From positions 1-42,776 of the IMG/VR virus record IMGVR_UViG_3300005326_000027: 42,776 nucleotides of DNA; one strand, given 5' to 3'. Numbering within the stretch: position 1 is the first letter of the stretch; the number at the start of each line of letters is the position of its first letter. The DNA is from a virus. This document shows, piece by piece, positions 1 to 42,776 of the stretch. The notes beneath the pieces were generated by a model. That model had not been told where the DNA came from, ran no database searches, and saw only the letters and a list, made by a program, of their open reading frames with translations. The translations under genes and the position numbers were made by a program.

Positions 1-123
1 GAAGTAATAGAGAAAAATGTTCCAGGTGGACTTCTTGACCTTCCTTTTGACGGAAATGATTACGCCCTGGGTTCTATTTTTAAACAGCCTGACCTCTCTA
101 CTCTCCCAGAATCCTTTTGGTAC
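1..123. repeat. Terminal direct repeat copy 1, identical to 42654..42776 (circular-assembly overlap or terminal redundancy)
   Basis: Base-by-base comparison: gaagtaatagagaaaaatg...atccttttggtac is present at both window ends (123 nt). Confidence 0.95.
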
Positions 124-891
124 GGCCCTCAACATATTAAGTCACAAGGGGATAGCGACCTCTGTTCAGGTTATGCCGTAACATCGGCCATTGAATTACA
201 CGAAGACGTAGAACTTTCCCCCGAATATCAGTTTGCACGCACCCGACAGCTCACTAACGCTCCTGTAGATATCTTTGGAGCTAACCTCCGCACCGCCTGT
301 TCTTCTGCTGTAAAGTTTGGTGCGAAAGAGTCTAAGTACATGCCGTGGACGCTCGAAAAGAACGGCAGAGACTTCTTTGCAGAGTTTTCCAACATCCCAG
401 CAGAAGCCGACAATGAAGCATTTGAACACCGCCAGAAGACATACTTCGCCGTGAAGGACGTAGGATATGACCTATTTGACGATATACGCCTCGCCATTCA
501 CTCTAATCGTGCAGAAGAGTGTGCAGTAGTCACAGGGGCTAAATGGCGTCCAGAATGGCTTTCTAGCAAGGACGGCATAATTCTCCCCGATTACGGGGAC
601 TGGGGGACAGGCCATGCGTTTGTAATACTTGGCTACCAGTGGAAACCTTCGGCCGTTTCTTTGAAGTACGAACACTATTTGGTTCTCCAGCTTTCTAGTG
701 GTGAGAAAGTGGGAAACAGAGGTTTGTTCTATATGGATAGAATGACGGCCAACAAGGAGTTACATTACGGCAACTTCCTTTTCCGTGATATAAACCCCAC
801 CTACGCACGATTCCTTTCTGAAACGGGCGAGAAGTACAGTCCTTCACTTCTAGGAAAACTTTCCTCTTATTACCGAGCATTATTTGCATGA
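1..891 (+). CDS. Papain-like (peptidase C1 family-like) cysteine peptidase. It is 5'-truncated at the window start; the true start is the ATG at 42621 across the circular junction (307 aa in total).
   Basis: Frame 1 is open from position 1 and in phase with ATG 42621. Motifs: SQGDSDLCSGYAVTS (Gln/Cys, like papain QGSCGSCWAFS), GHAFVILGY (His, like DHAVAAVGY) and a downstream GNRGLFYM. It lies directly after the holin-like gene. Confidence 0.7.
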   Translation, partial: EVIEKNVPGGLLDLPFDGNDYALGSIFKQPDLSTLPESFWYGPQHIKSQGDSDLCSGYAVTSAIELHEDVELSPEYQFARTRQLTNAPVDIFGANLRTACSSAVKFGAKESKYMPWTLEKNGRDFFAEFSNIPAEADNEAFEHRQKTYFAVKDVGYDLFDDIRLAIHSNRAEECAVVTGAKWRPEWLSSKDGIILPDYGDWGTGHAFVILGYQWKPSAVSLKYEHYLVLQLSSGEKVGNRGLFYMDRMTANKELHYGNFLFRDINPTYARFLSETGEKYSPSLLGKLSSYYRALFA

Positions 892-1367
892 AACAAAAAC
901 TATTAGAATTACTCCAGCAACTACTAGTAAAACTCATGGAAGCAGAACACAATCAAACCGAGAATAGCAAAAAACTCTATCTTTCGGCCTTCCTCGCTCT
1001 GGGCCAGAACTGGTGCAAGAACCACGACCTTGGCTGTGCGGAATCTGTAAACAACGTATTCAAACGTACCTTTGGACGTTCAATTGGCGGTGGAACTTCA
1101 ACGTACTTAATGTACCAAGCTCTGAAAGATACTAACCGCTTTATCAAAGTACAAAACCCTCTTCCTGGAGATGTAGTTATTTCGCCTTCGGGGTATGGAA
1201 ACAAAGTAATACCGAGTGGGCATACGGGAATCGTAGGCGAGGGTGAGTGGATTATGTCAAACGACAGCTCTACGGGTCTATTCAAACAGAACTTCACCCA
1301 CGCCTCATGGAACGCACGCTACAAAGTGAAAGGGAACTATCCCATTCATTACTTTAGAGTGCTTTAA
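888..1367 (+). CDS. CHAP / NlpC-P60-like cysteine peptidase, putative endolysin
   Basis: Cys motif LGCAESVNNVF, His motif SGHTGIVGEG, then MSND. Its start overlaps the stop of the upstream peptidase gene (ATGA). Confidence 0.6.
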   Translation: MKQKLLELLQQLLVKLMEAEHNQTENSKKLYLSAFLALGQNWCKNHDLGCAESVNNVFKRTFGRSIGGGTSTYLMYQALKDTNRFIKVQNPLPGDVVISPSGYGNKVIPSGHTGIVGEGEWIMSNDSSTGLFKQNFTHASWNARYKVKGNYPIHYFRVL

Positions 1368-1381
1368 TTCGTATCTACTCC

Positions 1382-1426
1382 CCAGCCCACGTGTTCACAC
1401 ATTGATTAGGGACACTCGTGGGCTGG
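1382..1426. other. Long hairpin between the convergent lysis and early transcription units
   Basis: ccagcccacg (1382-1391) is the perfect complement of cgtgggctgg (1417-1426), extendable by gtgt/acac. There is no flanking U-run. Confidence 0.4.
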
Positions 1427-1466
1427 AACGTGGGTGTGAGTGGATAACGTGGGGATAAGAAGGGGA

Positions 1467-1491
1467 TAAAAAAGAGCGTGCTGTGACGCTC
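1467..1491 (-). terminator. Intrinsic terminator ending the minus-strand early arm
   Basis: gagcgt (1474-1479) pairs with acgctc (1486-1491). The plus-strand A-run at 1467-1473 is a U-run after the hairpin on the minus strand. Confidence 0.6.
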
Positions 1492-1499
1492 CTGTAGGC

Positions 1500-1628
1500 T
1501 TAATGCCTTTTTTTCTGCTTCGGCGGTTCACGCTTGTTGGATTTCTCCCACTTCTCGTCTTGTTGCTCCTTCCGAATCTGGCGGAGATTTTCGAGTGTTC
1601 TCTCTCGCTGTTCGGAATTCTGCTTCAA
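1500..1628 (-). CDS. Small highly charged ORF (42 aa, TTG start) overlapping the stop of the upstream gene in another frame; expression mode unclear
   Basis: Hand translation: (L/M)KQNSEQRERTLENLRQIRKEQQDEKWEKSNKREPPKQKKRH*. It ends immediately before the terminator and has no ATG. Confidence 0.3.
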   Translation of the reverse strand: MKQNSEQRERTLENLRQIRKEQQDEKWEKSNKREPPKQKKRH

Positions 1629-1834
1629 GAGCCTTTCGCTTCGGGCAGAGCCGTAGGTTTGGCGCACTGCTCCTCCTCTTTCAGTATGTCAGCCTTGGTA
1701 ACTATGACGAGACCAGCCTTGTCAGCGTCATCACGTAGGCACCATTTACAAACATCAAAACGTGTCCGAGTGTCGTGGTAGGGCTTCTCGATGCGGATAG
1801 TACCGCCACATACATGGCAAGCCACGTAAGACAT
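1625..1834 (-). CDS. Zinc-ribbon miniprotein (69 aa)
   Basis: Internal ATG chosen because a perfect AAGGAGGTG Shine-Dalgarno lies 6 nt upstream (plus strand cacctcctt at 1841-1849). CHVCGG...CKWC motif. Confidence 0.65.
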   Translation of the reverse strand: MSYVACHVCGGTIRIEKPYHDTRTRFDVCKWCLRDDADKAGLVIVTKADILKEEEQCAKPTALPEAKGS

Positions 1835-1853
1835 AAAGAACACCTCCTTCCAG

Positions 1854-2387
1854 TTATACTCTATTACGTTTTCGCTTTTTTCCCAACAACTTCCTGCGCA
1901 GATTTTCTCTCCGATAACTTTCTCTTTTACATTCACGACAATAAGTATATTTAGCGTATCTCAAGATATCTTCCTCATTGGCAAGAAGATGCCTCTGTCT
2001 CCTACATTTTGAACCCACTGAAAGCTTATGCCCTAAACTACCGTTTCTCCAGCCTCCTCCACCGTTACGTTTGTATAAACCCATACTTTCTAGATATGAA
2101 ATACCCCGCTCAAGATTTACACGTAGAGAAACAGGTTCAAGGTGTTTTGGATTTACGCACGATGTGTTTCTGCATAGATGATCGATGACCAATCCGTTGG
2201 GGATGGTGTCTACAAAAAATTCATACGATGCTCTGTGTGCCATATATGTTTTGTATTTATATCCAAAACGTCCATATCCTTTAGAGTCTTTAGTGTGCAA
2301 CCATAGCCAACATTCTTTTTCTTCACCCACCCGAAAAAATCTTAAAAACCTTTGTAAAAAGCTGTCCGTCTTCCTATTTTTAAACAT
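1854..2387 (-). CDS. HNH homing endonuclease
   Basis: GYGRFGYK...AHRASYE...VIDHLCRNTSCVNPKHLE is typical of the phage HNH_3-type endonuclease signature. Confidence 0.8.
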   Translation of the reverse strand: MFKNRKTDSFLQRFLRFFRVGEEKECWLWLHTKDSKGYGRFGYKYKTYMAHRASYEFFVDTIPNGLVIDHLCRNTSCVNPKHLEPVSLRVNLERGISYLESMGLYKRNGGGGWRNGSLGHKLSVGSKCRRQRHLLANEEDILRYAKYTYCRECKRESYRRENLRRKLLGKKRKRNRV

Positions 2388-2486
2388 AAAACCCCAACTT
2401 AGACCGGAGATTCACCTTCGCAGATGAAGCCCCCGTCTAAAATGGGGTTTGGGGCGGTGTCCGGTCACGGATTTCTCCGTTCCACT

Positions 2487-2495
2487 AGTGTACCA
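2487..2495 (-). promoter_or_regulatory. Extended -10 promoter (TGgTACACT) for the HNH transcript, leaving a leader of about 90 nt
   Basis: The reverse complement of 2487-2495 reads TGGTACACT. It sits back-to-back with the plus-strand promoter at 2511. Confidence 0.4.
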
Positions 2496-2510
2496 TACTT
2501 TCGAACCCCG

Positions 2511-2519
2511 TGTTACAAT
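2511..2519 (+). promoter_or_regulatory. Extended -10 promoter (TGtTACAAT) 6 nt upstream of ATG 2526 (leaderless)
   Basis: tgttacaat followed by atatcc then ATG. Confidence 0.5.
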
Positions 2520-2525
2520 ATATCC

Positions 2526-2777
2526 ATGATAAAAGAATTTTCAAAAGAGCTTTTCAGTTCAAATCGCCTCAAGTCATATTTATGGCGTAGTGCTATGGCA
2601 GGAGTAGCGTATGGCCTCACGATTCTTGCTATTCAAATTCAAGCATGGCCAGCAACAGGGGACGCATCGGTAGCACTCTTCACGGCTATTGCACTTGGCC
2701 TAGGTGAGTTGTCAAAAGGCATCTCGAACTACCTTAAAAAAGAGGAAGAGGAAGGTGCTGGAGGTGGAATTGCGTAG
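2526..2777 (+). CDS. Small two-TM membrane protein with a charged C-terminus (holin-like topology)
   Basis: Hydrophobic stretches AMAGVAYGLTILAIQIQAW and ASVALFTAIALGLGEL, with tail KKEEEEGAGGGIA. The internal ATG was chosen over the longer ORF because of the adjacent promoter. Confidence 0.5.
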   Translation: MIKEFSKELFSSNRLKSYLWRSAMAGVAYGLTILAIQIQAWPATGDASVALFTAIALGLGELSKGISNYLKKEEEEGAGGGIA

Positions 2778-2826
2778 GAATCTTACATCTTCATAGGCAA
2801 TTTGTAGGATTCGGTATAAAGTCTAC

Positions 2827-2860
2827 ATGTGGAGTTTTCACTTTCTCCACATCTTTGTTT
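2827..2860 (+). terminator. Intrinsic terminator
   Basis: atgtggag (2827-2834) pairs with ctccacat (2845-2852), followed by ctttgttt. Confidence 0.6.
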
Positions 2861-2872
2861 GCAAACGCATTA

Positions 2873-2899
2873 AATCGCTTCTCGTGGAGGCGATTTTTT
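2873..2899. terminator. Second hairpin plus T-run, possibly bidirectional
   Basis: aatcgcttc ... gaggcgatt stem (one G-U pair) followed by tttttt at 2894-2899. Confidence 0.45.
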
Positions 2900-2934
2900 G
2901 TTTCTCTACTCTCGCCGTGAAGTGTTCGTAACCA

Positions 2935-3417
2935 TTACAGCCCTATCAAAATCATGCACTCAAGAATTGCATCGTGTAGCTTCTTTACCGTCCTTCCGCG
3001 AGCCACCAATAAGTAAAACTCTTCCTCACCAAGCCATTTTTTCATAAAAAGAGTGTAGCCGCCGTCGTACCCCTGATCTTCTTTCGTCTGCTTCTGATAT
3101 TCAAAGCCGAGTAGCTTACTTTTGAAATGGTGGAACCAACAGAGCGCAATACAGTTCTTTGGGTCATAGCGTGTAGCCTTGTGCGCTCGCCCTATGTAGT
3201 GGGAACATTGGAGTTTAGCTATCTCCACCACTTTACAGCCAGGGAACATGCATCGTCCGTCACGCTTGCGTATAAACAGGCTAAATTCGTCGTCAGTGGT
3301 GTCCATTGACCACAGTTGAGGTTTGGGTAGCTTTGAGGGTTTTTTAGTAACCTTGGGCTTTGTAGAGCGTGCTTTTCTTTTCCAAGCGGTCCTCTTTAAA
3401 CCCACCTTTCTTTGCAT
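2935..3417 (-). CDS. NinG/Rap-like structure-specific endonuclease
   Basis: FIRKRDGRCMFPGC...LQCSHYIGRAH..TRYDPKNCIALCWFHH matches my recollection of the lambda NinG cysteine/histidine pattern. Basic N-terminus. Confidence 0.55.
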   Translation of the reverse strand: MQRKVGLKRTAWKRKARSTKPKVTKKPSKLPKPQLWSMDTTDDEFSLFIRKRDGRCMFPGCKVVEIAKLQCSHYIGRAHKATRYDPKNCIALCWFHHFKSKLLGFEYQKQTKEDQGYDGGYTLFMKKWLGEEEFYLLVARGRTVKKLHDAILECMILIGL

Positions 3418-3423
3418 CTGTCA

Positions 3424-3434
3424 ATTATACCACG
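3424..3434 (-). promoter_or_regulatory. Extended -10 promoter CGTGGTATAAT, 6 nt upstream of ATG 3417 (leaderless)
   Basis: The reverse complement of attataccacg. Same motif as the plus-strand late promoters. Confidence 0.6.
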
Positions 3435-3470
3435 AAAAAACAGAAAACCGTCCTGTTACAGACGGCTTAC

Positions 3471-3845
3471 TTATTTTCTTCTTTCCCCAAAGATATATTT
3501 CTTTAATTTCCTATAGAAAAAGAAGGCAATCTTTTTAGAGAAACTCCCATTCTTAATAATTTGTCCAATTATTTTACTCCTTTTGGTTGCAATTTTTTGT
3601 TGAACGGCAAAGGAAGTTTTCGCCATCCGGTCACCTTTTTCTAAGATATCGTATCTCTTGAAATCACCGTTGTATCTTGCATAAACACGCCTCCAGAAAT
3701 CGTCCATATCTTTTACATAAAACATGATCCCCAAGTAACCGTTATTTTGGATTCTTGAATGGTCAATGAGGTACTGCCATAGCGCCTTTCTCTGATCTTC
3801 GGTAAATGTTTCAGAGAAATCACGCCAAGAGTTTAACTTGTTCAT
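3471..3845 (-). CDS. Hypothetical protein
   Basis: 124-aa ORF with an ATG start on the early strand. Confidence 0.55.
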   Translation of the reverse strand: MNKLNSWRDFSETFTEDQRKALWQYLIDHSRIQNNGYLGIMFYVKDMDDFWRRVYARYNGDFKRYDILEKGDRMAKTSFAVQQKIATKRSKIIGQIIKNGSFSKKIAFFFYRKLKKYIFGERRK

Positions 3846-3884
3846 TTACTTTTTTATTACTACAACCGAGAAGGTTGTTTTGTT

Positions 3885-4013
3885 TCATTTCCCAAACGTC
3901 AAATACTCATCCTTACAAAGTCTATCGGGGCAAAAGTCTCCTAAAGAAACGTCCAACATGTTGGCGCCACACAACTTGCACTTTGGGTATACTTCTTCGA
4001 TTGTTTGTACCAT
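3885..4013 (-). CDS. Zinc-ribbon miniprotein (42 aa)
   Basis: Hand translation: MVQTIEEVYPKCKLCGANMLDVSLGDFCPDRLCKDEYLTFGK*. Confidence 0.4.
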   Translation of the reverse strand: MVQTIEEVYPKCKLCGANMLDVSLGDFCPDRLCKDEYLTFGK

Positions 4014-4146
4014 TTTTTTATTCTTTAAGCGGTACTCTATAGGGGAACTGTTCCCCACCCTTCTACTGCGGACATGTTCGGGCTAAACCGATAGTTGTTA
4101 CAGGTATTTCGCCATGCTAGCTGTGCTTTTTATGCACGCATGAGAA

Positions 4147-4318
4147 GAGTGAGGAACTGTGAGGAGCAGATACCCCCGTTCTAGGCTTGGCCAACTTACG
4201 ACATCCAGAGGGGCTTCCACCACGTCTGGTTGCACCTAGAACCGCAGGGCGTATCCACTCCCCACACCAAGTGGGGTACAGATTGTCCCCTACTTGACGT
4301 TATTTTATCACCTCACTC
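4147..4318 (-). ncRNA. Candidate structured RNA element A (unclassified): five nested helices forming a rod
   Basis: Complementary pairs: 4147-4154/4311-4318, 4158-4166/4258-4266 (a G-U pair only on the minus strand), 4169-4173/4251-4255, 4178-4185/4235-4242 and 4205-4209/4225-4229. No minus-strand ORF. Confidence 0.5.
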
Positions 4319-4693
4319 ATCTTTCTTGTAGTTATTGTGGAGGGAGTCGATGGCCCTAGAAGTGTCAGCAATACCTTCTCGCCAGCCGTCGTGTCCTCTG
4401 TCCATGTCATTTTCACAGCCTTCTTTACATTTCAGGTCGTCCACCACTCCCTTCGCTGCTTCAAGAGCTGAACGATAGCCTGTTTTCACTCCTTCTTCGA
4501 AGAGATGAGTGCTTTGTTTTCCAGTAACTTCTTGGAGTGTAGCGATACGGGCTGAGGAGTATGCCATATCCCATGTTGCGTTTATAATCTCAGCCACTTT
4601 TCTTCTCATCGGCTCATAGAGAGGCCCCATTCCCTCGGTGTCTTTTTCAAAACCCCCCAGCATCTCCCCCTTGGTTTTATAGTGTTGTGTCAT
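4313..4693 (-). CDS. Hypothetical protein
   Basis: 126-aa ORF, ATGA-coupled to the upstream gene. Confidence 0.6.
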   Translation of the reverse strand: MTQHYKTKGEMLGGFEKDTEGMGPLYEPMRRKVAEIINATWDMAYSSARIATLQEVTGKQSTHLFEEGVKTGYRSALEAAKGVVDDLKCKEGCENDMDRGHDGWREGIADTSRAIDSLHNNYKKDE

Positions 4694-4986
4694 TGGGTGA
4701 GTTTCTCTGCCTTACTAATCCTCCTTCTACCCCAACTTGCAGAGGTCTTTAGTTGCTCCTCTTTGGAAAGACTACTGTAAGTATCTTTTGCATAACGTGC
4801 CCACTCAAGAAATGCTTTTTCATGACCAGATGTCACAATTTTTTCGGCCACATCTGGCGCGTAGGCTCCGACGTCCCATACTCTTTTTTTGTACCAAGAG
4901 GCAACGTTCCTTAAACCAAGCCAGTAGCACGCTTGCGCTATGGCGTGGGCTTTTTCCATTTGCTGCATGTTTTGGATTTTTTCCAT
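4690..4986 (-). CDS. Hypothetical protein
   Basis: 98-aa ORF. Confidence 0.55.
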   Translation of the reverse strand: MEKIQNMQQMEKAHAIAQACYWLGLRNVASWYKKRVWDVGAYAPDVAEKIVTSGHEKAFLEWARYAKDTYSSLSKEEQLKTSASWGRRRISKAEKLTQ

Positions 4987-5050
4987 ACCTTACGTGTTAT
5001 GTGATGCTAATTCTCCCTCACCTTTCTCTCTAAGGGATAGGGGGGGGGAG

Positions 5051-5353
5051 TTACTGTAGTTTTTCATCACCTATCCACTCGAATCGTTCCAACTCGTATG
5101 TTTTACCGTTTGCGTGGCAGACGAGGTCAATTAAATAATTACCTTCCACCGATGTAATACCGTTGTGTTTCATACAGATGGCAATTGCACGATAAAGACC
5201 ATTTCCAATTGCACCTGTTGCTTCGGCGGAAATCATATCTTCCTTTGACCACGTTTTTACAAGTGTCACAGGTGTTGTACCACGCCACGAGAGATAGGTG
5301 AGTCCTCCCGCACCTATGAGAATACCAAGCAGAATAAGCAGTGCGTTTTTCAT
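5051..5353 (-). CDS. N-terminally membrane-anchored or secreted small protein
   Basis: N-terminus MKNALLILLGILIGAGGLTYL. Confidence 0.55.
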   Translation of the reverse strand: MKNALLILLGILIGAGGLTYLSWRGTTPVTLVKTWSKEDMISAEATGAIGNGLYRAIAICMKHNGITSVEGNYLIDLVCHANGKTYELERFEWIGDEKLQ

Positions 5354-5357
5354 ATCT

Positions 5358-5702
5358 TTATTTCTTTTCCTCTAACGCTTGTAATAGTGAGGAGAGGCCA
5401 GCATTGAACGAAACATCTTTTAGAACCTTCACGCCGTTTTCCAAGGCTGTTGTATTCGGCAGAAAGGCCTCGTCTTTTCTCATTTTCCCCGCTATCTCCC
5501 TCACACTTCCGAGCATCTCCTCTCTCCCTCTTTCATAGGCAAGAGCTTCGCGTTCGAGGAGGAAGGCTTTAACGGTATCCGCATCAACTTCCCAGTGGTC
5601 TCCATAGTCAATTGTTAAGAAACCACCGTTTGCGTAAGATTTTCCTGCTCTTTCATCAAACAACGTCTCACTTTCTCTTTGGTGTTGGGGGAGTGAAGTC
5701 AT
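5358..5702 (-). CDS. Hypothetical protein
   Basis: ATG at 5702 preferred over the GTG at 5723. Confidence 0.5.
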   Translation of the reverse strand: MTSLPQHQRESETLFDERAGKSYANGGFLTIDYGDHWEVDADTVKAFLLEREALAYERGREEMLGSVREIAGKMRKDEAFLPNTTALENGVKVLKDVSFNAGLSSLLQALEEKK

Positions 5703-5704
5703 GG

Positions 5705-5788
5705 TTAGTTCGGTACCACCCACAAGAATAACAGCACCACACCGATAATAAAGGCCAGGAACGCAAGTGTTACTTTCACCATAGCCAT
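5705..5788 (-). CDS. Possible 27-aa hydrophobic peptide
   Basis: Hand translation: MAMVKVTLAFLAFIIGVVLLFLWVVPN*. Its stop is 2 nt before the next ATG. Confidence 0.3.
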   Translation of the reverse strand: MAMVKVTLAFLAFIIGVVLLFLWVVPN

Positions 5789-5804
5789 TTCAGTAGGTTC
5801 ATCG

Positions 5805-5832
5805 AGCGCACCGAGGTCAGCGCACCGAGGTC
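5805..5832. repeat. 14-bp perfect tandem duplication (agcgcaccgaggtc x2)
   Basis: Read directly. It contains the same TGCGCT/AGCGCA core as the 9-bp array at 10891. Confidence 0.8.
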
Positions 5833-5881
5833 GAGGTATTCCATTTCGTCGTTGTTGTGTTTCATTGTTTTAGTAGTTGTT

Positions 5882-6217
5882 TTAATTGTGTTTGTATTCT
5901 TCTTCACCACGTTTGTAGATGCGTTTGCAAGTTCGTAGAATTTCGAGAAGTGTTGCGTGCGCTCGCTCTGCTTCTTTATAGGTTCGATGTTCTTCTGTGG
6001 CTTCACTTCGCAATTTACCTTCCGCAACAGACTTTGAAGAGGTCAAGAGTTCGAGCTTCTTTACGTTGTACTCATGCTCTCGTGCCGTGAGTACCGTAGC
6101 GATGTTGGCAAGAATAGCGGTAGCTTGCACCAAGAGTCCTTCGGCAATTACGGGAGTGAGGGTATCTGGTCGTTCTTGGTGTAGCTGATACAGTGCCAAA
6201 AACTTGTTGTAGTTCAT
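5882..6217 (-). CDS. Hypothetical coiled-coil protein
   Basis: 111-aa ORF with a TAATG overlap to the upstream gene. Confidence 0.55.
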   Translation of the reverse strand: MNYNKFLALYQLHQERPDTLTPVIAEGLLVQATAILANIATVLTAREHEYNVKKLELLTSSKSVAEGKLRSEATEEHRTYKEAERAHATLLEILRTCKRIYKRGEEEYKHN

Positions 6218-6873
6218 TAGAATGGACTATCTGCAAACGGATCTTTAAGTATTTCCTTTGGATAGCCACCTAGGCCTCCTACTTTCACCGTCTCGTTAGG
6301 GTCTGATTCACCTTGATTCATCATTGACTGATATTCCTGTGAGGACATTACTTTCTCTTTAATAAAGTTTGGAAGTTTATCAAAGTATTCCTGATCCCAG
6401 TTTTGGTAGGTCTGAATACGAGAAGGATTAACTTGTGCGGGCTTCTCCATGCCTTTCATTAAAGGCGAGGTTGAGGCGATGCGTGCGTAGGTATTCCCCT
6501 TAGCGTTAGTCTTGTGAATGATGTTTAAGAGGCAGGACTTTCCCACAAGAGACTCTACATCGAAGTGCTCCGCATCGTGGTCTGACATTTTTCCCATCAT
6601 GCCCTCTACAATTTTTCGTAGGTTAGACTTTTCACCGAAAGAAAGTGTGTACTCTTCGGAGATAACTCGTGGCTGTGGGCCGTTCTCTTGTTTGAATACA
6701 TGGAGTTCGTTAGGAAGCTCCCAGGTGAGGCGTATTTTAGCAGTATCACGGGCGATACCTTCGTATGAATCAGGAATAGTACCAATGAAGAGGAAATTGT
6801 AGAGCGTGGCGATGTGTGTTCCTGCTGTAATTTCTTGAATGTCTCGTTTCATTACTGGTGCAAATGTTGGCAT
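6217..6873 (-). CDS. Hypothetical protein, possibly SSB-like
   Basis: 218-aa ORF. The C-terminal tail ...KDPFADSPF resembles the acidic D-x-P-F tips of ssDNA-binding proteins. There is no other support. Confidence 0.5.
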   Translation of the reverse strand: MPTFAPVMKRDIQEITAGTHIATLYNFLFIGTIPDSYEGIARDTAKIRLTWELPNELHVFKQENGPQPRVISEEYTLSFGEKSNLRKIVEGMMGKMSDHDAEHFDVESLVGKSCLLNIIHKTNAKGNTYARIASTSPLMKGMEKPAQVNPSRIQTYQNWDQEYFDKLPNFIKEKVMSSQEYQSMMNQGESDPNETVKVGGLGGYPKEILKDPFADSPF

Positions 6874-6937
6874 TTTGGTTGTTTTATTTTGTTTAATAAG
6901 TACCTCTAGTATGGCTCTAATTAGCCATATTGTCTAG

Positions 6938-7096
6938 TTATTCGCACGTTCGGTCTATCTCTTTTCTAAGTTGATATATCTCTCCGATCTCCAGAATCAT
7001 CTCGAGATCGTCACGGTGAAAAATGTAGTACTTTTTTCCATGAGTCACTCCATCCCTAAACTCTTCCCGAATCTCTATCCTTATTTCTTTTTCCAT
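6938..7096 (-). CDS. Hypothetical small protein
   Basis: ATG 7096 preferred, because the 7183 start in the ORF track is a TTG. Confidence 0.4.
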   Translation of the reverse strand: MEKEIRIEIREEFRDGVTHGKKYYIFHRDDLEMILEIGEIYQLRKEIDRTCE

Positions 7097-7106
7097 GTTA
7101 CTTACG

Positions 7107-7238
7107 TTAGCGTTTACCAATCCACACCCACAGAAGGCAGTTAAATGCCCATGCCATTGCGTGATAGTTTTCAATAATTGCAAAGCTAATAATAGCTACA
7201 ACACACAAGACGCTCATTATTACCCTTTCTGTTTTCAT
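7107..7238 (-). CDS. Possible 43-aa membrane miniprotein
   Basis: Hand translation: MKTERVIMSVLCVVAIISFAIIENYHAMAWAFNCLLWVWIGKR*. Confidence 0.35.
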   Translation of the reverse strand: MKTERVIMSVLCVVAIISFAIIENYHAMAWAFNCLLWVWIGKR

Positions 7239-7240
7239 AG

Positions 7241-7351
7241 CTAGTTGGTTTTAGCTTCCTCTCGTGCTTCTTCTGTATCACAGCGCATCTCTTCAATTCT
7301 ATCGTTTTGCTCATGTTCAAACTCTCCTACGCCATATTCTTGGGGTTCCAT
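7241..7351 (-). CDS. Possible 36-aa acidic miniprotein
   Basis: Hand translation: MEPQEYGVGEFEHEQNDRIEEMRCDTEEAREEAKTN*. Confidence 0.3.
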   Translation of the reverse strand: MEPQEYGVGEFEHEQNDRIEEMRCDTEEAREEAKTN

Positions 7352-7368
7352 GTGTAGTATTCGTTTAG

Positions 7369-7524
7369 TTAGGCCTCCAGAGCGTCTATATCGCTCACCA
7401 TGCCTCGTAGTTCATCACAGGTAGGGCAACCTACCACCTCGCCACATTCCTCCTTCCTGTGAAGATTCCAGAGGAGGTCAATTTTCTTAATCATTTCTTG
7501 TTTGTTTTGGTTTAGTGTTTGCAT
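7369..7524 (-). CDS. Cys-containing miniprotein (51 aa)
   Basis: Internal ATG avoids overlap with 7550..7774. Motif ECGEVVGCPTC. Confidence 0.45.
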   Translation of the reverse strand: MQTLNQNKQEMIKKIDLLWNLHRKEECGEVVGCPTCDELRGMVSDIDALEA

Positions 7525-7549
7525 AGTTTTGTTTGTTTTAAGTGTTTTG

Positions 7550-7774
7550 TTAGTCCTGTTCAGCTTGGGCGATTTTAGATACCGCTTCCGCTTCTTCTTC
7601 AAAGTGCTTCTCCAGTTCTTCTTCATGTCGGATGCGTAGGTTCATGGAAGCGTCTATGGCTTCTGAAACACGCTGTAGCTGTTCTTCAAAGTTCTTTTTT
7701 GCTTCGAGCATGTTGTGAAAGACCACATAAATCTCTTCTTCTCGTTCTCGCCAAAGTTGTAATGTTTTGTCCAT
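7550..7774 (-). CDS. Acidic coiled-coil miniprotein
   Basis: 74-aa ORF. Confidence 0.5.
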   Translation of the reverse strand: MDKTLQLWREREEEIYVVFHNMLEAKKNFEEQLQRVSEAIDASMNLRIRHEEELEKHFEEEAEAVSKIAQAEQD

Positions 7775-7814
7775 GTTTGTTTGTGTTACTTTTTTACTCG
7801 CTAATGAGCAGGGC

Positions 7815-8078
7815 GGAGCTTACGGGGGACTGATCACCCACCAGATTTCTCTGATGAATAAACCCCACAAGCTCCACAATGCTCACTAACCGTTTAGGTT
7901 GTGAGTGCCGTCTCTTCGCTCCACTTCCCTTTTTCGTTTCTCCGTAGAGAATCTAACCAAGAAGTGGTGGCGGTAGAGGTCGCGTGCCTGATTTCCAGGT
8001 GGGGAACGGAGAGGTAATTAATCTCTCGAAGTCTTTGCGGGAGTTGAACCCGCCAGTCACCGGACTCAGACCTTCCCC
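7815..8078 (-). ncRNA. Candidate structured RNA element B (unclassified)
   Basis: Helices: 7815-7819/7871-7875, 7882-7891/7897-7905, 7921-7927/7961-7967 and 8001-8006/8073-8078. Hairpins: UACG-loop at 7939-7950, GAAA-loop at 7840-7855, 8009-8027, 8055-8066 and a T-loop-like hairpin at 8037-8053. No ORF. Confidence 0.5.
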
Positions 8079-8160
8079 CATCCAGAAACCAAGCTATTGA
8101 ATTGTCGAAGTGCTGCGTCCCGTACCTTGTGTATACTTTAGCAAATCATCGTGCGCTAGG

Positions 8161-8538
8161 TCAAGTGTTATCAACCTTACAATCTGTGAATAGTGGACAT
8201 TCTTTCGTACAGATACTTTCGGGAACATCCTCTGGGTTTGGGTGATTGTGTCCTGGCCCAAAGGCTGCTGAGTAATCACCCGTCACTATTTTCTTTGTTA
8301 AATACCTCAGTTTCTCTTCTGCTTTTGCCTCGATCTGCCGGATTCTCTCACGTGTCACACCAAACTTCTGGCCCGTTCGTTCCAGGGAGTTCCATTCTAT
8401 GAGTCGGTAGTACATCACATCGCGCTCTTTTTCGGATAAGTCGCCCGCTCCTTGTGCTAGGTCAAGCATCTCGACGATATTTCCGCGGGAAGAGACTAAC
8501 ATTTGTTTCCACTCGTGGTATGTGAATTGATTTTCCAT
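8161..8538 (-). CDS. Sigma-70 region-4 (HTH) domain protein, no recognisable region 2
   Basis: LSEKERDVMYYRLIEWNSLERTGQKFGVTRERIRQIEAKAEEKLR is a typical sigma region 4.2 signature. Confidence 0.7.
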   Translation of the reverse strand: MENQFTYHEWKQMLVSSRGNIVEMLDLAQGAGDLSEKERDVMYYRLIEWNSLERTGQKFGVTRERIRQIEAKAEEKLRYLTKKIVTGDYSAAFGPGHNHPNPEDVPESICTKECPLFTDCKVDNT

Positions 8539-8543
8539 ATTCT

Positions 8544-8741
8544 CTATGTATCTTGGTTGGTAAGGGCTATTCGACGCATATTCAGCAATCCATTAAAGGG
8601 ATTACGCAGTCTTCGATTAGTACACGGAGCGCAGAGAGGCTTCCATTCGCCTTTGGAGTTTTCTTGCTCCCATGCGTCTTTCTTTGGAACTGGTTTTTTC
8701 TTTGTACACCATCCGCATTTTTCCTGCATTTTATTTCTCAT
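8544..8741 (-). CDS. Zinc-ribbon miniprotein
   Basis: CGWC...CAPC. Confidence 0.5.
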   Translation of the reverse strand: MRNKMQEKCGWCTKKKPVPKKDAWEQENSKGEWKPLCAPCTNRRLRNPFNGLLNMRRIALTNQDT

Positions 8742-8889
8742 TACCTGACTTGTTGGTAAGGGCTAGCGACTCTTCGAAGCCACATCTATCGCATATCCGT
8801 ATTGGGATATACACAATATCACCTGCTGGTTTCCTTTCCGCGAAATAAAACTTGTGTCCGGAAATCTGACAACGGAGTTTGTTTCTCAT
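8731..8889 (-). CDS. Zinc-ribbon-like miniprotein (52 aa)
   Basis: Hand translation: MRNKLRCQISGHKFYF...RICDRCGFEE.... ATGA-coupled upstream. It shares the MRNK start with the next gene. Confidence 0.35.
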   Translation of the reverse strand: MRNKLRCQISGHKFYFAERKPAGDIVYIPIRICDRCGFEESLALTNKSGNEK

Positions 8890-9221
8890 TTCTGTTCTTC
8901 ATTACCTGACTTGATACGGGAGAGGATGTCGTCGACTGTGTTGTTTACCCCAGCGACACGATTGAATTGCGCCAAACTGTACATGTATTCGGGAGAATCT
9001 GGCGACAAAACGTGCGGCTTTTCTTCTCTCATCTTTCCAACCTCCTCCTCAACAAGAAAGAGCTGTTGAGTAAGGGCGGAGGAGAGGAAAGCCTTGATGT
9101 TCTCGTCATTTATCGGTAAAAGCTCTTTTCCTTCGAGTTTCAGGCTATGAAACGAGCCGAACTTCTCGTCGAAATCTTCCAAGGTCTGCTGACGGAATGA
9201 GGTGAGGGGGGTGTTGGTCAT
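8886..9221 (-). CDS. Hypothetical protein
   Basis: ATG 9221 forms an ATGA overlap with the stop of 9218..9403. Confidence 0.5.
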   Translation of the reverse strand: MTNTPLTSFRQQTLEDFDEKFGSFHSLKLEGKELLPINDENIKAFLSSALTQQLFLVEEEVGKMREEKPHVLSPDSPEYMYSLAQFNRVAGVNNTVDDILSRIKSGNEEQK

Positions 9222-9403
9222 TTGAGTTGTCCGATACTTTTCCAACCTTCTGTTTCCAGACTTGCAAACTCCATAATCTCGCAAGCAAGGCATTCTTTGT
9301 TCGCCAGGGGACACACAATGCAGGACTGGGTAAACACTTCACGAACAACGTACATCTCTTCCATATCATCTACATAGAGTTCGTTTATTTTAGGTTTGTT
9401 CAT
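9218..9403 (-). CDS. Zinc-ribbon miniprotein
   Basis: CIVC...CLAC. Confidence 0.5.
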   Translation of the reverse strand: MNKPKINELYVDDMEEMYVVREVFTQSCIVCPLANKECLACEIMEFASLETEGWKSIGQLK

Positions 9404-9453
9404 TTCTCTTTTCTCTTATCTTGTAATGGTACTCTAGGGGGGCAAACTATTTA

Positions 9454-9609
9454 CTAGAGTGAGTTGGTAAGTTTATAAGAGTCTATAAGCTTTTTTAATT
9501 CTTCCCCATTTTTTGCTAACTCTTCAATTCTTCTATCTATCCGATCTCCCAAGATATCCAACCTGCGTTCAGCGATAAAGCTTTCTCTTTGGAAGTCGGC
9601 GAGATTCAT
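9454..9609 (-). CDS. Hypothetical coiled-coil miniprotein (51 aa)
   Basis: Hand translation: MNLADFQRESFIAERRLDILGDRIDRRIEELAKNGEELKKLIDSYKLTNSL*. Confidence 0.4.
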   Translation of the reverse strand: MNLADFQRESFIAERRLDILGDRIDRRIEELAKNGEELKKLIDSYKLTNSL

Positions 9610-9750
9610 AGGGTTGATATTTCATATTGAATAATTCTCTCGACATCGTCGAATCCGAAAACATAGGTATTGCTGAACTCCTGCTTTGCTTTCTGCACAC
9701 GCAATTTAGCCAACAGTTCAAGTAGAATGAGTTTTTCTAGTTCTTTCATC
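9606..9750 (-). pseudogene. Small ORF split by a +1 frame change at CUU UGA (9723..9718)
   Basis: MKELEKLILL stops at a TGA. Skipping one T continues as ELLAKLRVQKAKQEFSNTYVFGFDDVERIIQYEISTL*, whose stop is ATGA-coupled to the next gene. Confidence 0.35.
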
Positions 9751-9762
9751 CAAAGTATTCGT

Positions 9763-9927
9763 TAGACTTGGTAATCACTTTTTTACTTTCTTACTCTTCC
9801 TCGCCTCCACTCCCTTCTCGGAGAGTTTCTTCATAAAAGCACTGTAGCCTTCCTTGCCCATCTCTTTGCGACGTTTCTTTGCTAAGAGACCAGCCATTTC
9901 TTGGGCTGCCTTATTCTTTACTCGCAT
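9763..9927 (-). CDS. Basic miniprotein (54 aa)
   Basis: Hand translation: MRVKNKAAQEMAGLLAKKRRKEMGKEGYSAFMKKLSEKGVEARKSKKVKSDYQV*. Confidence 0.4.
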
Positions 9928-10256
9928 TAGTCGATCACAATTTTTAGCTCTTTGTCCCAGGGATTATATTCCATTTCATGCAAGACCTTTCTCGTTCCTG
10001 CCTCAACTTCCTGAACACCATGTTCTTGGTCACCACCTACATGCTGAATTAGATAGGGTTCATCGCAGTGGATATACTCAACGCCACTTTCGGTCCACCT
10101 AAAAATAAGGGCGTTTTTGGAAACAACCTCGTGGCGGTTGCCCGTTGGACCAGAGTCTTGGAGAATGTGGAGTTTTGACAGTGCTGCGTCTCCTGGCCTG
10201 GTAACTCCTTCGAAAGGATAGAGAACAAGATCGCCATGGTTGTTTAAAGTTTCCAT
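9927..10256 (-). CDS. Hypothetical protein
   Basis: 109-aa ORF. HGDLVLYP...GPTGNRHEV...EHGVQEV...EYNPW is reminiscent of small beta-barrel phage proteins. No function assigned. Confidence 0.55.
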   Translation of the reverse strand: METLNNHGDLVLYPFEGVTRPGDAALSKLHILQDSGPTGNRHEVVSKNALIFRWTESGVEYIHCDEPYLIQHVGGDQEHGVQEVEAGTRKVLHEMEYNPWDKELKIVID

Positions 10257-10257
10257 A

Positions 10258-11370
10258 TTATGACTTCTTAGATACTAATAATTCGTTTGTTGTTTGGTGC
10301 CGAAGTTTTGCAACTGTTTCAAGAGCGTTTGTGCTTTCTGGTGGTACAAACTTTATATATTCCTTCGCTGAACTCCACCCCGAATAGGCAAGAACTTTGC
10401 ACGTTCCGATTCCTTTGAGATTTAGTTCCCATAAATCGTATCCGCCGCACTCGTCAGAATGATCTACCAGTGTTTTTTGTACTGTTTCAAGCAACTCCTT
10501 GATTGGTCGCTCACGTAGAAGTGCTGAACGCTGGTCGATGTCCTCCCAGGCAATAATGTCTGTAATAGTGGCTGTTTGAGACTTCTTGAACTGCTCTTCG
10601 GTGAATTTTACCCCGTGGATGTAAAAAACTTCTGCTCCACCCTTCCAGTGAATTGCCGGACCATTTGTTGAATGGAAGCGATTTTCCACATCTATTTTTA
10701 CAAGGGGTGTAGGAACTAAGTACAAAGTGTCTTCGTACTCAACTCTGTAACCAAGTCCTGCTTCCTTTGCCTGCATGAGAAGTTCACAGTATTTGAGATA
10801 TTTCTTATCATGTTCATTTACTGGAAAATCTGAATCTGGATTTTCGCAATACTCGTGTTCGATTACAAACCAGTCGAAATCATAGTCTAGTGCGCTCCCT
10901 GCGCTCCGTGCGCTCCGTGCGCTCCGTGCGCTCCATGCGCTCCATGCGCTCCGTGCGCTCCCTGCGCTCCGTGCGCTCCATGCGCTCCGTGCGCTCCATG
11001 CGCTCCGTGCGCTCCCTGCGCTCCCTGCGCTCCCTGCGCTCCGTGCGCTCCGTGCGCTCCATGCGCTCCCTGCGCTCCCTGCGCTCCCTGCGCTCCATGC
11101 GCTCCATGCGCTCCCTGCGCTCCGTGCGCTCCCTGCGCTCCCTGCGCTCCGTGCGCTCCATGCGCTCCCTGCGCTGTCGATAGCATCTACGAATTTCTTT
11201 TCAAAGATGTCTTTATACCAAACCACTTTTTTTGGCCGTGGTAGATCAAAAAGATCGTAGGTTTTAAGAATGAGTTCCTCGCTCAGTTTTTTGTCGAGAA
11301 CAAAGTCTTCACGTTCTACATTGCGGCACTGACGTTCTATTAAATCTGCTGTTTTTTGTGAATAATCCAT
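10258..11370 (-). CDS. Repeat-containing protein: N-terminal region, 31 x S-A-[G/W/R], and a conserved-looking C-terminal domain
   Basis: 370-aa ORF. The C-terminal motif [24 protein letters not shown] resembles, from memory, the DUF6745-type family. This is unverified. Confidence 0.65.
10891..11175. repeat. 31.7 tandem copies of the 9-bp unit TGCGCTCCN, where N is C, G or A only
   Basis: Counted directly: N is C x12, G x11, A x8 and T x0. All other positions are invariant and all six frames are open. Confidence 0.95.
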
Positions 11371-11412
11371 AATTACTTTTTTATCTGCCCCTACAGTCTA
11401 GCGCACGGTTGA

Positions 11413-11589
11413 CTAAAAGTCCATGAGATCCTCTGGCAACTTCAAACCTAACTGCTCATAGATAGCTTTACGCTCTACATCAATCTTGGCACGCATGTCG
11501 GGTGGTATGGCTGGTGCTATACCTTCTCTGTACTGCTTGGCTCTCTGCTCACGAGTCCAGTTGTCGGCGATTGTTTCTTTGTTGCTCAT
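11413..11589 (-). CDS. Hypothetical miniprotein (58 aa)
   Basis: ATG 11589 is ATGA-coupled to the upstream stop. Confidence 0.5.
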   Translation of the reverse strand: MSNKETIADNWTREQRAKQYREGIAPAIPPDMRAKIDVERKAIYEQLGLKLPEDLMDF

Positions 11590-11861
11590 AGTTTTTTTAT
11601 CTTTAACGATCCGAAGAAGCACTTACTAAAACCACTTTTTGAACTTTTACAGATACTTAGAAGGTAATACAAGTCGTGTTTTGATAAATGACTCGTCTTA
11701 ATTGCAATAGCTCTTCCTGTTACAGGCTTCCACTTTGTATTTTTCCTTTCTACGTTAATCGTTTCTACAAACTCTTGAACCAAACTCGCGCGTTCACTAT
11801 TCGCTCCACTTTTCTTTTTTTGAATTTCTTGCGTCGGCAAAAGATCAAAGAGAGATTTCAT
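11586..11861 (-). CDS. Hypothetical protein
   Basis: 91-aa ORF. Confidence 0.55.
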   Translation of the reverse strand: MKSLFDLLPTQEIQKKKSGANSERASLVQEFVETINVERKNTKWKPVTGRAIAIKTSHLSKHDLYYLLSICKSSKSGFSKCFFGSLKIKKL

Positions 11862-11899
11862 ACTTTTTTAGTTCTTTCCTTAACTCTAACTCATGTAAG

Positions 11900-12484
11900 T
11901 ACAGTTCTCCCATTACCCTAGAATGAATGCAGTAGTGGGCTGGAGTTCTGAGTATGTAGTTTTCTCTGTTGCCACTGTCATGCAGATACCCTCCGTACCA
12001 CCCTTTGTTACTTCGTTAAGCGTGGTAGTTCTTTTAATCTCATGCAGTAGCTGAATGTCTACGGTGCATATCAGACGGCAGGGAGGTAATGGGAGAACCT
12101 TTTCCCCTGCTTTCGCATATGCACCTTAGAATCCTTTATTTATTTACGCGCCACAGGAACGATATGTGGGACGTTGTACCGGAATGCAGTTTTACTTCAT
12201 GCCACCGAAAAGAAGGATCGAGAGAACGTTGTTTGCATGAACATTAAGAACAGAGTACGGGTGGCAACGATTTGACGAGAGTGACAGGACCCGAACCTGC
12301 GCAAGGGCAACCCTTTCGGGATTCGGTACCAACTCCTCATTACGCCAACACTAACTCGTATAGTCACGTTGCATGAGTGGCTCTTGGATGTTGCAGCTTG
12401 CCATAACATCTTCCACTGCAAGCGAGAGTCTACCTATTCCTCCACACCCGTACTCCGTCCTCAAAGTTCTTTGGGGCTTGTATT
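11900..12484 (-). ncRNA. Candidate large structured RNA element C (unclassified)
   Basis: Pairings: a 14-nt perfect long-range complement at 11904-11917/12085-12098, 9 bp at 12063-12071/12117-12125, 12079-12083/12105-12109, and 12387-12392/12405-12410. Two GAAA-loop hairpins (about 12109-12116 and 12311-12320) and a T-loop-like hairpin at 12284-12300 (a G-U pair only on the minus strand). Confidence 0.5.
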
Positions 12485-12519
12485 AAAACAGAAAACCCCG
12501 CGCTGATTAGGCCACGGAG
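12485..12519 (-). terminator. Intrinsic terminator or attenuator about 75-100 nt downstream of the promoter at 12597-12625
   Basis: Minus strand CUCCGUG (12519..12513) pairs with CGCGGGG (12502..12496), followed by UUUUCUGUUUU. Confidence 0.5.
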
Positions 12520-12596
12520 TTTCTGGGGTCCACCTTGCGACGGACTTTATGAAAACTTAGTCTAATCAGTTCACTATTGCAAGTAGTGATATGAAT

Positions 12597-12625
12597 AGTA
12601 TATCTATTGACAGAAAAACGTACAA
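12597..12625 (-). promoter_or_regulatory. Sigma-70-type promoter TTGTAC-17 nt-TATACT
   Basis: The -35 is the reverse complement of 12620-12625 and the -10 is the reverse complement of 12597-12602, with a 17-nt spacer. Confidence 0.5.
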
Positions 12626-12654
12626 TCCAAAATAAGGGGATAAGTTGGGGACAA

Positions 12655-12975
12655 CTAGTAGAACCTCTCACCACGTTTTACCGCTACCTTTTCGGGTAGA
12701 ACAGGTATAGCGAGCTTTTTTCTTCCAATCTTCTCACTAGCCTCTTGGGTACTTCTGTAAATTGCACGATACGACAGCCACGCCTTTTCACACGGTGACT
12801 TTTTTCTATCAATGACCCCACATACATACGTCCTGGCTCTTCTTTCCTTGTGTACATCGTACCTCACCAACTCTTTCCCACACCAGATACAAACAGCCTC
12901 CATACGCTTGTTTATTTTATTCTTAGCTGGCCTTCCATTCTCATCTACTAACAAAAAGTAGTCGCCAAGTTTCAT
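12655..12975 (-). CDS. Zinc-ribbon protein (106 aa), first gene of the early arm
   Basis: ATG 12975 chosen because of the adjacent extended -10. Motif CIWCGK...C...C. Confidence 0.55.
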   Translation of the reverse strand: MKLGDYFLLVDENGRPAKNKINKRMEAVCIWCGKELVRYDVHKERRARTYVCGVIDRKKSPCEKAWLSYRAIYRSTQEASEKIGRKKLAIPVLPEKVAVKRGERFY

Positions 12976-12981
12976 ATTCTT

Positions 12982-12990
12982 ATTAAAGCA
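12982..12990 (-). promoter_or_regulatory. Extended -10 (TGcTTTAAT) 6 nt upstream of ATG 12975 (leaderless)
   Basis: Reverse complement of 12982-12990. Confidence 0.45.
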
Positions 12991-13131
12991 CGAAAACCAC
13001 ATCACTGTGGTTCTCACGCACACTCACATCCCTGCGAGCCTAGCTTCTCGAAAGAAAGCTGGAAACAATACCACCGTTCTGATAGACAATCTTGTGGCGG
13101 TACTGCATGGGGTATTGTAGAATAAAAGCAG

Positions 13132-13668
13132 ATGAAAAAGTATTCAGTCGTGTATGCAGATCCACCGTGGAGTTACAACGACAAGATGTCGGGTCACTCA
13201 TTTTCTTTAGACCACGAATATAAAACACAGAGCAAAGAATGGATCAGTTCTCTTTCTGTGGGCAGTATCTCCGCAAAAGATAGCGTTCTCTTTCTGTGGG
13301 CAGTATCTCCGCAACTGCCAGAGGCCCTCCAAGTGATGAAAGATTGGGGCTTTAAGTATGTAACAGTAGCATTTTGTTGGAGCAAGAATCATAAAAGTGG
13401 AAAGAAGGTCAAGAATCTCGGTAGGTGGACGATGGGCAACGTTGAGGTATGCCTTCTGGGTAGAAAAGGCCGACCACAAAGATTGGTTAAAAACGTTCGT
13501 CAGTTAGTAGAAGCGGAACGTACTCGACATTCGCAAAAACCAGCAGAAGTACGAAATAGAATTGTAGAACTCATGGGAGATATTCCACGGATCGAACTTT
13601 TCGCTAGAGAGAAAACAGAGGGTTGGGATGTATGGGGAAATGAGGTGGAAAGTGATATAGAAATGTGA
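13132..13668 (+). CDS. MT-A70 family DNA N6-adenine methyltransferase
   Basis: YADPPWSY (the DPPW catalytic motif), then VLFLWAV, WGFKYVT, HSQKP and ELFAREKTEGWDVWGNEV. This is the canonical family order. Confidence 0.85.
   Translation: MKKYSVVYADPPWSYNDKMSGHSFSLDHEYKTQSKEWISSLSVGSISAKDSVLFLWAVSPQLPEALQVMKDWGFKYVTVAFCWSKNHKSGKKVKNLGRWTMGNVEVCLLGRKGRPQRLVKNVRQLVEAERTRHSQKPAEVRNRIVELMGDIPRIELFAREKTEGWDVWGNEVESDIEM
13247..13314. repeat. Perfect 30-bp direct repeat (13247-13276 and 13285-13314, period 38) inside the methyltransferase CDS
   Basis: gttctctttctgtgggcagtatctccgcaa occurs twice. Copy 1 is read as SSLSVGSISA and copy 2 as VLFLWAVSPQ. Confidence 0.95.
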
Positions 13669-13674
13669 TAGAAT
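13666..13674 (+). promoter_or_regulatory. Extended -10 (TGaTAGAAT) 9 nt upstream of ATG 13684
   Basis: Read directly. Confidence 0.4.
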
Positions 13675-13683
13675 TAACAAGCG

Positions 13684-14079
13684 ATGAAGTACACCGTACT
13701 GCTCGCCCTTACTTGCTCTTTTCTTCTCCTTCCACTCCAAGCTAGGGCGGTAGACAGACAGACCATTGATTTTGTAATCGAAGCTCATGCGGAAAGAATC
13801 GGCATGGATGCTAACTTGGCTAAAAAAATAGCTTGGTGTGAATCGGGCTACCAAGAAAAAGTAGTATCTCGTACGGGTGACCGAGGAATTTACCAGCTAA
13901 ATGGAGTCCACGACAGGGAGCTAAAAAAGTTAGACCTCGATCCATTTAATTTTCAGGAAAACATAGAATTTGCTTTTATCCTCATGGAAAGGAATGGTGT
14001 GAGAGATTGGTATTCCAGTCGGCATTGCTGGTCAAAGACCGCATACAAACCTAAAAAAGTAGCACGAAAACTCTTGTAA
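13684..14079 (+). CDS. Secreted lysozyme-fold / lytic transglycosylase-like protein
   Basis: Signal-like N-terminus MKYTVLLALTCSFLLLPLQARA. Motifs WCESGYQ...DRGIYQLNG...W. Confidence 0.55.
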   Translation: MKYTVLLALTCSFLLLPLQARAVDRQTIDFVIEAHAERIGMDANLAKKIAWCESGYQEKVVSRTGDRGIYQLNGVHDRELKKLDLDPFNFQENIEFAFILMERNGVRDWYSSRHCWSKTAYKPKKVARKLL

Positions 14080-14153
14080 TCCTCACCACACTCTTCATTC
14101 TCATAACCCTAGTACGTCTCATAACAACCCTATTTCCACAGAACGGTAAGTAG

Positions 14154-14162
14154 TGGTACTAT
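14154..14162 (+). promoter_or_regulatory. Extended -10 (TGgTACTAT) 6 nt upstream of ATG 14169 (leaderless)
   Basis: Read directly. Confidence 0.45.
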
Positions 14163-14168
14163 AAAAAC

Positions 14169-14432
14169 ATGCCTACACTGTATGCAAAGTATTTTAGTAA
14201 GAGAAAAGAGTTAGAGAAAACGATTATAGAGCTAACGGGTGACTCGCCAGAGATAAAAGTAGACCACACCATTTCAGGTACAGACGAAGAACTTTCAAAA
14301 CTCCAACTTTCAGCAAAAACAAAAGTATTCGGATGGACTTGTGTGGGCGCCATAGAAAAAGAAAAACCACCAGTTTCTACCGTAAACCGTGGTGAACAAT
14401 ACAAGTTTGGTATTAACAAAAGACCTTTATAA
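14169..14432 (+). CDS. Hypothetical protein upstream of the chaperonin
   Basis: 87-aa ORF with no GroES-like motifs. Confidence 0.5.
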   Translation: MPTLYAKYFSKRKELEKTIIELTGDSPEIKVDHTISGTDEELSKLQLSAKTKVFGWTCVGAIEKEKPPVSTVNRGEQYKFGINKRPL

Positions 14433-14435
14433 AAT

Positions 14436-16163
14436 ATGGAAAAAAGCACACTTCCTTTAACGGGTTCACAAGCACAAGAAAAGATACTCGCAGGGATAAC
14501 GAAGGTATTTAACGTAATTGCCCCAACTCTCGGCCCAGCAGGGCGTTCTGTGCTTGTTCCTAGAACGTTCAACCGTGGGCCTCGTGTGGCCGATGACGGC
14601 TATCTGGCAGCAGAGAACGTACTCCTCAAAGACCCTCACGAAAAGCTCGCAGCGGAAACATACAAAGAGGGTATTAAGAAAACCAACCTCATGGGAGGTG
14701 ACGGTACAACTGGTACGGGTGTGCTTTCATACAACGCCTACCTAAAGGCAACCAAACTTCTTCCCCAGGAATCAGTGGGTGGTGTGCCTCTTCTTCTTGC
14801 TCCAGGAAAAAAGGCTCCCGAAAAGAAATCAGTGCGCCAGATACGAAAAGAGATGCACGATGCAAAAGACCTTGTGCTTGCCGAGATTAAGAAATCAGCA
14901 AAGCAGATCAAAACACTCCAAGACCTTGAAAAAGTAGCCCTAGTATCTCTTGGAAAGGAAGACGAAGTAATTGCAAAACTTGTTGCAAAAATGGTGTGGG
15001 AAGTAGCCCGAGACGCAGCAGGAAACTTCGTAGACAACCACATTGACGTGGTAGAGGGCTATAAGGGCGAAGTGGAGACCGAAGTGACCCAAGGTATGCG
15101 TATCCCAGCCAAAGTATCGGCCAACGCCTTTATCAACCGCCTAGACCGTCACGAAATGGTGGCAGAAGACACGCCTGTATTCATCACGAACCACAAGCTC
15201 GACAGCGTGATGCTCGCGAAGGCACTCATCGAAGCACTCCGCACAGCCAAGCTCTCTATCTTCGCCCCTGACTTCTCTTCCGATGTTCTTAAATACATGG
15301 TGTCGCTTTGCCAGAATAACGGCTTTACTCTCTATCCCATTAAAAGCCCCTCACTCCGCACGGTACAGCTCGAAGACCTAGCTATTTACACAGGTGCAAA
15401 GGTACTCGACAAAGAAACGTCGGCAAAACTTGAGAACGCAACGCCTGACATGCTCGGCTTTGCTACTAAAATTATCGTGAAGTCGGTAGAGAATAGGGAA
15501 GATGCTGTAGTTCTTGGTGGACAAGGCGCAAAGACAAAGCGTGGAAAGGATGACCTTATCTCCGAGCGCATCAAAACTCTTAAAGGCCAGATGAAAGAAA
15601 CGCGCACTGATATGGAACGAATGTCCCTCGAAAAACGCATAGCGAATCTTAATGCCTCAACAGGCGTAGTGCGTGTAGCCTCCTCAACCGAAGGTGACGG
15701 GCTCTTCCTCAAACTCAAGATTGAAGATGCTGTCTACGCTTGCAAAGGCGCACTCGAAGAAGGTTATGTGAAAGGTGGTGGACTAGCCTTAAAGGAAATT
15801 GCCGAAAAACTACCCGAAAACATCCTCACAGAAGCTCTTAAATCTCCCTACAACCAGATTCAGAAAAATGCAGGTGGTTCACTCGAAATCGGCAAAGACA
15901 TCTTCGACCCAGCAAAGGTAGTACGCATGATTGTAGAACACGGTGTAACGGTAGCCGCATCACTCATTACTATCCACGCTGTAATCCCAGAAGCACCAGA
16001 AAAGACAGAGGCAGAAGGCATGGAGATGGTAGCAAAAGCACTTTCAAAGATTGCCTACTACAACGCAAAGCACCAAGGAATGCTCAAGGAGAACGAAGAC
16101 GAAGCAGAATCTGACCGCCAAAAAGAATTTGACCGTGTGATGTTTGAGGACAGGCAAGGATAA
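14436..16163 (+). CDS. GroEL/Cpn60-like chaperonin
   Basis: 575 aa. Motifs: GPAGRSVL, ADDGYLAAENV, GGDGTTGTGVLS (the GDGTT nucleotide-binding motif) and a late GGGLAL. The C-terminus is acidic rather than a GGM repeat. Confidence 0.8.
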   Translation: MEKSTLPLTGSQAQEKILAGITKVFNVIAPTLGPAGRSVLVPRTFNRGPRVADDGYLAAENVLLKDPHEKLAAETYKEGIKKTNLMGGDGTTGTGVLSYNAYLKATKLLPQESVGGVPLLLAPGKKAPEKKSVRQIRKEMHDAKDLVLAEIKKSAKQIKTLQDLEKVALVSLGKEDEVIAKLVAKMVWEVARDAAGNFVDNHIDVVEGYKGEVETEVTQGMRIPAKVSANAFINRLDRHEMVAEDTPVFITNHKLDSVMLAKALIEALRTAKLSIFAPDFSSDVLKYMVSLCQNNGFTLYPIKSPSLRTVQLEDLAIYTGAKVLDKETSAKLENATPDMLGFATKIIVKSVENREDAVVLGGQGAKTKRGKDDLISERIKTLKGQMKETRTDMERMSLEKRIANLNASTGVVRVASSTEGDGLFLKLKIEDAVYACKGALEEGYVKGGGLALKEIAEKLPENILTEALKSPYNQIQKNAGGSLEIGKDIFDPAKVVRMIVEHGVTVAASLITIHAVIPEAPEKTEAEGMEMVAKALSKIAYYNAKHQGMLKENEDEAESDRQKEFDRVMFEDRQG

Positions 16164-16363
16164 TGTTCACAAAACTTCGTAACCTCTGCCGCCGAATAAC
16201 CGAACAATGCGAACTGTGCCGTGGGCAGTTGAGAAAAAAGGGCGATAAATATCACGGTTCTATTATGGTAAACGATGATATAGGCGGTAACAGAAAACGA
16301 ACAGCTTATGTATGCAATCTGTGCTACACGATACACAGTAAACGTGGTATAATTACGAAATAA
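16163..16363 (+). CDS. Zinc-ribbon miniprotein
   Basis: CELC...CNLC. ATGA-type overlap with the chaperonin stop. Confidence 0.5.
   Translation: MFTKLRNLCRRITEQCELCRGQLRKKGDKYHGSIMVNDDIGGNRKRTAYVCNLCYTIHSKRGIITK
16345..16353 (+). promoter_or_regulatory. Extended -10 promoter (CGTGGTATAAT family)
   Basis: Read directly. It lies about 27 nt upstream of ATG 16380. Confidence 0.5.
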
Positions 16364-16379
16364 TTAACCACTAACATCT

Positions 16380-16499
16380 ATGCCAGAAGGAGGAGGTGAA
16401 GGAGGCGGACGTTCAGGTGCCACACGTATGATGATTATGAAAATGCAGAAATCAAAGAAGAAGGGAGGCGCAAAGAAAACTAAGAAGAAGGGATACTAA
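16380..16499 (+). CDS. Possible 39-aa Gly/Lys-rich basic miniprotein
   Basis: Hand translation: MPEGGGEGGGRSGATRMMIMKMQKSKKKGGAKKTKKKGY*. Confidence 0.3.
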   Translation: MPEGGGEGGGRSGATRMMIMKMQKSKKKGGAKKTKKKGY

Positions 16500-16518
16500 A
16501 TTAGGTTTTTTAGGTTTT

Positions 16519-16962
16519 ATGGCAGGAAAAGCATCAAAAGAAAACGGAAAGCTTGGTGGAAGACCGAATGGCAGGAAGAATGACATAACACTAGAAAAGG
16601 AAGCGCAGTTAGAATACTTCAGACAGCGAGTCTTTGCCGCACGGGAGCCACTCATCAATGCGCAACTATCACTGGCGCAGGGACTTTCGTTTTTGTATAA
16701 AATAAAGAAAGACACAGGGAAGGGAAAAGAGCAAAAGAGGCGCGCAGAACTTGTTACTTCGCAATATGCGATAGAGGCGTATCTTTCTGGTGAGTATGAC
16801 GACAATAAAGATGACTATTACTACATCACGACAGAGAGGCCAGACAACGGGGCACTACAAGGCGTATTTGACCGAGCACTTGGAAAAGCACCACAATCTC
16901 TAGCATTGCCAGGTGAGGGTGAGGGAGAAATAACTATAAAATGGGGAAGCAAACCGTTATAG
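16519..16962 (+). CDS. Putative terminase small subunit
   Basis: Position immediately upstream of, and overlapping, terL. N-terminal GKLGGRPNGRK DNA-binding-like motif. Confidence 0.5.
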   Translation: MAGKASKENGKLGGRPNGRKNDITLEKEAQLEYFRQRVFAAREPLINAQLSLAQGLSFLYKIKKDTGKGKEQKRRAELVTSQYAIEAYLSGEYDDNKDDYYYITTERPDNGALQGVFDRALGKAPQSLALPGEGEGEITIKWGSKPL

Positions 16963-18242
16963 AAATTCCCTATTTCCCGAGAACCTGGGCAATAGATTTC
17001 CACGACGCACCACAGCGTTGGAAGATTTTAGTACTCCACCGAAGAGCAGGTAAAACTACCGCAGCGATCAATCATCTTCAAAGAGATGCTCTTACCGTTT
17101 CAGGCTCAAGATACGCCTACATTTCTCCGACGTATAAACAGTCAAAGAACATCGCCTGGGACATTGTAAAAGAATACTCTCGCTGTGTACCTGGAGTGAT
17201 CTACAACGAATCAGAACTAACCGTTCGCTATCCCAACGGTTCACGCATAACACTCTACGGTGCAGATAACCCTGACTCACTTCGAGGTATTGGACTGTGG
17301 GGTGTGGTGTTCGATGAATACTCACAGCAACCTGGCAACATTTTTACTGAAATCATACGACCCGCACTCGCAGATCACGCAGGCTACGCTATTTGGATTG
17401 GTACACCTAAAGGCAAGAATGAGTTTTATAAGCTGTACATGGGTTTTGATACTAGAGGTGAGATACGCGAAGACATAGCAGAGTGGTATCGAGTCTTACT
17501 TACGGCTGATGACACGAAGATAATTACACCCGAGGAGCTTAAAAGTGCGCGATCTAACATGAGCGAAGACGAATACCTCCAAGAGTGGTTCTGTTCATTC
17601 GACGCTGCTATCAAGGGTGCTTATTACGCACAAGAACTACAAAAGATGCGTGAGGAAGGACGCGTTAGGCTCATACCACATGACAAAGCCCTCAAAGTAC
17701 ACACCGTATGGGACTTGGGTGTAGGAGAGAACCTTGTGTGTGGAATGTGGCAGAAGTCTGGCAAAGAGATAAAGCTCATAGATACATGGCGTGGAACCCG
17801 TGACGAGGGTGTGCTTGACGCACTTGCTGAAATCTCAAAGAAACCATATATCTTTGGCAAAAACTTCTTCCCTCACGATGTAGAGGGCAGGGAAGAGACA
17901 ACGGGCAAGAGTAGAAGAGAAGCAATCGAAGCACTGAACTACGATGTAACGGTTGTGCCAGAGATCGGAGTAGCAAACGGTATTGAAGCTACTAAAAAGG
18001 TTTTCTCACACTTCTGGTTCGATGAACGGCAAAAAGACTTCCTTGAAATAATCCCACAATACAAACGTAAGTGGAATGAATCAAAGGGAATGTTCGAGGA
18101 CACGCCAAGCCATGACTTCGCATCTCACTGGGCCGATATGCTTCGGTATACCTCCGTTGTTGAGGAACAGATGACAAATGAATCTCAAAAGACAATGACT
18201 GTTATGAAGCCACAATGGAAAGGATTTAATAGACGAGGTTGA
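16941..18242 (+). CDS. terL: Terminase large subunit
   Basis: Walker A LHRRAGKTTA, Walker B GVVFDEYS, and nuclease-region motif HTVWDLGVGEN. Confidence 0.85.
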   Translation: MGKQTVIEIPYFPRTWAIDFHDAPQRWKILVLHRRAGKTTAAINHLQRDALTVSGSRYAYISPTYKQSKNIAWDIVKEYSRCVPGVIYNESELTVRYPNGSRITLYGADNPDSLRGIGLWGVVFDEYSQQPGNIFTEIIRPALADHAGYAIWIGTPKGKNEFYKLYMGFDTRGEIREDIAEWYRVLLTADDTKIITPEELKSARSNMSEDEYLQEWFCSFDAAIKGAYYAQELQKMREEGRVRLIPHDKALKVHTVWDLGVGENLVCGMWQKSGKEIKLIDTWRGTRDEGVLDALAEISKKPYIFGKNFFPHDVEGREETTGKSRREAIEALNYDVTVVPEIGVANGIEATKKVFSHFWFDERQKDFLEIIPQYKRKWNESKGMFEDTPSHDFASHWADMLRYTSVVEEQMTNESQKTMTVMKPQWKGFNRRG

Positions 18243-18245
18243 GTG

Positions 18246-18254
18246 TGGTATAAT
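18246..18254 (+). promoter_or_regulatory. Extended -10 promoter GTGTGGTATAAT, 7 nt upstream of ATG 18262 (leaderless)
   Basis: Read directly. Confidence 0.6.
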
Positions 18255-18261
18255 TATAGAA

Positions 18262-20220
18262 ATGATTAGCAATCCATACGCAGAAAAAAGTGCTTCTGCA
18301 TACGCACCCTCAAAGGAAATTTCAGCGTTTACTGACATTGTAAAACGTGACTACGGAACAGGTGACGAAATCCTCCACCGTTCATGGACGGAGTTAAACA
18401 ACCGCTCAGTTATTGACGATATGAACCGTGGACAGCGCATGGCCAATGCGTTTGTTGACGAATCAGTAGAAAGCCCAGAAGAAGCATGGAAGTGGCGTGG
18501 TACACGTTCTATGGCTCGCAACAAAGGTATGGCTATGCACGCACAGCTCACAGCCTCCTTCCTTATCCCTGGATTCACCGCACAGAACGATGCAGACGAG
18601 GTAGACCGTGATTTTTCAGAAACGATGCGTGAAGTTATCGAGTGGCTCGCTCTTCCTCAGAACTCTGACTATCAAAGCTCATTCCTTTCCCTTGTGTTCG
18701 GCATGATCGAGTCTCCAGTTACCTACATGGGAGCTGAATGGTACGAGGTATACCAAAAGATCAAGGAGAAAACAGAAAACGGCTACGTCACCAAAGAAAT
18801 CCTCGACGAGGTTCTCTCTGGCTTCAAAGCTCCTGTCTATTCAGCAGATCAGGTTCTTATCTCAAACGCTTTTGAAAGAAACATACAAAAGCACCGTTTC
18901 AATATCCCACGAAAGTACATTGAGTACGGCGAGGCGGAAGCAAAATACGGTGACCATGAGAATTGGGCCTACGTTCAGCCTGGCATCAAGTCTATCTACT
19001 CGGATGACAACGGACTCTTTTACGATATTAAAGACGATGACCACCCATCATTGGTTGAGGAGGTAACGTACAAAAACCGCCGTGATGATACCGAGGTTTG
19101 TTTCCTCAATGGTATCTACATGGGCAACGAAGACGTAGAGGCAAACCCTATTCTTCACAGGGATAACCGAAATGCACCGAAATACAACGTAGTTCCGTTC
19201 GTCTACAACCGCATCGGCTCTCACTTCTTCTACGGTAAATCTATGATGAACGTAGTGGGCTGGGACAACATGCTCTACGACGCCATGTCAGAGATGACCA
19301 TGAATGGTGCCTTTCTTGAACTCGAACAGCCTGTAGCCATCTCCGGTGAGGAAAACGTAGATTCGGGTATCAACTTCCCTGGTGCTGTTATCGCCTTCAA
19401 GAATAAGGACGCAAAGGCTTCTGCTATCTTCCCACCTAAGAACTTTAGTGCAGCATTTAATGCGATCACAGCTACTAAAGACTCGATTGATGATGCAACG
19501 CTCTCAGATACCAGCTCAGGCCAGCTCCCACAGGCTTCTCAAAAGGCGTATAACGTCGCACAAGCCTCGGCAAACGCTAAAAAGATACTCCAAGGCACTG
19601 CACAGGCTCTATCTGAATCAATCATCCAATTTGGCCCTCTCATGGCTGATATTGTCATTAACCACATCACAGCTCCACAGGTAGACGAGATCACTGCAGG
19701 CGGTACTAGAACTAAATACCGAAAACTCACCCTCGAAGACCAGATTGTGGACGGCAAGAAAGTGTCAAAAGAGATTCGTTTCGATGAGAAATTGGTCGGA
19801 AAGTACATGAGTGAGGAGGATAAGAAGTATGCAAACCTCAAACTGTTAGAGGAAAGCGGTTATCCCGACTCAAAAAAGAGTATCCGCCGTGTAAACCCAC
19901 ACCTCTTTTCAAAGTATAAGTACTTGGGCCGTTTTGATGTAGAAGAGATGTTCCAGAAGAACCAGGAAACCATGCAAGCCTTGCTTACTAACCTCTACAC
20001 GGTTGTTGCACAAGACCCTGTGGTAAATCATGAAGCTCTCACACGCAAGCTCATGCACTCATATTTCCGTGGTGATGCAGACGAACTCATACAGAAAACA
20101 CCAGAGGCTATCCCTGGTATGCCACAGGCTATGGGAGCAACACCGCCACAGAGCGTACTCGGTGCTCAAGTTCAACAGAAACAGATTAGTACATCCGTAA
20201 ATAGTGCAAACGTGGTATAA
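18262..20220 (+). CDS. Portal protein (by position and size)
   Basis: 652 aa, immediately after terL. Confidence 0.65.
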   Translation: MISNPYAEKSASAYAPSKEISAFTDIVKRDYGTGDEILHRSWTELNNRSVIDDMNRGQRMANAFVDESVESPEEAWKWRGTRSMARNKGMAMHAQLTASFLIPGFTAQNDADEVDRDFSETMREVIEWLALPQNSDYQSSFLSLVFGMIESPVTYMGAEWYEVYQKIKEKTENGYVTKEILDEVLSGFKAPVYSADQVLISNAFERNIQKHRFNIPRKYIEYGEAEAKYGDHENWAYVQPGIKSIYSDDNGLFYDIKDDDHPSLVEEVTYKNRRDDTEVCFLNGIYMGNEDVEANPILHRDNRNAPKYNVVPFVYNRIGSHFFYGKSMMNVVGWDNMLYDAMSEMTMNGAFLELEQPVAISGEENVDSGINFPGAVIAFKNKDAKASAIFPPKNFSAAFNAITATKDSIDDATLSDTSSGQLPQASQKAYNVAQASANAKKILQGTAQALSESIIQFGPLMADIVINHITAPQVDEITAGGTRTKYRKLTLEDQIVDGKKVSKEIRFDEKLVGKYMSEEDKKYANLKLLEESGYPDSKKSIRRVNPHLFSKYKYLGRFDVEEMFQKNQETMQALLTNLYTVVAQDPVVNHEALTRKLMHSYFRGDADELIQKTPEAIPGMPQAMGATPPQSVLGAQVQQKQISTSVNSANVV

Positions 20221-20221
20221 T
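20213..20221 (+). promoter_or_regulatory. Extended -10 promoter CGTGGTATAAT overlapping the portal stop
   Basis: Read directly. Confidence 0.5.
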
Positions 20222-20243
20222 ATAGCAGTTAAATAATACAATT

Positions 20244-20645
20244 ATGGAAAATTTGAAAGTAGCAGGATTCACACTCGTAAACGCAGATAAGGTACAGCGT
20301 GCATTAGAGGGTCAACCAACGCCATCAGGTGAAAACAAAGGTGGTATTGCACGTCCAGACGGTTCATACGACGATATGGAACTCTTGGCAGAGTATGACC
20401 GCATGGGTGGACTCATTAAAAAAGGTACTGATAACCTCAAAGTAGGTTCTTTCTGGGATTTCAAAGCTAAGAAGCCTCACGCAGAGCCAAAGGTTGTGTT
20501 CTTGTACCGTGTAAACGGGCAGTTGATCGAGGTTCCCGATGGTTCGGAACTCCCTGGTCTCGTGAAAGCATCACGCATCTTGGCAGAAGCAAATGCCGAA
20601 GCCCAGGAAGAGGCACCTAAGAAGCGTAAATCACGAAAAGCCTAA
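20244..20645 (+). CDS. Hypothetical head-module protein
   Basis: 133-aa ORF. Confidence 0.6.
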   Translation: MENLKVAGFTLVNADKVQRALEGQPTPSGENKGGIARPDGSYDDMELLAEYDRMGGLIKKGTDNLKVGSFWDFKAKKPHAEPKVVFLYRVNGQLIEVPDGSELPGLVKASRILAEANAEAQEEAPKKRKSRKA

Positions 20646-20983
20646 TGCAATCAGAGCAAGAAATACTCCAAAGAAGACTTGCTCAATTCCTTGTAGGGGA
20701 TGTATTTAAAACCATCTCCTCGGACGATGTTCTTTCTCTCAAAGACGGTGTGTGGACTCACAAAGGTCTACCACTTTCACAAGGGCAGACGACTATCCTC
20801 AAAAGAGAAGCTGGTACTCTTGTAAAAACGTCACTCTACCCTGTTCTCCTGTCAGAGCTTAGATACCATGCACGCCTTGGCCTAGAAAAGGCTGAAACAG
20901 AGGCGGACATTATCTCTTCCAAGCTCCTTGCCTACTTTGTAGACGTAATAGAAAGCAAAGTGAAGAAGATCGCTGACATTTAA
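20645..20983 (+). CDS. Hypothetical head-module protein
   Basis: 112-aa ORF with a TAATG overlap. Confidence 0.6.
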   Translation: MQSEQEILQRRLAQFLVGDVFKTISSDDVLSLKDGVWTHKGLPLSQGQTTILKREAGTLVKTSLYPVLLSELRYHARLGLEKAETEADIISSKLLAYFVDVIESKVKKIADI

Positions 20984-21118
20984 TTACGAGCTGGTGGTTC
21001 GGAATAGGGCATAACGTGCCTTGCTCCGAGCCACAAGCTCCGTCCTGGCGTATCCAGATGCCCCGTCGAAAGGGCTTTATAAAAAAACTTCTACACGGAA
21101 GCAAAACGTGATGGACAA

Positions 21119-21850
21119 ATGCCTGATGAAAACATCAACAACGACTCGACCGAAGTCACAGAATCGGAAGCTATCGAAACCGAAAGCGAAGAGGAAACTC
21201 CCAGCGAAGAAGGTGCAGAAAGCGAAAGTTCTTCGACAAAAACCGACTATAAAGCACTCTACGAAGCAGAAGCGGAACGTGCCGAAAAAGCACGCAAAGC
21301 GGCTGCCCGTGAAGCCTTCAAAAACCGTGAAGCGAAGCGTGAAGAGCCAGAAGCCTTTGAAGATGAAGAGGACAAACCTCTCACCAAAAAAGACCTCCAA
21401 GCTCTCCTCCTTCGCGAGCGTCAAGAAACAGAGCGTAGGCTCCAAGCCTCTCAAATTCGGGAGGTGGTAAGTACCCTCGCAGAAACAGAAGACGAGGCAC
21501 GCTATATCACTGAGATTCACAAGAACCGCACATGGCCCGAAAGCCTTTCCCTAACGGAACAGCTCGAAGAAGCCCATGCGATTGCGAATCGTAAGCGATT
21601 GGTTGCTAAAAACACGGAGCTAGGACGTGCCCTTAGAGGTAAGGATGGTGCTCTTAAAACAGTAGTATCCACTCAACGTGACGGAGTAGAATCACCTACG
21701 CCAAAGATTGCATCAGAAATGAGTGCATCTCTCAAGCGTGCAGGATTCACCTACGATACGAAGAGTAAATTGTGGACAAAGAAACTCCCTACGGGAATGA
21801 TTGTCTACAAGAACCTCAAGACGGGCCAGATCCAGCCTTTGAAGAAGTAA
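21119..21850 (+). CDS. Putative scaffolding protein
   Basis: Acidic, Glu/Ala/Lys-rich, helix-prone 243-aa protein located between the portal and capsid genes. Confidence 0.55.
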   Translation: MPDENINNDSTEVTESEAIETESEEETPSEEGAESESSSTKTDYKALYEAEAERAEKARKAAAREAFKNREAKREEPEAFEDEEDKPLTKKDLQALLLRERQETERRLQASQIREVVSTLAETEDEARYITEIHKNRTWPESLSLTEQLEEAHAIANRKRLVAKNTELGRALRGKDGALKTVVSTQRDGVESPTPKIASEMSASLKRAGFTYDTKSKLWTKKLPTGMIVYKNLKTGQIQPLKK

Positions 21851-21967
21851 CTAGAGTAGTTTTTATACGTTCGGGTTACTACGCTTATTAGCAACGCTCC
21901 TCGAAGGAGCTTCGTAACCAAACCGAGAAGGCCAACATAATAGTTGGTGTAATTCTCGTATCAATTT

Positions 21968-22495
21968 ATGGCAAAAGCAGACTTACAAGTAATTGGCCCA
22001 AACGCAGCATTTGGTCGTTACCTCGTTGCTGGTGGAACAGCTATCCAGGCAGGTGAACCTCTTCACGGACTTGCAACGCTTTCCAGTGGTATCTCTTCCG
22101 ACAACACTATGGTATTGGCGGCAGCGGACACTCCAGTTATCGGAACGCATCGCTTTGGTGGAATCGCCCTCGCACCATCAAAGAACGTAGCGGCAGGAAC
22201 GGTAGCAGAGCAGTTCCTCAACACGGCAAACCCAGTTCCTTACGTTGGTCGTATTCGTGGAAAGGCGGAGACGGCGGCATCGGTAGACACACTCACCGAG
22301 CTTGCCCTTCTCATTCAGGACGTAGTTCTTATTGACTACGCAGCAACAGGTGCAGCAGACGGCGGACAGCTCTACACCATTAAGGAAGTAGGTTCCGCAG
22401 ATACTTCAGGTCTTGAAATCGTAGGTGGAAACATCGCTCTTTCAACGCTTGATGTGACCGTTGCTGCCCAGGCTTATCGTCACGACGTATCTTAA
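21968..22495 (+). CDS. Putative head decoration or capsid-associated protein
   Basis: Ala/Gly-rich 175-aa ORF directly upstream of the capsid gene. Called by position only. Confidence 0.35.
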   Translation: MAKADLQVIGPNAAFGRYLVAGGTAIQAGEPLHGLATLSSGISSDNTMVLAAADTPVIGTHRFGGIALAPSKNVAAGTVAEQFLNTANPVPYVGRIRGKAETAASVDTLTELALLIQDVVLIDYAATGAADGGQLYTIKEVGSADTSGLEIVGGNIALSTLDVTVAAQAYRHDVS

Positions 22496-22536
22496 TAGTG
22501 CTTAGTGCGTAATTAACAACTAATTCATTAACAAAA

Positions 22537-23499
22537 ATGAACCCCGTCGGCGGCCATACATTTGGACTTTCTCCAGATGCGGCACAAACAGAGATTGACT
22601 CTGTAGCATGGGAGACATACCAGCGCACTCAACAGCCTGGTTACCTCTCGGCAACAGACTCTTTCTACTTTAAGCAGAGCGAATCATCACTCCTTGGTTA
22701 CACCTGGGATGAGGATTCAAACCTTGGTGCATTCGTTGAGACAGACGAGCAGGAGACTATTTCTGACACTGATACTTTCATCGGTAACACGAAGACAGTA
22801 ACGATGCAGAAGTGGACGAAGCAGGTACCTGTTTCTATGGAGGCATTTAAGGCGGACGCAGTAGGCAAGCGTGCAAAAATCGGATCACAGATGGGTGATC
22901 GAGCACGTCTTACCCAGGATAAGAAAGCTATCCTCAACATCTATGGTGATGCTTTTGCAGGTTCAGTTAACACAACTCCTGATGGTGATGCATGGGCTTC
23001 AAACTCCCACACGACCCTCAAGAATGTGACGGTTGACAACCTTGAGACAGGCGCACTCAACGCAGATAACCTCTGGACAGTTGTGCAGTCTCTTGCAAAC
23101 CAGAAGGCACAGGACGGTGAAGCAGGTTCGTATGTATTCGAGGGTATCTTGGTTCCTTTCATTCTCTACAAGACTGCAAAGGAGACTATGGAATCAACCT
23201 TGGTTCCATTCTCGGGTGAAAACCAGGTGAACTTCTTTGACACGGTATACGGAACAGTTCGTATCGCCGCTTCAATCTTCCTTGGCTCAACGTACAACAC
23301 GAACTTGAACGCCAACACGTCGTACCATGTTTTGTCTTCACAGCACATGGCACAGCGCAAGGTATTCATGGGCCTTACCACAGACCTCATTGATCCTACC
23401 AAGACTGCAAACGACTCATGGGCATACCGTGGTCGTTTCTTGGAACGACATTTCCCAGAGTCGTACTCGGGTTATGTAGGTAGCAACGGAACAGCTTAA
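22537..23499 (+). CDS. Putative major capsid protein
   Basis: 320 aa, after the scaffold gene. Called by size and position; no motif confirmation. Confidence 0.6.
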   Translation: MNPVGGHTFGLSPDAAQTEIDSVAWETYQRTQQPGYLSATDSFYFKQSESSLLGYTWDEDSNLGAFVETDEQETISDTDTFIGNTKTVTMQKWTKQVPVSMEAFKADAVGKRAKIGSQMGDRARLTQDKKAILNIYGDAFAGSVNTTPDGDAWASNSHTTLKNVTVDNLETGALNADNLWTVVQSLANQKAQDGEAGSYVFEGILVPFILYKTAKETMESTLVPFSGENQVNFFDTVYGTVRIAASIFLGSTYNTNLNANTSYHVLSSQHMAQRKVFMGLTTDLIDPTKTANDSWAYRGRFLERHFPESYSGYVGSNGTA

Positions 23500-23528
23500 A
23501 TTATCATCGCTAACTGCAACCAAATCTT

Positions 23529-24188
23529 ATGGAAAAAGCAAAACTTGCCCTTGGATTGGCCCTGGTTGCGGTGGTAATCGCAATCGGTGCTTACTTCTAC
23601 CCACAGACGACTACCATCGTTCGTGAGGTAGCCTCAGAACTCGGTGCTTCTGGTACACGCTTTCCTAACGGACTGAGTACTGACACCACTTCACCTATAG
23701 CCGGTGAGCTTCGCACAACGACGCTTACGGTTACAGGAGCTAGCATCTTCACAGGTACTATCGCTACTAATGGCCTTGTCACGGTAAACGCAGGACGTGT
23801 CGATAGCTACCCGCTCTCAACATCATCGTCGGTTTCGATGACTCTCAAAGAGTCTGACTTGCTCTACGCCAGTGTGGTGGATGACGTGTCGGGTGCAGCA
23901 GCAACCAAGACCATCACTTTCCCTGCAACATCAACTCTTACGACATTCATTCCGTCGGTTGGAGATGTGGCAACACAGTGTTGGTCAAATGCATCAACGA
24001 CAGCAGCCGCAACACTCACCTTTTCAGCTGGCACAGGAATTGACCTCGAAGTGGCAACCTCTACTAACCCTGGAGGCGGTGCCTTCGACCTTATTCTCGC
24101 AGCAGACAACATGGGATGTTTCACTTTCATGCGAAAGTTGAACACCGATGTTCATGTCGGATTGCTTGAATTCGGAGACGCAGATTAG
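23529..24188 (+). CDS. Virion-module protein with an N-terminal hydrophobic anchor
   Basis: LALGLALVAVVIAIGAYFY, followed by a Thr/Ser/Ala-rich body. Confidence 0.55.
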   Translation: MEKAKLALGLALVAVVIAIGAYFYPQTTTIVREVASELGASGTRFPNGLSTDTTSPIAGELRTTTLTVTGASIFTGTIATNGLVTVNAGRVDSYPLSTSSSVSMTLKESDLLYASVVDDVSGAAATKTITFPATSTLTTFIPSVGDVATQCWSNASTTAAATLTFSAGTGIDLEVATSTNPGGGAFDLILAADNMGCFTFMRKLNTDVHVGLLEFGDAD

Positions 24189-24264
24189 CCTCTTGGCTTC
24201 GCTCACTCTTTCAGGGAAACTTGGAAGGGTGCGACGAGGCCGAGATTATTAAATAAATATCACA

Positions 24265-24693
24265 ATGAAAAAAACAGTAGCGTTCGTGGTGGTAGTTCTC
24301 TCAATCTTTGCAGGGTACTTCTACCAGTTGTTCCAGAATCAAGATCAATCTCTTGGTGCGGCCTCTAATCAGTTGCCGACGTTCTATAGTGCTTCTTCTA
24401 CGGTATATACGCTTACAACGGCATCACAGAGACTCCTAGCAACCTCTACCCAACCAAAGCGTCTAGCGGCCACCATTCAACCTATCAGCTGTACTGGTGC
24501 TCCATCGGCAATCTTCCTCAATCTTGGGCGTGACGTAGCAGCTACGGGTAACTCGGGGCTTGCGGTATATGCTTCAACAACCATGAGCATGTCGGACTAC
24601 ACAGCAATTCCAGTAGTAGTAGGTTCAGTGCAGGGCATTACGGCAGGTGGTACATGTACGGTTCTTGTCACAGAGTGGCGTTCACAGTACTAA
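24265..24693 (+). CDS. Virion-module protein with an N-terminal hydrophobic anchor
   Basis: MKKTVAFVVVVLSIFAGYFY. Confidence 0.55.
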   Translation: MKKTVAFVVVVLSIFAGYFYQLFQNQDQSLGAASNQLPTFYSASSTVYTLTTASQRLLATSTQPKRLAATIQPISCTGAPSAIFLNLGRDVAATGNSGLAVYASTTMSMSDYTAIPVVVGSVQGITAGGTCTVLVTEWRSQY

Positions 24694-24706
24694 CTAACGC
24701 AATAAA

Positions 24707-25864
24707 ATGAGCTTCACGATACAACAAATTGACTCGCATCTCATTGGACTTTCTCACACGAGTTCTCTGGGAAAAGTGCGTGCAAAATACCAGATGTATG
24801 AGCGTGTTGCTTCATTGTTCTTGCAAAAGGTAAAGCCACTTGAGACTATCCGCCTCGGCACACTTTCTTCCACAGTGCATGATGACGTGTACAACTATCC
24901 GCTTGTATCGGACTACAATTCACTGATTGACCTCATTCCGCAAGACAACAGAACGGCATGGGATATGGCCTTTCGCCGAAATTCAGCACCGTTTGATCTT
25001 GAGAAGGCTATCAAGGAAAAGACGGTATCCATAGAGGGTTCAGAAGGATCTAAGATCATCCGCATCAACTGGCGTTCACGACAGGGCAAGGTACTACACA
25101 CCATGAACTCACTTACCGACAACGGAACGTGGAGTGCTGTAGGAAGTGCTACGGGCCTCAAGGCTAACACTATCTTCAAGGTATCGGGTTCAGGCTCCAT
25201 TGAGTTTGATTTGGTTGCTTCTGGCGACGGTATACAGAACACAACCATGTCAGCCGTTGACCTCACGGACGAGGACGAGGTGGCAGATGTGTTTGCTTGG
25301 GTATATCTCCCATCAGCTCCTACTTCTATTTCGGCAGTGTGGGGTAATGACCTTACAACTAACTACTGGACTTCTACGGCACAGACGACACAAGCCGACG
25401 GTACAGCCTTCAAGGTGGGGTGGAATCTTCTCAAATTCTCATGGTCTAGTGCTACGGAGACTGGAACGGTTGCACCAGCTAGTGTTGATTCGTTTAAGCT
25501 GACGATAGCCAATGGATCAGCACTCTCAAACATTCGAGTGGACAACATCATGTTCTCTATTGGCAGGAACTTCGACATTAAGTACTACTCAAAATATCTC
25601 TTCAAAAATTCAGCAGGAACGTACATCTCACTACCAACCACGGATGATGATACCGTGTTAGTTGATAACGATAGCTTGCCTCTCTTTATCTTTGAGCTTC
25701 TAAAGGCTATGGCGCATCAGGTAGAGGGAACCGACAGTGCCTTTGACTTGAAATACGCACAAGGAGAACTTGCAGACCTATACCCGTCTTTCCGTTCAGA
25801 ATACCCAGACCAACGGAAGAAAACAGTGGGAAAAACTACTAGTGGCCCTAGATTCCAACGCTAA
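24707..25864 (+). CDS. Putative tail/adaptor structural protein
   Basis: 385-aa ORF. Called by position. Confidence 0.5.
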   Translation: MSFTIQQIDSHLIGLSHTSSLGKVRAKYQMYERVASLFLQKVKPLETIRLGTLSSTVHDDVYNYPLVSDYNSLIDLIPQDNRTAWDMAFRRNSAPFDLEKAIKEKTVSIEGSEGSKIIRINWRSRQGKVLHTMNSLTDNGTWSAVGSATGLKANTIFKVSGSGSIEFDLVASGDGIQNTTMSAVDLTDEDEVADVFAWVYLPSAPTSISAVWGNDLTTNYWTSTAQTTQADGTAFKVGWNLLKFSWSSATETGTVAPASVDSFKLTIANGSALSNIRVDNIMFSIGRNFDIKYYSKYLFKNSAGTYISLPTTDDDTVLVDNDSLPLFIFELLKAMAHQVEGTDSAFDLKYAQGELADLYPSFRSEYPDQRKKTVGKTTSGPRFQR

Positions 25865-27715
25865 ATGCCAACACGCTATTCACTCAGTGAAGAAACGCTC
25901 GGATACAGTACTTCGGTAGACGAAACAAACGCTGACAAACGTCTTCTTGTTACAGGTTCCCAGAACTGTTTGATTGACCGCAATAGAAAGGTGAAGTCAC
26001 GCCCTGGCTTCACTCGTCTAGGAACGGGAAGTATTGCCGAAACACCTATCCGCAACGCTTTCACATGGTTTACGTCTACTGGTTCAGAGCTTCCTCTACG
26101 CTTCTATTATGACGAGTGGGAGGTGTACCTTGGAACGGTAGATACTACTGCTATCAACGCTTGGACACGTTTTACCTCAAGCCGAAGTACCACAGCAATT
26201 CCTAGGGGGGCTTTGTTTTTTGATACAACAGAGAACATTGACGAGATGATTTTCGTAGAGGGAACCGATGACCTTATTGAGTGGAGTGGTGGTGTTGCGG
26301 TTGTGTCCTCAATTACAGGTACAACCATAACGAAAGCTGGTACAACTACGTTTGCACAGAATAGATTTTATACGTCGGCTAATAAGATTGTGACGTGCGT
26401 TCGGACGGGAACAGACTACACATACACAGGAGGCGAGGGGACGCTTACCCTGACGGGTATTGCAGACACTACAGGTATTGTTGCAGGGGATATTCTTGTG
26501 CAGAAGATCGTCACCACCTCGAATAAGCCAGAAGCAAACCGAAACAACCACACCATTTACTCTTTTGAGAACCAGATACTCGTAGGTTCAGATGATGCTA
26601 ACGAGGTGTACATTTCGCAAAACGATGACTACGCTGACTTCTCGTTTGCTAGCCCACGGCTTGCTGGTGAAGGTGGTTTATTGACGCTAGATGCCCCTGC
26701 CAATGCTTTTGGAACACTAGGGCAGTATGTTGTGGTGTCGGCAGGTAGAAATTCATGGTTTAGGGCAAATTACGAGCAAATAACAGTATCTACGAGCCTT
26801 GCAGAGACTTTGAGGGTAAAGAAGTTAAATACAGGAGTAGATCAGGGGGCTTTGAACCAAGAGACTATGGTGCAGTTGGGTAACGCCATTATCTATCTTT
26901 CTCACGAGCCAGCCGTTCGCATGATTGCCGATCCAGAGAATCTAACGGGGACAGACCCTAGGACGCTCTCAAACCCTATCAAGGCGGACTTCGATGCGGA
27001 GGATTTCACCAATGCTTGTGCCATCTGGTACAAAAATGCCTACTATCTTTCCGCACCTGTAAATTCAAAGACGTACATCTTGGAGTTCGTGGAAGATGCC
27101 GACGGAAAGCTCAGGAGATTTTGGAATCCACCACAGATTCTTCCTTTCCGAGCTTTTTCTGTCATAAGTGAGGCCCTTAGTGGACATTCAAACGGAGTTC
27201 CCGAGACATACACAGCTTTTACGGGTACACATGACATCGTACCTAACGGAACAGAAGGGAATCCCGATGATAAACTGCCCTACAACGTTATTATGGCTTT
27301 TGCGTATAACCTATACGGCGATAGGGCCAATCTTAAGAGTTTTGACGAGTATTTTGTTGAGGGAGAGATAACCCCCAACACAACAGACGTACTTCTGACG
27401 CTCAATCTCGATTTCGGAGGCTCTACGATTGTGTTAGAGCGAACTATAGACGGTTCCGACGAGGATATTCTTGAGGGCAACGTGGGCTTTAACTCTTTGG
27501 GCCAGACGAGCCTTGGAACTAATCCCCTTGGTGGACTTTTGAACCCACCAGACGATGCAAGAAAGTTTAATGTTACATTTGACTACCCAAGAGATGACTT
27601 CCGAATGCTCCAAGCCATTATTTCAGTGAACGAGATTGACAGGTACATAGCGGTGAATGCACACGGAGCTAATGCAAAGGCTTCACCACGGAAAAATATT
27701 ACGCATCACAAGTAG
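25865..27715 (+). CDS. Putative tail structural protein
   Basis: 616-aa ORF abutting the previous stop (TAAATG). Confidence 0.5.
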   Translation: MPTRYSLSEETLGYSTSVDETNADKRLLVTGSQNCLIDRNRKVKSRPGFTRLGTGSIAETPIRNAFTWFTSTGSELPLRFYYDEWEVYLGTVDTTAINAWTRFTSSRSTTAIPRGALFFDTTENIDEMIFVEGTDDLIEWSGGVAVVSSITGTTITKAGTTTFAQNRFYTSANKIVTCVRTGTDYTYTGGEGTLTLTGIADTTGIVAGDILVQKIVTTSNKPEANRNNHTIYSFENQILVGSDDANEVYISQNDDYADFSFASPRLAGEGGLLTLDAPANAFGTLGQYVVVSAGRNSWFRANYEQITVSTSLAETLRVKKLNTGVDQGALNQETMVQLGNAIIYLSHEPAVRMIADPENLTGTDPRTLSNPIKADFDAEDFTNACAIWYKNAYYLSAPVNSKTYILEFVEDADGKLRRFWNPPQILPFRAFSVISEALSGHSNGVPETYTAFTGTHDIVPNGTEGNPDDKLPYNVIMAFAYNLYGDRANLKSFDEYFVEGEITPNTTDVLLTLNLDFGGSTIVLERTIDGSDEDILEGNVGFNSLGQTSLGTNPLGGLLNPPDDARKFNVTFDYPRDDFRMLQAIISVNEIDRYIAVNAHGANAKASPRKNITHHK

Positions 27716-27720
27716 GATTG

Positions 27721-27729
27721 TGGTATAAT
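27721..27729 (+). promoter_or_regulatory. Extended -10 promoter TTGTGGTATAAT, 9 nt upstream of ATG 27739 (leaderless)
   Basis: Read directly. Confidence 0.55.
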
Positions 27730-27738
27730 TATAACAAC

Positions 27739-29223
27739 ATGTTGAACACTTTTCTCACAAAAATTGCCTCAGCTCTAGCCATTCCCCTTGTTGCCGTACT
27801 TTCTCTTGCTGGATACAACCTAAATACTCCAAGTGTTGACAGAGAATTTGTGCAACAGGAAATTGCACGTCAACTGGGCGTTTCGGAAAACCTTGGAGCT
27901 GATGGCACTCTACCCGTTGCAGGTGCCACCTATAACCTTTCGGGAGCTGGTATTTCTTCTTCCGCAACGTCATTCACACTTGCTTCTTTCACGCTTCCGC
28001 AGAACGGGTATGCATTGGTAGATGCTGACGTTGCACCAGGCTCATCCTCTGCTTACTTTACATTAGAACCAGGGAACCGAACTCGGCAGGAAATTGTTGG
28101 TTGTACCACCGTAGCTCAAAACGCCGCTGGCACGGCAACCATTTCAGGTTGTACTCGTGGGCTTTCTCCTATACAGCCGTACACAGCCTCCACATCATTA
28201 CAGTTTGCTCATTCAGGCTCGGCACAGGTAATACTTTCTAACCCCCCACAGCAACAGAATCTTTATGCTGCGAAGGACAACGACGAAACAATTACAGGTA
28301 TCTGGACGGTAGCCTCTACCTCGCCTCCACGCTATGCAAACGTGCCAGTCGCACATCTTTCTGGTGCTGCGGCCTCCTCAACCGCAGAATTTGCCTCTGT
28401 TGCTTTTGTGCAGAACTCCTCGGCTACTGGGTGTATTGATGGATCAGAAACAGCCCAAGGGTGTGTAGAACTTGCCACACAAGGTGAAGCTGCTTCTTCC
28501 ACCTCTTCTGGAACAGAAGCACGTTTGGTTCTCCCTTCATCAATGGCTACCGATACACCAAACGTTGCTACTTCACCTTCACGGGTAATTATGTCTGACT
28601 TGCTCGGCAAAATTAAGCAGGGGTGGCTTGACCTCACAGCATCGTTCGCATGGAGTGGTGTACACACCTGGTCATCTGCTGGCAATTACTTGTTCTCTAG
28701 TTCCGGTGCATTAGTTGGTGTTGGAACATCAACTCCACTCAAAGCATTTGAGGTCAGTAGCTCTGGTGTGTTCGGCGATAACGTACTTGCATCTTCCTTC
28801 ACAGCCACTTCAACTGCAACTTCAACGTATGTAAACATCAAGGCATCAACTAACGCCACAACCACAAACCTATTTGTCAGTGGCGAGTGTATTGGTTGCC
28901 CAACGTCATATACAGCATCTTCAACTGTAATAGCGGTATCTACGGGTACAGTTACCTACACGGGTTCTATCCCCACAACAACAAATATGGGCATAGGTTC
29001 GTACACGATTACGGGTCAATCCGCAGGACAGGCGCATCGCGGAACTTTTACCTTTACCCGCTCAGGACTCACTAGCTTTATTCTTCACTATGCTGAGGGT
29101 ACTGCTGACTCTGACCTAGCTACCTATACCTTTACGTGGTCAGGAAACAACGTATCTATCGAAGAAACAACCGATGCGAACACCAACACTTCAATAGCGG
29201 CCACTATTTATTGGTACAAGTAG
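27739..29223 (+). CDS. Putative tail fibre/spike protein with an N-terminal hydrophobic segment
   Basis: ATG 27739 preferred over the TTG at 27718. ASALAIPLVAVLSLAG, followed by a Ser/Thr/Ala/Gly-rich body. Confidence 0.55.
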   Translation: MLNTFLTKIASALAIPLVAVLSLAGYNLNTPSVDREFVQQEIARQLGVSENLGADGTLPVAGATYNLSGAGISSSATSFTLASFTLPQNGYALVDADVAPGSSSAYFTLEPGNRTRQEIVGCTTVAQNAAGTATISGCTRGLSPIQPYTASTSLQFAHSGSAQVILSNPPQQQNLYAAKDNDETITGIWTVASTSPPRYANVPVAHLSGAAASSTAEFASVAFVQNSSATGCIDGSETAQGCVELATQGEAASSTSSGTEARLVLPSSMATDTPNVATSPSRVIMSDLLGKIKQGWLDLTASFAWSGVHTWSSAGNYLFSSSGALVGVGTSTPLKAFEVSSSGVFGDNVLASSFTATSTATSTYVNIKASTNATTTNLFVSGECIGCPTSYTASSTVIAVSTGTVTYTGSIPTTTNMGIGSYTITGQSAGQAHRGTFTFTRSGLTSFILHYAEGTADSDLATYTFTWSGNNVSIEETTDANTNTSIAATIYWYK

Positions 29224-29224
29224 T

Positions 29225-31213
29225 ATGGACAAAGAAACCCTCATAAATCAGCTTAGCGGTGGAAAGGGCTACAGCTTTCTTACCTCTGAACAAAAGAACC
29301 GTGTAAACGCAACAGGTGTAACTCCAAATAACACGGCGGTAGACTTTCAGGGCAACTCCATGGGCAAGGCTTCTCCTGTTTCAGAGGTAAGCTCTCTTTC
29401 AACTCAAGGTGGTGTAGATACGCTTGGAAAAGCTCAAGCAACGTATGCACGCCTCACACCACCAACTCCACAGCCCACCACAGCTCCTACAAGCCCTGCT
29501 ACGCCCACCGAAACACCAAAAGCATCAACGGGCAAGATAACACTTTTAAACCCAACTACGGGGCAGTCTGTAAGCTATGACGATGCTTCTCTTAACAGAG
29601 AAAACATCCAGTCAAACCTTTCTGCTGGCTTCCAGCTAGAGTCTGCATCAGGTGCGCTTCCTTCATGGTTTAAAACCACTCCTACAGGTGCCACGGTTCA
29701 GGCTCAAACACCCGAAGAGACACAGTATCAAAAGGATCAAGCGGAAGTTGAGGCGTACACAAACAAACTCAAAAACTTTGCACAAGAAGTCTCAAATGAC
29801 CCTGCCTTGGTAAATCTACTTTCTTCTATTTCAGGGCAATTTGACCAGAGAGTAAAAGAAGCTGAACAGACTAACAAATCTCGCAACGCATCTATCGCAA
29901 CCGCAGGTGTACGCCTCGGCTCACGCTATGCAGGAGGCTCCGCTGGTTCTATGGCTGGTATTATCTCTGCCGAAGAACGTGCAGGTCTTTCTCGCATAGA
30001 CGACTTGAATACCCAGAAGCAGACCGCACTCCTTGACGCACGAACAGCTTTTGAGACAAAGAAGTGGGAACAGTATTCAAAACTAGTAGACCTTGCAGAA
30101 AAGAAGGCTGTAGAGAGTAAGAAGGCTGTTGTAGAACTCAACAAGAAGATTGTAGAGGAAGACAGCAAGAGAAAAGAACAGAATCGTCTTTCAGATTTAA
30201 GCACTACCGTTGCTGGCCTTATGAGGAATGGTCTTACTGACCCAAAGGACATAATTACTCTTGTAAACGAAAATGGTGGCAATTTGACTGCGAAAGAACT
30301 CAATGAAATGACCGATGTATTTGGACTTGATGAGAATAAAGATATTGGTGAAATTATTAAAGATGCTGGAAAGAATGGTGCGCCACCAGAGGTAATTGAT
30401 GCTATTAGTAAAGCCACCAACCTGTCGGAAGCTGTTAAATCTGCTGGAACTTACTTACAAAACTCCCCTACTGCTTCTGGAATTGTTGCCGAGTATCTCT
30501 TCTACAAGAAACAGCAGGAAGAGATGGGTAAATCAACCCTATCTTTTGACGAGTATCAGAATGTTGACGTGAACAGGAAGAAGTCTATCGCTTCTGCCGC
30601 CAATGCTGCTGGACTCACCTCAACCATGACAAACACGGCACTTAAACTCTCGGACGATTATGAGTCACGCTCAAAAGACTTTTATACAGCCCGTGATGCC
30701 TACAACAGAATCCTCTCATCAGCACAAGACCCTTCCGCTGCCGGTGACTTAGCCCTCATATTCTCTTACATGAAAGTACTTGACCCTGGTTCAACCGTTC
30801 GAGAGGGTGAGTTTGCTAACGCTCAAAACGCAGGAAGTGCGTGGGATAAAATAGGGGCACAGTACAACAAGGTCGCTAGTGGACAGAGACTCACGGAAAA
30901 ACAACGAGCTGATTTTGTGAAACAGGCTGGCAATATATTCAATTCTGCAAAGAAACAGCAGGATTCTACCGTAAAAGAATTTACTACTCGTGCTGGACAG
31001 TACGGTGTGCCCACAAACTTGGTTGTACGGAGCACCGATCCAAATCCAGGGGCAACAAGTAGCGGTGAAATTGCACAGATGTCAGAGGAAGCATCAAAAA
31101 GTTCTGTTATAAACTACGCAAAGAGCAACACAACCTATCAATCACAGATCAAGCAGATGCTTGCCGACGGTGTTCCTTATAGCAAAATACAGAAAGCGTT
31201 AAATATCCAATAG
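29225..31213 (+). CDS. Large virion protein (internal/ejection-protein-like)
   Basis: 662 aa with a Pro/Thr linker (PPTPQPTTAPTSPATPTETP) and long coiled-coil-like stretches. Called by position. Confidence 0.45.
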   Translation: MDKETLINQLSGGKGYSFLTSEQKNRVNATGVTPNNTAVDFQGNSMGKASPVSEVSSLSTQGGVDTLGKAQATYARLTPPTPQPTTAPTSPATPTETPKASTGKITLLNPTTGQSVSYDDASLNRENIQSNLSAGFQLESASGALPSWFKTTPTGATVQAQTPEETQYQKDQAEVEAYTNKLKNFAQEVSNDPALVNLLSSISGQFDQRVKEAEQTNKSRNASIATAGVRLGSRYAGGSAGSMAGIISAEERAGLSRIDDLNTQKQTALLDARTAFETKKWEQYSKLVDLAEKKAVESKKAVVELNKKIVEEDSKRKEQNRLSDLSTTVAGLMRNGLTDPKDIITLVNENGGNLTAKELNEMTDVFGLDENKDIGEIIKDAGKNGAPPEVIDAISKATNLSEAVKSAGTYLQNSPTASGIVAEYLFYKKQQEEMGKSTLSFDEYQNVDVNRKKSIASAANAAGLTSTMTNTALKLSDDYESRSKDFYTARDAYNRILSSAQDPSAAGDLALIFSYMKVLDPGSTVREGEFANAQNAGSAWDKIGAQYNKVASGQRLTEKQRADFVKQAGNIFNSAKKQQDSTVKEFTTRAGQYGVPTNLVVRSTDPNPGATSSGEIAQMSEEASKSSVINYAKSNTTYQSQIKQMLADGVPYSKIQKALNIQ

Positions 31214-31214
31214 T

Positions 31215-33476
31215 ATGGAAGATCAAGAAATCCAAGCTCTGCGTGAGAAATATGGAATAACGCCACAGGCCCAGCAGAAGCCTAACGTTCAAGCTACCCT
31301 TGATGAATTTGATCAACTAGTTAAGCCAAACTCTATTATAAACAATCCCCGTCAACCCCAGACTACGCTTGAAAAGATTGATCCACTTGTGAATCTCGCA
31401 CAGGCAGGGATTGGTGCAGCAAAAGGAGTCGCTTCAACGATTGCCTCTGTTCCAAAGGCAGTTGGTGAAGTTGGGCAAGCACTCTATGAAGCTGGCCCGC
31501 AGAAACAATCAGCAGAATCACAGAAGACTCTTTCTGATTCTTCTTATTCACTTCAAAAGTATATTAAAGAGAAAAACATCCAACCAAGTGATCCACGGTA
31601 CGAAAAGTATCAGAGCATAATTAAGAGTAACCAAGATTTAGCCAAGGAGATACAAGGAGAAGAGGAGGCTGGTAGGGCTGGTATAGATGTCATGGCAAGT
31701 GCCCAAGAAACTTTTAAACCAGCTAACACGGCCCAAAGTATTGGTTTTTATGGTGAAAAGTTGGCGGAGTTCATGACTCCAAGCAAGCTGGTTACAGGTG
31801 TTAACAAGGCAGTGAATGCTGGTGTTTCTGGCTCAAACCTTGTAAAAAACGCTGACAAAATTATTCTAGCAGCAAAAGAAGCAGGTGTTGCTATTCCACA
31901 GGGTGCAAGACTTACAAAGGCACTTTCTGAACTTACAAAGGTCGGTTTACACACAGTGCCAGAAGCAACAAGTGCCTATCTTGTTTCTCGTGCTCAAGGT
32001 GCAGACCATGATGAGGCTTTGAGTAATGCAAAGTGGGCTGGAGCAATATCTGGCACCATTGGAACCGTATCACTTGGGGCTAGCCAAGCTGGTGAGTCAT
32101 TCAAGAACGCAGCAAGAAAGCTATACCAAAGTGCCCTGAAACCGTCTATGGCAAAAGGAGCACCTCCAGCAAAAGACATTGTTGAAACAGGGCTAAAAGA
32201 GGGTATTAGGTTGAGCAACTACGGCCTTGAGAGAACTGCGCAAACTATTGATGCTCTCGAAGAATCTCTTGGTAAAGTTATCGACGACGCAGCAAACGCA
32301 ACACAACCTCTTGTGCCGAGAGTTGCCCAGACCGTCGATAACCATATGAAGTCAGCAGGACAGGTATATGACTCTTTCACCAAAGGTACTCGTGCGTCCA
32401 AAGAAACAGTTCAGAGTCTCTTTGAGCGTGCAAAAACAAACATTGTAGATCAACTTGTGAAGTACGGAGAGAAGACCGCAGCGGGCAAGGTCAAAGGTAT
32501 AGACGTTTCAAAATACAGTTCACTTGATGACCTCAAAAATGCCATTACTTCGAGTATTCAGAAGGGAGGCACCATTAAAACTTCTTCACTTAAATCTTAT
32601 ATTGACTCCGCCAAAGATGTCCTCGGGGAAACGGTGGACGTGGGCGGTTCACAAAAAGCCGTAGAAACAATTGATGACATGTTCAATTCATTTGTAAGGA
32701 AATATGGTGATGACATACCCGTAGAGATTGCCCAAAAACTCAAAACAAATACCTACCAAGTTCTCAAGAACTCGTATGGTGAGCTTGCAAATGGGACACG
32801 AGAAGGCATGAAACAGCTCGTCCGTGGCCTCAAGGAAGGAATCGTCGAAGTTGCTCCTCAAGCTGGTGAAATAAATGGACGATTAAAAGCCCTCTATCAA
32901 TTTGACGAAGCATTAACTCGTGCAAGTACTCGTGTAAAAAACGCTGACTTGCTGGGCCTTGGAACAAAAATACTTGCTTCAAGTGACAATAAAATCGTAC
33001 AGATAGCCAGTGCGGTTAATCAGTTTTTGGGTGCTCCGGTCTCAAAGTCTGGTGGTGCCGTGTATCTCTACAAGATAGGAAATTTACTTAAAGGACTTTC
33101 TGCGGGAGAGGCCACAGAGTTTGCTTCATCACAAACAGGTAAGAAGATACTTGAACGACTCACAGGTAAGACACTAACAGAACTTGCACCAGAAGAGCGT
33201 GCTTTGGCAAAGCAAATTACAGCGTACCTGGACGATCCAAGCATTGGACTTTCAATAAAAGAAATCAAGAAAATACCTTTTGATGACATGACGCAGATGA
33301 GCGATATAACCGACTATGTAGCCGGAAGCTATAAGCCAGGCTCAAAAGAGGCACAGAAGCTAGAGCTGGACGCTACACGTCTATGGGAGAAATATCTACC
33401 CGACAAGAAAATGCCTAAATCTCTTCAAGGCGTTGCTAACGAATTTGCACGTCAGCTCGAAATGAGGGGGTTCTAA
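31215..33476 (+). CDS. Large virion protein (internal/ejection-protein-like)
   Basis: 753 aa. Called by position. Confidence 0.45.
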   Translation: MEDQEIQALREKYGITPQAQQKPNVQATLDEFDQLVKPNSIINNPRQPQTTLEKIDPLVNLAQAGIGAAKGVASTIASVPKAVGEVGQALYEAGPQKQSAESQKTLSDSSYSLQKYIKEKNIQPSDPRYEKYQSIIKSNQDLAKEIQGEEEAGRAGIDVMASAQETFKPANTAQSIGFYGEKLAEFMTPSKLVTGVNKAVNAGVSGSNLVKNADKIILAAKEAGVAIPQGARLTKALSELTKVGLHTVPEATSAYLVSRAQGADHDEALSNAKWAGAISGTIGTVSLGASQAGESFKNAARKLYQSALKPSMAKGAPPAKDIVETGLKEGIRLSNYGLERTAQTIDALEESLGKVIDDAANATQPLVPRVAQTVDNHMKSAGQVYDSFTKGTRASKETVQSLFERAKTNIVDQLVKYGEKTAAGKVKGIDVSKYSSLDDLKNAITSSIQKGGTIKTSSLKSYIDSAKDVLGETVDVGGSQKAVETIDDMFNSFVRKYGDDIPVEIAQKLKTNTYQVLKNSYGELANGTREGMKQLVRGLKEGIVEVAPQAGEINGRLKALYQFDEALTRASTRVKNADLLGLGTKILASSDNKIVQIASAVNQFLGAPVSKSGGAVYLYKIGNLLKGLSAGEATEFASSQTGKKILERLTGKTLTELAPEERALAKQITAYLDDPSIGLSIKEIKKIPFDDMTQMSDITDYVAGSYKPGSKEAQKLELDATRLWEKYLPDKKMPKSLQGVANEFARQLEMRGF

Positions 33477-33639
33477 CCGAAGTCGTTAGGCGACATTACG
33501 GCGGCCCGTACCATGACTGCCACGGTGGCGATGATTGCTATAACGTAGATCATACGTTTACTTTACATTATCTAATAACTTCTGTCAAGTATTAGGCCGT
33601 CTTGACTTATCCACACCCCCCCTTGCACACTTAATACAC

Positions 33640-33648
33640 TGGTATATA
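33640..33648 (+). promoter_or_regulatory. Extended -10-like element (TGgTATATA)
   Basis: Lies in the 210-nt intergenic region upstream of 33687. Confidence 0.35.
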
Positions 33649-33686
33649 CTAGTTACAGGACTGATTAGTAAAAAAGTAAAAAAAGT

Positions 33687-34151
33687 ATGAAATCAAAAAA
33701 GTTCTTTAGTTCTCTCTCTAACGCCATTAACTGGTTCTCACACAAAATGTTGGTAGGTGGTGGTGCGGTACTTGTAATCGCAGTAGCATTCGCAATAGGT
33801 TCAGAGTTCAGCCCTAAGATGGTGTATGCCGTGAATACCGAGGTAAAGGTTGTAGAGGTAGAAAGTCCGTCGCCAGTTCTTGAACGTATTGCAGACTGTG
33901 AATCGGGTGACAGTGGCAAAAAGGGAACAGCTCGGCACTTTGACTTAAGCGGTCAGGTGATCATGCGTGGAAACACCAACAAAACGGTTGACGTGGGTAA
34001 GTATCAAATTAACAGTGTGTGGTTCTCACAAGCCTCAAAGCTCGGACTCGACCTCACTAAAGAGGAAGATAACCATGCATTTGCTCTCTGGCTCTACAAG
34101 AACAAAGGTACAGAAGATTGGTATGCATCGAAGAAGTGTTGGGCTAGATAA
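33687..34151 (+). CDS. Membrane-anchored lysozyme-fold / lytic transglycosylase-like protein (paralogue of 13684..14079)
   Basis: TM segment VGGGAVLVIAVAFAIG. Motifs DCESGDSG...DVGKYQINSVW...DWYASKKCW. Confidence 0.55.
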   Translation: MKSKKFFSSLSNAINWFSHKMLVGGGAVLVIAVAFAIGSEFSPKMVYAVNTEVKVVEVESPSPVLERIADCESGDSGKKGTARHFDLSGQVIMRGNTNKTVDVGKYQINSVWFSQASKLGLDLTKEEDNHAFALWLYKNKGTEDWYASKKCWAR

Positions 34152-34168
34152 GTAACTAAAAACTAAAT

Positions 34169-34366
34169 ATGAAGCTATACACCCCAGGAGAAATCCTCAA
34201 AGAGGGATTAGTGAAGAACGCCGACGGCTCTTCTGCAAAGAACAAAGTCACTATTCGCAAGGCCATGGCCAAAATGAAACCATCAAAAGTGGCAACAATG
34301 TGGGGAATGGCAAACGGTGTATCACTGGAACAGATACAGAAGTACAACAAAAGCAGAATGCTCTAA
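34169..34366 (+). CDS. Hypothetical small basic protein
   Basis: 65-aa ORF. Confidence 0.5.
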   Translation: MKLYTPGEILKEGLVKNADGSSAKNKVTIRKAMAKMKPSKVATMWGMANGVSLEQIQKYNKSRML

Positions 34367-34372
34367 AGACAG

Positions 34373-34396
34373 AGGCCCTCACGGGGGCCTTTTGTC
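34373..34396 (+). terminator. Intrinsic terminator
   Basis: aggccc pairs with gggcct, followed by ttttgt. Confidence 0.6.
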
Positions 34397-34403
34397 GTTT
34401 CAC

Positions 34404-34436
34404 TTGACATGCACATGCACAGGTGCATAATGTGCA
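34404..34436 (+). promoter_or_regulatory. Sigma-70 promoter (TTGACA-16 nt-CATAAT) overlapped by TGCACA/TGTGCA operator-like repeats
   Basis: TGCACA at 34410 and 34416, TGCA at 34424, and the inverted TGTGCA at 34431, straddling the -10. Confidence 0.55.
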
Positions 34437-34452
34437 AATGAAGCAAAATAAC

Positions 34453-34587
34453 ATGGTTCGGCTTCACACCTTGGTTCCAAAGGCTACAAAGGCTGATCTC
34501 AAGAGAAAGGCCAAAGTAGACAAGGTATCGGTGGGTGAAATTATGAGGAACGCTATACAGCGTGAGTTGTATGGTATAAAAAAGTAG
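34453..34587 (+). CDS. Ribbon-helix-helix (CopG/Arc-like) DNA-binding protein (44 aa)
   Basis: Hand translation: MVRLHTLVPKATKADLKRKAKVDKVSVGEIMRNAIQRELYGIKK*. This has the beta-strand then two-helix pattern typical of RHH proteins. Confidence 0.55.
   Translation: MVRLHTLVPKATKADLKRKAKVDKVSVGEIMRNAIQRELYGIKK
34572..34580 (+). promoter_or_regulatory. Extended -10-like element (TGgTATAAA) 8 nt upstream of ATG 34589
   Basis: Read directly, inside the 3' end of the RHH gene. Confidence 0.35.
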
Positions 34588-34588
34588 T

Positions 34589-34939
34589 ATGAATAAAATT
34601 ACACAGTTCGCATTGGTTGCTGTCCTTATGGCAGGTTTTGGTTCTACAGTACATGCCGTTGAGATTCTCCCAGCAGGAAACGGTAACCCAGGTGCCGTTA
34701 TGCAGGTATGGGGTTCGACAGGTGACAACACTCCTACGTTCAAAACAGGAGAAAGTGTTACTGACGAGGCTGGATTGGTTGATGTGTGTCCTTCATGGTA
34801 TCCAAAGATGGGCTGTGCCAACATCACACGCACTTCTTACTACCGAAACGCACGCATTGATATTGCTCGTCAGTTGATCGCAAGCAATTCACTCTCGAAG
34901 TTCCCTTCATTCTCGTACTGGGCAAAGTTCGTTAAGTAA
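34589..34939 (+). CDS. Secreted small protein (moron cargo)
   Basis: Signal-like N-terminus MNKITQFALVAVLMAGFGSTVHA; two Cys residues. Confidence 0.55.
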   Translation: MNKITQFALVAVLMAGFGSTVHAVEILPAGNGNPGAVMQVWGSTGDNTPTFKTGESVTDEAGLVDVCPSWYPKMGCANITRTSYYRNARIDIARQLIASNSLSKFPSFSYWAKFVK

Positions 34940-34956
34940 TCCAAAAAAAGGAAGAT

Positions 34957-34985
34957 AAAAGCACTCAGTAACATGGGTGCTTTTT
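34957..34985. terminator. Bidirectional-type intrinsic terminator
   Basis: aaaagcactc ... gggtgcttttt (one G-U pair), flanked by an A-run and a T-run. Confidence 0.6.
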
Positions 34986-35006
34986 CTTATATATAGCCGT
35001 GACGTG

Positions 35007-35015
35007 TGGTATAAT
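35007..35015 (+). promoter_or_regulatory. Extended -10 promoter GTGTGGTATAAT, 8 nt upstream of ATG 35024 (leaderless)
   Basis: Read directly. Confidence 0.6.
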
Positions 35016-35023
35016 TGTGGTAC

Positions 35024-35749
35024 ATGCCTTCACTCGCAGAAGCAATACGCAAGCGTAACTCTCAAAATATATCTCCCGAAGATATGCGCTCTTTTATTAT
35101 CCAAACGGCAGAGGATGTTATCGCTCGAAGAGTAGATAGCCTCACAGAATACATTGAAGAAGAGGTTGAGTCCGAAATACGGGAAGTGGTAGATGAGATG
35201 ATAAGCACACGCCTTACCGGCCCACAAGGTCCACAAGGCGAGCGTGGAAATGATGGGGATACCATTGTAGGCCCCGAAGGCCCTGTAGGCCCCAAGGGTG
35301 ACTCTATCGTCGGCCCCGTAGGCCCACAGGGTCCAATGGGTGTTGGAAAGGCAGGAAAGGACGGTAAAGACGGCTCACCCGACACACCAGATCAGGTGGT
35401 TGAAAAAGTAAACAAAGCAGATAAGAAAATCCTACTCACGGCTATTGATGGTCTGGTAAAAGAACTAGACGTTATAAAGCGCACGGTTCGTGAGCGAGGA
35501 GGTGGTGGATCGTCGGGTGGGGGCGGAATGGGCCAGCCCCAGCACGAAACGAAGTCTGTAAGTAGCGCATCCACAACAGTGACCACCACAACACCTATTT
35601 CAGCAGGTGGACGTGCTCTATGGGTCTATTATCAAGGACAATTCCTCGTATATGGCACACACTACACCGTGGGAGCTGACAAAAAAACGCTCACGCTTCT
35701 CTTTACACCACAAGACAGTACCAGTATTGATATAACGTATATTAGATAA
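35024..35749 (+). CDS. Collagen-like repeat tail fibre protein
   Basis: GPQGPQGERGNDGD..GPEGPVGPKGD..GPVGPQGPMGVGKAGKDGKDG G-X-Y repeats, plus a GGGGSSGGGG linker. Confidence 0.75.
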   Translation: MPSLAEAIRKRNSQNISPEDMRSFIIQTAEDVIARRVDSLTEYIEEEVESEIREVVDEMISTRLTGPQGPQGERGNDGDTIVGPEGPVGPKGDSIVGPVGPQGPMGVGKAGKDGKDGSPDTPDQVVEKVNKADKKILLTAIDGLVKELDVIKRTVRERGGGGSSGGGGMGQPQHETKSVSSASTTVTTTTPISAGGRALWVYYQGQFLVYGTHYTVGADKKTLTLLFTPQDSTSIDITYIR

Positions 35750-38700
35750 ATGAAAAAACACGCTCTTGCCATTCTCATATCCCTTGCAACACTCCTTGGT
35801 GTTACTTCTTTTTCACAAAACGCCCTCGGACAGGCTTTGAGAATTATAACCCCGCCTCAAGGGGGAACTGGCATCGGATCTGTCACAGCAGGTGACGTAG
35901 GGGAATGTCTAAAAGTATTTGATGATGCACCTTTTACCTACGAGTTAGGCGTTTGTGGCACTTCTTCTGTTGTGAATACTGACAAGTTTGCCACCTCTAC
36001 AAACAACATTGACATACAACCTAACGTGGGGCAGGGTCTTAACGTTTCGGCGTCGTCCACATTTTCGTCAATATTCAATGTAGGTGGTCTCTTCAACGCA
36101 TCTTCCACCTCTCTATTCCAAAACATAGTTGCTTATTCATCTACGACACTTCAAAGATATACAGGGACGTTCGGTACTACTACCCAAGCCACCAGTACCA
36201 CATTCCACATCTCTTCTCTCTTTAACTTCGGAGGGGACGTGTTTAGTGACCTTGTTGGAACAGGATTACAGGTAGTAAACGGTGTACTAGAAGCAACACT
36301 TGGTACTTCAATTGATATATCGGCGGAAACGAATCTGACCGCAGGTGACGGCATTACCCTCACGGATGATGACCTTGATTGTGACACCGCAACTTCGGCT
36401 ATATTTGGGTGTCTTTCTTCCGCTGACTGGAGTGTGTTTAACAACAAAGTGTCTTCCACCTCACTTTCTGGTGCCTCGGTAATCTCGTACACCCCAGCTA
36501 CAGGCGTAATAACTACCACAGGCGGTACGTTCGGTTCGGGCAACTACATCTTCCCAGGTGAATTACAGGTAAACAGCTCAACAACACTCCAAAATTTTAC
36601 CGCAGTCAACGGTACTACCTCACAGGCAACCTCTACAGCTTTTCGTGCCACCACGCTTGGTGTTGGTACTGATTATATAAACGACATAACAGGAAACCAG
36701 CTTACACTCACGGGTTTTTCTCTGGGTGTTTCAGAAGGAGCAGGTTCGGGGCTTGATGCTGATACACTCGATACCGTGGACTCTGGTTCGTTCCTCCGTT
36801 CTGATGCCAGCGATTCCTACACTTCGGGGACGCTTACTTTTGATGCTGGAACGGCCCTTGACCTCAACACTACGTCACTTACGGTTGCCGATACTGCCAT
36901 TGGATTTGATGGTGTTTCTACGGAACTCACCTTCACTGGCAATATGACGATGAATACCGATGACCTTGCGATCAACAAGTCTACGGGCCTTGTTACTTTA
37001 CAGAATCTTCTTGTGAGCGGTTCCTCAACACTCCAAAGATTTACGGCTACCCACGGGACAACTACACAAGCTACGAGTACCTCACTTGCCATTACAAACC
37101 TCACCTCTGCTCTCGTTTCGAGCGCGGCAGACGGTAGTACCCTTGAGTACGCAGGAACGTCCTGTACCAACCAATTCGTGCGAGCACTCTCGGCCCTAGG
37201 TGTCGCAACCTGTGCGACGGTGGCTAATACCGATTTGGCCAACTCAAGTATCACGGTAACGGACGCAAACACCACCCTTACGATAGGTGGTTCTCCTGTT
37301 TCTCTTGGTGGCACTCTCACTGCAACTTTGAACTTGGCAAAAGCAAATACCTGGTCTGCACTACAGACATTCGGTGCAGGAGCTTCAACGACGAACTTCA
37401 CATTCTCTGGGAGCCTATGGGGCGGAGGAAACTCAACTACAACTTCTAACGGCAATATATACTCTCAAGGCATAATTGCGGCTTCTTCTACCACAGGATT
37501 CCTGGGTGTGGGAAGTAACTTGACTCTCTCTCGTATCGGTAACTCAACCTATTCCACTGTTCAGCATCTACAGGACATCTTCCATTCATCTGGCTGGGTT
37601 TCAGGAGGAACCGTGGCAGATATTGGGGGTAATGCAATCAGTGTTTCTGCCGGTACGGGACTGATTCGTGCCACGGATTCGGCTGTGGCGCAAATATCGT
37701 ATTTTGACTGGACAGCTTCAACTACCATAACCGTACCGCAAGGTGAAATACGCTATCTTGGTATTGAATATAACAGCGGTAGCCCTCGTGTGGCCTCAAG
37801 GACGGTTGAAAACTGGGACTTGAGTACAGATTTTCAACTTGGTTCAGTGGTGAATGAAGGAGGAACGATTCACATCACAACCAACCCACAAGCTGTGGGC
37901 GACCATGCGGCGAACATGATTGAAAGAGAGTACCAGACCATGCCTCTCGCACGAGATGAAAGAGCTGGTGGATTGATACTCGGTGAATCAGGAACACGAA
38001 ACATAACGGTATCGGCAGGAGCACTGTGGGACAAACTTAACAGATACGCAATCTCGGCCATAGACACTTCGGTTTCTGGTTCTTTTGACACCTATGTCGG
38101 AGCCACAAAGTATCTTGGTGGACAAACACAATGGGACAACCTCTCATACAACAACGCTGGGACTCTCGCCTCAACAACGGTCAATAGATATAGCAACCTT
38201 TGGTTCTATATCGAATCTGATGGTGCGTTGCTTTCTCTCTATGGAACATCGAATACCGCTATCCTTGCCACTGCTGAACAGGAAGGAGCACCAGCAACCT
38301 TGCCAGTGCGATGCACTGTGGATTGTAAGCTCATCGGACGACTGACTTTCCAAGAAAGCGGAGCCACGGCTGAATTGATTTCCTCTGCCTTTACAGAGTC
38401 GTTTACAGCTTCCGCTATCTCAGACCACTCTTCACTTTCAAACCTCGCCTGGACTTCATCAGGCCATACTGGTACAGCAAATACCGTTCCCTACTTCACA
38501 ACGTCAGGAATTGCGGCGGAGTTTTCCACCTCGACTCTCAACATCGGAGGGATAGCTAGTGGTATGTATTCGGCCATAAACACGTGGACAGCTGGAAACA
38601 TCTTTACCTCTTCCTCGACGATTCTAAACCTCACGAGCGTTATATCAACGTCCACAAGTGCAACCACTACCAACTTCGCAGTAACTGGTTCAGCCACAAG

Positions 38701-41164
38701 TACGTTCGGTGGTGGCATAAGCCTCACAACAGGGTGTTTTGCCATTGGAACCACTTGTATTGGTGGTTCGGGCGGTACAGCCTCTTCCACGCTTCTTTCT
38801 GATAACAACACATGGACGGGAAGCAACGTCTTCAACGCATCTCCTTCAATCGGGGGACAAGTTAACGGCATATTGCTGGGTGGTTCAAATTGGTTGTATT
38901 CCTCTAGCACCAACGGAAGTACCGTACTTGGGCTAGGTTCATCTCCTGGTTCATATACAGTGGCAACAGCAAATCGTGACAATGTTGGGATTGGAGAAAA
39001 CTCACTTAAGGCTCTCACTTCTGGTTTCTCAAACGTAGCCATTGGTAATGACGCACTCGACTCCCTAACAACAGGGAACAGTAACGTTGCGGTTGGTTGG
39101 ACTGCGGGAAATACAGGTAGCTCGAACGCCCATTTGGGTGTTAGTTCGGGTGGTAGTGTGACTGGTTCTGGGAACATAACAATAGGTGCTGCTTCCGCCA
39201 CCAACGTAACATCAGGTAGTAGCAACATCATTATAGGTGCCTACGTTAGTGCTCCTGTTGCAACCGATAGTTCCCAGCTCAACATTGGAAACGTTCTCTA
39301 TGGAAGTGGTTTGTACAGCATACTTTCGGCATCGGCAGTTCCTACCGCTACAGGAAAGATAGGTATTGGAACAACAACGCCTTTCTCCACGTTTGCAGTG
39401 GCAGGAGGTTCGCTCCAGACGTATCCACTCTTGTCAATTTCAACCTCAACAGCCTCGGCAACATCAACCGCACTGATAGTAGATTCAAACGGGAACCTTG
39501 GTATCGGGACAAGTTCTCCTGGTTCTGCCCTTTCAGTATCGGGTTCGGTTCTCGTCAATAGCAATGCGACATCAACATGGCAAAATAGTGGTATCAATCT
39601 TACTGGAGGTTGTTTCTCAATAAATAACGTATGTATCACGTCAAGTGGTGCAGTTGCCGACGGTGGGCCTAATTCAAAGTGGGCTACATCTACCAATACA
39701 ACGGACATTCAGCCCAATGCGGATCAAGGACTCAACGTGATAGCTTCGTCTACCTTTATGGGCAACTTGTTCTCAAAAGGCTCATTCTTTGCTTCAACAA
39801 CCGCCCTCTTTACTTCGGGCCTTACTTCCTACGCCTCATCTACATTCCAAGACTTCACGGGTGTAAACGCCACCACCTCACAAGCAACCACCAGTAGGTT
39901 TGCTATAACAAGTCTTACGTCAGCCCTGGTTTCCACAGGTGCGGACGGAGGAACCTACGAATATCCAGGAACAGCATGTACCAATCAGTTCGTTCGTTCA
40001 CTTAGTGTTCTTGGCATAGCTACCTGTGAGACTGTTGCAAACACTGACCTTGCCAATTCATCGGTAACAGTTAACGGTACGACAATTGCCCTTGGAGCTT
40101 CGGAGACTATAACTGCCGCTTCTTCCACACTCCTAGCGAATACCAACACCTGGACAGGAGGAAACATCTTCAACGGTTCGACTACGGCCCTTACGCTTTC
40201 AAGCGTTACTTCAACCTCTACCCATGCGACCTCGACAAATTTCAGCATTTCGAGTTTCTTTAGCTTCGGAGGCGATAGGTTCTCCGACCTCGTAGGGACA
40301 GGACTTGCTGTGGTAGGTGATGCGCTCACAACCACTCTTGGAACGGCCGTTGACCTTGCTTCGGAAGTTGGTGCAACCATCCTCCCTATCGCTAACGGTG
40401 GTACTAACAAGGCACTCACACTCTCAAACGGTGGCCTTATCTGGAGTGACGCTGATTCTTTCGAGGTTCTCTCGGCTAACGCAAACTCTGGCCTCTCACT
40501 GGTATCTGGTGGTGCTGGTACTCCTTCATGGTTTGCGCCTACTCTTGGTTCAATACTCTTCGCAGGAACCAACGGTGCTCTCACACAAAACAATCCGTCA
40601 TTCTTCTGGGATAACACCAACTTCCGCTTGGGTGTAGGCACAACCTCACCTTGGGCACGCTTGTCACTCTCTGGGCTTTCGGCAGGAACTACTCCTATAT
40701 TCGATGTTTCTACTTCGACTGCTACAGCCACAAGTAGCGTATTCACCATCGCCTCTAATGGTTTCGTTGGTGTAGGAACTACTAGCCCTAACTCACGCCT
40801 CTCAATTAACGGTTCTGCCTTCACTAAGGAATACAACCAAGCCACCTCTTCCCCAATGACCATTGACTGGGAGTATTCAAACCAACAACAAATTACTATC
40901 GGGGCAACGGGTGTGACCCTAAACCTCAAAAACGGAATGGCTGGAGGAACATATCGTTTGATTGCATGTCAAGACAAGGGAGGTTCTGACACTATCACCG
41001 TGTGGGATGCACAGATTCTCTGGAGTGGAGGAACGGCACCTACACTCACAAGTACCCAGAACAAATGTGACGTCATCTCCTTCTTGGCGACATATGGAAC
41101 CACAACAGATGCAGGGGCCACAAAAAAGCTCCAATACTTTGGAGCCGTTAATGCAAACTTTTAG
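35750..41164 (+). CDS. Giant (1804 aa) modular tail fibre/adhesin-like protein
   Basis: Signal-like N-terminus, a Ser/Thr/Gly/Ala-rich body and internally duplicated modules (see findings). Confidence 0.7.
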   Translation: MKKHALAILISLATLLGVTSFSQNALGQALRIITPPQGGTGIGSVTAGDVGECLKVFDDAPFTYELGVCGTSSVVNTDKFATSTNNIDIQPNVGQGLNVSASSTFSSIFNVGGLFNASSTSLFQNIVAYSSTTLQRYTGTFGTTTQATSTTFHISSLFNFGGDVFSDLVGTGLQVVNGVLEATLGTSIDISAETNLTAGDGITLTDDDLDCDTATSAIFGCLSSADWSVFNNKVSSTSLSGASVISYTPATGVITTTGGTFGSGNYIFPGELQVNSSTTLQNFTAVNGTTSQATSTAFRATTLGVGTDYINDITGNQLTLTGFSLGVSEGAGSGLDADTLDTVDSGSFLRSDASDSYTSGTLTFDAGTALDLNTTSLTVADTAIGFDGVSTELTFTGNMTMNTDDLAINKSTGLVTLQNLLVSGSSTLQRFTATHGTTTQATSTSLAITNLTSALVSSAADGSTLEYAGTSCTNQFVRALSALGVATCATVANTDLANSSITVTDANTTLTIGGSPVSLGGTLTATLNLAKANTWSALQTFGAGASTTNFTFSGSLWGGGNSTTTSNGNIYSQGIIAASSTTGFLGVGSNLTLSRIGNSTYSTVQHLQDIFHSSGWVSGGTVADIGGNAISVSAGTGLIRATDSAVAQISYFDWTASTTITVPQGEIRYLGIEYNSGSPRVASRTVENWDLSTDFQLGSVVNEGGTIHITTNPQAVGDHAANMIEREYQTMPLARDERAGGLILGESGTRNITVSAGALWDKLNRYAISAIDTSVSGSFDTYVGATKYLGGQTQWDNLSYNNAGTLASTTVNRYSNLWFYIESDGALLSLYGTSNTAILATAEQEGAPATLPVRCTVDCKLIGRLTFQESGATAELISSAFTESFTASAISDHSSLSNLAWTSSGHTGTANTVPYFTTSGIAAEFSTSTLNIGGIASGMYSAINTWTAGNIFTSSSTILNLTSVISTSTSATTTNFAVTGSATSTFGGGISLTTGCFAIGTTCIGGSGGTASSTLLSDNNTWTGSNVFNASPSIGGQVNGILLGGSNWLYSSSTNGSTVLGLGSSPGSYTVATANRDNVGIGENSLKALTSGFSNVAIGNDALDSLTTGNSNVAVGWTAGNTGSSNAHLGVSSGGSVTGSGNITIGAASATNVTSGSSNIIIGAYVSAPVATDSSQLNIGNVLYGSGLYSILSASAVPTATGKIGIGTTTPFSTFAVAGGSLQTYPLLSISTSTASATSTALIVDSNGNLGIGTSSPGSALSVSGSVLVNSNATSTWQNSGINLTGGCFSINNVCITSSGAVADGGPNSKWATSTNTTDIQPNADQGLNVIASSTFMGNLFSKGSFFASTTALFTSGLTSYASSTFQDFTGVNATTSQATTSRFAITSLTSALVSTGADGGTYEYPGTACTNQFVRSLSVLGIATCETVANTDLANSSVTVNGTTIALGASETITAASSTLLANTNTWTGGNIFNGSTTALTLSSVTSTSTHATSTNFSISSFFSFGGDRFSDLVGTGLAVVGDALTTTLGTAVDLASEVGATILPIANGGTNKALTLSNGGLIWSDADSFEVLSANANSGLSLVSGGAGTPSWFAPTLGSILFAGTNGALTQNNPSFFWDNTNFRLGVGTTSPWARLSLSGLSAGTTPIFDVSTSTATATSSVFTIASNGFVGVGTTSPNSRLSINGSAFTKEYNQATSSPMTIDWEYSNQQQITIGATGVTLNLKNGMAGGTYRLIACQDKGGSDTITVWDAQILWSGGTAPTLTSTQNKCDVISFLATYGTTTDAGATKKLQYFGAVNANF

Positions 41165-41167
41165 AGT

Positions 41168-42337
41168 ATGAAGAAACTCTTTGCCACGGTATCAGCCGTC
41201 TCAATCCTTGGCTTCGGTATGCTCTTTAACGTATCTCAAACTCAATCACTAGAAGTTGGCATAGCAACAAGCACACCCATCTCCATTATTGAAACAGACT
41301 CTTCCTTCGGGGGTTCCCTCGTTGGGAAAAATGCGAAACAGCGAGCGGAGCTAAAGGCACTCGAAATCGCAAAGTATGACCTTCGTGGTAGATATACCAT
41401 CGGAGAGTACGAAATCGAGATTGAGAGCCAGCAAAAAATTGATGAAGGGGTACAAGTCTACGCAAGAGCGTGGAAAAGTGGCGAACAGTTGGGTTTCGGT
41501 ACGGACGGCACAGTTGATCTTGAGCGTTTCAAGATTTATAACCCACCCGTAATGGTATATGACACGAATGGAAATGTGACTAGAAAAGATGGGAGTAAAC
41601 TACGTTTTGATCCTGTTCAGTCCATTAGGGAGGTACTTGTCCATACGATTGACGTCTCAAAAACTGTCAGGGGCAAAATAGTTTCGGGTAAAAGGGGCAA
41701 TACGACATCTACCTTTTTCCCCGATGCAAATCCAGAAACTTCCACGGTTGATGGACATGTCCAAGCATATTGTACGGGATGTGCGTGGAGTAGTGTTATC
41801 GCTGGTACAGCAAGTCTGGCTGCACAAGATAGTGCTGCATCTGAATCAATGGGTGCCCGTGTTATAGGTGGAAACTACAACCTAGTGGTTCCTGTCATGC
41901 TATTTGATAGTTCATCCATACCAGATACAGACGCAATATCAACAGCAACACTCTCCATCTATACTATTGCAGGAGGAAGTAATGCGGACAGCATCACAGT
42001 TGCGGCATTCGGAATGACTACTGGCTCAAACACAGCTTTGGCCACAACTGATTTCGTAAATAGGGGAACGGTTAACTTTGGAACAGGTACGGTTTGGCCT
42101 TCAAACGCTTATAACGACTTCTCTCTCAACGCATCTGGGATTTCAAATATTAGTAAAACGGGTGTCAGTAAATTCAGTATTCGTGTAAGTCCAGACTACA
42201 ATGCCGCTGCTCCCACGGGTGTAAACTTTACTGATGTTAAATACGCGGAGACAGCAGGAACGTCCAACGATCCAACATTGGTTGTCACACACACGGTATC
42301 TGCCTCCAACGTTATGAATTATTGGGGAATGTTTTAA
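41168..42337 (+). CDS. Hypothetical secreted or virion-distal protein
   Basis: 389 aa with N-terminus MKKLFATVSAVSILGFGMLF. Confidence 0.55.
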   Translation: MKKLFATVSAVSILGFGMLFNVSQTQSLEVGIATSTPISIIETDSSFGGSLVGKNAKQRAELKALEIAKYDLRGRYTIGEYEIEIESQQKIDEGVQVYARAWKSGEQLGFGTDGTVDLERFKIYNPPVMVYDTNGNVTRKDGSKLRFDPVQSIREVLVHTIDVSKTVRGKIVSGKRGNTTSTFFPDANPETSTVDGHVQAYCTGCAWSSVIAGTASLAAQDSAASESMGARVIGGNYNLVVPVMLFDSSSIPDTDAISTATLSIYTIAGGSNADSITVAAFGMTTGSNTALATTDFVNRGTVNFGTGTVWPSNAYNDFSLNASGISNISKTGVSKFSIRVSPDYNAAAPTGVNFTDVKYAETAGTSNDPTLVVTHTVSASNVMNYWGMF

Positions 42338-42342
42338 CCGTG

Positions 42343-42351
42343 TGGTATAAT
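42343..42351 (+). promoter_or_regulatory. Extended -10 promoter GTGTGGTATAAT upstream of the lysis cassette
   Basis: Read directly. ATG 42378 lies 26 nt downstream. Confidence 0.55.
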
Positions 42352-42377
42352 ATCGGCATTATTATTTTACTAGTTTC

Positions 42378-42620
42378 ATGCCAGACGTAGACCACGGCGA
42401 GATAATGCTTTTCTTGGGAAGACTCGATGGAAAACTCGACGGGCTTATCGGCCGACAGGATATTGCAAACGGGAGAACATCGAAGCTCGAAGACAGAGTT
42501 AACGACCTCGAAAGCACTAGGGATAAGCAATCAGGCGGTTGGAAAGTGGGAAGTATCCTCGGTGCTGGTATCTCCACGTTCGTTTATTTCATACTTAACA
42601 AGTTTGTACCCGGAAACTAA
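42378..42620 (+). CDS. Holin-like protein (single C-terminal TM)
   Basis: GWKVGSILGAGISTFVYFILNKF. The stop abuts the ATG of the peptidase gene. Confidence 0.5.
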   Translation: MPDVDHGEIMLFLGRLDGKLDGLIGRQDIANGRTSKLEDRVNDLESTRDKQSGGWKVGSILGAGISTFVYFILNKFVPGN

Positions 42621-42776
42621 ATGACCACAGAACCCTATTACGACAGCGAGCATGAAGTAATAGAGAAAAATGTTCCAGGTGGACTTCTTGACCTTCCTTT
42701 TGACGGAAATGATTACGCCCTGGGTTCTATTTTTAAACAGCCTGACCTCTCTACTCTCCCAGAATCCTTTTGGTAC
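42621..42776 (+). CDS. 5' part of the papain-like peptidase gene, continuing at position 124 through the repeat (same gene as 1..891)
   Basis: ATG at 42621: MTTEPYYDSEH then EVIEKNVPGG.... It is in phase with frame 1 at position 1. Confidence 0.7.
   Translation, partial: MTTEPYYDSEHEVIEKNVPGGLLDLPFDGNDYALGSIFKQPDLSTLPESFWY
42654..42776. repeat. Terminal direct repeat copy 2 (identical to 1..123)
   Basis: Same comparison as for copy 1. Confidence 0.95.

What the first reader, a model, noticed from the sequence alone, without database searches (positions are those of the whole stretch)
7815..8078. Second structured ORF-free segment with UNCG and GNRA hairpins and a T-loop-like three-way junction
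Seen: the 385 nt between CDS 8161..8538 and CDS 7550..7774 contain no ORF. On the minus strand I can pair 7815-7819/7871-7875, 7882-7891/7897-7905 and 7921-7927/7961-7967. The last of these encloses a UCUC-UACG-GAGA hairpin at 7939-7950, which is a UNCG tetraloop. There is also an AUCAGA-GAAA-UCUGGU hairpin at 7840-7855.

A three-way junction is closed by 8001-8006/8073-8078. It contains hairpins at 8009-8027 and 8055-8066, plus GCGGG-UUCAACU-CCCGC at 8037-8053, whose loop matches the tRNA T-loop consensus.

Inference: stable tetraloops and a T-loop module are hallmarks of selected RNA structure rather than random sequence.
Basis: partly seen in the sequence, partly recalled or inferred. Interest (0 to 1): 0.62.

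Follow-up and report, generated by a model that had tools for sequence, protein, structure and literature searches.

The report
Conserved folded RNA leader in phage
A 386-base gene-free stretch in the early arm of an uncultivated 42.8-kb phage encodes a real, evolutionarily maintained folded RNA of about 340 bases that matches no known RNA family. It most likely serves as the structured leader of a small early gene, but its exact job is unknown.

Summary

The new evidence is a homologous 426-nt gene-free stretch in a second phage lineage (L002 and about ten sister contigs). It is only 57% identical, folds equally well (z -6.0), and keeps the same layout:
- a conserved sigma-70-type promoter;
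- domain I, a 13-bp helix closing a branched junction;
- domain II, a tetraloop-capped hairpin;
- domain III, a double-stranded rod of about 38 bp;
- the motif TAAAAAAGTAA, then the start of a homologous small coiled-coil protein gene.

In the two best helices, 35 of 35 pairs form in both lineages. Seven changed on both sides, against 0-1 in slid controls.

The T-loop and the 7882-7905 hairpin are not conserved. The UNCG hairpin is kept as a tetraloop hairpin (UACG versus GUAA).

There is no Rfam, tRNA or tmRNA match, and no other copy turned up in viral, metagenome or genome collections.

Best reading: a new orphan structured RNA, probably a cis-acting 5' leader. A processed trans-acting RNA is not excluded.

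The parts
8135..8164 (-). Predicted sigma-70-type promoter: TTGACC, 18-nt spacer, TAAAGT, with an extended -10 TG. It lies inside an 18-nt block (8150-8167) that is identical in the second lineage.
   Evidence: Promoter scan on the window. The same promoter, TTGACC-17-TACAGT with TG, is at L002:6598-6626. Identical block CACTTGACCTAGCGCACG. No transcript-end data exist, so this is a prediction.
8088..8103 (-). Conserved block AAUUCAAUAGCUUGGU. It comprises the unpaired 5' flank and the outer 5' strand of helix P1.
   Evidence: 16 nt identical between the window and L002, against 57% identity overall.
7986..8094 (-). Domain I. P1 is a 13-bp helix (8082-8094 with 7986-7998). P2 is a 7-bp helix (8074-8080 with 8000-8006). 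The branched core holds P3 (8068-8073 with 8029-8034), hairpin a (8055-8066), hairpin b (8037-8053, the T-loop-like one) and hairpin c (8009-8027).
   Evidence: MFE and centroid agree, z -3.46. P1 is kept in L002 with 3 pairs changed on both sides and 3 on one side (a fourth both-sided change lies in the first 3 bp of P2), and all pairs stay standard. L002 also has three terminal hairpins, but with different sequences and a four-way instead of a nested three-way junction.
7980..7991 (-). Conserved block UCAGGCACGCGA. It comprises the outer 3' strand of P1 plus the unpaired 3' flank.
   Evidence: 12 nt identical in both lineages. The sequence is unique in the window.
7921..7967 (-). Domain II. 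A 9-bp outer stem (CCACUUCUU/GGGAAGUGG) with an inner hairpin UUCUC-UACG-GAGAA (7938-7951), which carries a UNCG tetraloop.
   Evidence: z -3.74. L002 has an equivalent hairpin at the same place (10-bp stem, tip AUC-GUAA-GAU) with both-sided changes in the outer and inner stems.
7800..7890 (-). Domain III, a long double-stranded rod. Stem A is 11 bp (7880-7890 with 7800-7810), stem B is 15 bp (7863-7877 with 7813-7827), and stem C is 12 bp capped by GAAA (7834-7861).
   Evidence: -54.4 kcal/mol and z -9.43 on the minus strand, against z -4.14 on the plus strand. In L002, 19 of 19 aligned stem pairs are kept, 3 changed on both sides and 2 on one side. The apex differs: L002 has a forked tip, and variant L076 lacks 8 nt there.
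7786..7796 (-). TAAAAAAGTAA motif 11 nt before the ATG. It is a phage-wide start-site signal, not part of the fold.
   Evidence: 11 copies with at most one mismatch, against 1.7 expected. Exact copies sit directly before the ATGs at 3845, 7774, 11370 and 33687, and before the L002 ATG at 6991.
7550..7774 (-). Downstream gene for a 74-aa acidic protein predicted to be a single long helix. It is inherited together with the RNA.
   Evidence: 37% identical to L002:6991-7293, E 6e-10. AlphaFold model: helix over residues 3-73, pLDDT 96.5. No Pfam or PHROG match.
8161..8538 (-). Upstream gene for a 125-aa protein with only sigma-70 region 4. Its last codons run into sequence that is non-coding in the other lineage.
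   Evidence: Pfam Sigma70_r4, E 2.7e-12. In L002 the 96%-identical gene lies 2.2 kb upstream of the RNA, and a methylase-like gene is the RNA's upstream neighbour instead.

Best explanation
The gap encodes a genuine multi-domain structured RNA of about 340 nt on the minus strand, and it belongs to no described family. I infer that it is made from its own conserved sigma-70-type promoter (8164-8135).

It runs without a recognisable terminator through three domains. Domain I is a long helix closing a branched core with conserved unpaired flanks. Domain II is a tetraloop-capped hairpin. Domain III is a rod of about 38 bp. It then reaches the TAAAAAAGTAA start-site motif and the ATG of a small coiled-coil protein gene.

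The most likely role is a cis-acting 5' leader of this early transcription unit:
- The heavy folding keeps a long untranslated stretch stable.
- Domain III, a long imperfect duplex next to the start codon, is the kind of substrate RNase III cuts. It could give the downstream message a defined, hairpin-protected end.
- The conserved junction of domain I is the likely docking site for a protein or other factor that tunes expression.

What is shown: the fold is conserved through compensatory changes, it is strand-specific, it is non-coding, and it is inherited together with the promoter and the downstream gene. What is inferred: the transcript ends, the processing, and action in cis.
For: - Fold stability: minus-strand z is -5.69 against -1.76 for the plus strand. 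Every domain is significant alone in both lineages.
- A homologous 426-nt gene-free stretch exists in a second lineage (L002, L003, L005, L075-L081), z -6.01.
- The two are only 57% identical, yet share identical blocks of 18, 16, 12, 8 and 11 nt.
- Covariation: 35 of 35 pairs of P1 (plus the first 3 bp of P2) and the domain III stems are standard pairs in both lineages. Seven changed on both sides and 5 on one side. Slid controls give 34-44% paired and 0-1 double changes. Domain II covaries too.
- Many G-U pairs would be A-C mismatches on the other strand.
- Non-coding: no ORF is shared. Most indels are not multiples of three, and there is an 8-nt deletion polymorphism.
- The promoter is conserved in both lineages.
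- Neither a terminator-like site nor a second promoter lies between the RNA and the ATG in the window.
- The RNA and the downstream gene stay together while both neighbours differ.
- The other two long structured gaps of the phage also end in TAAAAAAGTAA plus ATG. That fits a leader-then-first-gene design.
Against: - Only two independent lineages exist, so covariation cannot be tested statistically in the R-scape manner. The branched core differs in predicted topology between them.
The start site, any processing, and whether the RNA stays attached to the message are all unknown.
- TAAAAAAGTAA could be a promoter-like element rather than a ribosome-entry signal. In that case the downstream gene would have its own start and the RNA would be a separate product.
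- L002, but not the window, has a terminator-like hairpin in the domain III apex.
- No mechanism-specific feature was demonstrated, such as a ligand pocket, an RNase III cut or a protein partner.
Confidence: 0.5

Rival explanations
1. It is a stand-alone trans-acting non-coding RNA. It is made from the same promoter and released, for example by cleavage in or after domain III. It then acts on a host or phage factor as a sponge, scaffold or ribonucleoprotein, possibly together with the co-inherited coiled-coil protein.
For: - It has its own conserved promoter.
- Its size and multi-domain layout, with conserved unpaired junction blocks and variable peripheral hairpins, are typical of RNAs that bind a partner.
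- It is inherited as a cassette with one small protein gene while both neighbours change.
- TAAAAAAGTAA might give the downstream gene an independent start.
Against: - The window has no terminator after the RNA.
- There are no repeated protein-binding motifs in the loops.
- There is no significant complementarity to the start regions of downstream genes in either lineage (all z above -1).
- The partner protein is acidic and a single helix, which is not an obvious RNA binder.
Confidence: 0.28
2. It is a tRNA-like or T-loop-containing mimic, in line with the first reader's emphasis. Domain I would imitate a tRNA elbow or acceptor-T arm to recruit tRNA-handling enzymes such as RNase P, as in the P4 CI and P1 c4 precursors.
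For: Hairpin 8037-8053 matches the T-arm consensus exactly: a 5-bp stem, a G-C closing pair and loop UUCAACU. It stacks next to a 6-bp helix.
Against: - ARAGORN finds no tRNA or tmRNA.
- Rfam gives no tRNA-clan hit, even at E up to 10.
- The homologue replaces this hairpin with a different stem and an AAG loop.
- Two unpaired A separate the T-like stem from the would-be acceptor strand.
- One consensus loop among about ten hairpins is within reach of chance.
Confidence: 0.05
3. It is a DNA-level element, such as a replication origin, cruciform or recombination junction, or simply a decaying gene remnant with no RNA function.
For: - The window shows no recognisable replication genes or origin in its early arm.
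- The 18-nt promoter block lies at a mosaic junction where the upstream neighbour differs between lineages.
Against: - The fold is strongly strand-asymmetric.
- Conserved helices contain many G-U pairs.
- Compensatory changes preserve pairing.
- There are no direct-repeat iterons.
- Identical blocks alternate with covarying helices, which does not fit neutral decay.
Confidence: 0.07
4. It is hidden coding sequence. With TGA read as an amino acid (code 4 or 25), the sigma-like ORF runs on to 7894 (214 aa). Alternatively, a small protein is encoded inside the gap.
For: Under table 4 the frame stays open through two TGA codons.
Against: - The frame is not kept in L002. Indels are 4, 8, 21, 3 and 6 nt in one row and 2, 1, 12, 6, 7 and 7 nt in the other.
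- In L002 the RNA follows a different gene.
- TGA ends 4 of 32 well-defined genes, and ORFs 340-891 and 888-1367 overlap by the 4 nt expected of an ATGA junction.
- The 42-aa ORF at 7953-8081 loses its ATG in L002, where the codon is AUA.
Confidence: 0.03

Closest known systems
RNase III-processed early leaders and intercistronic hairpins of coliphage T7 (for example R0.3 ahead of gene 0.3) and the SP82 '5' stabiliser' of Bacillus phages (from my own knowledge)
   Same: It sits promoter-proximal in the early region and ahead of a small acidic early protein. It has long imperfect duplexes with small internal loops, 38 bp in domain III and 20 bp in P1+P2. It is transcribed with the downstream gene.
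   Different: It is far larger and has a branched domain I with conserved unpaired blocks. There is no sequence or Rfam relationship. Cleavage is untested, and the host and its RNase III are unknown.
Leader-embedded regulatory RNAs of phages P1/P7 (c4) and P4 (CI)
   Same: A structured RNA lies in the leader of an early operon, possibly cut out of the primary transcript. The window copy has a tRNA-like touch.
   Different: Those RNAs are about 70-80 nt and act by base-pairing to sites in their own operon. Here no complementarity to downstream start regions stands out, and the tRNA-like loop is not conserved.
HK022 put RNAs and other promoter-proximal cis-acting antitermination RNAs (from my own knowledge)
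   Same: A folded RNA lies immediately downstream of an early promoter and could act in cis on the transcribing polymerase.
   Different: put is two short stem-loops of about 65 nt. No downstream terminators to be overridden were identified here, and there is no similarity.
Large ornate RNAs of prophages and bacteria (ROOL, GOLLD, raiA, OLE)
   Same: It is a multi-domain, phage-associated structured RNA of unknown function.
   Different: Those are in Rfam and give no hit. They are mostly larger (about 200 to 800 nt) and widespread, whereas this one is known from two lineages only.
Candidate structured RNAs predicted in IMG/VR viruses (Fremin, Bhatt and Kyrpides 2023, PMC10690425)
   Same: It belongs to the same kind of object: an unnamed, covariation-supported motif that includes cis-regulatory structures positioned upstream of phage genes.
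   Different: I could not check whether this locus is among their 10,006 candidates. Whether it is larger than those candidates was not checked either.

Membership tests
tRNA, tmRNA or tRNA-like element | Cloverleaf or acceptor-T minihelix detectable by ARAGORN or the Rfam tRNA-clan models | tested here: not met
   ARAGORN finds 0 genes. There is no Rfam hit at gathering score or at E up to 10.
tRNA, tmRNA or tRNA-like element | T-loop (UUCRANY on a 5-bp stem) conserved in homologues | tested here: not met
   It is present in the window at 8037-8053. L002 has a different stem with an AAG loop at that place.
Any described RNA family (Rfam 15) | Covariance-model score at or near the family threshold | tested here: not met
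   The window, L002 and L017 stretches give only miRNA or thermometer noise far below threshold.
Conserved structured RNA (generic) | Helices kept by compensatory changes in independent homologues, and more stable than shuffles | tested here: met
   35 of 35 pairs are kept, 7 with double changes, against 0-1 in slid controls. z is -5.7 and -6.0. Only two lineages exist, so there is no formal significance test.
Riboswitch | Conserved aptamer core joined to an expression platform (a terminator or a helix that hides the start site) with alternative pairing | tested here: inconclusive
   Conserved junction blocks exist. The window has no terminator, and only L002 has a terminator-like apex. Domain III ends 24 nt before the ATG and leaves the start motif free. 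No ligand can be inferred from a gene of unknown function.
RNase III-processed phage leader | About two turns or more of imperfect duplex in a transcribed intergenic or leader position | tested here: met
   Domain III has 11+15+12 bp and P1+P2 has 13+7 bp. Both are kept in L002.
RNase III-processed phage leader | Actual cleavage by RNase III, giving processed ends | not testable with these tools
Leader-embedded antisense RNA (P1 c4 / P4 CI type) | Loops complementary to sites near downstream start codons | tested here: not met
   Duplex energies against 9 downstream start regions in the window and 6 in L002 are no better than shuffled targets, with z from -0.9 to +2.1.

The most novel reading that the evidence does not exclude
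The promoter, the RNA of about 340 nt and the coiled-coil protein gene form a self-contained mobile cassette. It would encode a new trans-acting phage ribonucleoprotein or ornate RNA that acts on a host machine early in infection, for example RNA polymerase/sigma, the ribosome or an RNA-targeting defence. The conserved unpaired blocks AAUUCAAUA and ACGCGA of domain I would form the recognition surface. A 402-nt structured gap in a third sigma-r4 phage lineage (L017:5329-5730, z -4.45) shares UGGGGGAA, CGUUCCCCAC and CAGGCAC in the same order. It could be a very diverged member, which would make this a wider family.
Probability: 0.15. Interest if true: 0.7.

Novelty: new member of a known kind. 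Interest (0 to 1): 0.5.

Why it matters
Structured RNAs of 300 nt or more with several domains are, to my knowledge, rare and usually do something important. This one has comparative support and a defined promoter-to-gene context, and it sits in an uncultivated phage group from environmental metagenomes whose early genes are almost all unknown. If it is a leader, it shows how these phages, which lack Shine-Dalgarno sites and chain tiny genes by overlap, organise the heads of their early transcription units. If it acts in trans, it would be a new phage takeover RNA. Either way, the two diverged copies give a concrete fold to probe.

Tried and rejected
- Rfam at gathering and E-value thresholds on the window, L002 and L017 found nothing meaningful.
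- ARAGORN found nothing.
- blastn of the gap against 50,697 phage records gave no match.
- Single-protein and profile scans of viral contigs with the flanking proteins found no relatives.
- Exact-block scans all gave only chance hits or none, as checked with nhmmer and the covariance model. The patterns were AATTCAATAGCTTGGT, TCAGGCACGCGANCTCT and CACTTGACCTAGCGCACG in viral contigs, and the two-block pattern AATAGCTTGG-N81-111-CAGGCACGCG in viral, metagenome and genome contigs.
- The covariance model of domain I (R1) was run without filters. It found no second copy in the window, so elements A and C show no match to domain I. It also found none in other sigma-r4 phage contigs.
- Profile search with the downstream protein found only the two known lineages among 5.8 billion proteins.
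- Gaps near the sigma gene in other lineages are not structured: L011:3629-4000 has z 0.4, L003:2916-3240 has z -0.45 and L012:5201-5806 has z -0.8.
- Mapping the whole MFE through the sequence alignment gave only modest enrichment, because the variable hairpins misalign. The signal sits in P1, domain II and the domain III stems.
- Antisense targets near downstream starts: none.
- Alternative genetic codes were rejected.
- Host: the large terminase is at most 40% identical to any cultured phage, the nearest being Pelagibacter podophages.

Full report
**Setting**

The window is a complete 42,776-bp phage genome with direct terminal repeats. Genes from about 1,600 to 13,000 lie on the minus strand as a chain of small early ORFs. 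The structural and packaging genes follow on the plus strand. The finding lies between a 125-aa protein that has only sigma-70 region 4 (8161-8538; Pfam E 2.7e-12) and a 74-aa ORF (7550-7774).

**Observation**

The gap 7775-8160 is 386 nt and holds only short ORFs.

The minus-strand RNA folds to -140.8 kcal/mol with z -5.69, and none of 100 dinucleotide shuffles does as well. The plus strand gives z -1.76. In a 150-nt sliding scan of the early arm this is one of the two most extreme minus-strand windows.

The domains are significant on their own:
- Domain I (7980-8100): z -3.5, against -1.55 on the plus strand.
- Domain II (7917-7971): z -3.7.
- Domain III (7796-7894): z -9.4, against -4.1 on the plus strand.

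**The fold**

- P2 follows after a one-base bulge (8074-8080 with 8000-8006).
- P2 opens into a branched core: P3 (8068-8073 with 8029-8034) carrying hairpins 8055-8066 and 8037-8053, plus hairpin 8009-8027.
- Domain III is a rod of 11 + 15 + 12 bp capped by GAAA.
The minimum-energy fold takes stem A.

**Relatives**

Direct DNA and single-protein searches found nothing. A search with the sigma-like protein gave a 96%-identical protein on 13 metagenome contigs, plus more distant lineages.

Fetching those contigs and comparing DNA showed a mosaic relationship. In the L002 lineage the sigma gene sits 2.2 kb further upstream, and a methylase-like gene precedes a 427-nt gene-free gap. The start of that gap matches window 8167-8088.

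Alignment shows that the whole gap is homologous. Identity is 57% overall, with identical blocks of 18, 16, 12, 8 and 11 nt. The gene that follows is homologous to the window's 74-aa gene (37% identity, E 6e-10).

The L002 stretch folds as well as the window's (z -6.01) and has the same order of parts: promoter, P1, branched core with three terminal hairpins, domain II, domain III, TAAAAAAGTAA, ATG.

Ten further contigs carry the L002 version. One of them (L076) has an 8-nt deletion in the domain III apex. Two contigs carry the window's version unchanged.

**Covariation**

RNAalifold on the two sequences predicts 68 shared pairs, 19 of them changed on both sides. That number is inflated because the structure was derived from the same alignment.

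I therefore counted only the helices that each sequence predicts independently. These were P1 plus the first 3 bp of P2 (16 pairs) and domain III stems A and B (19 pairs).
- All 70 cells are standard pairs.
- Seven pairs changed on both sides and five on one side.
- Sliding the 3' partner by 1-3 columns gives 34-44% paired and 0-1 double changes.
- The inner half of P1 is fully rewritten (UUUCUGG/CCUGGAAA against UAAGCAG/CUGCUUG), while the outer half and its unpaired flanks are identical.
- Domain II's stems also change on both sides, and its tip switches from UACG to GUAA.
- Numerous G-U pairs fix the strand as minus.

Mapping each full minimum-energy fold onto the other sequence gives only modest enrichment. 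The variable hairpins cannot be aligned by sequence.

With two lineages this is good qualitative evidence, not a statistical proof.

**Not coding**

No ORF is shared. The window's 42-aa ORF starts at an AUG that is AUA in L002. Most indels are not multiples of three, and L076 has an 8-nt polymorphic deletion.

Reading TGA as sense would extend the sigma ORF to 7894. That frame is not kept in L002. TGA serves as a stop for 4 of 32 well-defined genes, and ORFs 340-891 and 888-1367 overlap by the 4 nt expected of an ATGA junction.

**Known families**

Rfam 15 gives nothing at gathering thresholds, and only microRNA and thermometer noise at E up to 10 for the window, L002 and L017. ARAGORN finds no tRNA or tmRNA.

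The T-loop-like hairpin matches the tRNA T-arm consensus in the window, but L002 has a different hairpin with an AAG loop there. The tRNA-like reading is therefore not supported.

A covariance model of domain I, run without filters, finds only the two known lineages. It finds no second copy in the window, so the phage's other structured gaps show no match to domain I. It also finds none in other sigma-r4 phage contigs or in the pattern hits.

**Context and mechanism**

A sigma-70-type promoter with an extended -10 lies at the head of the gap in both lineages, inside the 18-nt identical block. In the window there is no terminator-like site and no further promoter before the ATG at 7774.

The 11-nt identical block just before the ATG, TAAAAAAGTAA, turned out to be a phage-wide motif:
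- There are 11 copies, against 1.7 expected, all on the local coding strand.
- Exact copies lie 0-11 nt before the ATGs at 3845, 7774, 11370 and 33687.
- The first three of those ATGs follow the three long structured gaps of the early arm.
- The phage's genes show no Shine-Dalgarno sequence.

I read the motif as the stand-alone start signal for genes that cannot be reached by translational coupling. That reading fits the gaps being transcribed leaders. It could instead be promoter-like, which would favour a separate RNA.

The downstream protein is an acidic single long helix with no family match.

No complementarity to downstream start regions stands out. That argues against a c4/CI-type antisense mechanism.

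Domain III and P1+P2 are duplexes long enough for RNase III. This is the basis for the processing-and-stabilising part of my preferred explanation, which remains inference.

**A possible third lineage**

In L017, whose sigma-like protein is 67% identical to the window's, a 402-nt gene-free gap lies 1.6 kb downstream of the sigma gene. It folds with z -4.45 into two helix-closed domains. It shares UGGGGGAA, CGUUCCCCAC and CAGGCAC with the window in the same order.

Neither nhmmer nor the covariance model detects it, and its neighbours are unrelated. I count it as a lead only.

**Limits**

The host is unknown. The large terminase is at most 40% identical to cultured phages. Some contigs of related sigma-r4 lineages carry sample names suggestive of aquifer or groundwater sites, and the environments of the two RNA-bearing lineages are not known.

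**Verdict**

This is a real, conserved, strand-specific structured RNA of a new, so far two-lineage family. It is most likely the folded leader of an early transcription unit. The inference of selection is right, but the T-loop argument is not.

Noticed in passing
window 3846-3856, 7786-7796, 11373-11383 (minus strand); 33669-33679 (plus strand); L002:6976-6986: The motif TAAAAAAGTAA occurs 11 times with at most one mismatch, against 1.7 expected. It is always on the local coding strand, and exact copies lie 0-11 nt before start codons. Three of those starts follow the three long structured gene-free gaps. Genes lack Shine-Dalgarno sites. It is probably the phage's stand-alone translation-start signal, or possibly a promoter-like one.
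   Followed up: partly
window 8161-8290 compared with L002:4249-4330: The sigma region-4 gene is 92% identical in DNA to its L002 counterpart up to window 8291, then diverges. Its last ~10 codons (about 8195-8164) run into sequence that is non-coding in L002. The gene seems to have been moved next to the RNA cassette by recombination, which gave it a new Cys-containing tail. A near-copy of the promoter block (TTGACCTAGCACAAG) lies inside the gene at 8451-8465.
   Followed up: partly
L017:5329-5730: A 402-nt gene-free gap in another sigma-r4 phage lineage folds with z -4.45 into two helix-closed domains. It shares three short strings with the window's domain I in the same order. It may be a very diverged relative or an independent analogue.
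   Followed up: partly
L002:6991-7293: The L002 homologue of the 74-aa protein carries an extra C-terminal pair of CxxCxGxG motifs (CARCEGTG and CKLCSGTG), like the zinc-finger repeats of DnaJ. The window's copy lacks them.
   Followed up: no
L002:6894-6921: The domain III apex of the L002 lineage contains a terminator-like hairpin followed by a U-rich run, UCCGGC-GGUA-GCUGGA then UGCUUCUUUU. The window has no counterpart. Variant L076 deletes 8 nt (TTCTAGAA) nearby.
   Followed up: no
window 2326-2475 and 4126-4275 (minus strand): Two other early-arm segments also stand out in the sliding fold scan (mononucleotide shuffles), with z about -5.3 and -3.3.
   Followed up: no

Follow-up and report, generated by a model that had tools for sequence, protein, structure and literature searches.

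How does a viral gene come to carry 31 tandem copies of a 9-bp unit in which eight positions never change and the remaining one takes three states? The question is raised by an array in the window (the whole stretch of DNA analysed here, i.e. 42,776 nucleotides of the IMG/VR record IMGVR_UViG_3300005326_000027), for which a sequence-only reading had left several answers standing: a contingency locus or variable linker under protein-level selection, an array acting as DNA, or targeted mutagenesis of a single base.

The array and its reading frame

The features concerned are the following:

11176..11370, minus strand: N-terminal conserved part, aa 1-65 (pLDDT 88-98; conserved motif)
10891..11175, minus strand: in-frame 9-bp minisatellite, 31 units AGC-GCA-[G/C/T]GG and a partial unit, encoding (Ser-Ala-Gly/Arg/Trp)31
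10261..10890, minus strand: C-terminal conserved part, aa 161-370, with LDYDFDW.., the DUF6745 core NRFHS..PAIxWKGG..Y.HGV and then a sub-domain FTEEQF..DIDQRS..ECGGY
10258..11370, minus strand: gene of the 370-aa DUF6745-superfamily protein that holds these three parts (an ORF with more than 160 homologues in homologue searches)
9927..10256, minus strand: partner gene, 109 aa, all-beta, starting 2 nt past the stop of the array gene

On the plus strand, positions 10891-11175 consist of 31 full units TGCGCTCCN and a partial unit TGCGCT, each full unit being TGCGCTCC[C/G/A] (n=31). A recount and TRF (period 9, 31.7 copies, score 437) confirm what had been read from the letters: unit positions 1-8 are without variation in 31/31 units, and position 9 is C in 12 units, G in 11, A in 8 and T in none. 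Chance is excluded, as a 15-mer pattern of the array has 31 matches in it against 0.2 expected. These 31.7 head-to-tail copies lie in frame within an intact ORF, as in a coding minisatellite or VNTR. Translation of ORF 10258..11370 agrees with the claimed Ser-Ala-[G/W/R] tract in a 370-aa minus-strand protein: (SA[G/W/R])31 occupies aa 66-158 and is followed by SA at aa 159-160. The order of states, GWRGGRGWWGGGWRRGGGRWRWRGRWWRRRG, is identical to the one first reported. It looks random in composition, runs and autocorrelation, in line with the lack of period noted earlier, and no sub-string of more than 3 units recurs in it, a maximum below that of 97% of shuffles.

Two structural candidates were rejected. 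A hairpin pairing unit i with unit 32-i gives 2 same-state pairs against about 5 expected (counted by hand), which is not significant. A collagen-like or polyglycine-II Gly-X-Y tract does not fit either, Gly being present at only 12/31 third positions (Trp at 8) and the other two positions being Ser and Ala. All six frames are open across the window array, as had been claimed, because of the unit sequence itself; each unit also carries a GCGC site, and each unit junction a GGAG-like motif. The ORFs of 93, 97 and 99 aa that cross the array in alternative frames were rejected as functional, open frames not being conserved in relatives.

Variation among relatives and its origin

SA-X units stand at the same site in all 114 aligned relatives and number about 2 to 35, proteins and loci taken together; the relatives bearing (Ser-Ala-X)n at the window site are 35-66% identical. 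The comparison with homologues suggested by the sequence-only reading thus places the array in every aligned relative and centres the variation on one non-synonymous site. The word pre-filter of our initial homologue search favoured proteins with an array; this was corrected by flank-only patterns and a search with the C-domain alone, and every locus found by the flank-only patterns also has an array. In 106 automatically parsed arrays (median 11 units), Ser makes up 88% of position 1 and Ala 92% of position 2, and the third residue is W (393), R (359), G (337) or S (100), with E, L, M, S and V as further states in some lineages. The third-residue codon follows the pattern NGG.

The codons tell more than the residues. 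Across arrays, Ser is encoded in all six ways (TCT/TCA/TCC/TCG/AGT/AGC) and Ala in all four. Within arrays, heterozygosity is 0.65 at position 7, which is non-synonymous, against 0.004 at position 3 and 0.014 at position 6; between arrays, it is 0.75 at position 3 and 0.70 at position 6. Units are therefore more alike within than between genomes, and copy number varies from 2 to 35, the two marks of concerted evolution. Gly is encoded by GGG 188 times and by other codons 4 times. For Arg, AGG is used 150 times and CGG 48 times, and 27 arrays are AGG-only, 5 CGG-only and 0 mixed, in a set that includes non-independent arrays (L018 and L030 are one and the same contig, as are L021 and L029, and the members of the pairs L008/L027 and L020/L024 are nearly identical). 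A tree built from the flanks is star-shaped and uninformative on the number of AGG/CGG switches. Block duplications were found in L001 (11 units, P = 0.0008), L007 (9 units), L017 (8) and L019 (7), and L008 differs from L027 by a 3-unit indel between 100% identical flanks, L027 ending inside the array.

Taken together, the array is probably an ordinary slippage-driven coding minisatellite, in its identity as in its evolutionary mechanism. Replication slippage or unequal recombination would lead to gain and loss of units and multi-unit blocks, in arbitrary phase; this turnover would keep the units of one genome alike at eight positions, and separate lineages would drift to separate synonymous Ser and Ala codons. 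This DNA-level part of the account is largely shown by the patterns above. Slippage alone leaves a single variable site unexplained, as the sequence-only reading rightly held, so that selection must also favour a mix of residue classes. At the protein level, selection would fix Ser and Ala and keep a roughly even mix of small (Gly, and Ser in some lineages), aromatic (Trp) and cationic (Arg) third residues. Such selection on Ser-Ala and the three classes is shown by comparison of sequences: the three-class mix persists across lineages while adjoining synonymous sites have been swept to uniformity, and we infer balancing selection from these comparative patterns. Recurrent mutation at position 7, combined with selection, could also contribute. 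Among the options first listed, a variable tract under protein-level selection is hence the one that stood, Ser-Ala-X being kept despite free Ser and Ala codons, and variation among the units of one array being almost confined to the non-synonymous site. A strict on/off contingency locus did not, because 9-bp units never shift the frame: the array lies inside an ORF, and the arrays of all relatives are in frame.

The apparently forbidden state would have an equally simple origin. Trp has TGG as its only codon, and out-of-phase duplication would join the first base of this codon to the second and third bases from a neighbouring unit; these two positions would therefore be locked to GG in every class, leaving GGG, TGG and either AGG or CGG. 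We infer that this lock, imposed on the remainder of the variable codon by a single Trp codon, is the reason for NGG. Turnover within the Arg class would be neutral, so that one Arg codon wins per array; CGG won in the window, and A consequently looks forbidden there. The mechanism behind the DNA pattern would be ordinary (slippage, concerted evolution and protein-level selection), and the locus offers an unusually clean natural case in which synonymous sites are homogenized and one non-synonymous site is held polymorphic.

Neutral, mutational, assembly and DNA-level alternatives

The alternative that survives best, although we regard it as unlikely, is a neutral expansion tolerated in a permissive surface loop, with G, W and R as one-step NGG neighbours in an unselected mix. 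It agrees with a fold retained while copy number spans 2-35, with an array modelled as unstructured by AF2, and with the extra states E, L, M, S and V, all one-step neighbours of NGG codons. However, neutrality predicts synonymous unit variants to be at least as common as non-synonymous ones, and they are about 50-150 times rarer. Moreover, W is kept in 98/106 arrays and R in 100/106 despite complete sweeps 1-4 nt away, Ser and Ala are conserved in a loop that is supposedly unconstrained, and analogous arrays are present in 132/149 top-ranked superfamily representatives examined.

Site-directed hypermutation of the first base of NGG, either DGR-like or arising because the 5' G of GGG is chemically or oxidatively vulnerable, is very unlikely. 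One nucleotide does hold all the variation, NGG translates to exactly {G, W, R}, and a 12-bp array of a distant relative shows the NGG triad again. Variable regions of DGRs likewise are phage-encoded, hypervariable at set codon positions and devoid of stop codons. Yet random mutation would mix synonymous codons, and AGG and CGG never share an array; the 'forbidden' base that had hinted at targeted mutagenesis simply corresponds to AGG, the synonymous Arg codon used by most relatives, and with it the hint disappears. The array is also the same in three assemblies, although SNPs separate these elsewhere. Finally, a DGR depends on a reverse transcriptase and a template repeat and makes adenine-specific changes, and nothing of the kind was found in the window: the complete 42.7-kb genome holds no second copy of the repeat that could serve as a template, and no reverse transcriptase domain was found in 40 ORFs against Pfam or PHROGs (ORFs below about 100 aa being scanned in part). 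Template adenines all vary in DGRs, whereas those of AGC and GCA are fixed here, and each array uses three bases, never both A and C. The variation in the window is that of inherited unit types, unlike the random bases of a DGR.

Still less probable is an assembly artefact, in which short-read units would have been collapsed or mis-ordered, as the sequence-only reading had cautioned. In about a third of related loci the contig does stop within the array or at its edge, which indicates that such arrays often break assemblies, and a search of genome contigs yielded only five MAG fragments, most of them terminating at the array. In practice, arrays of this kind break assemblies and mislead gene callers, and short-read assemblies may favour those with unique k-mers. 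Against the caveat, the 41-mers of the array are all single-copy (repeated k-mers of at least 41 are absent from 10701-11400), the ORF is in frame throughout and its flanks are conserved. In addition, two contigs from other public records, L041 (ENA ERZ27247099) and L042 (JGI 3300030493), are 99.94% identical to the window, with 1-2 SNPs over 2-3 kb, one directly past the array, and contain the same 31 units in the same order.

The least probable alternative of all is that the array acts as DNA or RNA (binding or methylation/restriction (GCGC) sites, a decoy, mRNA structure or pausing), the protein being secondary: the GCGC sites, the GGAG-like junctions and the six open frames of the window would suit it, but a GCGC frequency near one per unit is reached in only 3/34 arrays (a fourth, L010, has 0.72), all six frames are open in only 12/34, and the nucleotide unit differs in nearly every lineage, with just W-S-N-G-C-N-N-G-G conserved, while the peptide unit and the reading frame are constant. 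A family-wide DNA-level role, be it array, decoy or binding site, is refuted by these data as far as sequence comparison goes; the DNA motif, the GCGC site and the open frames are incidental, because Ser and Ala codons vary freely between arrays.

The host protein, its partner and a possible function

At superfamily level, and by transitivity, the window protein is on sequence grounds a member of DUF6745. Its own match to PF20530 is weak and does not reach the gathering score (E 0.0019, 17.9 bits versus a cut-off of 27), but many homologues at 45-60% identity have precomputed PF20530 matches, P0128 scores 55 bits, and the core motif R-[FL]-H-S ... P-A-I-x-W-x-x-G ... Y-x-x-H-G-V is present. 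The BFVD entry that matches its fold best is a DUF6745 protein, that of Microcystis phage LMM01 (E 1e-10, TM 0.47). Invariant or near-invariant columns are C15, E19, T37, D39, F41, R45, P46, W51 and D54 in the N-terminal part, and H233, S234, P238, A239, I240, W242, K243, G245 and G253 in the C-terminal core. In the AF2 model (pLDDT 79, pTM 0.72), the flanks reach about 90 or higher, except for the C-terminal tail, and pLDDT falls below 50 at aa 77-151, the first and last few units prolonging the flanking helices; a low pLDDT is no proof of disorder, and the tract may have a regular structure beyond the reach of AF2, e.g. that of a helical hairpin or a PPII bundle. Net charge is +11 for the array, -14 for the flanks and -12 for the C-terminal part. 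The gene belongs to a block of small genes that runs leftward, opposite to the structural module, and is therefore probably expressed early. The array protein received no assignment from PHROGs, PADLOC or NCBIfam and no match in the PDB by sequence profile or by fold; blastn and tblastn against 50,697 GenBank phage records gave no match, the gene thus being missing from cultured or deposited phages, and DUF6745 or PF20530 is mentioned in zero papers of the searched literature.

The adjacent 109-aa protein has ten invariant residues (H7, D9, H42, E43, H72, D76, E78, H79, E94 and E96) and an AF2 model with a pLDDT of 91. With a profile built from 33 homologues (A4), the partner ORF was found to adjoin a DUF6745 gene, upstream or downstream, in 23 fetched loci, two of which are near-identical copies of the window. 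No match to Pfam, PDB sequences or PDB folds and no PADLOC assignment was obtained for it; among its weak, non-significant fold matches are a few to cupin-fold enzymes, too weak to use.

The DUF6745 family comprises 8,626 clusters at 50% identity. More distant members carry 4-residue (12-bp) arrays at the equivalent place, of which the searched literature holds no description. These resemble the window array in the homologous C-terminal core, in the insertion point after the N-terminal part, in the perfect DNA units, in the variation restricted to the first two codon positions of one or two residues and in the same partner gene adjoining; one of them, SQV[W/G/R], even has the window-type TGG/GGG/AGG triad. 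Unlike the window array, they are made of 12-bp units (x-A-V-x, S-Q-L-x, S-Q-V-x, D-S-V-x), each containing a hydrophobic residue, their variable set is mostly G/D/R/H/N/S/Y/E, and they are followed by a Trp/Gly-rich segment, of which the window protein is devoid. The same design thus recurs across an uncharacterized family, with a conserved small partner gene alongside.

For tripeptide and tetrapeptide repeats in phages, a literature search returned loose analogues only. Among the closest parallels are the short in-frame tandem repeats of Plasmodium antigens (NANP/NVDP in CSP, AHH/AHHAAD in HRP-II): perfect 9-12-bp coding units, few one-residue variants interspersed without period, copy-number variation, within-gene concerted evolution and low-complexity, poorly structured tracts. 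Those, however, are eukaryotic surface or secreted antigens under host immunity and share no homology with the window tract, which forms a loop inside a globular phage protein of probably cytoplasmic location, with G/W/R tied to NGG. Human MVR minisatellites also have near-identical units in a few variant states without period, reordered by block duplication and deletion, but they are non-coding and driven by germline recombination, whereas the variant site of the window is non-synonymous and appears to be held by selection. With TALE/PPR-like arrays, the resemblance is formal only (a constant scaffold and one variable residue per unit). HxsA, of the HXS anti-phage system, has His-x-Ser repeats that are enriched in basic residues and are proposed to act electrostatically on DNA (PMC13128918); as in the window, the repeat is of three residues with one free position, and a part in phage-host conflict is proposed. 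HxsA is nevertheless bacterial, with five repeats only, radical-SAM maturation and export to the periplasm (PMC13128918), and the window array has 31 units, is phage-encoded and is not homologous to it. Repeats matured by radical-SAM enzymes (triceptides, HxS) were rejected as a candidate: no radical-SAM gene was found among 40 window ORFs against Pfam or PHROGs, and the adjacent gene encodes an all-beta protein without known family.

As for function, we tentatively propose that the tract may serve as a multivalent interaction surface, a possibility to which we give limited credence. A Trp-rich, low-complexity loop of variable length and positive charge would protrude from an acidic globular fold, with Arg and Trp as stickers and Ser, Ala and Gly as spacers. 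What it binds would be a component of the host, polyanionic or aromatic, e.g. nucleic acid, envelope or a defence protein; the tract would probably act together with the 109-aa partner, and its pattern would be diversified in phage-host conflict.

A broader reading, more speculative still and in our view rather doubtful, is that the mostly phage-encoded DUF6745 superfamily forms an unrecognized class of repeat-encoded variable proteins. Slippage would build 3- or 4-residue arrays and diversifying selection would keep one or two residues per unit polymorphic, each phage having its own W/R/G or D/R/H/N/S/Y/G pattern. The result would be either a combinatorial recognition surface (TALE-like or antibody-like) for a host polymer or defence factor, or a multi-site substrate modified by the His/Asp/Glu-rich partner; in both cases, the system would be a counterpart of DGRs independent of reverse transcriptase. 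If the patterns are functional, variable proteins of a novel type would be at work in the conflict between phage and host.

Among the Pfam matches of the array protein is a weak, compositional one to Plasmodium_HRP. Public records break the array gene into two pieces, an ORF of 99 aa that is out of frame and a fragment of 172 aa.

A coding minisatellite in a DUF6745-like protein

At window positions 10891-11175, TGCGCTCCN is repeated 31 times and followed by TGCGCT; eight positions of the unit are constant, and the ninth is C (12 units), G (11) or A (8). On the coding strand the unit reads AGC-GCA-[G/C/T]GG, which gives (Ser-Ala-Gly/Arg/Trp)31 at residues 66-158 of a 370-aa protein:

10258..11370, minus strand: 370-aa ORF containing the array

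In kind, this array is a coding minisatellite, and re-reading it in the window confirmed exactly the description made in the sequence-only reading (31 units, eight fixed positions, a three-state ninth, the ORF and the SA[G/W/R] peptide). A whole-genome search with a 15-mer repeat pattern gave 31 matches within the array, where 0.2 were expected, and outside it a single chance hit with two mismatches.

The caution that such an array might be an assembly artefact does not apply here. Indeed, owing to the three-state site, all k-mers of at least 41 are unique inside the array, so that short reads are able to order its units. Moreover, two other public contigs (L041, ENA ERZ27247099; L042, JGI 3300030493) are 99.94-99.95% identical to window 8201-11438, from which they differ by 1-2 SNPs (one of them causes a Val/Ile change 10 codons past the array), and both agree with the window in the number and order of the 31 units. 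This shows that the array is real and that it remained stable while its flanks gained SNPs. As a general warning the caution holds, since about a third of the related loci have a contig end in or at the array, which suggests repeat-induced assembly breaks or within-population array heterogeneity. Contigs starting or ending inside the array are L018/L030, L021/L029, L024, L026-L029 and L034-L037, and circularly permuted viral contigs are cut exactly at it. In the window, no sub-string of more than 3 units recurs in the state order, whereas 97% of shuffles contain a longer repeat; this could reflect ascertainment, as arrays assemble only when their k-mers are unique, or long internal repeats could be selected against.

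Public gene calls for the array gene are erroneous:

L041, 253-552 and 663-1181: public calls
L042, 250-549 and 660-1178: public calls

Instead of the 370-aa protein, they give a 99-aa ORF running across the array in another frame and a 172-aa C-terminal fragment (protein P0121), which is why the exact 370-aa protein is missing from the protein collection searched. At the mRNA level, the Ser codon AGC creates NGGAGC at every unit junction, that is, 31 Shine-Dalgarno-like GGAG motifs; these are probably incidental, being absent from most relatives, in which Ser is encoded by TCN.

Probable selection on a single codon position

Ser-Ala-X units occur at the same point in all 114 aligned homologues (35-66% identity), the number of units varying from about 2 to 35 between proteins and loci. 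The first homologue search favoured repeat words, and the presence of the array was confirmed with flank-only peptide patterns and a search with the C-terminal domain only. In the 106 automatically parsed arrays (median 11 units), the first residue is Ser in 88% and the second Ala in 92% of units, and the third is W (393), R (359), G (337), S (100), L (91, mostly the junction unit), M (20) or E (15).

The DNA of 34 arrays was then compared codon by codon. Units of one array are identical except at position 7:

Mean within-array unit heterozygosity, by unit position
Positions 1-3:.014,.076,.004
Positions 4-6:.018,.016,.014
Positions 7-9:.649,.078,.067

Each array is thus homogenised (concerted evolution). 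Block duplications span 11 units in locus L001 (P = 0.0008), 9 in L007, 8 in L017 and 7 in L019, and the arrays of L008 and L027 differ by a 3-unit indel between flanks that are 100% identical. Between arrays, consensus difference at synonymous sites is almost saturated (0.75 at position 3, 0.70 at position 6), Ser being encoded by TCT, TCA, TCC, TCG, AGT or AGC and Ala by GCG, GCA, GCT or GCC. What is conserved is thus the peptide, not the DNA. Accounting for the array by protein-level selection, one of several options raised previously, gains from this conservation across changing codons and from the retained W/R mix, and the earlier interpretation is in this part supported.

The third codon is always NGG, except for 4 Gly codons other than GGG (188 are GGG). 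Arg is encoded by AGG (150) or CGG (48), 27 arrays using AGG only, five (window included) CGG only, and none both. The base previously regarded as forbidden is therefore merely that of the synonymous Arg codon used by most relatives; random mutation of that base would mix the two codons, and their strict separation argues against it. The simplest account is that selection maintains three residue classes at the third residue (Trp, Arg and Gly, the last being Ser (AGT) in some lineages), whereas turnover inside each class would be neutral, hence a single Arg codon per array. The fixed GG would be most simply explained by TGG being the sole Trp codon: duplications beginning inside a unit would fuse the first base of its NGG codon with the last two bases of its neighbour's, so that a GGA or CGT variant would soon yield TGA or TGT.

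Neutral tolerance of the variable site fares less well. It predicts synonymous differences among units at least as numerous as non-synonymous ones, whereas about one synonymous difference is seen for every 50 to 150 non-synonymous ones; Trp persists in 98 and Arg in 100 of 106 arrays, even though each lineage has fixed Ser and Ala codons of its own in all units. Targeted mutagenesis, also proposed earlier, is not supported: AGG and CGG are never mixed, the array is the same in three assemblies, the 15-mer pattern search found no second (template) copy in the genome, and no reverse transcriptase was found among the 40 ORFs scanned. Finally, a DNA-level binding-site or decoy array is not supported either: only 3 of the 34 arrays have GCGC at a rate near one per unit, and only 12 keep all six frames open, the peptide being conserved instead.

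A design recurring across the superfamily

A C-domain search revealed a second group, related over the C-terminal approximately 130 residues but not in the N-terminal part, whose arrays at the corresponding site have 4-residue units (SQL[D/R/N/H/S/G/Y], SAI[G/D/R], AV[D/R/G/H][G/D], SV[R/W/G]A). Its profile matched 8,626 cluster representatives at E <= 1e-3 (4,737 of them at E <= 1e-10), and 132 of the 149 top-ranked representatives examined contain period-4 arrays, which start near residue 70-90 and reach about 250 residues. Their DNA follows the same rule as the 9-bp arrays, the 12-bp units differing only at codon positions 1-2 of the variable residue(s). In locus L043, the unit TCT-CAA-GTA-[T/G/A][G/T/A]G encodes SQV[W/G/R/V/E], with the NGG triad of the window. 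The longest array read here at the DNA level lies on a 41.7-kb viral contig (JGI 3300031965) and is made of GGC-GCA-GTC-GGT variants (GAV[G/D/S/R/Y], first residue [G/D/Y/E]):

L044, 2750-3481: 61-unit, 732-bp array

An RtcB-family gene is located about 0.8 kb downstream. The 3-residue array of the window is thus one variant of a superfamily-wide design. DUF6745 and its Pfam model PF20530 were not mentioned in the literature searched; what is new here is a single-site polymorphism kept by selection and locked to NGG, the recurrence of the array design across a large unstudied family, and a linked partner gene.

Structure, partner gene and genome setting

In an AlphaFold2 model (114 homologues; pTM 0.72 overall), residues 1-76 and 150-370 mostly reach a pLDDT of about 90 or higher and residues 77-151 fall below 50, the first and last few array units extending the flanking helices. 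In the model, the array thus behaves as a long loop emerging from a single globular body. A PDB fold search with the array protein gave no match; among predicted viral structures, the protein most resembles the DUF6745 protein of Microcystis phage LMM01 (E 1e-10), in agreement with a sub-threshold PF20530 match. Net charge is +11 for the array, which includes 8 Trp, and -14 for the flanks.

The partner adjoins the array gene:

9927-10256, minus strand: 109-aa partner ORF, starting 2 nt after the array-gene stop

A profile of 33 partner homologues matches the ORF adjoining the DUF6745 gene in 23 fetched loci (including two near-identical copies of the window and one 4-residue-array locus); this ORF lies upstream of the DUF6745 gene in most SA-array loci but downstream of it in the window type. 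Such linkage suggests joint action of the two proteins. The partner has no Pfam or PDB relative and matched no known family or fold; modelled with confidence as all-beta (pLDDT 91), it has His, Asp and Glu residues that are invariant, and it may be a metal-binding partner or modifier. The tract itself is a cationic loop on an acidic body, in which Arg and Trp recur at even intervals between small-residue spacers; it differs in length and pattern in every lineage and appears to be under diversifying selection. It would best fit a surface for multivalent contacts with a host component in phage-host conflict, for example nucleic acid, an envelope or a defence protein; alternatively, the tract may have a regular structure that AlphaFold2 misses, or may serve as a multi-site substrate of the partner.

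The first and last 123 bases of the window are identical (1-123 and 42654-42776), so that it represents a complete phage genome, circular or terminally redundant, of about 42.65 kb; nothing similar was found among 50,697 deposited phage genomes. From 13 kb on, the plus strand encodes a large terminase, a major-head-like protein, a tail fibre and a GroEL-like chaperonin. The array gene belongs to an opposite, leftward block of small genes also coding for a sigma-70 region-4 protein and an HNH endonuclease, and from this layout we infer that it is expressed early.

14436-16163, plus strand: phage-encoded GroEL-like chaperonin (phrog_5725, E 6e-71), directly upstream of the terminase
13132-14079 (+), 8161-8538 (-) and 1854-2387 (-), listed jointly: MT-A70 DNA methyltransferase (E 6e-26), SLT transglycosylase, sigma-70 region-4 protein (E 3e-12), HNH endonuclease
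5805-5832: tandem repeat, 14 bp x 2, perfect
5854-5896: tandem repeat, 21 bp x 2, 81%

The last two repeats lie close together, near the boundary between one ORF that ends at 5723 and another that starts at 5882, and may be regulatory or an origin.

Follow-up and report, generated by a model that had tools for sequence, protein, structure and literature searches.

Phages P1 and P7 (c4) and phage P4 (CI) carry leader-embedded antisense RNAs, and the early mRNA of phage T7 carries RNase III hairpins. Wide conservation and covariation are the defining traits of known ornate RNAs. According to Hartmann et al. 1995, as cited in PMC4919922, the phage regulatory RNA c4 derives from a leader and is processed by RNase P, and large ornate RNAs (GOLLD, ROOL, OLE, raiA) are carried by some phages and bacteria (PMC12286853, PMC5737381). 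Here we analyse a gene-free stretch of 793 nt (11862-12654, minus strand), which may represent an untranslated structured RNA or leader. It lies on the early-gene arm of a phage of 42.6 kb, whose host is probably a member of the Patescibacteria; the window is the whole 42.8-kb (42,776-nt) stretch of DNA that was analysed. Our preferred reading, held with somewhat less than even confidence, is that this segment may be a lineage-specific, structured untranslated leader of an early transcript.

The segment is non-coding. Across 11862-12654, every one of the six frames is interrupted by 9-15 stop codons, the small ORFs within it have negative codon-usage scores in every frame, and reassignment of a single stop codon (TGA or TAG) opens no gene-like frame. 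The two neighbouring ORFs of 91 and 106 aa have positive, frame-specific codon-usage signals, so this scoring tells spurious ORFs inside the segment apart from real neighbours. Six-frame translations of the segment showed no similarity to Pfam or PHROGs, and blastx against 16,715 ORFs of 225 related loci gave no match. The preliminary description had called positions 11900-12484 ORF-poor, and this claim is borne out for the full segment, which holds no credible ORF in any frame. The HTH_36 protein of a relative, whose 798-nt gene is close to the gap in length, gave no tblastn signal in the segment. A decayed-gene (pseudogene) reading was rejected, as stop maps, Pfam and PHROG searches, blastx and tblastn were all without signal.

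Downstream on the minus strand lies a 91-aa gene (11586-11861), the first conserved early gene, which has homologues in other phages and in Patescibacteria genomes; free-standing homologues 85-99 aa long align with it over its whole length. Upstream, also on the minus strand, a 106-aa ORF (12655-12975) encodes a basic, cysteine-containing protein (CxxC ... C ... C), ends at its own stop codon and is probably coding, judging from its frame-specific codon signal. Searches of 5.8 billion and of 1.84 billion proteins with this ORF retrieved no protein other than its own, and it had no match in the PDB, NCBIfam or other family searches; its AF2 model (pLDDT 45) was left out of the analysis. Together with an MT-A70 methylase gene, the 793-nt spacer and its two neighbours, the 91-aa gene and the orphan 106-aa ORF, constitute what we term a lineage-specific junction cassette, positioned at the divergent junction of the early and late arms. 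The closest relative, L069 (GroEL 86% identical), has a different cassette at the segment's position, consisting of a 102-aa gene, a 265-aa HTH_36 gene and a 561-nt intergenic spacer, and in a second relative, L169, the 91-aa homologue sits directly at the divergent junction with a spacer of only 86 nt and the segment is absent. Absence from both relatives and the orphan state of the neighbouring 106-aa ORF favour the reading of the segment as functionless filler, that is, recently acquired or decayed DNA whose hairpins come from chance or inverted duplications, which we judge unlikely, though less so than the other rival readings. The lack of residual similarity to protein families or to the related-phage ORFs speaks against filler, and a 42.6-kb phage genome rarely retains 793 idle bases, which we also count against it. 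As an argument for function, which is how the preliminary description used it, tight genome packing is weak because the segment belongs to the mosaic junction cassette, which differs between relatives.

The exchange of the segment against the HTH_36 protein and 561-nt intergenic region of L069 would also suit a DNA-level element, namely a replication origin or a regulatory or partition region in which the repeats serve as protein-binding or cruciform sites. Among the window proteins scanned, none was recognised as the product of a replication gene, a further point for such an element; no RNA polymerase gene was seen in the phage, and the largest early ORF encodes a 370-aa repeat protein with a weak DUF6745 match. 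We regard a DNA-level element as improbable, because iterons and tandem repeats are absent (direct repeats of 9-16 nt occur only as scattered pairs), DnaA-box-like sites occur at chance level with none in the region, and the segment is not AT-rich (GC 0.45-0.48).

Self-complementarity of the segment is above chance. All four perfect pairings listed in the preliminary description are exact: a 14-nt pair (11904-11917/12085-12098, 14/14), a 9-bp helix (12063-12071/12117-12125, 9/9), a 5-bp helix (12079-12083/12105-12109, 5/5) and a 6-bp helix (12387-12392/12405-12410, 6/6). Perfect inverted repeats of 14, 11 and 9 nt in the region exceed those of dinucleotide shuffles; in 200 such shuffles the longest perfect inverted repeat was 13 nt and never 14, and the probabilities of at least two repeats of at least 11 nt and of at least three of at least 9 nt were 0.01 and 0.015. 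When inverted repeats were counted genome-wide from an 11-nt seed, with no more than 300 nt between the arms, the segment, 1.9% of the genome, held two of the eight best. Both this concentration and the excess over shuffles (P ~0.01) argue against functionless filler. The strongest feature, missed in the preliminary description, is a 25-position helix (12239-12263/12445-12469) that encloses 181 nt. Perfect Watson-Crick repeats make up the three longest helices, and such repeats suit a DNA-level or recently made repeat equally well as an RNA helix; perfect Watson-Crick inverted repeats count in favour of a DNA-level element, and perfect 14-, 11- and 9-nt repeats free of G-U pairs look young, which counts in favour of filler.

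We compared folding with shuffled controls, and the segment and both of its sub-domains fold better than the shuffles. Over the full 793 nt the two strands are equal (z = -3.0 minus, -3.1 plus), as a DNA-level element would allow. The minus strand is favoured in the two best-folding domains, with z = -3.88 against -2.00 on the plus strand at 11895-12135 and -3.99 against -2.39 at 12230-12480 (200 shuffles each); the local z of window 12050-12199 is -4.1. Within the second of these regions, the 231-nt domain closed by the 25-position helix has a folding energy of -92.8 kcal/mol on the minus strand versus -77.1 kcal/mol on the plus strand, and the helix itself has 21 Watson-Crick pairs on either strand, its other positions being 3 G-U pairs and 1 mismatch on the minus strand and 4 mismatches on the plus strand. 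A duplex-DNA site predicts neither G-U pairs on one strand nor minus-favoured domains, and the strand asymmetry of the G-U pattern likewise argues against filler. In the 5' 175 nt of the segment it is the plus strand that folds better.

Against the genome background these z-scores are moderate and not exceptional. An unbiased scan of 177 non-overlapping 240-nt windows gave a background standard deviation of ~1.5, and window 11895-12134 ranked 6th of 177; several coding windows score alike, which is again a point for functionless filler. An untranslated minus-strand segment at 7775-8160, conserved in the closest relative, reaches z = -5.69 versus -1.76 on the plus strand and is a stronger structured RNA candidate than 11862-12654. 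Rfam at E <= 10 returned nothing credible on 7500-8300. Windows 6855-7094 and 12855-13094 likewise fold well, and strongly structured stretches such as these indicate that structured RNA on the early strand is a habit of this genome.

In the predicted minus-strand fold, domain A is a hairpin at 12058-12130 with 26-nt arms that are 81% complementary and include the perfect 9-bp and 5-bp helices. Its pair probability is 0.97-1.0, its asymmetric internal loop holds GCGAAAGC, and its apical loop presents the 5′ partner of the 14-nt complementarity, GUUCUCCCAUUACC (12085-12098, minus strand), of which the central 9 nt are unpaired. The 3′ partner, GGUAAUGGGAGAAC (11904-11917, minus strand), lies in a weakly structured stretch and is itself unpaired in the centroid. 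It precedes the AUG of the 91-aa gene by 43-56 nt and follows its loop partner at a distance of ~170 nt; a genome search allowing up to 2 mismatches found it nowhere else. The start codon region of the 91-aa gene lies outside this target site. The 14-nt duplex has an energy of -23.4 kcal/mol. The same pairing had been taken to suggest a pseudoknot or long-range contact, and the pseudoknot as drawn is not supported. In a nested fold the pairing competes and is incompatible with the domain A hairpin; enforcing it costs +5.3 kcal/mol, and geometric reasoning makes a full 14-bp pseudoknot from a loop of ~19 nt sterically doubtful.

Domain B is a predicted multibranch structure of 231 nt (12239-12469, minus strand) closed by the 25-position helix, whose 11-bp core has p = 0.98-1.0. 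Inside it on the same strand lie the exact 6-bp hairpin at 12387-12410 (pair probability ~0.75) and a CCGAAUC/GGUUCGG helix at 12290-12327, in which 6 of 7 pairs have p = 0.93-1.0. The latter helix displaces two hairpins of the preliminary description, the T-loop-like one at 12284-12300 and the CCC-GAAA-GGG one at 12311-12320, each of which has a pair probability of 0.0 in the thermodynamic ensemble; by eye, the T-arm-like loop UUCGGGU also departs from the UUCRANY consensus at position 58. The GAAA at 12109-12116, proposed as a second tetraloop hairpin, has a stem of only 2 bp and sits in the internal loop of the long hairpin. Inspection by eye found no 11-nt GNRA tetraloop receptor motif in the segment. 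Towards the 5′ end, a hairpin at 12503-12569 (minus strand) is formed by an 8-bp CUGAUUAG/CUAAUCAG helix that encloses a 7-bp GCAA-loop hairpin (12528-12545), and in this 5′ part the minus strand folds no better than the plus strand (z ~ -2.0 to -2.6 on both).

Database comparison suggests that the segment is an orphan, with no match to Rfam families and no carrier among the relatives searched. Rfam cmscan of the whole window at the gathering threshold gave 0 matches, and at E <= 10 the interval 11700-12800 gave three chance-level matches only (a snoRNA, a mt-5S-like RNA and a miRNA). The covariance models of GOLLD, ROOL, OLE, raiA and HEARO left the segment unmatched, and a link to GOLLD, ROOL or other large ornate RNAs is not supported. 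RNase P, tmRNA and introns were without an Rfam match in the segment, Intron_gpI, Intron_gpII, group-II-D1D4 and C4 gave no match at E <= 10, and ARAGORN found 0 tRNA or tmRNA genes in the window, where Rfam likewise returned no tRNA or tmRNA match. A self-splicing intron was considered and rejected, the flanking ORFs being separate complete genes and not exons, and the catalytic core being unmatched.

Searches for homologues covered phage collections, metagenomes and synteny loci, the last comprising TerL relatives (51), GroEL relatives (160, plus L001-L003, L069-L072 and L230-L232) and loci of the 91-aa protein. Blastn against INPHARED phages, nhmmer and blastn against ~2.4 Mb of related phage DNA, and cmsearch of 2.06 Mb with a single-sequence covariance model of domain B found no homologue. 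The many homologues with covarying pairs that mark ornate RNAs were not found by blastn, nhmmer or cmsearch. Exact 20-/21-mer scans of IMG/VR, JGI metagenomes and GTDB genomes gave zero matches, a weak negative because the scanned metagenome collection evidently lacks the short JGI contig that carries the sequence. No second copy of the segment was found in the genome, in the 2.4 Mb of relatives or, by scanned 21-mers, in public collections. That the segment is an orphan in every search also favours functionless filler.

Divergence from a known class (an intron, a tmRNA or tRNA-like RNA, RNase P RNA, a riboswitch, a retron msr-msd or a MITE) is largely refuted and, in our estimate, very improbable. 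The T-arm resemblance of GCAGGUUCGGGUCCUGU and the inverted repeats that delimit two units, of ~195 and 231 nt, in a way that recalls retron a1/a2 stems or MITE ends, would fit it; the negative Rfam and ARAGORN results and the completeness and separateness of the flanking genes tell against it. No reverse transcriptase domain occurs in the flanking and early ORFs scanned, as a retron would have led one to expect, and a MITE is opposed by the lack of a target-site duplication (by eye) and of a second copy.

The size of the segment, its multi-domain fold and its long-range helices would suit an autonomous stable RNA of ~0.6-0.8 kb, a new class on a par with the large ornate RNAs of some phages, with a role in trans or in a ribonucleoprotein, possibly with the 106-aa protein. 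Also consistent with it are the raised GC (0.476 in 12001-12500 versus 0.396 and 0.420 in the flanking 500-nt windows), three minus-strand GNRA-type sequences (GAAA twice and GCAA), two of which are not predicted as tetraloop hairpins, and inheritance as one cassette with the orphan basic ORF. We consider this reading unlikely, since there is no Rfam match even at E <= 10, no conservation of the kind seen in known ornate RNAs, zero ensemble probability for the T-loop hairpin and one GAAA hairpin, and only a moderate z-score. Between the segment and the 91-aa gene the minus strand showed no terminator-like site, which further counts against an autonomous RNA and fits the giant leader that the preliminary description had offered as its alternative. 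That the segment would specify a new lineage-restricted CPR-phage RNA, present as a discrete stable species, perhaps bound by the 106-aa protein and acting in trans on functions of the host or the phage, we hold to be slightly less probable still.

For a structured untranslated leader, we infer transcription, the strand used and any regulatory outcome. Of the earlier interpretation, a structured RNA or a giant leader, the non-coding status, the self-complementarity and the minus-biased domains stand, and a tie to known large RNAs is not supported. In the proposed mechanism, the segment would be the untranslated, strongly base-paired part of a minus-strand early transcript and would precede the 91-aa gene as a long leader or as an intercistronic spacer. 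The RNA would fold into at least two autonomous domains, the 231-nt multibranch structure and the very stable irregular hairpin, whose apical loop would expose 9 nt of a 14-nt sequence perfectly complementary to a downstream site. Pairing of loop and target, either within the molecule or in trans after processing, could switch the leader between two folds predicted to differ by only ~5 kcal/mol, and this switch may control the downstream early operon through its read-through, cleavage or stability, in a mode like that of the P1/P7 c4 and P4 CI leader antisense RNAs or the T7 early-mRNA RNase III hairpins. On the other side of the ledger for a leader are the absence of a homologue in any search, the lack of the segment in L069, the equality of the strands over the full length and the plus-strand preference of the 5' 175 nt. 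Further points against it are z-scores within the genome background, the perfect Watson-Crick nature of the three longest helices, the position of the target away from the start codon, the missing Rfam C4 match and the lack of promoter-like or terminator-like sites that would delimit a transcript.

Promoter and terminator scans of the region gave counts at or below chance, no site delimits a transcript, and no sigma-70-like promoter site was found in the segment; promoter candidates seen by eye near 12600 fail the scan criteria. Contigs of two public assemblies break at window positions 12555-12582. A shared mobile segment or genome ends at these breaks were not kept as explanations, and a coverage gap is simpler because the assemblies are probably of the same sample and all contigs there are only 1-3.5 kb.

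Patescibacteria are not culturable alone, and the biology of their phages is nearly unknown. If the fold is real and functional, the segment would be among the first regulatory RNAs described for Patescibacteria phages, and pairing between its hairpin loop and target would extend RNA control of an early programme beyond the P1/P4 and T7 paradigms. Were the RNA instead autonomous, it would imply, with 7775-8160, that CPR phages carry an ornate non-coding RNA repertoire outside Rfam. As a single-sequence candidate, the segment has its main value as a target for transcript mapping and deeper homology search, and it points to the stronger neighbouring candidate at 7775-8160.

Set beside the described systems, the segment shares with large ornate RNAs the 0.6-0.8 kb length class, a multi-domain fold, long-range helices and a phage location, and differs from them in having no covariance-model match or homologues, moderate z-scores and no adjacent tRNAs. 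A speculative comparison is with the ColE1 RNA II pre-primer, which it would resemble as a structured untranslated stretch of ~550-800 nt in a replicon with no recognised initiator protein, lying where relative L069 has an HTH_36 protein; unlike ColE1, it has no detectable antisense RNA I-like promoter arrangement and no similarity in INPHARED. There is no sequence relationship to T7, and the phage is unrelated and has divergent early and late arms. As in T7 early mRNA, the first conserved early gene follows several hundred bases of non-coding sequence, the irregular hairpin of ~70 nt with an internal loop (12058-12130, 81% paired) resembles T7 RNase III sites, which are intercistronic hairpins of about two helical turns with an internal loop, and further intercistronic hairpins lie on the same strand as the segment. 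Compared with c4 and CI, the segment is ~10 times longer and has no Rfam C4 match, its target site lies outside the ribosome-binding region, and a tRNA-like feature that could attract RNase P is unsupported. Like c4 and CI, it is untranslated and lies in front of an early or regulatory operon, and within it the loop of a stable predicted hairpin (p ~1) is complementary at 14 of 14 positions to a downstream site on the same putative transcript.

The 793-nt segment at 11862-12654, between a 106-aa ORF (12655-12975) and a 91-aa gene (11586-11861) on the minus strand, is truly non-coding. Every frame holds 9–15 stop codons, no single stop-codon reassignment opened a gene-like frame, and the short ORFs in all frames have non-ATG starts or negative codon-usage scores; both flanking ORFs score positively and in a frame-specific manner. 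Six-frame translations of the segment gave no match in Pfam or PHROGs, and blastx against 16,715 ORFs of related loci recovered the flanking genes only. Together, these results bear out the preliminary description of a gap with no credible minus-strand gene, and show no recognisable pseudogene.

The complete, circularly assembled phage genome measures 42,653 bp (window positions 42654-42776 repeat bases 1-123). The minus strand carries small genes of unknown function, an HNH endonuclease gene and a sigma-like gene at ~1.6-13.0 kb, and the plus strand from 13,132 onward encodes an MT-A70 methylase, an SLT lysozyme-like protein, a GroEL-like chaperonin, the large terminase, and capsid and tail proteins, a layout that makes "early strand" a reasonable label for the minus strand. 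The GroEL-like protein marks a large family of ~42 kb phages (1,168 matches at E ≤ 1e-30). Among cellular genomes, only those of Patescibacteria (CPR), including Zambryskibacteria, Parcubacteria and Minisyncoccia, carry homologues of the 91-aa early protein, and one GroEL relative bears a Patescibacteria label; together these make a CPR bacterium the probable host. A C-terminal motif, F(S/R)(K/R)CFFGSLK, is conserved in the 91-aa protein. Its homologues in Patescibacteria chromosomes (loci L010-L015 and L233-L247; 42–58% identity) are flanked by mreB and a def-fmt fusion gene wherever the locus is fully annotated. It is a small protein common to phage and host, and offers a hint to the host.

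Self-complementarity and folding of the segment moderately exceed chance. Each complementarity in the preliminary description is exact, and the largest helix, overlooked there, spans 25 positions (12239-12263/12445-12469) and encloses 181 nt. When the 793 nt were dinucleotide-shuffled 200 times, the longest perfect inverted repeats had a mean of 7.9 nt, none being as long as 14 nt, and two repeats of at least 11 nt or three of at least 9 nt arose in 1% and 1.5% of shuffles, respectively. Only eight inverted repeats in the genome combine an 11-nt seed with arms separated by no more than 300 nt, and the first and third on this list fall in the segment (1.9% of the sequence). Minimum free energy of the full segment against shuffles gives z −3.0 on the minus strand and −3.1 on the plus strand. 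The z values of the segment and its domains have to be weighed against the genome background: an unbiased scan over 177 non-overlapping 240-nt windows gave a z standard deviation of ~1.5, with 11895-12134 in sixth place and comparable z in several coding windows. Both well-folding domains favour the minus strand: domain A (hairpin 12058-12130, scored as 11895-12135) has z −3.88 on the minus versus −2.00 on the plus strand, and domain B (12239-12469, scored as 12230-12480) has z −3.99 versus −2.39 and folding energies of −92.8 versus −77.1 kcal/mol. The 25-position helix has four imperfections, three of which form G-U pairs when read as minus-strand RNA and become A-C mismatches on the plus strand. 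The 5′ 175 nt (12480-12654) fold slightly better as plus strand, and the strand signal is therefore limited to 11895-12480. Functionless filler, an unlikely account, would agree with the orphan status of the segment and with its perfect, G-U-free short repeats but leaves both the inverted-repeat excess and the strand asymmetry unexplained.

Several local structures proposed earlier do not stand. The T-loop-like stem at 12284-12300 and the CCC-GAAA-GGG hairpin at 12311-12320 each have probability 0.0 in the Boltzmann ensemble, their place being taken by a CCGAAUC/GGUUCGG helix with six of seven pairs at p = 0.93–1.0, and the GAAA at 12109-12116, claimed as a tetraloop hairpin, sits in an internal loop. 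For the 14-nt pair (12085-12098 with 11904-11917), the exact complementarity stands but the pseudoknot as drawn does not: the 14-bp helix and the 9-bp hairpin are mutually exclusive in a nested fold, and forcing the former costs +5.3 kcal/mol. By our own geometric reasoning, a static pseudoknot with a full 14-bp helix out of a ~19-nt loop is implausible; a partial loop–target contact or an alternative fold is plausible.

Rfam 15 at gathering thresholds gave no match across the whole genome, the segment region returned only three matches at E ≤ 10, all at chance level, and ARAGORN found neither tRNA nor tmRNA. The proposed cmscan, covering GOLLD, ROOL, raiA, introns, tmRNA and RNase P, thus yielded no family. 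As far as current models see, the segment therefore lies outside GOLLD, ROOL, OLE, raiA and HEARO, and likewise outside group I/II introns, tmRNA, RNase P RNA, riboswitches and the C4 antisense family; a large ornate RNA of the GOLLD/ROOL kind finds no support, and a diverged known class is essentially excluded. Size and domain architecture would suit an autonomous large non-coding RNA or ribonucleoprotein, but with neither conservation, transcript boundaries nor a family match this is improbable.

Comparative evidence is where the case is weakest: no homologue of the segment emerged from blastn against 50,697 phage records, from exact 20- and 21-mer scans of IMG/VR, JGI metagenomes and GTDB genomes, from nhmmer and blastn against ~2.4 Mb around relatives of TerL, GroEL and the 91-aa protein, or from a covariance model search with domain B. 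The only further copies are 100% identical contigs, probably from one sample. The closest relative, L069 (a 43,064-bp contig with 86% identical GroEL), keeps the flanking 59-aa gene and SLT and carries between them another cassette formed by a 102-aa gene, a 265-aa HTH_36 gene and a 561-nt intergenic region. In L169, another family member, the early genes begin with the 91-aa homologue, at only 86 nt from the divergent junction. For the 106-aa ORF of the window, searches of 5.8 billion and 1.84 billion proteins gave no homologue. Taken together, this suggests that the segment and the 106-aa orphan entered the mosaic junction cassette as a lineage-specific insertion. The exchange for an HTH_36 cassette, in a genome where no replication gene was recognised among the proteins scanned, would also suit a DNA-level origin or regulatory element; we consider this doubtful, as iterons, DnaA boxes and an AT-rich stretch were not found and the G-U asymmetry speaks for RNA.

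Other junctions and contigs offer separate observations. The 561-nt early/late intergenic region of L069 (6582-7142) is structured too, its z being −3.80 for the early strand and −2.50 for the opposite one. It includes a clear intrinsic-terminator-like hairpin with a U tract behind it, and its sequence is not similar to that of the window segment. L230, a relative with 63% GroEL identity, has 2.8 kb with no called genes directly upstream of its chaperonin operon (2264-5072), probably missing gene calls rather than a non-coding region because minus-strand ORFs of 88–160 aa are present. Contigs identical to the window in two public assemblies (L004-L007; ENA ERZ27247099 and JGI 3300029959, probably the same sample) start or stop within a 28-nt AT-rich stretch at 12555-12582 and overlap by only 7–28 nt; a gap in coverage or physical ends of the genome could account for these breaks.

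A second, stronger structured non-coding segment of 386 nt on the minus strand (7775-8160), between the sigma-like gene and a 74-aa gene, supports the view that structured early-strand RNA is in use in this genome. It has z −5.69 (−140.8 kcal/mol) on the minus versus −1.76 on the plus strand, has no Rfam or ARAGORN match, and is partly conserved in L069 (4835-5057; nhmmer E = 4e-11), where the outer helix arms are 100% conserved, another hairpin replaces the tRNA-like insert and the homologous stretch folds with z −7.05. This element merits at least as much attention as the 793-nt segment. It contains a ~20-bp helix with several G-U pairs, closed around a tRNA-like three-way element whose T arm is of textbook form (GCGGG-UUCAACU-CCCGC, about 8047-8063), and a long hairpin at 7800-7890. 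A promoter-like site occupies 8164-8135. The best non-repeat folding z of the genome scan falls at 6855-7094 (minus strand, −5.98 versus −2.72 plus), which overlaps a ~52-aa small ORF and two 7-bp hairpins immediately upstream of gene 6217-6873. The 370-aa gene (10258-11370), whose repeat protein weakly matches DUF6745, holds ~40 copies of a 9-nt unit encoding tripeptide repeats at 10828-11229, giving a trivially extreme z of −8.4. The MT-A70 gene (13132-13668) contains a perfect 30-nt direct repeat (13247-13276 and 13285-13314) whose 38-nt period is no multiple of three, so that the methylase gene reads its 30 bases in two different frames, first as SLSVGSISA and then as VLFLWAVSPQ. Both copies recur in contigs L004 and L005. 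Because losing one copy would shift the frame, the repeat could be a phase-variation-like on/off switch; alternatively, it could be an old, compensated duplication.

Overall, the segment is a real feature and was for the most part accurately described; its earlier interpretation finds partial support, and the reading that fits best is a structured untranslated RNA or a leader made from the early strand. We tentatively favour the view that the segment forms a structured, untranslated stretch of the early transcript preceding the 91-aa gene, and infer a regulatory function for it from sequence and predicted fold. A terminator scan found no minus-strand terminator-like site between segment and gene, and the segment would be transcribed as the leader upstream of it. 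Domain A, a very stable ~70-nt hairpin, is predicted to keep CUCCCAUUA unpaired in its apical loop, which would present the middle of the 14-nt complement of 11904-11917. This target lies 43–56 nt upstream of the AUG of the 91-aa gene and is unpaired in the centroid; the 14-nt duplex has an energy of −23.4 kcal/mol, and only 5.3 kcal/mol separate the alternative nested fold from the minimum. Pairing of the loop-presented antisense sequence with its target would then switch the leader between the two folds.

The irregular hairpin of domain A resembles T7 RNase III sites. The proposed leader shares its layout with P4 CI, an antisense regulator presented in a loop within a phage leader. The same layout recurs in P1/P7 c4, described as a loop-presented antisense regulator embedded in a phage leader (Hartmann et al. 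1995, as cited in PMC4919922). Because the C4 antisense family gave no Rfam match to the segment at E ≤ 10, the likeness is one of action rather than membership: the leader would work like c4 and CI.
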